A stretch of 32,823 nt of DNA from an uncultured Atopobium sp. (GCA_963507085.1 CAUORV010000001.1:1-32823); one strand, 5' to 3'. Positions 1-32,823 are shown, numbered from the stretch's first letter. Numbers and translations: made by a program. Notes: generated by a model not told the origin, from the sequence alone.

Positions 1-441
1 AATTGCCTCTTCGTCGGTGACAACAATCAGGTCAATGTCTCTACCTGCGGCTGCGTTCTTCAGTGAGGTTTCAAGGTCCTCAGGACGATCAACTGACAGG
101 AAGCATGCATACTGTGGATCGACATAGCGCTGGGAGTACTGCTCAATATCTGGTGCGATGGTTGGATCGTAGACGATAGGCATGAACTCTTCAACATGCT
201 TAGAGAACAGGTTGTAGAACAGCGTGCGGTTCTCGGAGAAAAGCCTCATGAGATAGTGACGCTTTGTCTCGAGGTCAGGATATTGCTGGAAAAGCACGTA
301 TGCCTGCTCAGCTTGCTCCTCGATAGTCTGAATGTTTGGAGGTAGAAGTCCTACCAGGCCATACTTCTGACGCTCCTCCTGCGTAAAAGCGGTTCCCTTG
401 TTCAAAAATGGATCATTCAGTAGTTCAAAACCCGTCTTCAT
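1..441 (-). CDS. Malolactic enzyme / NAD-dependent malic enzyme, N-terminal part (runs off window start)
   Basis: Hand translation from ATG at 441 (RBS AAGGAGG upstream): MKTGFELLNDPFLNKGTAFTQEERQKYGLVGLLPP...MPIVYDPTIA...LIVVTD. NKGTAF, GLLPP and PIVYxPT are malic-enzyme family motifs. Absent from the ORF track because no stop lies in the window. Confidence 0.9.
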   Translation of the reverse strand, partial: MKTGFELLNDPFLNKGTAFTQEERQKYGLVGLLPPNIQTIEEQAEQAYVLFQQYPDLETKRHYLMRLFSENRTLFYNLFSKHVEEFMPIVYDPTIAPDIEQYSQRYVDPQYACFLSVDRPEDLETSLKNAAAGRDIDLIVVTDEEAI

Positions 442-484
442 GATGCCTCCTTAGCGCATCAGCTTTAATAATTGCCGTATTTGG

Positions 485-512
485 CGCAGATAGAATATGT
501 TTTCTATCTGCG
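485..512. promoter_or_regulatory. Inverted repeat upstream of the malolactic enzyme gene (possible operator or hairpin)
   Basis: CGCAGATAGAA-tatgtt-TTCTATCTGCG, perfect 11-bp arms, about 45 nt upstream of the minus-strand ATG. Function is inferred. Confidence 0.45.
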
Positions 513-635
513 ATAACAATACCCATATTCTGTTACGTATTTACGAGAATTAGAAGAAATCCCCTTCTTTTTTTGAAAAATTTTCTTGCTAAACATATAT
601 GTTCACCTGTGCATATATATATTTGGTCAAACTGA

Positions 636-677
636 CAAGGTGATGTTTTCAAATCCCAAGGTGATGTTTTCTAATCC
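636..677. repeat. Tandem 21-bp direct repeat (2 copies)
   Basis: CAAGGTGATGTTTTCAAATCC / CAAGGTGATGTTTTCTAATCC, 1 mismatch. Confidence 0.85.
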
Positions 678-1072
678 TTTTGCAAGAATCGTTTTAACGG
701 AGAAATGTAAGACAGAATTAATGCCAACTGCGGTTTTGCTGAGCGCTTGTCATGCAGGTGGTAAAAAATACGTTTAGTTGGAATATGCAGTAGCGACTAG
801 TTTTTATGCAAGCCATTTAACTGCGGTTTTGTTACGGATAAAAATAGCAAAATATGGACACTTTTTGTCACCTGCGCAAACGCAAGTTAGGAATTTCCGT
901 GATTGCGATTTGACTTCCAACTAAACGGATTTTTTACCCAAAAGAGGGGTCTAATTTTGGTGAGTCAAATTGTTGATACAAAACTCCGCATAAATAAGGT
1001 GGAATATGCAATTTTCTCGGGTGATTGGATGTCGCTCGGTCAATTGGATAGTGGTCGGCCCTCAAAGCGACG

Positions 1073-1903
1073 TTATTTCACTACAACAGCACCTCCAGGA
1101 AGCGCAATATCCGCATCAGTTGCAATTAAGAGATTGTTGCCTGGTGTTTTAGGAGTATCAGGCCACTCGGGCACATACGCGACGTGCGCAAACTCGTGCG
1201 CAAACACGTCTGCGACCTGCGAAAGCAGCGCAGATCCACGGCCTTCTAGTGGACAGCGAACATCGGCCAGATATACTCCGCCAGCTGCAAGTTTTTCTTT
1301 AACCACTTGCGCGCCAGCCGCTGTTCCCAGAGGTCCAAGCGACTTCCGACCAGCAAACACTTCGTTTACCAGCACGTCAATGCTGCCGGCTTCTGCGTCT
1401 TGCAACACCCTCCAAGCATCATCTTCGATAACACGCAGCTCGCTTGAAGCCGCAGCTTGAGCTTCGTCCAAAAAGAAATGCTCGCGCGCAAGCGAAACAA
1501 TCTTTGGATCAATCTCAATCGCCTCAATGGTAGCGCCTCTCATGTGCGTGGCCAGGTACTTTGGCAGCGAGAAACCTCCGCCGCCCAGAATCACAACGCG
1601 ACCCTGCGGAGCCACCTGCTGGATAAGCTGCGCCATCATGCGGTGATAGTGAATGCAAAGTTCAAAGCGCAGCTCAGACGCAATATAGCTCACGGACTGG
1701 AACGTACCGTTAACGTTGAGCAACCTGATGGGCGTACCGTCGGCGTCCTCGGAGTCAAAAATCATCGTGAGGCCAAATTTTGTACGCGTCACAAAAACGC
1801 CTCGAGCGCGCAGAATTAACAGAAATAGCTGGTAAATGCCAATAACGGCAAGCCCCGCTACGGTCGACCAGATAAAAAATGTCCAAAAATCATGTAAGAC
1901 CAT
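1073..1903 (-). CDS. Spermidine-synthase-like class I SAM-dependent methyltransferase with N-terminal membrane anchor
   Basis: 276 aa. N-terminal hydrophobic helix, then RLLNVNGTFQS, VVILGGGGFSLP (motif I), IEIDP, IEDDA and KLAAGGVYL, typical of the spermidine-synthase-like fold. Confidence 0.8.
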   Translation of the reverse strand: MVLHDFWTFFIWSTVAGLAVIGIYQLFLLILRARGVFVTRTKFGLTMIFDSEDADGTPIRLLNVNGTFQSVSYIASELRFELCIHYHRMMAQLIQQVAPQGRVVILGGGGFSLPKYLATHMRGATIEAIEIDPKIVSLAREHFFLDEAQAAASSELRVIEDDAWRVLQDAEAGSIDVLVNEVFAGRKSLGPLGTAAGAQVVKEKLAAGGVYLADVRCPLEGRGSALLSQVADVFAHEFAHVAYVPEWPDTPKTPGNNLLIATDADIALPGGAVVVK

Positions 1904-1912
1904 GTTAATTCC

Positions 1913-1941
1913 TTGTTAGTAAGGTTTCCCTCGGTTATACT
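1913..1941 (+). promoter_or_regulatory. Putative sigma70 promoter for tatA-greA
   Basis: TTGTTA-17 nt-TATACT. Confidence 0.45.
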
Positions 1942-1999
1942 AGCCGATACGGCGTTTTTTCTGAACGCTTTTACAGGAAAAGATTTTCTGGGGGTTTAT

Positions 2000-2209
2000 A
2001 TGATTTTAGGACTTGGTATTCCTGAGCTTCTGATTATTGTTGTCATTGTTATGGTCCTCTTTGGACCTAAGAACCTTCCAAAGCTCGGCAAGGCTGTCGG
2101 CGAGACCGTCAAGAGCGTTCGCGAGGGCATGGAGTCTGAGACCAAGGAAGAAGCCAAGGAGCCAGAGGCTGAGGTTGTTGAGGACGAAGAGTCCAAAAAG
2201 GCTGAGTAG
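2000..2209 (+). CDS. tatA: Twin-arginine translocase subunit TatA/E
   Basis: MILGLGIPELLIIVVIVMVLFGPKNLPKLGKAVG: single TM helix, FG hinge, amphipathic helix and acidic tail. ATG at 2000 preferred over TTG at 1913. Confidence 0.9.
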   Translation: MILGLGIPELLIIVVIVMVLFGPKNLPKLGKAVGETVKSVREGMESETKEEAKEPEAEVVEDEESKKAE

Positions 2210-2258
2210 CCCCATCTCACGCGTATAGACCGACTGACCCATCAACAGAAAGAACACG

Positions 2259-2738
2259 ATGGACACTACTAAAGAGATTGTACTTACCCCAGAAGGCCGT
2301 CAGAAGCTTGTCGATGAGCTGGCTTATCGTGAGGGCGAGAAGCACGACGAGATTGTTGAGCGCATCAAAGAGGCTCGTGGTTTTGGTGACCTTTCTGAGA
2401 ACTCCGAGTATGACGCAGCAAAAGAAGAGCAGTCTCACAACGAGTCCCGCATCAACGAGATTCGTCAGATTCTCTCTGTCGCAAAGGTTGTCGAGGGCGG
2501 CAGTAAGCGCAATGTTACCGTTGCAATTGGTACAACCGTTGAGCTTGCTGATGCAAAAGGCAAGACAACTAAGTATGTAATTGTTGGTACTACTGAGACT
2601 AACTCCCTTGAGCACAAGATCTCTAACGAGTCCCCAGCTGGCGAGGCTCTTATTGGTCACAAGAAGGGCGACGAGGTTGAATTCACCACGCCAAATGGCA
2701 AGGTGAAGAAGTACACCATTACCTCTATTACTCGCTAG
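2259..2738 (+). CDS. greA: Transcription elongation factor GreA
   Basis: 159 aa with the signature GDLSENSEYDAAK and ISNESPAGEALIG. Confidence 0.97.
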   Translation: MDTTKEIVLTPEGRQKLVDELAYREGEKHDEIVERIKEARGFGDLSENSEYDAAKEEQSHNESRINEIRQILSVAKVVEGGSKRNVTVAIGTTVELADAKGKTTKYVIVGTTETNSLEHKISNESPAGEALIGHKKGDEVEFTTPNGKVKKYTITSITR

Positions 2739-2760
2739 ACTGGCACAAAAGATTTTTGGT

Positions 2761-2792
2761 CGCCCCGTGTCTGTCTGGCGCGGGGCGTTTTT
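2761..2792 (+). terminator. Intrinsic terminator-like hairpin after greA
   Basis: CGCCCCG...CGGGGCG followed by TTTTT. Confidence 0.6.
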
Positions 2793-2805
2793 ACGTGGAG
2801 GATAC

Positions 2806-4410
2806 ATGTCCGAAGTAGAGAACAACATCGCTGGTAGCTCGGTCGCCGCAGAGAACGCTGCCGCAACCAGCGCAGAGAACGCTGCTGCAACCGGCGCCGA
2901 CGCAACCGAAGCCACCCCAGAGGCTTCCATCAACGACGAGCGCGCCCAGCGCAAAGCTCGTCGCCAGGCACTGCTTGACGCCGGCGTTGACCCATACCCA
3001 ATCAAGTCAACTGTCACCGCTCACGTCGCTGAGCTGGAGGAACGCTACGCTGACCTCGAGGATGGCCAGACTGGCGAGGAAGTCTATTCCGTGGCCGGCC
3101 GCGTCCGCGCCATCCGCAACCAGGGCAAGATCGCGTTTGTCGTGGTAGAGGACTATACCGGCCAGATTCAGCTTTTCTGTCGCATCAACAACCTTGACGA
3201 GAAGAACTGGGAGCTCCTGGGTCTTCTCGACCTTGGTGACATCATCGGCGCAACCGGCGCTATCATGCGCACGCGCCGCGGCCAGCTTTCCCTGGCAGTC
3301 ACCTCGCTGGAGGTCCTCTCCAAGTCTCTGCGTCCTCTACCTGAGAAGTTCCACGGCCTCACCGACCGCGAGGTTCGTTATCGCCAGCGCTACGTTGACC
3401 TCATTATGAATCCCGAGGTCCGCGACGTATTCCGCAAGCGTTCCCAGATCATCTCCATTATCCGCCAGTTCATGGAGGCGGACGGCTACATGGAGGTTGA
3501 GACCCCTGTTCTCCAGGAGATTCTTGGCGGCGCAAACGCGAAGCCATTTATCACGCACTACAACGCTTTGAACACCGAGAACTACCTGCGTATTGCAACC
3601 GAGCTCCCGCTCAAGCGCCTGCTTGTCGGCGGTCTTGAGCGCGTCTACGAGCTTGGTCGCCAGTTCAGAAACGAGGGCACCGACCTCACGCACAACCCAG
3701 AGTTCACTTCCATGGAGGCATACGCCGCCTACTCTGACCTGGCCGGCATGCGTGAGCTGTCCCAGAACCTCTTCCAGGAGATTGCCCGCAAAGCTTGCGG
3801 CTGCGAGGAGGGCCACGAGGTCATCACCTACCAGGGCACCGAGGTTGACCTTTCCGGCAACTGGCGCGTCGCATCCCTGGCAGAGATTGCGTCCGAGGTC
3901 ACCGGCGAGGAGCTCTCCATTGACACCCCTGTCGAGAAACTCCGCGCAGTCCTGGACCGCTACGAGATTGAGTGGAACCCAGAGTGGCAGGCTGGCAAGC
4001 TGCTGTTTGAGATCTACGACGAGCTTGGCGAGAAGAGCATCGTAAACCCAACCTTTGTCTGCGATTATCCTGCAGAGGTTTCTCCACTCACCAAGCGCAA
4101 GGCAGACGACCCTCGTCTGACCGACCGCTTTGAGCTCATTATTTGCGGCGCCGAGTACGCAAATGCATACTCCGAGCTCAACGACCCTGTTGACCAGGAA
4201 GAGCGCTTTGCCGCCCAGATGGAGGCCAAGCGCCAGGGTGACGAAGAGGCCATGGAGTACGATTACGACTTCATCCGCGCACTTGAGTACGGTATGCCAC
4301 CAGCGGGCGGCATCGGCTACGGCATCGACCGCATGATGATGCTCTTCTGCGATCAGCCTTCTATCCGCGACGTCCTTCTTTTCCCACAGCTCAAGCCCGA
4401 GAAGCGCTAG
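2806..4410 (+). CDS. lysS: Lysine--tRNA ligase (class II)
   Basis: RPLPEKFHGL, RYRQRYVDL, YLRIATEL, FRNEG, HNPEFT and YGMPPAGGIGYGIDR. Start placed at ATG 2806 after GGAGG. Confidence 0.97.
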   Translation: MSEVENNIAGSSVAAENAAATSAENAAATGADATEATPEASINDERAQRKARRQALLDAGVDPYPIKSTVTAHVAELEERYADLEDGQTGEEVYSVAGRVRAIRNQGKIAFVVVEDYTGQIQLFCRINNLDEKNWELLGLLDLGDIIGATGAIMRTRRGQLSLAVTSLEVLSKSLRPLPEKFHGLTDREVRYRQRYVDLIMNPEVRDVFRKRSQIISIIRQFMEADGYMEVETPVLQEILGGANAKPFITHYNALNTENYLRIATELPLKRLLVGGLERVYELGRQFRNEGTDLTHNPEFTSMEAYAAYSDLAGMRELSQNLFQEIARKACGCEEGHEVITYQGTEVDLSGNWRVASLAEIASEVTGEELSIDTPVEKLRAVLDRYEIEWNPEWQAGKLLFEIYDELGEKSIVNPTFVCDYPAEVSPLTKRKADDPRLTDRFELIICGAEYANAYSELNDPVDQEERFAAQMEAKRQGDEEAMEYDYDFIRALEYGMPPAGGIGYGIDRMMMLFCDQPSIRDVLLFPQLKPEKR

Positions 4411-4454
4411 GAGCTTGGAACTTTAGCTGCCTAGGCGCAGCGCATAAACGCATC

Positions 4455-4491
4455 AGCCCGGTATCCGCTTGTTGCAGGTACCGGGCTTTTT
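4455..4491 (+). terminator. Intrinsic terminator after lysS
   Basis: AGCCCGGTA...TACCGGGCT followed by a T run. Confidence 0.75.
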
Positions 4492-4649
4492 GTGTGCGGC
4501 AACGCGGTCTTCTCGGCAGCACGGGTTTCTCGCCCGACGTTTGTGTGGTTCGTACGGAGGAGAAAAATCCAACGCGAGTCGTATGTTTGCAGAGCCTTCT
4601 GATGGGTATAAATCAGAAATATATAGAGAGTTTTGAGAGGTTTCAGCAC

Positions 4650-7280
4650 ATGTTTGATAAATTCACTGACAGAGCGCGTAAAGTCATGAGCCTGGCTCAG
4701 GACGAGGCTCGCGGTCTTGGCCAGATGTATGTTGGTACCGAGCACCTGCTACTTGCTCTCATCAAAGAGGGGGAGGGCATTGCTGCTCAAGCTCTGGCTA
4801 AGCTGGAGGTCTCGTATGACGAGGCTCTGGCAACCGTAAAAGAGCTCACCACGGGCGCAGGAGACCCTATTCCTGGCGGCCACATTCCGTTTACTCCTCG
4901 CGCAAAACGCGTGCTTGAGGACGCGTACAGAGAAACTATGACCCACGGTCAAAGCTATATCGCAACAGAGCACCTGCTTTTGGGCATTGTGTCCGAGGGT
5001 AATGGTCGCGCTATGGATGCCCTGCGTACCATGGGTGTCTCGGGCGACGCGGTAAGAAACGCCGTTGATGAGCTGGTTACTCAGACTCCAGATGATGCAC
5101 CTGCTGGCCCTCGTATGGCAGAGCCTCGCATTGAGGGTGGCATCTTTGGCATGCCTGTAGGCGCTGGTCAGATGCGTCCTAACGCAAACGACGATGCTTC
5201 TATGCTGGAGCAGTTTGGCCGCAACCTTACCAAGCTTGCCGCAGATAAAAAGCTTGACCCCGTCATTGGTCGTGACCGCGAGATTGAGCGTGTCATGCAG
5301 GTTCTTGCACGTCGCCAGAAGAACAACCCACTTATCCTGGGCGATCCTGGTGTTGGCAAGACTGCCATTGTTGAGGGCCTGGCTCAGCTCATTGCTTCTG
5401 GCAATGTTCCTGATATCCTGCGCGGAAAGCAGGTTTGGACGCTTGACCTGGCAAGTCTGGTAGCTGGTTCTAAGTATCGCGGTGAGTTTGAGGACCGCAT
5501 GAAGAAGGTTGTTGCTGAGCTGGAGAAATCCAAGAACGACATCCTCTTCATCGACGAGATTCACACCGTCATTGGCGCCGGCTCCGCAGAGGGTTCCATC
5601 GATGCCGCATCCATCTTAAAGCCACCGCTGTCTCGTGGAGAAATCCAGGTCATCGGCGCAACTACGGCAGAAGAGTACCGTAAACATGTCGAGAAGGACG
5701 CCGCATTTGAGAGGCGTTTCCAGCCAGTCAACATCGGCGAGCCAAACAACGACGACACCATTTCTATCATCCACGGTCTTCAAGATCGCTACGAGAAGCA
5801 CCATCACGTCCACTACACTGAAGCTGCCATCAAGGCTGCTGTTGCGCTTTCTAGCCGCTACATCCAGGACCGTTTCTTGCCAGACAAGGCCATTGACGTC
5901 CTCGATGAGGCTGGCGCTCGCGCACGCATCCACAAGATGAGCCTTCCACCAGAGATTGCCCAGGTAGACGCAGATCTTCTCCGCGTTCGCACCCAGAAGT
6001 CTGAGGCAGCAAGCGCTCAGGAGTTTGAGCAAGCAGCTCGTCTGCGTGACCAGGAGAAGTCTCTGGTAGCAGAGAGGGATCGCCTGGAGACTGAGTGGCG
6101 TGAGCAGCTGGACAAGAACATCGTTACCGTTGACGAGGACGATATTGCAAAGGTTGTCTCTGGCATCACCGGTGTTCCTGTTTCCAACCTCACCGAGACT
6201 GAGGCTTCAAGGCTACTTCGTACAGAAGACATACTTCACCAGCGCGTTGTTGGTCAGGACGAGGCTGTTGTTAAGGTTGCAAAGGCAATCCGCAGAAGCC
6301 GCAGTCCTCTTAAGGATCCTAAGCGTCCTGGTGGCTCCTTCATCTTCTTGGGACCTTCCGGCGTAGGTAAGACTGAGCTTGCAAAAGCCCTGGCAGAGTT
6401 CCTGTTTGGCTCCGAAGATGCCCTGCTTTCGTATGATATGTCCGAGTACATGGAGCGCCACACCGTGGCCAAGCTGGTCGGTGCACCTCCAGGATATGTT
6501 GGCTACGATGAGGGCGGCGAGCTCACTAAGGCTGTTCGTCGTCGTCCGTACTCTGTCCTGCTCTTTGATGAGATTGAGAAGGCACATCCAGACGTCTTCA
6601 ACATCTTGCTGCAGATTCTGGACGAGGGCCGCTTGACTGATGGTCAAGGCCGTCACGTGGACTTCTCCAACACGGTTGTCATCATGACCTCCAACATTGG
6701 TGCTCGCGAGATTGCCCGCACCAACACTATGGGCTTCTCGTCAGAGGGTTCTAAGGGTCTCTCCGACAAAGAGATTACCAGCCGTGTTATGTCTGAGCTT
6801 AAGCGTGGATTCCGTCCTGAGTTCTTGAACCGCGTGGATGAGATTGTTGTCTTCAAGTCGCTCTCTACCGAGCAGCTTCGTGGCATTGTTGACCTCATGG
6901 TTCTTGATCTGCGCGATCGCCTGATTGCCAATGGAATGTCTATTGAGCTCACCGAGGCAGCAAAGGACCTGATTGCCAAAGACGGCACCGATCCTGTCTA
7001 CGGTGCTCGCCCACTGCGTCGCACCATTCAGTCGATGATTGAAGATCCACTGTCTGAGGAGCTTCTCTCTGGTCAGTGGACTGCAGGCGACATTGTTGCT
7101 GTTGACGTTGACGCTGAGGGCAAGAAGCTTGTGTTCGCCAAGACCACGGGCGTTATCCCTGAGCCTCGCAAGAAAGAGACCATGGCGCAGCTTGACCAGA
7201 TGGATGTCAGCATGGGTCCATCCTCGCTGCCGCAGGGTAGTGCAGGCGGCTCGTCCGACCTGATGTCCTCCGCTGAGTAA
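4650..7280 (+). CDS. clpC: ATP-dependent Clp protease ATP-binding subunit ClpC
   Basis: [10 protein letters not shown] start with Clp_N repeats (TEHLLL x2). Two AAA+ modules ([14 protein letters not shown] and [15 protein letters not shown]), UVR-type M domain ([11 protein letters not shown]), MGF loop, GARPLRR. Confidence 0.95.
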
Positions 7281-7288
7281 GCAAGTTC

Positions 7289-7317
7289 TGACCCGAGGTT
7301 TTGCCTCGGGTCTTTTT
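7289..7317 (+). terminator. Intrinsic terminator after clpC
   Basis: GACCCGAGG-tttg-CCTCGGGTC followed by TTTTT. Confidence 0.8.
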
Positions 7318-7354
7318 GTATCGAGCTCACACGCGCAGTTCACCTGGCGAGAAA

Positions 7355-7413
7355 CCCGTCGAGCAGGCCGCCCATCCACCCGTCGAGCAGGCCACCCAGC
7401 GCCCGTCGAGCAG
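7355..7413. repeat. Degenerate tandem repeat, ~23-24 bp period, 3 copies
   Basis: CCCGTCGAGCAG at 7355, 7379 and 7402. Confidence 0.8.
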
Positions 7414-7567
7414 ACCGCGAGGCACCCAGGCACCCGTCTTCTCTAAACCGTCACTACACGCGCCGGCAACAAAACCGTATACTTGAAACGTTGAAACAAA
7501 TTGAAGCCATAAACGTACAAGAAATGCAAAACACAGCCTGTAAGCTGCAAGTCATTGAGGGAGAGCC

Positions 7568-8647
7568 ATGGAGCCAACGCAACTTGATCCAAATGCAACA
7601 GAAAATGAGGACCGCATTGCCACAGCTCTAAAGATGACTGCTCCTGGTACGGCACTCCGCGTGGCGCTGGACATGATTATCGCTGGCCGCTTGGGCGCTC
7701 TCATTTGCGTGGGAGATACAGAAAACGTCCTTGCTGCGGGCGGAGATGGTTTCAAACTTGATGTTTCTTTCACAGCAAATCGATTGTTTGAGCTCTGCAA
7801 GATGGATGGCGCTGTGGTGGTGGACAAAGACCTCACCAGAATTCTGCGCGCCAACTTCCACCTCAATCCTGATGCAACGCTTCCAACTGCAGAAACAGGC
7901 ACTCGCCACCGTACTGCCGCTCGCATGAGCTTGCTCACCAAGGCAATTGTGATTGCAGTGTCTTCTCGCCGTTCGTTGATTACCGTCTACGTTGATGGTC
8001 ACGTTATTCCGCTGAAGTCAGTACCAGCCATTATGTCTACCGTCAACCAGCTTTCGGTTGCCATGCAAAATACGCGCCAGCAACTTGATCGTGCGCTTTT
8101 ACGCCTGACTGCTCTTGAGCTTGATAACTACGTCACTCTTGGTGATGTAGCAGGCATTTTCTACCTCTTTGAGGTTCTTTTCAGCGCTGCTGACCAGCTT
8201 GATTCTTGTCTTTTGGAGCTCGGTAGCGAGGGCAAAACCACCGCTATGCAGCGCGAGGAATATTTGGGCGGTATCGACGAGGCTTATAACCTGATGATTC
8301 GCGACTACGCTGTAGATTCTTCCGCTGAAGAGGCGCGCGCCATTCGCCGCCGCTTCCACGAGACAGCAAACACTGAGCTCCGCTCTGCAGAAAGTGTCGG
8401 CCAGATTCTTGGCTACTCCGATGGCCGCGGAGAAGATGCGTCCATGGAGCCTCTGGGCCTGCGCACGCTTTCCCGCGTTCACGTGGTCAACGATGAGATT
8501 GCGGCCAGAATTGTTGACGCCTACGATAACCTGCAGCAGCTGCTTCACGTTGCAGAAAACGATACATCCAGCCTCAAATCTCTGGGTGTCGAGAACCCCG
8601 GTGCACTTGCTAACAGTCTCCGCAGAATGTGGGGTAAGTCAGAATAA
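7568..8647 (+). CDS. disA: DNA integrity scanning diadenylate cyclase DisA
   Basis: APGTALR, catalytic DGA (KMDGAVV) and RHR (ETGTRHRTA) motifs, C-terminal HhH-like region, 359 aa. Confidence 0.93.
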   Translation: MEPTQLDPNATENEDRIATALKMTAPGTALRVALDMIIAGRLGALICVGDTENVLAAGGDGFKLDVSFTANRLFELCKMDGAVVVDKDLTRILRANFHLNPDATLPTAETGTRHRTAARMSLLTKAIVIAVSSRRSLITVYVDGHVIPLKSVPAIMSTVNQLSVAMQNTRQQLDRALLRLTALELDNYVTLGDVAGIFYLFEVLFSAADQLDSCLLELGSEGKTTAMQREEYLGGIDEAYNLMIRDYAVDSSAEEARAIRRRFHETANTELRSAESVGQILGYSDGRGEDASMEPLGLRTLSRVHVVNDEIAARIVDAYDNLQQLLHVAENDTSSLKSLGVENPGALANSLRRMWGKSE

Positions 8648-9450
8648 TGGCTGCAAGCAGCACCTGTGCAAAGGTCGTGTCAAAGCCACGTCCTTCTCGC
8701 CTCACAACTCATGGAGCAAAAGCCGATACCGTGGCCGTCATTGTGGCTGGCGGCATTGGCGAGCGCTTTGGATATCCTGACGGTAAGCAGTTTATTTCTG
8801 TTTGTGGTCTTCCGTTGATGAGCTGGTCAATCCTTGCGTTTGATCACGCGCCAAGCGTGGCTCACATTGTGATTGCTTGCTCTGACGAGAAACGCGCTGC
8901 AGTTCAAGAGAGTGTTTTGGGTAAGCTTGTGCTTCACAAGCCCGTGCACTTTGCAACGTCTGGTGCTACCAGACAGGAATCAGTTTACAACGCGCTCCAG
9001 GTAGTGCCCGCTGGATATGATTTTGTTTCTGTTCATGATGCGGTTCGTCCGCTCATTGAAGTAGAAACAATTGAGCAGGTCATTAGCACGGTTCGCAAGT
9101 CGCCTAAGATCGCGGGAGCAATTTTGGCTCACCGCGCAACTGATACGCTGAAGCGCGTAGATGGTGCAACCATTGTAGATACGCCTGACCGCTCAACGTT
9201 CTGGGCTGCTCAGACCCCTCAGGTGTTCAAGACACGCACACTTCTTGAAGCCCACGAAGTAGCTCGCCAGGAAGGTTACCAGGGAACCGATGACTCGTCG
9301 TTAGTTGAGCGACTAGGTCTTACGGTGTTGTGCGTTGAGTCGCAACGAGAAAACGTGAAGGTCACGTACCCGTCTGACCTTGCAATTGTTGAGGCTACGC
9401 TCAGCCGTCGCCTGGTAGAAGGCGCAACCGGAAGTGGGGCTGTAGAGTGA
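8647..9450 (+). CDS. ispD: 2-C-methyl-D-erythritol 4-phosphate cytidylyltransferase
   Basis: AGGIGERFG..KQF, GATRQESV, VHDAVRP, AQTPQVF, TDD, NVKVTYPSD. Confidence 0.95.
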   Translation: MAASSTCAKVVSKPRPSRLTTHGAKADTVAVIVAGGIGERFGYPDGKQFISVCGLPLMSWSILAFDHAPSVAHIVIACSDEKRAAVQESVLGKLVLHKPVHFATSGATRQESVYNALQVVPAGYDFVSVHDAVRPLIEVETIEQVISTVRKSPKIAGAILAHRATDTLKRVDGATIVDTPDRSTFWAAQTPQVFKTRTLLEAHEVARQEGYQGTDDSSLVERLGLTVLCVESQRENVKVTYPSDLAIVEATLSRRLVEGATGSGAVE

Positions 9451-9941
9451 TCATGCCAGAGCTTAAAATTGGCCACGGATACGATGTTCATCGCCTGGTA
9501 GAGGGCAGAGATCTTATCTTAGGTGGCGTCAAAATTGAGCACACCAAAGGTCTTCTCGGCCACTCCGATGCTGATGTTTTAGCTCATGCGCTTATGGATG
9601 CCCTGCTAGGAGCCATGCGCGCCGGCGACATTGGTCAGCTTTTTCCCGATACAGATCCCGCTTATGAGGGCGCTGATTCTATGGTACTTCTGTCCCATGT
9701 TATGCAGCTTGTTCGTGATAAGGGCTTTGAGCTTCTGGATTGTGATTGCACCGTTGCAGCTCAGGCGCCTAAGTTGCTTCCTCATCGCGATGCTATGAGA
9801 AACCGCATGGCAGAGGTCATGGGTGTTTCGCCAGATAAAGTTGGCGTAAAAGCTACCACTACCGAAGGCCTTGGCTTTGTGGGCAACCAAGAAGGTATTG
9901 CTGCCTGGGCAGTTGTACTGCTGGGACACACCGCGCAATAA
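9447..9941 (+). CDS. ispF: 2-C-methyl-D-erythritol 2,4-cyclodiphosphate synthase
   Basis: IGHGYDVH, GHSDADV, GDIGQLFPDTD, KATTTEGLG. GTGA overlap with the ispD stop; ATG 9453 is an alternative start. Confidence 0.96.
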   Translation: MIMPELKIGHGYDVHRLVEGRDLILGGVKIEHTKGLLGHSDADVLAHALMDALLGAMRAGDIGQLFPDTDPAYEGADSMVLLSHVMQLVRDKGFELLDCDCTVAAQAPKLLPHRDAMRNRMAEVMGVSPDKVGVKATTTEGLGFVGNQEGIAAWAVVLLGHTAQ

Positions 9942-9942
9942 A

Positions 9943-11583
9943 TTACAGCTCTACGATATGGTCGGCTGCCTCCACCACTTTAGGGTCATGAGATATGAGC
10001 AGTATTATGTGGTCCTGCTTGACCTTCTTGAGAAGATTAAGAAGGACATCAACACTGTTTTGATCTAATGCAGAAGTTGGCTCATCAAGCAACATAACAC
10101 TTGGATTCATAAGCATCATGCGGATAATTGCAATCTTTTGCTTTTCTCCACCAGAGATAGCAGAGCTTCGTTCACCCAGGCGAACGTCAAGATTTTGATC
10201 ATCACCAAGCAGCAATTTTTCCAGATTGAATAGCTTGATATAGCTGATTATCTCTTCATCTGTTGGTTGCTTTTTGCAGAGTAGGGTCAGATTATTTCTT
10301 ACCGTATCGTCAACAATGCTTGGCTCTTGTTCGGTAAATCCAAGAGTATTTTTTCGGAGTTCATACTGATTAATTTGAGCTAGCAAGTCCTCATTAATGG
10401 CAATATTGCCCGATAGGTGAGAAGACCACTCTCCGTTAATGAGTTTCAAAAATGTAGATTTGCCTGTTCCGTTTCCACCGGTAATAGCGTATATATTTCC
10501 CTTCGCAAAACTACAAGACAAGTTGTTCATCAGCACTTTATTTGTATGTGGATAAGAAAAAGATACGTTTGTGCAGGTAATTTGATTGACGTTCTCTGAT
10601 GGAATGATGTTACCAATGGATTCTTGAGGTAAATCAAGAATCTGCTCAATTCGATCAAGACTTACCGTAATACTCTGATAAGCCATGCCAAATTCCATAA
10701 GAAGCGTAATAGAACCTAAGAGCGATACAAAATAGCTTGAAATGGTTGCAATATAGCCAGGCTGTAGTGCTCCAAGGAAAATTTGATAGGCACAGGTAAC
10801 AAAGACAATGGCTTGGAATACGGCAATTACAGCATTGTTTAATTCCTGTACGCCAAATTCCAGTTTGTACTGCTCATGAATGGCACTACGAATTTTTTGA
10901 TTAACGGCATAATGCTGATTAAAGAAACGCTCAAAGAGAGAATGGCGCCTGATAAAATCTACGTCTGTGAATTGGGAGAGCTCAATAGATCCATACTGTG
11001 ATCTCAGTTCTTTGGATTCCCTATATCTTTTATAGGCCGCAGCTTGGATTTGCTTATAGATAATAAAACTCACCAACAACAGAACAACTGTTATAAGAGC
11101 GGTTAATGGGTTCAGATATAAAATAATTGCCAGCGTGGCTAAGACGGAGACCGTAGTTGTTACAAAGCTCACACATTGTGTAAGTATAAAAATCGAAACG
11201 TCATTAGAATCGTTATTTACTGTCTGACGGTAATGTCCAGAATCATATGACGAGAAAAACGATGAATCGGCGTGTTGAATCTTGTCAATCAGCTGTCGCT
11301 CAATAGTAAACGAAGAATCAATTTGTAACTGACAATAGCGTGTTTTAGCAAGATAGGAACAGCCGGCAATAAGGATTCCTAGTGCGGCAACTACAGCGCA
11401 ATAGAAAAGTATCTCGCTCCAAGTTGTTCCTGAAATAAAAAGATTAATTACAAATCCAACAAGAAGAGGTTGGATCACCATAAGCGCTGTGACAAAGAAT
11501 GACAGAAAGAGAAAAATCGCAAGACTGCCCTTATCCAGAATGGTAGATATACAGTAGCGGATAATGTTAAAAAACTTACTCAT
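9943..11583 (-). CDS. ABC exporter, fused transmembrane and ATP-binding domains
   Basis: About six hydrophobic segments followed by an NBD: Walker A GGNGTGKST, signature ISGGEKQK, Walker B LLDEP, H-loop ISHD. ATG 11583 follows GAAGGTG. Visibly AT-rich. Confidence 0.9.
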   Translation of the reverse strand: MSKFFNIIRYCISTILDKGSLAIFLFLSFFVTALMVIQPLLVGFVINLFISGTTWSEILFYCAVVAALGILIAGCSYLAKTRYCQLQIDSSFTIERQLIDKIQHADSSFFSSYDSGHYRQTVNNDSNDVSIFILTQCVSFVTTTVSVLATLAIILYLNPLTALITVVLLLVSFIIYKQIQAAAYKRYRESKELRSQYGSIELSQFTDVDFIRRHSLFERFFNQHYAVNQKIRSAIHEQYKLEFGVQELNNAVIAVFQAIVFVTCAYQIFLGALQPGYIATISSYFVSLLGSITLLMEFGMAYQSITVSLDRIEQILDLPQESIGNIIPSENVNQITCTNVSFSYPHTNKVLMNNLSCSFAKGNIYAITGGNGTGKSTFLKLINGEWSSHLSGNIAINEDLLAQINQYELRKNTLGFTEQEPSIVDDTVRNNLTLLCKKQPTDEEIISYIKLFNLEKLLLGDDQNLDVRLGERSSAISGGEKQKIAIIRMMLMNPSVMLLDEPTSALDQNSVDVLLNLLKKVKQDHIILLISHDPKVVEAADHIVEL

Positions 11584-11825
11584 TCGAATCACCTTCTGAA
11601 GTTGTTAAGAGTAAGATTTCTTGTCTTCTAGTTCTTTGCAGTTTTGATTCAAATATAAATTCTTTAAATTTTTGTTCATCAAGTTTAATAAAACAAAAAA
11701 AACAATCCAGTACTAATCCGCAAACGGTTACAAAATTGAATCTTGATTAGTAGGGTATGGAACTTAAAGGTTTTCCACAAACCGTTTATACTTACACCAA
11801 TACACAATGGTTGCGAGGAGTATGC

Positions 11826-13307
11826 ATGCTTGTCTATAACACTCAGACGCATAAAAAAGAAGAGTTCAAGCCAATCGATGAGGGCAAAATCCGCATGTAC
11901 GTGTGCGGTCCTACGGTTTACGATCAGATTCACATCGGAAACGCCCGTACCTTCCTCTCGTTTGACGTTATTCGCCGTTATCTGATGCACAAGGGTTATG
12001 AGGTCACCTTTGCCCAGAATCTGACCGATGTTGACGACAAGATTATTCAGCGCGCAATTGAGCAGGGAAGGACTGCTCAAGAGGTTTCTGAAGAGTTTTC
12101 TCAGGCGTTTATCGAGCAGATGCATCGCTTTAATATTCTTGATCCAGATATTCGTCCTCGCGCAACGCACGAGATTGAAGCCATGCTTCAGATGATTCAA
12201 TCTTTGATTGAACAGGGTCACGCTTACGCGGTGCCTTCGGGCGACGTGTACTTCTCGGTTCGTTCTGACCACGGCTATGGTGTTCTTTCTGGTCGCGATC
12301 TTGATCAGCTTCGCGCAGGTGAGCGCGTTGAGGTTAATGACGAGAAACGCGACCCATTTGACTTTGCGCTCTGGAAGGCTGCTAAGCCTGGTGAGCCTAG
12401 CTGGCCAAGCCCTTGGGGAGAAGGTCGTCCAGGTTGGCACAGTGAGTGCTGCGCAATGATTCATCGCTACCTGGGTACTCCAATTGACATTCACGGTGGT
12501 GGCTCTGATCTGGTATTCCCTCATCATGAGAACGAGACCGCGCAGGCATCTTGCGCCTGGCACGGTCCTCTCGCCAATTATTGGATGCACACCGGAATGC
12601 TTCGCGTTGATGGCGAGAAGATGTCCAAGTCTTTGGGCAACTTCTACACACTCAAGGAAGTTTTGGACAAGTACCCTGCAGATGCAGTAAGACTTTTGAT
12701 GCTTCAAACGCACTATCGTGCGCCACTTGATTTCTCGTTTGAGCGACTTGAGGGTACCGTTGGTACGCTTGAGCGCATGAAGACCTGCGTTGCAAATCTC
12801 CGCTGGGCTTTCAAGCAGTCTTCTGCTCAGCACGAACTTTCCGATGCTGATTGCACGCTTGCTGAGGCTATTAATACAGCTCAGAGCGAGTTTGACGCTC
12901 AGATGGATGACGATTTCAATACCGCAGGAGCACTTGCTGCCATCTTTGCGCTGGTAACTGCTGCAAATACGTATCTTGCAGAGGTTGGTCAGAACGTTGG
13001 CGCAAGTCCTGTTCTTCGTGCAGCAGATATGTTGTGCGAGCTCACGGGCGCTTTGGGAATTGATTTGACTCAGGCGGCTTCTACCTCTGATTTACCAGAA
13101 GAGCTTGTGGCGCTTGCCGCTCAGGTAGCAGGCTATGAGGGCACGTCAGCTGACGAGGCTGCAGAGGCTTTGCTTGCTGCTCGTCAGGAGGCTCGTTCCC
13201 AGAAGAACTGGGCAGTTGCTGATCAAATTAGAGACGGCATTGCCGAGCTTGGACTTTTGATCGAAGATACCGCCGCTGGCGCTCGACTTAAGCGTAAGGC
13301 AGACTAA
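11826..13307 (+). CDS. cysS: Cysteine--tRNA ligase
   Basis: [39 protein letters not shown]. Start at ATG 11826 after GAGGAG. Confidence 0.97.
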
Positions 13308-13309
13308 CT

Positions 13310-14347
13310 ATGGCAAGAAATCAGCGTTCTACCTCTAAAAACACTCGCTCTGAAGGTGTTGCTGGTCGCGGCGGCTCTGCGGGTCGCGGTGCTTCCGGTC
13401 GCAGTGGCTCCGCAGGTCGTGGCGGAGCTGCGGGTCGTGGCTCCAAGAAGGCTGCCGACTGGGGCGGTTATTTTGGTGCCAAGAATGGCCAGGGTTCAAA
13501 GGGAGGTCGTTCTGCACAAGGCGCACGCGCAGCTCAGGGCACTCGCGGACAGAAAGGCGCTGGTGGACAGCGAGGTGCTGACGCTGGACGTCCCGGTAAC
13601 AAGAAGCCTGCAACTGATCTTATCGAGGGTCGTCGCGCAGTAGCAGAGGCGCTGACCGTTGGTATTCCTTTGAAGAATGCGCTGGTACAAGCCGCAAGCG
13701 GGCAGAAGGACCAGGAGATTGAGGCTCTTGCACGTCAGCTTGAGCAGGAGGGTATTCCTGTCGAGCGTGTCGCAAAGCCCGTACTTGATTCACTTTCAAG
13801 TCACGGCGCTCACCAGGGCGTTATTGTCCGCACGCTGCCTTTTGCTTACGCTGACCTCTCTGAAATCATCCAGCGCGCTGGTTCAGAAAACGCTCTGGTT
13901 GTGGTCCTAGATCACGTCACTGACGAGGGAAACTTTGGTGCAATTGTGAGAAGCGCCGAGGTAGTTGGCGCAGCTGGTGTTGTCATTGCAAACGCTCGCG
14001 CCGCCCGAGTTGGCGTTGGAGCATATAAGACGTCTGCAGGAGCTGTGCTTCACCTGCCAATCGCCCAGGTTTCTAATCTGCCACGCGCTCTCGAAGAGCT
14101 CAAAGCCGCAGGTTTTTGGACATGTGGTTCTACCGAGCATGCCACTCAGTCCGTGTGGGAGGCTCCTATGGGAGGTCGCCTTGCGCTTGTCATGGGCTCT
14201 GAAGGTTCAGGAATTTCTCGCCTTATGCTCGAGAAGTGCGATTTTACGTGCAAACTTCCTCAGTTTGGCCAGGTTGAATCCCTGAATGTTGCTCAGGCAA
14301 CAACGGTCATGTGCTACGAGTGGCTTCGCAGGACCCAGGAAGCGTAA
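13310..14347 (+). CDS. rlmB: 23S rRNA (guanosine-2251-2'-O)-methyltransferase RlmB (TrmH/SpoU family) with long Gly/Arg-rich N-terminus
   Basis: HQGV, LDHVTDEGNFGAIVRSA, GSEGSG, ESLNVAQA; position directly after cysS is typical. Confidence 0.9.
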   Translation: MARNQRSTSKNTRSEGVAGRGGSAGRGASGRSGSAGRGGAAGRGSKKAADWGGYFGAKNGQGSKGGRSAQGARAAQGTRGQKGAGGQRGADAGRPGNKKPATDLIEGRRAVAEALTVGIPLKNALVQAASGQKDQEIEALARQLEQEGIPVERVAKPVLDSLSSHGAHQGVIVRTLPFAYADLSEIIQRAGSENALVVVLDHVTDEGNFGAIVRSAEVVGAAGVVIANARAARVGVGAYKTSAGAVLHLPIAQVSNLPRALEELKAAGFWTCGSTEHATQSVWEAPMGGRLALVMGSEGSGISRLMLEKCDFTCKLPQFGQVESLNVAQATTVMCYEWLRRTQEA

Positions 14348-14399
14348 GCTCAGGAAGCCCAGGAAGCGTAAGAAGTCCAGGAAGCCCAGGAAGCGTAAG
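14336..14399. repeat. Tandem duplication of the rlmB 3' end, including the stop codon
   Basis: CAGGAAGCGTAAG at 14336, 14360 and 14387, interspersed with CAGGAAGCC units. Confidence 0.85.
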
Positions 14400-14401
14400 G
14401 T

Positions 14402-14980
14402 ATGGCTCAGAAAAAATCGCTGCTTGTAGTCGATGGCTATAACGTCATGTTGGCGACTCCTCGCTATGAGGAGTTGCTGGATGAGCGTGGCTCTTCTGCG
14501 CAAGAAACCGCTGCTGAGAGAGCCTATCACCTCAACACCGATCCATTTTATCGCGCCCGTTTAGCGCTCATTTCTGACGTTGCCACGTTTGCGCAGAGTA
14601 CCTACGAGGCTGTTATTGTGTTTGACGGCAAAGGAAACGTAAACGACGAGCGCCCGGAGCGCATCCACGCTGGCGTGCAGCTGGTTTTTTCCGAGACTGG
14701 GGAGTCTGCGGATAGCGTCATCGAGCGCCTGGTCACGGACGCTCGAGAGGCTGGTCGCAAGGTATTTCTGGTCACGTCGGACAGGGACATCCGCGCTACG
14801 GCCGGCTTTGGCCCCGGCGAGGTCACGCGCATTGCAAGCGCATCACTGGTCCACGAGATTTCCCAGGCAGATAACGTTGTCGAAGAGATGCGTCGCGATC
14901 AGGTCAGTACGCGCATGACGCTTGAAGACCGCATTTCTCCAGAACAGCGCGAGAAACTCTGGAAGCTCCTGGGCAGATAA
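14402..14980 (+). CDS. NYN-domain (YacP/Rae1-like) endoribonuclease
   Basis: LLVVDGYNV, IVFDG, ESADSVIERL, VTSD motifs; syntenic position after rlmB as in Bacillus yacP. Confidence 0.85.
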   Translation: MAQKKSLLVVDGYNVMLATPRYEELLDERGSSAQETAAERAYHLNTDPFYRARLALISDVATFAQSTYEAVIVFDGKGNVNDERPERIHAGVQLVFSETGESADSVIERLVTDAREAGRKVFLVTSDRDIRATAGFGPGEVTRIASASLVHEISQADNVVEEMRRDQVSTRMTLEDRISPEQREKLWKLLGR

Positions 14981-15007
14981 GTAGCCAGGCCAGCGTCTTA
15001 CGCGCTC

Positions 15008-15069
15008 GACGCGTCAACGTGCCCGACCGCACCTGATTTGATTGACGCGCCAATGAGCCCAACCGCACC
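15008..15069. repeat. Imperfect 26-bp direct repeat (36-bp period)
   Basis: GACGCGTCAACGTGCCCGACCGCACC / GACGCGCCAATGAGCCCAACCGCACC. Confidence 0.6.
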
Positions 15070-15100
15070 AATACGTTCGGCGCCTGGGCGCGATCAGCGC

Positions 15101-15218
15101 GCCTAATTTCTGCAAAGAATCTGTAAATTCTGCCTGATAACAGCAAAGAATCTGTGGATTTGCCTGATTTTGTTAAAGAATCGGTGGCTCAAATACAGAT
15201 TCTTTGCACTTTTTAGGC
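15101..15218. repeat. 118-bp cassette type A, copy 1 (3 direct ~31-bp units + 1 inverted unit; MITE/REP-like)
   Basis: GCCT units at 15101, 15132 and 15162, each with AAAGAATC(T/G)GT. Terminal inverted unit TACAGATTCTTTGCACTTTTTAGGC. 15145-15218 is identical to 22150-22223. Confidence 0.9.
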
Positions 15219-15275
15219 AGGCCTTTCGTGACGTACCTTTTGGATCCAGCGTGGTTTCATGGGCGCTTTCATCGA

Positions 15276-15395
15276 GCCTGATTTTCTCGCCAAGTCTGAA
15301 CGATTTGCCGGAAAAGTGCGCCAAGTCTGAGTGTTTTGCCGGTTTTTCTCGCTATGTCTGAGCAAATTTACTCAGATATGATGCACTTTTCAGGC
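15276..15395. repeat. 120-bp cassette type B, copy 1 (3 direct 31-bp units + 1 inverted unit)
   Basis: GCC(T/G)G units at 15276, 15307 and 15338, each with GTCTGA. Inverted unit CTCAGATATGATGCACTTTTCAGGC. Homologous to 21929-22048. Confidence 0.88.
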
Positions 15396-15509
15396 TGACC
15401 ATACTTCATCAGGCAGCACATTTGCACCAAGTTCACCCCTACAAAAGGGAAGCGCTCCTATGAGCCGCATCGGGCAGTTTGTGGAGAAAAATTTCTCAGA
15501 AATTGAGAC

Positions 15510-15538
15510 TAGACCAAAGCCAGAAAAGTCTATAGAAT
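15510..15538 (+). promoter_or_regulatory. Putative sigma70 promoter for tRNA-Thr(TGT)
   Basis: TAGACC-17 nt-TAGAAT ending 16 nt before the tRNA. Confidence 0.55.
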
Positions 15539-15554
15539 ATCCTCTGCACTTGAT

Positions 15555-15630
<76 letters not shown>

Positions 15631-15803
15631 CTTGAATTTTCAGCCAGGCATTGCCTGGCTTTTTTCGTGCGAATTTTAGGGCATTCGCGACGTATCGCGT
15701 ATGGCTCTTACAGACAACCGCTAAAGCCCGTGTCCATTTGGCGAGAAAATCGCTTGGAATTGTGGAAAAATTTGATAAGATACGCCCGGTTGGGTGGATT
15801 ACG

Positions 15804-15832
15804 TTGACAAGAATTTTATTCAATCGTAATAT
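15804..15832 (+). promoter_or_regulatory. Putative sigma70 promoter for the tRNA cluster and tuf
   Basis: TTGACA-17 nt-TAATAT. Confidence 0.65.
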
Positions 15833-15938
15833 TTTCCCGCTTACGAGGTAATTGGAAGTTCAACTAGACTTCCTGCGTGCGTTAAATCGCAAGGTACAGC
15901 GCACACAATTACTTCAAGAGTGCTTGAAAACGGTATTT

Positions 15939-16022
15939 GGGGATATGGCACAGCGGCAACTGCGGCGGACTGTAAATCCGCTCCCTCTGGGTTCCTTGGT
16001 TCGAGTCCAAGTATCCCCACCA
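15939..16022 (+). tRNA. tRNA-Tyr (anticodon GTA)
   Basis: GGGGATA...TATCCCC-ACCA; GCGGA-CTGTAAA-TCCGC anticodon arm; long variable arm; 84 nt. Confidence 0.95.
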
Positions 16023-16023
16023 C

Positions 16024-16099
16024 GCCCGTGTAGCTCAGTAGGTAGAGCACTTCGTTGGTAACGAAGAGGTCACCGGTTCAAATCCGGTCGCGGGCTCCA
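16024..16099 (+). tRNA. tRNA-Thr (anticodon GGT)
   Basis: GCCCGTG...CGCGGGC-TCCA; CTTCG-TTGGTAA-CGAAG; 76 nt. Confidence 0.95.
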
Positions 16100-16118
16100 T
16101 TTTTCAAGCGGCATTTAT

Positions 16119-16195
16119 GCCGGCGTAGCTCAGCTGGTTAGAGCACACGGCTCATACCCGTGACGTCACTGGTTCGAATCCAGTCGCCGGTACCA
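16119..16195 (+). tRNA. tRNA-Met (anticodon CAT), elongator type
   Basis: GCCGGCG...CGCCGGT-ACCA; CACGG-CTCATAC-CCGTG. Lacks initiator hallmarks (C1:A72 mismatch, three consecutive G-C pairs). Ile2 identity is not fully excluded. Confidence 0.88.
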
Positions 16196-16301
16196 GACTC
16201 TTTACGGCGTACATGTCCTAGACATTTGCGCCGTTGAGTATAAACAGACGTTTTTTCACCACGGTCTAGCCCGAGGGTTAGTTCCAGAAGGAGGATTGGC
16301 A

Positions 16302-17507
16302 ATGGCCAAGGAAAAGTTTGACCGCACAAAGCCACACGTAAACATCGGTACCATTGGTCACGTCGACCACGGTAAGACTACCCTTACCGCAGCAATCACC
16401 AAGGTTCTCTCTGAGACCGAGGGCTGCAAGGCAGACTATACCGCCTTCGAGAACATCGATAAGGCTCCAGAGGAGCGTCAGCGTGGTATTACCATTTCCG
16501 TTGCTCACGTTGAGTACGAGACTTGGGAGCGCCATTACGCTCACGTCGACTGCCCTGGCCACGCAGACTACATCAAGAACATGATTTCTGGTGCAGCTCA
16601 GATGGACGGCGCAATCCTCGTTATTGCTGCAACCGATGGTCCTATGGCTCAGACTCGTGAGCACATCCTTCTTGCACGTCAGGTCGGCGTTCCTTACATC
16701 GTCGTCTTCCTGAACAAGTGCGACATGGTCGACGATGACGAGCTCATCGACCTCGTCGAGATGGAGACCCGTGACCTTCTCTCCGAGTACGACTTCCCAG
16801 GTGATGACCTTCCAATCATCCGTGGTTCCGCTCTCGGCGCTCTTAACGGCGAGGAGAAGTGGGTTGAGTCCATCCGTGAGCTCATGCACACCGTTGACTC
16901 CTACATCCCAACACCAGCTCGTGACAACGAGAAGCCATTCCTGATGGCAATCGAGGACGTCATGACCATTTCTGGTCGTGGTACCGTTGCTACCGGCCGT
17001 GTTGAGCGTGGTGAGCTCAAGCTTAACGATCCAGTCGAGATCGTTGGTATTAAGCCAACTCAGAGCTCTGTTGCTACCGGCATTGAGATGTTCCGTAAGA
17101 CCATGGACTTCTGCGAGGCTGGCGACAACGTTGGTATTCTTCTTCGTGGTGTTAAGCGCGAGGACATCGAGCGCGGTCAGGTTCTCTGCAAGCCTGGTAC
17201 CGTTACTCCACACAAGAAGTTCACCGGTGAGGTTTACGTTCTTACTAAGGAAGAGGGCGGCCGTCACACCCCATTCTTCTCTGGTTACCGTCCACAGTTC
17301 TACTTCCGTACAACTGACGTAACCGGCGACATCTACGAGCTCACCGATGCAAACGGTGGCAAGGTAGAGATGGCTATGCCTGGCGACCACATCACCGTTG
17401 GCTGCGAGCTCATTCACCCAATCGCTCTTGAGCAGGGTCTGAAGTTCGCTATCCGCGAGGGTGGCCACACCGTCGGCGATGGCCGTGTTTCCACCGTCAT
17501 CGAGTAA
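16302..17507 (+). CDS. tuf: Elongation factor Tu
   Basis: [57 protein letters not shown]. Confidence 0.99.
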
Positions 17508-17530
17508 CTTCTTTTAAAGTTGCTAACTTG

Positions 17531-17561
17531 CCCGGCGTGCTTTTTGCGCGCCGGGTTTTTT
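17531..17561 (+). terminator. Intrinsic terminator after tuf
   Basis: CCCGGCGTGC-ttttt-GCGCGCCGGG followed by TTTTTT. Confidence 0.8.
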
Positions 17562-17606
17562 GTCGAGAAAAAATATGTGAACGCCTAGAGTAATTAGAGA
17601 AAAGTA

Positions 17607-17636
17607 TTGACATCTCTGGGTAGTGGGTGCTAACCT
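17607..17636 (+). promoter_or_regulatory. Putative promoter for rpmG
   Basis: TTGACA-18 nt-TAACCT with extended -10 TG. Confidence 0.55.
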
Positions 17637-17691
17637 AAGCAACCGCGTCACATTTCGAGAATACATCTCGTGACCGTGTTCAGGAGGATCA

Positions 17692-17841
17692 ATGCGTACA
17701 CTCGTTACTCTCGCCTGCACTGAGTGCAAGCGTCGTAATTACACTACGGACAAGAATAAGTCCAACAACCCAGATCGTATGGAGTTGAAGAAGTACTGCC
17801 CATGGTGCCACAAGCACACGGTACATCGCGAGACCCGCTAG
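17692..17841 (+). CDS. rpmG: 50S ribosomal protein L33 (zinc-ribbon type)
   Basis: Hand translation [49 protein letters not shown] (49 aa, two CxxC); RBS AGGAGG. Too short for the ORF track. Confidence 0.96.
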
Positions 17842-17859
17842 GCTAGGTGGGTTCGTTCT

Positions 17860-17935
17860 AGGCCAGTAGCTCCAATGGTAGAGCGGCGGTCTCCAAAACC
17901 GTTTGTTGAGGGTTCGAGTCCTTCCTGGCCTGCCA
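17860..17935 (+). tRNA. tRNA-Trp (anticodon CCA)
   Basis: AGGCCAG...CTGGCCT-GCCA; CGGT-CTCCAAA-ACCG; canonical rpmG-trnW-secE position. Confidence 0.95.
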
Positions 17936-18006
17936 GATAACTTCACCGGCCTTCCCATAAGGGTTGGCCGGTTTGTATGTAGGTATAACATCCAAGGGAG
18001 CGTAGG

Positions 18007-18369
18007 ATGGCAAATAAGGAGCGCAATAAGAGGAGCGCACGTAAGGCTCGCGCAGAAGAGCGCGCCCAGCGTGAGGCCCTTCAGGCTGAAGCTACTCCTG
18101 AAGCTTCTGCTAAGGCCACTAAGGCTGAGGCAAAGAAGCAGGAGAAGTCCCTTCAGCGTAACGCTAACCCTGGCTTCTTTGGCCGCCTGGGTGCTTATTT
18201 TGCAGGCGTTCGTACAGAAATGCACCGCGTTGTGTGGCCTTCAAGCTCTGAGCTTGCTGGTTTCTCTGTAGCCGTAATTGCAACAATCATTTTCTTTGGC
18301 TTGGTAACTTGGCTGGTTGATACTGGCATTGTTGCTGGTCTCGTCGCCTTTACTGGACTGAGGGGATAA
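18007..18369 (+). CDS. secE: Preprotein translocase subunit SecE
   Basis: VRTEMHRVVWPS motif followed by one TM helix; lies between tRNA-Trp and nusG. Confidence 0.92.
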   Translation: MANKERNKRSARKARAEERAQREALQAEATPEASAKATKAEAKKQEKSLQRNANPGFFGRLGAYFAGVRTEMHRVVWPSSSELAGFSVAVIATIIFFGLVTWLVDTGIVAGLVAFTGLRG

Positions 18370-18372
18370 TCA

Positions 18373-18918
18373 ATGGCTAAGCGCTGGTATGTAGTTCACA
18401 CCTATTCAGGTTATGAGAACAAGGTAAAGACAGACCTTGAGCACCGTATTGAGACCTATGGCCTTGAGCGTGCTGTTGTTGATATTCAGATTCCTACTGA
18501 GGAAGTTACTGAGGTCAAGGACGGCGGCAAGCGCGAGACCAAAGAGTCCAAGGTTTTCCCAGGTTACGTTCTTGTTCGCATGGAGCTAGATGATAATACT
18601 TGGGCTGTTGTTCGCAACACCCCAGGCGTAACTGGTTTTGTTGGCATTGACGGCAAGCCAGTTCCTCTGCGTCGTGATGAGTTCGATAAGATCATGCGTC
18701 GCGGCGGTATGAAGACGGGTAGCCCTGTACCTAAGCGTACAGCAACCAATATTGAGGTCGGTCAGGCAATTCACGTTCTTTCTGGTCCTCTCGCTGACTT
18801 CGACGGAACTGTTTCTGAGGTCAACGCAGAGTCCGGCAAGATTAAGGTTATGCTCACCATCTTTGGTCGCGAGACTCCGGTTGAGCTCACCATGGATCAG
18901 ATTTCCCTGATAGACTAG
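18373..18918 (+). CDS. nusG: Transcription termination/antitermination factor NusG
   Basis: WYVVHTYSGYE, FPGYVLV, TPGVTGFVG, KOW domain, IFGRETPVEL. Confidence 0.98.
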   Translation: MAKRWYVVHTYSGYENKVKTDLEHRIETYGLERAVVDIQIPTEEVTEVKDGGKRETKESKVFPGYVLVRMELDDNTWAVVRNTPGVTGFVGIDGKPVPLRRDEFDKIMRRGGMKTGSPVPKRTATNIEVGQAIHVLSGPLADFDGTVSEVNAESGKIKVMLTIFGRETPVELTMDQISLID

Positions 18919-19014
18919 TAACTAACGGCTTATCCCGCACTTCTCGTCCCTTGTGGATTGCTTCTCGGGAGTGCGCGAGAATAGACTCACAAGTATTCAA
19001 ACAGGAGGCTTAAC

Positions 19015-19443
19015 ATGCCCGCAAAGAAGGTTGTTAACTTTATTAAGCTGCAGATTCCTGCAGGCCAGGCAAACCCAGCTCCTCCAGTAGGACCAGCTCT
19101 GGGTGCTGCACAGGTCAACATTATGCAGTTCTGCCAGGCATTCAACGCTGCAACTCAGGACAAGGCTGGCGACATCATCCCAGTCGAGATTTCTGTTTAC
19201 GAGGATCGTTCCTTTGACTTCGTAACCAAGACTCCTCCAGCAGCTCAGCTCATCAAGAAGGAGCTTCACCTCAAGGGTGGTTCCGGTGTTCCTCAGCGCG
19301 ATAAGGTCGGCCAGCTCTCCCAGGAGCAGCTCACCAAGATCGCTGAGATCAAGATGCCTGACCTCAACGCAAACGACATTGAGGCTGCAAAGAAGATCGT
19401 CGCTGGTACCGCTCGTTCCATGGGTGTAACCATCGCCGAGTAG
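19015..19443 (+). CDS. rplK: 50S ribosomal protein L11
   Basis: [28 protein letters not shown]. Confidence 0.98.
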
Positions 19444-19452
19444 TGTTTACTC

Positions 19453-19486
19453 CCGTCAGCCATGTGTGTGGCTGACGGTTGTTTTT
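19453..19486 (+). terminator. Terminator-like hairpin between rplK and rplA
   Basis: CCGTCAGCCA-tgtgtg-TGGCTGACGG then TTGTTTTT. Confidence 0.5.
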
Positions 19487-19562
19487 GTCAGAGCATCCGA
19501 CGTTAGTGCACGTAGTTGGGTTTCTCGCCAAGAGGGCGTAACTACGAACGGAAGATGCAGGA

Positions 19563-19589
19563 GTGGGAGGGCAGCCGCCCGCTAACCAC
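19563..19589 (+). promoter_or_regulatory. L1 autoregulatory mRNA site (23S rRNA L1-binding mimic) before rplA
   Basis: GTGGGAGG-gcagccgc-CCGCTAACCAC directly upstream of the rplA RBS; matches the L1-leader pattern as I recall it. Confidence 0.7.
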
Positions 19590-19601
19590 AGGAGGTACAT
19601 A

Positions 19602-20309
19602 ATGCCTAAGCACGGAAAGAACTACAAGAATGCAGTTGCCAAGGTAGACGGTGCAAACCTCTACAGCCCAAAAGAGGCAGTAACCCTTTCTAAGGAGCTT
19701 GCAACTGCTAAGTTTGACGAGACCATTGAGGTAGCAATTCGCCTTGGTGTCGATACTCGTAAGGCTGACCAGAACGTTCGCGGTTCCATCTCTCTGCCTC
19801 ACGGCACTGGTAAGTCCGTTCGCGTTGCAGTCTTCGCAGAGGGCGAGAAGGCCCGCGAGGCTGAGGCAGCTGGCGCTGACATCGTCGGTGGCGACGAGCT
19901 CATCGCAGAGGTCGAGAAGGGCATGCTTGACTTTGACGCAGCAATCGCAACCCCTCAGATGATGGGTAAGGTTGGCCGTCTTGGTCGTGTTCTTGGTCCT
20001 CGTGGCCTTATGCCTAACCCTAAGCTCGGCACCGTTACCATGGATGTTGCAAAGATGGTTAACGAGCTCAAGGCTGGTCGTGTTGAGTATCGTGCAGACC
20101 GTTTTGGTATCTGCCACGTTGCAATCGGCAAGGCTTCTTTTGAGGTCCAGCAGCTTGTTGAGAACTATGGCGCACTGATCTCCGAGATCATCCGCGTCAA
20201 GCCATCCAGCGCAAAGGGTAAGTACGTCAAGACCGTTGCTATTTCCTCTACTATGGGCCCTGGCATCAAGGTTGATCCAACCAAGGTTCGTAACCTCATG
20301 GAGGACTAA
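19602..20309 (+). CDS. rplA: 50S ribosomal protein L1
   Basis: [35 protein letters not shown] 19602 after AGGAGG. Confidence 0.98.
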
Positions 20310-20339
20310 GCTTTACGCTTAGAAGTACCTAGCACGTTT

Positions 20340-20372
20340 AATCCGGTATCTGCTTACAGGTACCGGATTTTT
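20340..20372 (+). terminator. Intrinsic terminator after rplA
   Basis: AATCCGGTA...TACCGGATT followed by a T run. Confidence 0.75.
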
Positions 20373-20519
20373 CTTGAAGCGTGCATGCGGCTTGAAGCGC
20401 GTGGTCGGCATAGGCGGTTTGCGACTAAGGTGCGATTGTGCCGCGTTTGAGTTGGAGCTGCAGCTCGACCGCCTATCTCGTCAAATTTTTGTGAAGAGAA
20501 AGAAATTGTACGCTCAACC

Positions 20520-20548
20520 TTGACTCGCGTTGATTTTTGCTGCACAAT
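20520..20548 (+). promoter_or_regulatory. Putative promoter for rplJL
   Basis: TTGACT-17 nt-CACAAT just upstream of the L10 leader. Confidence 0.55.
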
Positions 20549-20587
20549 ATCCAACGCAAGACAGACGTCTTGTAGTTGCACGTTCGC

Positions 20588-20703
20588 TGCCAAAGACAGC
20601 CGGCGCCTTGAATCCAAGGCTTAATGGGAATTCCCGCCTGCCGAGGTGGTCTTGAGATTAGTACATCCAGACCCCGCTTTGGTTGCCAAAGTGGGGTCTT
20701 TTC
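20588..20703 (+). promoter_or_regulatory. L10 ribosomal protein leader with downstream attenuator hairpin
   Basis: CCAAAGACAGCCGG...TTAA...CCTGCCGAGG core matches the L10(L12)4 leader pattern, followed by AGACCCCGCTTTGG...CCAAAGTGGGGTCT-TTT; upstream of rplJ. Confidence 0.75.
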
Positions 20704-20762
20704 ATGTGAGGGCCGCACCTGTTGGCGCTCGTGCCCGAGACATGATAAAGGAGGTGTACTAC

Positions 20763-21284
20763 ATGCCAGCTCAGTCTAAACTTGATTTGCTCGAGAAGGT
20801 TTCCGCTTCTCTCGACAACTCCAAGGGCCTGTTTGTTATCGACTATCGTGGTCTCTCCGTAAAGGAGACTCAGGAGCTTCGCCGCGCACTTACCGCAGCA
20901 GGCGCTCACATGAAGGTCTATAAGAACAACATCGTCAAGATTGCTCTTAAGAACGCTGGTATGCCAGAGATTGACGAGATGCTCGCCGGTACCTGCGCAT
21001 ACGTTTTCTATGAGAATGATCCTGTCGAGGCCGCTAAGGTCATCAAGGATCAGGCCAAGAAGCTCAAGAAAGTTGAGTTCATTGGTGGTATCGCTGATGG
21101 TCAGGCACTTACTGCTGACGAGGCAAAGGCTTACGCAGATCTTCCTTCTCGCGAGGAGCTCATTGCAAAGCTTGTCTTCGTTGTTGCAAGCCCACTTACC
21201 GGTATTGCACAGGTTTGCGCTGGTCCAGCTCGTGGACTCGCAACCGCTCTTTCTGCAGTCGCAGATCAGAAGAACGCTGCATAA
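20763..21284 (+). CDS. rplJ: 50S ribosomal protein L10
   Basis: IDYRGLSV, KVYKNN, LPSREELIAKL; ATG 20763 after AAGGAGG. Confidence 0.96.
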   Translation: MPAQSKLDLLEKVSASLDNSKGLFVIDYRGLSVKETQELRRALTAAGAHMKVYKNNIVKIALKNAGMPEIDEMLAGTCAYVFYENDPVEAAKVIKDQAKKLKKVEFIGGIADGQALTADEAKAYADLPSREELIAKLVFVVASPLTGIAQVCAGPARGLATALSAVADQKNAA

Positions 21285-21416
21285 GCAACGTTTTGTTGTA
21301 CCCGCGCATTGGCGCAAACCGCGTGAAAGTGTAGACGCACTTAAACGCACACATACAAGCCGGGCTTTTGCCCAGATGCAGTACAAAGGCTGCATCGTTT
21401 AAAAAGGAGAATTGAC

Positions 21417-21797
21417 ATGGCTGTCACTAAAGATGAGATCATTGAGGCCCTTAAAGAGATGCCAGCACTCGAGCTTTCTGAGCTCGTTCACGAGCTTGAG
21501 GACGTCTTTGGCGTTTCCGCTGCTGCTCCTGTAGCTGTCGCTGCTGCTCCTGCAGCTGGTGGCGCTGCTGAGGAGGCAGAGGAGAAGACCAACTTTGACG
21601 TTGTTCTCGAGGGCTTCGGCGACAACAAGATCGGCGTCATCAAGGTTGTCCGTGCTCTTACCAACCTTGGCCTCAAGGAGGCAAAGGAGGTCGTCGAGGG
21701 TGCTCCTAAGGCAGTCCTCGAGGGCGCTAAGAAGGAGGACGCTGAGGCTGCTAAGGCTCAGCTCGAGGAGGCTGGCGCTACCGTCACCCTTAAGTAA
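21417..21797 (+). CDS. rplL: 50S ribosomal protein L7/L12
   Basis: [10 protein letters not shown] hinge, [24 protein letters not shown]. Confidence 0.98.
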
Positions 21798-21820
21798 GTC
21801 CATCCTACAAAGCTTACTGG

Positions 21821-21851
21821 AGAGGTCAGACTTCGGTCTGGCCTCTTTTTT
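21821..21851 (+). terminator. Intrinsic terminator after rplL
   Basis: AGAGGTCAGAC-TTCG-GTCTGGCCTCT followed by a T run (UUCG tetraloop). Confidence 0.85.
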
Positions 21852-21928
21852 ATTTGCCTGGCGAGAAACCCGGCGTGCCTTTTGCCGCAGCCTGAAAAAG
21901 CGCGTCAAGCTTAGGCGCTTTTGCTGCA

Positions 21929-22048
21929 GCCTGAAAAGTGCATCAAGTCTGAGCTGTTTGCCGGATTTTCTCGCCATGTCTGAGCGATTTGCCTGTTTTT
22001 CTCGCCTTGTCTGAGTACTTTTGCTCAGACTTGGTGTCCATTTCAGGC
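21929..22048. repeat. 120-bp cassette type B, copy 2
   Basis: Units at 21929, 21960 and 21991 (31-bp period) and inverted unit GCTCAGACTTGGTGTCCATTTCAGGC. An extra degenerate unit begins at 21890. Confidence 0.88.
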
Positions 22049-22105
22049 TCATAAATCCAGCGCGATTACTCAAGCTTCCTGCGTGACTTGCCCTAGTTTT
22101 CTCGC

Positions 22106-22223
22106 GCCTGATTTCCTCAAAGAATCTGTAACTTTTGCCTAAAATTGCAAAAGAATCTGTGGATTTGCCTGATTTTGTTAAAGAATCGGTGGCTCAAATA
22201 CAGATTCTTTGCACTTTTTAGGC
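22106..22223. repeat. 118-bp cassette type A, copy 2
   Basis: Units at 22106, 22137 and 22167 plus inverted unit; the last 74 bp are identical to copy 1. Confidence 0.9.
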
Positions 22224-22285
22224 GCGTGCAGCAAAAGGCAGGCGCACGCAGCAAAAAGCCGGCGCGCCTGGCGAGAAACCCGTGC
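22221..22285. repeat. Degenerate 20-bp tandem repeat
   Basis: GGCGCGTGCAGCAAAAGGCA / GGCGCACGCAGCAAAAAGCC / GGCGCGCCTGGCGAGAAACC. Confidence 0.6.
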
Positions 22286-22538
22286 ACTCGAGGCGCCTCG
22301 CGGCACCCGTGCGCTCGCAGCGCACCCGGGGCGCATGGAGCGCCATGCGAAGCGACGTGGCGGGGGAGTGCCGCTCACCGAAAGCTATTTCTGTCTCCGT
22401 GGACCTTCTCCATAAAATCTTCACAACTAGAAAAGACGAGTTAGTCAAGTATTTACCTGCAACATAACGTTTGTGCAGTTGAAAAACATAAACGCGATAA
22501 TATAGTCAAAACGTCTTAAAAAATCAAGTGTTTTTCTG

Positions 22539-22567
22539 TTGACGCGCATTAAAATCTTGACTAAATT
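22539..22567 (+). promoter_or_regulatory. Putative promoter for rpoBC
   Basis: TTGACG-17 nt-TAAATT with an AT-rich upstream region. Confidence 0.55.
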
Positions 22568-22618
22568 ACTAGGTTGCGACAATTGCCACCTTCCACCCTT
22601 TTGAAGGAGGACAACCTG

Positions 22619-25600
22619 GTGTCTACCGCTAAAAAGACTTCCCTCACCACGCCTCAGGCGCATACTGGACGCAGGACGTTCAGTAAGATTCCCGCAGCTA
22701 TGGAGCTGCCAAATCTGATTTCTGTACAGAAGGAATCATTTGAGCGCTTTATGGGAGAGGGCCTTGCAGAGTCCTTCGCTGAGTTCTCGCCAATTGAGAA
22801 CAGCGCAGGAACCATGCAGGTCACCTTTGGTGACCATCAGTTCGGCGACCCCGCCAATTCAATGGCTGAGTGTCGTGCAAAAGACATTTCATATCAAGCA
22901 CCTCTTTTTGTTGACGTCCGTTTTGTCAACAAAGAGACTGGTGAGATGAAGGAGCAGCTTGTCTTCATGGGTGATTTCCCATTGATGACCGAGCGCGGTA
23001 CCTTCATCATCAACGGTTCTGAGCGCGTTGTGGTTTCGCAGCTCGTTCGTTCACCTGGCGTGTACTTCTCGTCAGAGATGGACAACGGTGTTCTGGTCCA
23101 CAAGTCTCAGTTCATTCCTGCACGTGGTGCATGGCTTGAGTTTGAGGTTGATAAGCGCGGCCACCTGGTCGTCTCCATTGACCGCAAGCGTCGCCAGAGC
23201 GCTACCGTCTTCCTCCGTGCACTTGGCATTGCTGTTACCGATGACGAGATTCTCTCGCTCCTCGGTGATTCCGATGTTGTTCGCAACACACTTGAGCGTG
23301 ACGTTGCAACCACACGTGAGGATGCTCTTATCGAGATTTATCGTCGTCAGCGTCCAGGCGAGCCACCAACTGTTGACTCCGCCCGTTCTCTGCTTGACGG
23401 CCTCTTCTTCAACGAGCAGCGCTATGACCTTGCTCGCGTTGGTCGTTACAAGATCAACAAGAAGCTTGAGGAAGAGATTCCTGCAGACGTTCGTGTCCTT
23501 ACCAAAGAGGACATTGTCGCAGCTCTTCAGTACCTTCTTGCAGTGCATGCAGGTGATGAGTCTAAGCACCTTGATGACATTGACCACTTTGGCAACCGCC
23601 GCGTTCGTACCGTTGGTGAGCTGGTCCAGAACCAGTTCCGCATTGGTATGAGCCGCATGGAGCGCGTTGTTCGTGAGCGTATGGCATCTCAGGACGCAGA
23701 CGACATCACTCCACAGTCTCTGATCAACATCCGTCCAATTGTTGCTGCAATCAAGGAGTTCTTCGGTTCTTCTCAGCTTTCGCAGTTCATGGACCAGGCA
23801 AACCCACTTGCTGGTTTGACCCACAAGCGTCGTCTTTCTGCTCTGGGACCTGGCGGTCTTGCAGGACACAAGTCCGGCTCCAGCCGTCGTACCAACGTTC
23901 CTACTGCAGTCCGCGACGTTCACAACTCGCACTACTCCCGTATGTGCCCAATTGAGACTCCTGAGGGACCAAACATTGGTCTTATCGGCTCCTTGGCACT
24001 GTACGCTCACGTAAATGAGTACGGCTTTATCGAGGCTCCTTATCGTAAGGTCACAGGCGGTGTTGTCTCTGACGACATTGTCTGGATGACTGCAGACGAG
24101 GAGGAGAATCACATTATTGCTCCTGCTAACACCCCAATTGACCCTAAGTCTAAGAAGTTTGTTGAGGTTGACGCAGACGGCAAGATTGTTGATGCAGACC
24201 GCGTTATTGCACGTACCCGCGACTTCGACGGTTCCTTCGGTGCACCTGCACAGGTTCCTGTTGAGGACGTTGACTACATGGACGTTTCTCCACGTCAGCT
24301 TCTCTCCGTCGCAGCTAACCTCATTCCATTCCTTGAGCACGACGACGCAAAGCGTACCCTCATGGGTGCAAACATGCAGCGTCAGGCAGTGCCTCTGATC
24401 CAGTCCCACGCTCCATTTGTTGGAACTGGTATGGAGGGTCGCGCAGCTCAGGACTCTGGTGAGCTTATTTGTGCAGAGTTTGCCGGCGAGGTCACCGAGG
24501 TAGACGCAGCTCACGTTGTCATCTACTCCGATGAGCACGGTTCTCAGCGCTACGATCTTCCTAAGTACGAGCGCTCTAACCAGTCCACTTGCATCAACCA
24601 CCGTCCAATTGTCACAGTTGGACAGAAGGTCGAGAAGGGCCAACCAATCGCAGACGGTCCATCTGTTGACCACTCTGAACTGGCACTTGGTGCAAACCTT
24701 ACCGTTGCTTACATGCCATGGGAAGGCTACAACTACGAGGACGGTATTATCGTCTCCGAGCGTGTTGTTCAGGAAGACCTCCTGACCTCCGTTAACATTT
24801 CCCGCCACGAGATTGATGCTCGTGACACCAAGCTTGGTGCTGAGGAAATTACCCGCGAGATTCCAAACCTTGGTGAGGACATGCTCGCAAATCTCGACGA
24901 TGACGGTATCATTCGCATCGGCGCTGAGGTTGGCCCTGGCGATATTCTGGTTGGTAAGGTCACTCCTAAGGGTGAGACCGCTCTGACCGCAGAAGAGCGC
25001 CTGCTTCGCGCAATCTTCGGTGCTAAGGCACACGACGTTCGCGATACTTCCCTCAAGATGCCACACGGCTCCTATGGCCGCGTTGTTGACGTTGTTCGCT
25101 TCAGCCGTGAGGCTGGAGACGACCTGCCTCCAGGAGTAAACGACCTGGTCCGTGTCTTTGTTGCTCAGCGCAGAAAGATTCAGCAGGGCGATAAGATCGC
25201 TGGTCGTCACGGTAACAAGGGTGTTATTTGTAAGGTTCTCCCAGTTGAGGACATGCCTTACATGGCAGATGGTACCCCAGTAGACGTTATTCTCGACCCA
25301 CTGGGCGTTCCTTCCCGTATGAACGTTGGTCAGCTGCTTGAGTGCCACCTTGGCTGGGGTGCTGCACATGGTTGGGATGACGATGACGCAGATTCCAAGC
25401 GTTACGTTGAGGGCCCAATTCCTGTTGCAACACCACTCTTTGACGGTGCTACTGATGAGTCCGTTGCAGAGATTGTTCGCCGCACCAACATCAACATGAT
25501 CAACAAGGCTCTCAAGGAGTACGGCGAGAACATGCGTGAGGAGTTTGTTCCACAGCTCAACGAGCGTGGTAAGACTACCCTCTACGATGGCCGTACCGGT

Positions 25601-26134
25601 GAGGCTTTCAAGAGCCCAATTACCGTTGGTGTTTCTTACATCTTGAAGCTCGGCCACATGGTTGACGATAAGATCCACGCACGTTCAACTGGTCCTTACT
25701 CTCTTGTTACCCAGCAGCCTCTGGGTGGTAAGGCACAGTTCGGCGGTCAGCGCTTTGGTGAGATGGAGGTTTGGGCACTGTATGCATATGGTGCTGCTAA
25801 CGTCCTCCAGGAGATCCTCACCGTTAAGTCTGACGATACCAACGGCCGTGTTAAGACCTATGAGTCCATTGTTAAGGGCGAGAACATTCCTACTGCAGGA
25901 ATTCCTGAGTCCTTCAAGGTTCTGGTCAAAGAGATTCGCTCCCTGGCACTTGACATTGAGCCAATCTCCTATCGTAAGCGTGCAAATACCGCAAAGGTCA
26001 CAGATCCTGAGGAGAAGAACGCTGTTGAGATCCTCAACGACCTTGGCTTCACTGAGGTAACCGCTTCCGACCTGTCCCAAGACGCTGAGGGTGCATCCGC
26101 ACTTGTAGGCGACGCGACCACCGATAAGGAGTAG
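22619..26134 (+). CDS. rpoB: DNA-directed RNA polymerase subunit beta
   Basis: [14 protein letters not shown], Rif cluster [50 protein letters not shown] 22619 follows AAGGAGG. Confidence 0.99.
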
Positions 26135-26139
26135 CGACT

Positions 26140-29100
26140 GTGGCAGATTTCGATTCCACTGAATTTGACGCTATTAAAATTTCTCTAGCGTCTGCTGACG
26201 ATATCCGCGGTTGGTCCTATGGCGAGGTAAAGAAGCCTGAGACCATCAACTACCGTACCCTTAAGCCAGAAAAGGACGGCCTTTTCTGCGAGAAGATCTT
26301 TGGACCTGTAAGGGACTGGGAGTGCGCCTGCGGTAAGTACAAAGGCATTCGCTTCAAGGGCATTACCTGCGAGCGCTGCGGTGTTGAAGTTACCACCGCA
26401 AAGGTTCGTCGTGACCGCATGGGCCACATCGAGCTTGCTGCTCCTGTAAGCCACATCTGGTACTTCAAGAGCCCAACCAGCTTCCCTCTGGCACGTCTTC
26501 TTGACATCAAGAGCAAGGACCTCGAGAAAGTCCTCTACTTTGCATCTTACGTAATCACTAGTGTTGACACTGAGGCACGTGAGGCTGACGTAGACGATCT
26601 TCGTGAGGAGCTTGCAGCAGATATCGAAGAGCTCGACGCAGAGCGCGACGATCAGATTGCACGCCTTCGCGAGCAGGGCCAGCCACAGGATGACGAGTTT
26701 GGCGATTTTGAGCCTCTTTCTGAGGACGAGATTCGTGCAGGCGTCGCTGATCTTGAGGAAGAGTACGAGGAAGAGAAGACGCTTCGTCGTGAGGCTTTCG
26801 AGAAGTTCATGCAGCTTGAGACCAGAGAGCTCATCTCCGATGAGGGTCTGTTCTCCGAGCTTAAGCGCTACTATGGCATCTACTTCAAGGGTGGCATGGG
26901 TGCTGAGGCAGTCCGCGACCTTCTTTCCAATATTGATCTTGAGAAAGAGGCCAAGGAGCTCCGCGCTATTATCGCCAATGAGGATGCTCAGAAGCAGAAG
27001 CGCGAGAAGGCCATTAAGCGTCTTGAGATTGTTGACGCCTTCCTTAAGGGTGGCAACGATCCAGCTAACATGATTCTTGACGTTGTACCAGTTATTCCAC
27101 CTGATCTTCGTCCAATGGTTCAGCTTGATGGTGGCCGTTTTGCAGCTTCCGACTTAAACGATTTGTATCGTCGTGTTATTAACCGTAACAATCGTCTTAA
27201 GCGCCTGCTTGACCTTGACGCACCTTCCATCATTGTTAACAACGAGAAGCGCATGCTTCAGGAGTCCGTTGACGCTCTGTTTGACAACGGTCGCCGTGGC
27301 CGTCCTGTTACCGGCCGTGGTGGACGTCCTCTGAAGTCTCTTGCTGAGGCTCTTAAGGGTAAGCAGGGTCGCTTCCGTCAGAACCTTCTGGGTAAGCGTG
27401 TTGACTACTCTGGCCGTTCCGTCATTGTTGTTGACCCACACCTGAAGCTGCACCAGTGCGGTCTTCCATCCGCTATGGCACTTGAGCTCTTCAAGCCATT
27501 TGTCATGCGTCGTTTGGTTGAGCTCCGCAAGGTTGAAAACATTAAGGGCGCAAAGCGCGCTATTGACCGTGGTACCCCAGTTGTTTGGGACGTTCTGGAT
27601 GAGGTCATTCAGGACCGCCTCGTTCTTCTCAACCGCGCACCTACCCTTCACCGTCTGTCTATTCAGGCATTTGAGCCAGTCCTTATCGAGGGTAAGGCAA
27701 TCCACCTGCACCCACTGGTCTGCGCACCATTCAACGCAGACTTCGACGGCGACCAGATGTCTGTCCACGTGCCACTTTCTACTCAGGCACAGACAGAGGC
27801 TCGCATTCTGATGCTTTCCAGCAACAACCTCAGAAGCCCTGCTTCTGGTAAGGTTCTGACCGTTCCTTCTCAGGATATGGTCTTTGGTGTCTACTATCTC
27901 ACTTCCGAGAAGACCGGTGAAGACGCTAAGACTCTTACCTTCGCAAGCTTTGAGGATGCTCTTCTGGCTATTGAGGCCAACCGTGACCTTGATATCCAGG
28001 CAAAGGTTGTTGTCCGCGTAAGCTCCAAGGATGCAAACGTTGCTGATAGCGATCGCGCTATCTTCCGCGTTATGACTGGCCGCGGTCAGTATGAGGACCT
28101 GGACGTTACTGAGGGTACTAAGCGCTTTGAGACCACTGTTGGTCGCATTATCTTCAACCGTCAGTGCCTGCCAGAGGATTACCCATACATCAACTACAAG
28201 ATGGTTAAGTCCGACATTGGTGTTCTGGTCAACGATTGCTGCGACCGTTACCCAATGGCTGATGTTGAGCCAATTCTGGATAACATCAAGAAGACTGGTT
28301 TCCACTATGCAACTCTTGCTGGTCTGACCGTTTCTGTTTGGGACGCTGTTATTCCTCCACACAAGCCACAGCTGCTTCAGGAGGCACAGGACCGCGTTGA
28401 CCAGATCAACGAGTACTACGAGGACGGCTTCCTTTCCGAGCGAGAGCGTCACGTTGAGGTTGTTAACGCATGGACCGAGTGCACCGATTTTCTCGGCTCT
28501 GAGATGCTTACAGGCTTTGCAGAGAACAACCCAATTTACATGATGGCTGACTCTGGAGCTCGTGGTTCTAAGACACAGCTTCGCCAGCTTGCTGGTATGC
28601 GAGGCCTGATGGCGGATATGTCCGGTGAAACCATCGACCTTCCAATTAAGGCAAACTTCCGCGAGGGTCTTGAGCCTCTCGAGTACTTCATTTCTACCTA
28701 TGGCGCTCGTAAGGGTCTGGTAGATACCGCATCCCACACCTCCGACTCTGGTTACCTGACTCGTCGACTCGTCGACGTTGCACAGGACGTCATTGTTCGC
28801 GAGGAGGACTGCGGCACTGATGAGGCAGTTACCTATCCTCTGATTAAGCCTGGTCAGACTTCTGTTGATACTGACCTGATTGGCCGCTGCACCCTTGAGG
28901 ATGTCTGCGATCCAAACACTGGCGAGGTTCTTATCCCTGCTGGTGGCTATGTTGAGTCCAAGCAGGATCTTGAGCGTCTTGTTGAGCATGGCCTTGCTAA
29001 GGTTCAGCTACGCGCGCTTCTGACCTGTAAGTCTAAGTATGGCGTCTGCCAGAAGTGCTACGGTTGGGATCTTTCCACCCGTCGTCCTGTCAACATTGGT

Positions 29101-30570
29101 ACTGCAGTTGGTATTATCGCAGCTCAGTCCATTGGTGAGCCTGGTACTCAGTTGACCATGCGTACCATTCACTCCGGTGGTGTTGCAGGCGCAGACGATA
29201 TTACGCAGGGTCTTCCTACCGTTGCTCGTATGTTCGACGTCGTCGGTAACGTCAACGAGAAGATTCTTGGCCGCGAGGCTGACCTGGCTCCTGTTTCTGG
29301 TGTTCTTCACATTACCCCAGAGACCACCGAGTACCTGCTGCGTATTGTTGATGCAGACGATGCTTCCCGTGTTATCGAGGAGTGGCGTGTACCTGCATCC
29401 GTCCGCTTCATGCCTGGCATTGAGGATGGCGTTGTTGTCCGTGCTGGTGACCAGATTACCCGCGGCTTCGTCAACTTCCGTATGCTCCGTCGACTCACTG
29501 ACATTGAGTCCACTATGCACACCTTCGTTGAGTCCGTTAAGGACGTCTATACCTCCCAGGGTGTAGAACTCAACGATAAGCACATCGAGGTTATCGCACG
29601 TCAGATGCTTCGTCGTGTTCAGGTTACCAACCCAGGTGACTCTTCGTACCTGCTTGGTCAGTACGTGGACCGCTACGTCTTCGCAGAGACTGTCCAGAAC
29701 ATTGCTCTTGCTGGTGGTACTCCACCAGAGGCAGAGCCAGCAATCCTCGGTACTCTGAAGGTTGCAAGCTCTATCGATTCTTGGCTCTCCAGCGCATCGT
29801 TCATCCGTACTGCAGGCGTTCTTACCTCTGCAGCTATCGAGGGCGACGTTGACCACCTGCTTGACCTCAAGTCCAACGTTATTGTTGGTAAGCAGATTCC
29901 TGCAGGTACGGGTCTCTCCGCATACAACGATGTTGAGCTTACCTACCACGGCACCAAGATTGATGGCCCAACCTCTTCTCTTGCTAAGTCTCTTCCAGAC
30001 TGGGCACCAGCAGAGCTTAAGGACATCGAGGAGCAGCTTCCTAAGCAGCTTGACTGGGTCAACGAGGATTACAACGGTGGCGTTTACTCCAAGAATGGCC
30101 GCACGCTTTCAAGCGAGGACGCAAAGCTGTACCTCTTCGACGATCTTGGCGTGTCACAGCGTTGGACCAACAAGTTCAGCGAGGTTGGCATTGAGACCGT
30201 AGGCGATCTTATCGGCAAGACTGAGGAAGACCTGCTTCGCATTGATGGTATTGGTGCAAAGGCAATCGAGGAGCTTCGCGATGGCCTTGAGGCTCGTAAC
30301 CTCCTTTACATCCTTGAGCCAGAAGAGGATGAGGCTGATTCTGAGGATCTTTCTCAGCTGCTCAACATGGTCTTCTCGCCAGAAGGCGATGGTGGCCTGA
30401 TGCTGGGTTCCGCAGCTCCATCCACTCACTCTGATTACACCGAGACACTCATCGGCTCTTCTTCCGACGAGGTCAGCCCTGATGTAATCAACGAGGACCT
30501 TGGTTCTCTGGATGACCTGCTTAACCAGGTTGTCCGTATGGACGCTGAGGCAGACGGCGAAGACGAGTAA
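26140..30570 (+). CDS. rpoC: DNA-directed RNA polymerase subunit beta', with C-terminal alpha-CTD-like extension
   Basis: Zn finger [17 protein letters not shown], catalytic [15 protein letters not shown]. Acidic coiled-coil insert (~26563-26808) at the position of the actinobacterial beta' insert. 1476 aa. Confidence 0.99.
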
Positions 30571-30620
30571 GTAATCTCGCCTGATACATCAAATTTTTCG
30601 GAGATTAACTCCGATACACA

Positions 30621-30654
30621 AGAGGACTTCAGCCGTTAGCTGGAGTCCTCTTTT
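30621..30654 (+). terminator. Intrinsic terminator after rpoC
   Basis: AGAGGACTTCAGC-cgtta-GCTGGAGTCCTCT followed by TTT. Confidence 0.8.
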
Positions 30655-30753
30655 AGTTGGGCGTAGACGGGAGAGTATCGGTATATACTAATCTTTTATG
30701 AATTACGTTTGGTAAGTCATGAACTCTGCGACTCTCAAAAGATAGGAATAGCA

Positions 30754-31137
30754 ATGGATAGTCATTCCCACGACTCTGAACAGTGCGAGCACACCCATTC
30801 TACGTGCGATTACGTTTCTGATCAGAAGCTGAACGAATACCTGGTAAACGACGACATCATCTATGATGCAACCCAGATTTTTGATGCACTGTCTGATTTC
30901 ACGCGATTCCAGATTTTGGGCGCCCTGGTAAACGGCGAGAAAAGCGTAACAGAGCTGCAAGAAATGCTTTCGGTATCTCAGTCAGCAACCTCTCACCAGT
31001 TGCGTCTTTTGCGCGACCGCGGTCTTGTCAATGCAAAAAGAGATGGCAGAAAAGTTATCTATTCACTTGCAGATGAGCACGTCACAACGCTAATCCGCGT
31101 TGGCCTTGCACACGCCGCACACCTGTTGGGTCATTAA
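30754..31137 (+). CDS. ArsR/SmtB family metal-sensing transcriptional repressor
   Basis: FDALSDFTRFQIL, SQSATSHQLRLL, RDGRKVIYSL; alpha5 site D-x-H-x10-H-x2-H; His/Cys-rich N-terminus. Confidence 0.92.
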   Translation: MDSHSHDSEQCEHTHSTCDYVSDQKLNEYLVNDDIIYDATQIFDALSDFTRFQILGALVNGEKSVTELQEMLSVSQSATSHQLRLLRDRGLVNAKRDGRKVIYSLADEHVTTLIRVGLAHAAHLLGH

Positions 31138-31166
31138 CATACGTATCGGAATTGTGGAGAGAACTT

Positions 31167-31841
31167 ATGGGTGAGTATCGCATCATTGAAGTTAAGCAGA
31201 GTGTTTTTGCAGCTAACGAGAAAAGCGCCGATCAACTAAGAGAAGAAATGAAGAAAAAGGGAACTCTGCTGGTAAACCTTATGTCTTCTCCAGGTTCTGG
31301 CAAAACTACCACCCTTAAAAAGACCATTGCTGCCCTGAAAGATAAGGTTTCCATTGCTGTTATGGAAGCTGATATTGATTCAGATGTTGATGCTGCTGCT
31401 ATTTCAGAAACGGGCGTGAAAGCCATTCAGCTGCATACTGGCGGCATGTGTCACCTCGATGCGCATATGTGCGCTCAGGGTCTTGAAGGTCTCAACGCAG
31501 GTGATGTGGACCTGATTTTTTTATAGAACGTTGGGAACTTGGTATGTCCGGCAGAGTTTGACACAGGTGCCGGCATAAACGTCACTATTCTTTCTGTTCC
31601 CGAAGGCGACGATAAGCCGTTGAAATACCCTTTGATGTATCAGGTCTGTGATGTGGTGCTTGTTAACAAAATAGACGTAGCACCGTATTTTGATTTTGAC
31701 CTGGAAAAACTCAAGGAAAATGTGGCCCTTAGAAATCCAAAGGCGGTTGTTATTCCTTTCTCTGCCAAAACTGGGGAAGGATTAGACGCTTGGACTGAAT
31801 GGCTTTCTCGCAAAGTTGCTGAGTGGAAAAGCAGTCAGTAA
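31167..31841 (+). pseudogene. hypB: Hydrogenase nickel incorporation GTPase HypB, interrupted by an in-frame TAG at 31524-31526
   Basis: SSPGSGKTT, GGMCHLDA, LIFL*NVGNLVCPAEFD, EGDDKPLKYP, NKID, SAKTGEG. The two track ORFs share one frame, and the stop replaces the conserved Glu of ENVGNLVCP. Confidence 0.85.
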
Positions 31842-31888
31842 CCAATGGCTAGCGCTTAAAGAATGTCTTATGCCTGATAGGAGAGGTC

Positions 31889-32823
31889 ATGGCAGAGGAA
31901 GTACCAGCACGTAAGACCCCAAAAGGTGAAAATGCCATGCGTGGTAGTCTTACTGATGAAGAAATTGCACGCAGAAATGTATTGCCAACTACTAACCCTG
32001 CTGGCGGTCCTACTCGCATACTCGCTCAAAATCACATTACTGAAAATGACGAGGTAGTTCATTACAAAACTGTAGATCCAAATGAGCCTGGACCAGCTTC
32101 TTCTGAGCAATTTAAGCCTCTTGTAAGAGATGAAGTTCAAAAAATTACGAGTCGCCTTGGTCACAAAATTGTAAAAGATGACCCAGAATATTGGGGCATA
32201 GCAGCAATTATGACTGAGGAAGAAGCTACGGTAACCAAATATATGAAGGTTCGTCAGCCAGTTACCTTAGAGGAGCTTTGCAAGCGTACTGGAAAAACTG
32301 CGGGGGAGCTTCAGCCTATCCTAGACACCCTGTCTGTAAAGGGCATGATTGAGTACAACTGGGAAAACAAGAGCAAGCAAAAGCAGTATGTTCTTCCTAT
32401 GTTTGTTCCTGGCTCCGCAGAGTTTACCGTGATGAACGAGCGTCAACTCGAAGAACATCCCGAGATGGGTTCTTTGTTTGAGCGTATGACCTATCTACCG
32501 CTCAAAAATGTCACCAAGTTAGTTCCTGAAGGCGGCGCGGGCGTTGGTATGCATGTCATTCCTGTTGAACGATCCATTGAGCAGGTAAATCACACAGTTA
32601 CTGTCGAGCATATTTCGCATTGGCTCAAGAAATACGATAGATATGCTGCAACTCCCTGTTCTTGTCGTCTTGCTGAGCGAGTTCGTGGCGACGGCTGTGC
32701 TGACGATCCAGAAGATTGGTGTCTTGCCATTGGAGATATGGCTGATTACTGCGTAGAAACAGGAAAAGGCCACTACATCACCTACGATGAGGTTATCGAT
32801 ATCTGTACAAAGGCCGAGAAAAA
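31889..32823 (+). CDS. Large Cys-rich putative Fe-S/FAD oxidoreductase, N-terminal part (runs off window end)
   Basis: Open frame from ATG 31889 (RBS GGAGAGG) to the end: ...DDPEYWG...YVLPMFVPGSAEF...GVGMHVIPVE...PCSCR...GCADDPEDWCLAIGDMADYCVETG. Resembles, from memory, the N-terminus of large pyridine nucleotide-disulfide oxidoreductases of anaerobes. The FAD/NAD motifs are not in the window. Confidence 0.65.
   Translation, partial: MAEEVPARKTPKGENAMRGSLTDEEIARRNVLPTTNPAGGPTRILAQNHITENDEVVHYKTVDPNEPGPASSEQFKPLVRDEVQKITSRLGHKIVKDDPEYWGIAAIMTEEEATVTKYMKVRQPVTLEELCKRTGKTAGELQPILDTLSVKGMIEYNWENKSKQKQYVLPMFVPGSAEFTVMNERQLEEHPEMGSLFERMTYLPLKNVTKLVPEGGAGVGMHVIPVERSIEQVNHTVTVEHISHWLKKYDRYAATPCSCRLAERVRGDGCADDPEDWCLAIGDMADYCVETGKGHYITYDEVIDICTKAEK

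Follow-up and report, generated by a model that had tools for sequence, protein, structure and literature searches.

In the window, by which we mean the whole 32,823-nucleotide stretch of Atopobium DNA analysed here, rpoC encodes an RNA polymerase β′ subunit that continues beyond its canonical end into a conserved and selected appendage, composed of an anchor helix, a flexible linker, a single-copy paralogue of the α subunit C-terminal domain (α-CTD), and an acidic tail with amphipathic motifs. The fusion as such is already known to annotation, as the long form of the subunit is modelled by NCBIfam NF011498 and a precomputed Pfam label for the fusion exists on thousands of proteins. What is new is a DNA-contact core that the domain appears to retain, the motifs of the tail, the occurrence of a common tether with three architectures, and fusions with tandem domains in other lineages of the phylum. 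NF011498 corresponds to PRK14906, titled beta'/alpha domain fusion protein in CDD; the model describes the same protein end to end, and it is silent on function, on the tail motifs, and on the alternative architectures. A literature search found no publication on a β′-α-CTD fusion, and no structure of a Coriobacteriia polymerase was found. In the part of a survey of β/β′ architecture that was accessible to us, the terminal residues past the shared core are masked (PMC11515920), and Coriobacteriia go unmentioned in the accessible portion of a second article (PMC5121209).

The gene, like all the features of the appendage described below, lies on the plus strand (26140-30570) and is a single open frame of 1476 amino acids, with a GTG start and a TAA stop (30568-30570). 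The Pfam Rpb1 domains 1-5 end by residue 1168. The NCBIfam model of canonical β′, TIGR02386, matches at full-length level (1540.7 bits vs a cut-off of 963.5) and stops at residue 1263, so that about 213 residues lie outside it. The final universally conserved β′ motif is IPAGTG (29896-29913), which is invariant in the 27 rows of our alignment A1 (27 tails from four families of the window's order, numbered from the I of this motif), and we define the appendage as everything beyond it. This amounts to 218 residues, in good agreement with the roughly 220 claimed by an earlier sequence-only reading of the same DNA. The long-form model NF011498, by comparison, scores 2835.9 bits (cut-off 1437), aligning residues 2-1473 with model positions 2-1451 of 1459, and the tail alone reaches 392.8 bits on positions 1198-1451. 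A terminator-like hairpin (30620-30656), found by folding 30571-30670 with ViennaRNA, begins 50 nt past the stop codon; its 14-bp stem (30620-30652) is followed by a T run. The gene occupies the end of a cluster ordered tuf - nusG - rplK/A - rplJ/L - rpoB - rpoC, in which EF-Tu (16296-17507), NusG (18373-18918), rpoB (22574-26134), and the L10 and L7/L12 genes were confirmed by Pfam, and the L11 and L1 open frames (19015 and 19563) were assigned outside the Pfam scan.

The extension might have been a read-through, a frameshift, an assembly artefact or a decaying relic, and the sequence-only reading had considered that it might be absent from relatives. The source assembly is indeed a draft in 174 contigs, with a completeness of 78.7%, and a hypB-like gene neighbouring rpoC contains an in-frame stop. 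Such an origin is nevertheless ruled out for practical purposes, and we give it next to no credence. The tail was found in a β′-length frame in every sampled genome of the window's order (143/143; 28/28, 33/33, 79/79 and 3/3 in families f1 to f4), at E values of 8e-37 to 6e-140 and in frames of 1455-1515 residues unless the contig ends. An identical or near-identical tail is encoded in two genomes of the genus that are complete on a single contig (G086 and G164), NF011498 covers it end to end, and the stop codon and the terminator hairpin follow it in the window. Across the class, the Coriobacteriia, a tail search in 301 genomes gave a match in 294. In a protein database the tail has 2132 matches at E <= 1e-3; those with a genus name are Lancefieldella, Atopobium, Olsenella, Thermophilibacter and Tractidigestivibacter, by which the window belongs to the Atopobiaceae. 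A separate search of protein representatives clustered at 50% identity returned mostly fragments and unrelated multi-repeat α-CTD-like proteins.

The identity of the extra domain (30109-30303), a double helix-hairpin-helix (HhH), is established by several comparisons. Pfam PF03118 (RNA_pol_A_CTD), whose gathering score is 23.8 bits, matches residues 1334-1384 of the full protein at 34.1 bits (E 2.2e-8; envelope 30139-30291), the isolated tail at 36.9 bits (E 3e-9), and the same domain at 39.4 bits in a six-frame search of the genome. NCBIfam rpoA equivalogs match residues 1334-1384 as well, with E values from 1e-8 to 1e-3. When the final 216 residues were searched with phmmer against the PDB, all 51 distinct sequences retrieved at E <= 1 were RNA polymerase α subunits, the best being 8i23_A (1.9e-6) and the B. 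subtilis α-CTDs 3gfk_B (3.4e-6) and 1z3e_B (about 3.5e-6). An AlphaFold2 (AF2) model of the 224-residue tail, computed from the 27-row alignment, has a mean pLDDT of 60.5, with 73-81 in the domain and 39-64 elsewhere, and predicts a compact double-HhH fold that superposes on solved α-CTDs: Foldseek aligned it with 9dvt_A (TMt 0.87, rmsd 1.4 Å, 62 columns), 1z3e_B (TMt 0.83, rmsd 1.5 Å, 65 columns) and 7vpd_S (TMt 0.86, rmsd 1.3 Å), and among the PDB matches listed (ranks 1-50, with gaps) all were α subunits or complexes containing them. Judged by profile, by PDB sequence search and by predicted fold, the extra module of β′ is thus a true homologue of the α-CTD, as the sequence-only reading had proposed from a 57-residue stretch (LFDDLGV...EARNL) that lies precisely where it had been located, at 30133-30303. 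The same reading had also likened the module to the acidic repeats of NusA, and this did not hold: HHH_5 scored 17.0 and 21.0 bits, under its Pfam cut-off of 27, and α-CTD models outscore HHH_5 throughout for the window's domain. L021, a related tail of the type B described below, does pass the HHH_5 cut-off, at 31.7 bits. The reading had further asked whether rpoA keeps its own CTD. It does: the rpoA gene, on another contig of the same genome (C2), is an open frame of 317 amino acids whose CTD scores 98.2 bits and has the canonical residues, and the β′ domain supplements the two normal α-CTDs and does not replace them.

The homologue keeps some residues of the α-CTD and has lost others. We compared 13 β′ domains, from 13 families, with the α-CTD of the window's genome and with E. 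coli α, in which the DNA-contact residues form the 265 determinant (R265, N268, C269, G296, K298 and S299), and in which positions 261 and 287 are the σ contact and the CAP contact, respectively. All 13 β′ copies have the equivalents of R265, G296 and K298, and nine, the window's included, that of N268; C269 is replaced by the basic residue K in 10 of the 13, again including the window's, so that of the determinant the window retains R, N, G and K, with C changed to K and S to A. The replacements of S299 by A and of N294 by G are found in 13/13 copies, as is an aromatic residue after the arginine (Trp, or Tyr in one). At the σ-contact position E261 has become G in every copy, and V287, at the CAP contact, has become E in the window, with E, D, T, S or A in the other copies, while T285, E286 and L289 are mostly kept. 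The β′ domain thus departs from a functional α-CTD at the σ- and CAP-contact positions, and also in its attachment, as it sits at β′ residues 1334-1384 and lacks the link to the α N-terminal dimerisation domain that provides two copies per enzyme. It is net acidic (15 D/E vs 8 K/R), as are the α-CTDs compared, and it is 36% identical to the α-CTD of its own genome, 32% to that of E. coli, and 41-94% to the other β′ copies of the class. These aligned residues suggest that the DNA-contact surface is preserved at its core and show that the σ and CAP positions are lost, the domain being a paralogue with its own signature. Because the changes at S299, at N294 and after the arginine occur in 13/13 copies, the surface differs from that of the α-CTD and might serve a protein contact.

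On either side of the domain the appendage is built of elements that are conserved as well. The anchor, a motif of 17 residues at 29992-30042, follows the consensus LPDWAPxELKxIExxLP, in which L33, P34, A37, P38, L41 and P49 do not vary in A1; tail residues 39-46 form a short helix in the AF2 model (pLDDT about 62-64), and the motif is present class-wide whichever end module follows, in zinc-finger tails as well. It is succeeded by a short linker rich in Gly, Tyr and Asn (30043-30108), which differs in length between families (gapped A1 columns 60-90) and has a pLDDT of 43-56. Within the HhH domain, a stretch of 15 residues is invariant in the 27 tails, with the exception of S95, which is nearly so, and the G-I-G-x-K-A element is likewise invariant. 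The 88 residues after the domain (30304-30567; pLDDT 39-63) had been described in the sequence-only reading as an acidic tail of low complexity. The acidity is plain, with 25 D/E and a single K/R; the low complexity, on the other hand, is qualified by short motifs that are invariant across the 27 tails. Tail motif 1, of 14 residues (30343-30384), is predicted to form an amphipathic helix (AF2 residues 149-160), and its D151, L155, M158, F160 and P162 do not vary; nor does G171 in any of the four families, or L205 and L209 of the motif at 30487-30534, for which a helix is predicted at AF2 residues 203-218 (pLDDT about 60). The full set comprises a 13-residue motif followed by D or E, a hydrophobic-Gly element, (E/D)ELIG, and LxxLDxLL, the window's copy of which includes LGSLDDLL. 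The helices over the first and the last motif are of low confidence, and no confident docking of the tail (pLDDT 39-63) is seen in the AF2 model. A complex prediction between the HhH domain (tail residues 68-138) and the acidic tail (139-224), run with alignments and without controls, gave a score of 0.00, which weighs neither way.

The arrangement found in the window is one of three within the class. In the four families of its order (type A), the anchor is followed by a short linker, the HhH domain and the acidic motif block. In ten further families (f5, f7, f8, f9, f10, f11, f12, f13, f18 and f24; 12 tails read), which we call type B, the acidic block comes directly after the anchor and the HhH domain stands at the extreme C-terminus, so that the motif-1 block is ahead of the domain; it reads ...D(I/V)DVSAFxGxxF(D/E)P..., with MLGG and ELIGG also present in some families. 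In type C, found in seven families (f6, f14, f16, f17, f23, f25 and f31; 8 tails read), anchor and acidic block are kept and the HhH domain is replaced by one or two Cys-x-Cys-x-Cys-x-His (CCCH) zinc modules. Six of these eight tails (L059, L060, L061, L062, L063 and L073) score above the cut-off of Pfam zf-TRM13_CCCH or DUF5763; of the other two, L070 is under the zinc-module cut-off and L071 has no match. A tail of another family, f28 (L072), reads into Arg/Pro/Ala-rich sequence, and in the genomes of f20 and f21 a search with the type-B profile found rpoA only.

The acidic blocks on the two sides of the domain look related by sequence. An HMM built from the 27 type-A post-domain tails was run on 11 type-B pre-domain linkers and on 2200 composition-preserving shuffles; the linkers scored 19.9, 14.7, 13.0, 8.4, 4.0, 3.5, 3.5, 2.1, 1.9, 1.1 and -1.2 bits and the best shuffle 9.5, which places three of the 11 linkers above all shuffles and eight not. 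That the block persists without the HhH domain is seen in f6, whose β′ matches the type-B profile only at positions 1-105 to 1-112, that is, over anchor and acidic block (E 8e-37 to 4e-33). As it is kept with any head, and on either side of the head, the acidic block is a functional unit in its own right. The block precedes the domain in more families of the class, and the order of the window, with the domain before an acidic end, recurs in the fusions found outside the class. The comparative pattern suggests that what is selected in the appendage is a tether carrying any nucleic-acid-binding head, and not the chemistry of the α-CTD as such.

We propose, giving the idea an even chance of being right, that the appendage tethers to the enzyme a nucleic-acid-binding head whose leash is acidic and regulatory; the sequence-only reading had suggested that the module could bind DNA, activators or NusA. 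The HhH head would be a third tethered contact module of the enzyme. Its ligand would be nucleic acid, with duplex DNA as the most likely form, contacted in the fashion of the α-CTD with the retained minor-groove arginine and with the G-I-G-x-K hairpin. Being anchored at another point than the α-CTDs, it might reach DNA close to the polymerase, and a linker of about 70 residues could extend to upstream DNA or to nascent RNA. As the leash, the acidic block would mask the head, or nucleic-acid-binding surfaces of the enzyme, until it is displaced; alternatively, it may dock on a conserved partner, which could be a factor or part of the enzyme's own surface. We infer a nucleic-acid-binding head because the minor-groove arginine and the Gly and Lys of the hairpin are invariant, because the second hairpin has the G-hydrophobic-G pattern that is the consensus of the canonical HhH motif and L021 passes HHH_5, and because the head has been swapped for nucleic-acid-associated zinc modules with the tether kept. 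The swap fits better with a generic nucleic-acid-binding head than with a specific dock for activators, although zinc modules can also bind proteins. The pairing of α-CTD-like domains with acidic ends outside the class is a further point in favour of the proposal. Weighing against it are the net acidity of the domain, its surface changes relative to the α-CTD, the low pLDDT of the tail, and the eight type-B linkers that score no higher than the best shuffle.

The head might instead be a protein-docking module that brings NusA, a transcription factor or some other conserved partner to the β′ side of the enzyme, much as the α-CTD does with activators, and has no important contact to nucleic acid. 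The α-CTDs are well-known hubs of protein contacts, and complexes with Spx, CAP, RpaA and AfsR are among the Foldseek matches of the domain; moreover, the domain has an invariant surface of its own (N294 as G, S299 as A, and an aromatic W or Y following the arginine, 13/13), and amphipathic motifs like those of the acidic tail are typical of peptide-protein docking. We nevertheless consider this alternative unlikely, as the known protein surfaces of the α-CTD are the ones that have been lost (positions 261 and 287), the DNA-contact trio R265, G296 and K298 is the part that never varies, and the unrelated CCCH heads of seven families would need to meet the identical partner. A role near the RNA exit, in which the head would bind nascent RNA, alone or jointly with the ribosome or the termination machinery, and would affect elongation, pausing, termination or coupling instead of promoters, is in our opinion distinctly improbable. 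It would agree with the location of the β′ C-terminus, which in solved polymerase structures adjoins ω on the RNA-exit and upstream side, and with the alternative heads, which match TRM13-type CCCH fingers and a primase-type finger, families that act on RNA or on single-stranded nucleic acid; the operon shared with nusG and ribosomal protein genes points the same way, though this is true of every rpoC. Against it, HhH domains, and the α-CTD especially, contact duplex DNA at its minor groove and backbone, the residues kept in the β′ copies belong to that mode, and the window's tail matches no RNA-binding family of Pfam or NCBIfam.

A mainly structural appendage, whose anchor and tail would stabilise the core of the enzyme, for instance by supporting or partly replacing ω, with the HhH domain as a passenger, appears very unlikely to us. 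The anchor does come directly after the part of β′ that ω embraces in solved enzymes, and the ω matches in this group are weak (18.6-29 bits, above the Pfam cut-off in 2/5 genomes). However, ω is still found in 5/5 genomes, and a mere passenger would not keep an invariant run through four families or R265, G296 and K298 through 13. CarD-type RID domains are present too, as small frames in 4/5 genomes and in Mfd in 5/5, and there is no sign of the tail being a substitute for either ω or CarD-type proteins. RbpA, examined as a possible correlate, was not found in 5/5 genomes of the order; as it is likewise missing from 349 of the 401 genomes sampled across the phylum, its absence does not discriminate.

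If the nucleic-acid-binding head on its leash is put in a wider frame, the β′ C-terminus of the class might be viewed as a modular regulatory platform, with an anchor and acidic motifs that accept interchangeable heads, and in which the motifs would recruit a conserved partner or gate the DNA channel. We put this forward tentatively and regard it as rather doubtful. Were it true, a function supplied elsewhere by separate factors would be hard-wired into the polymerase, and the appendage would be a loose bacterial counterpart of the 'CTD' of the largest subunit. The β′ domain and the α-CTD (PF03118; 1z3e_B, 3gfk_B, 1lb2_B, 9dvt_A) have in common five helices in a double HhH and a flexible tether; the β′ copy differs in residing on the β′ end, as a single copy anchored elsewhere on the enzyme, in its own signature (RW, K269, G294, A299 and G261), and in the acidic tail with motifs behind it, for which α has no counterpart. 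NusA AR1/AR2, of the HHH_5 type, provide another double HhH in the transcription machinery, whereas HHH_5 remains below cut-off here. An acidic, largely disordered segment beside a nucleic-acid-binding module is also familiar from σ70 region 1.1, from the C-terminus of Bacillus δ (RpoE) and from the acidic tail of HMGB1, parallels that are a likeness by description; the β′ tail differs from them in having specific invariant hydrophobic motifs beyond plain acidity. The α-CTD is the textbook contact for UP elements and class I activators, and a third copy on the opposite large subunit would change the possible arrangements of promoters and regulators. The fusion concerns a whole bacterial class, to which well-known genera of the human gut and mouth belong; Lancefieldella, Atopobium, Olsenella and Thermophilibacter are among those in the matches.

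Comparable fusions are also found elsewhere in Actinomycetota. In a phylum sample of 401 genomes, 15 of which are flagged as unpublished and were used in tallies only, most have a single match, in a frame of α-subunit length. Outside the class, five genomes with extra matches were followed up and four loci read, and in all four the domains are at a β′ end: one α-CTD-like domain in L055 (f46; PF03118 62.5 bits) and in L056 (f52; 51.4 bits), and two in L057 (f46; 81.7 bits) and in L058 (f53; 65.4 bits). As in the window, these α-CTD-like domains are followed by acidic ends; unlike it, the fusions have neither the LPDWAP anchor nor shared tail motifs, and their domains are just 28-36% identical to the window's over 60 residues, a length too short for a tree. 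In L056, a His stands where the 13 β′ copies compared above have the equivalent of R265.

At G315:C14:35316-35765, in an actinobacterial genome whose beta' itself bears two such domains, a 414-aa alpha-subunit frame contains two matches to the Pfam profile RNA_pol_A_CTD (PF03118; 88.9 and 35.6 bits), and this would be an alpha subunit with a duplicated CTD. In the tail search of the genomes of the class, three matches were the regular result for families f9 and f13. A genome of type B, in which the acidic block precedes the HhH domain, has a free-standing 84-residue frame (G057:C6:19871-19999) with a sub-threshold alpha-CTD-like match of 22.9 bits. A search of protein representatives with the tail returned, among others, proteins of 800-1030 residues (P0130, P0136, P0140 and P0144) built of 10-12 alpha-CTD-like domains in tandem; in the three that were scanned, PF03118 matches over 11-12 stretches sum to 268-452 bits.

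The beta' tail of L072 (genome G235, family f28) consists of the anchor, an acidic block and then an Arg/Pro/Ala-rich reading, in which the HhH and zinc modules are absent. This end could reflect a frameshift in G+C-rich DNA or represent a fourth kind of end.

At the other end of the protein, the N-terminal part of the window's beta' contains an insertion that is highly charged and looks like a coiled coil (residues about 140-300 of rpoC; 26560-27040, + strand). It lies within a long Rpb1_1 match (residues 8-416 versus 312 profile positions) and resembles the actinobacterial lineage-specific beta' insertion.

The genes that usually follow rpoC are rpsL and rpsG; in the window, their place is occupied by what looks like a metal-sensing pair. 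Immediately 3' of rpoC lies the gene of an ArsR-family HTH regulator with a His/Cys-rich N-terminus (30709-31137, + strand; HTH_5, 47.9 bits), followed by a HypB/CobW-type GTPase gene (31152-31841, + strand; Pfam cobW, 47.9 bits). The latter contains an in-frame TAG (31524-31526), which falls within the conserved motif ...IFL-E-NVGNLVCPA; five relatives whose loci extend there (L007, L009, L010, L011 and L015) have Glu at this position. The stop codon is due either to a nonsense mutation or to an error in the sequencing of this draft genome.
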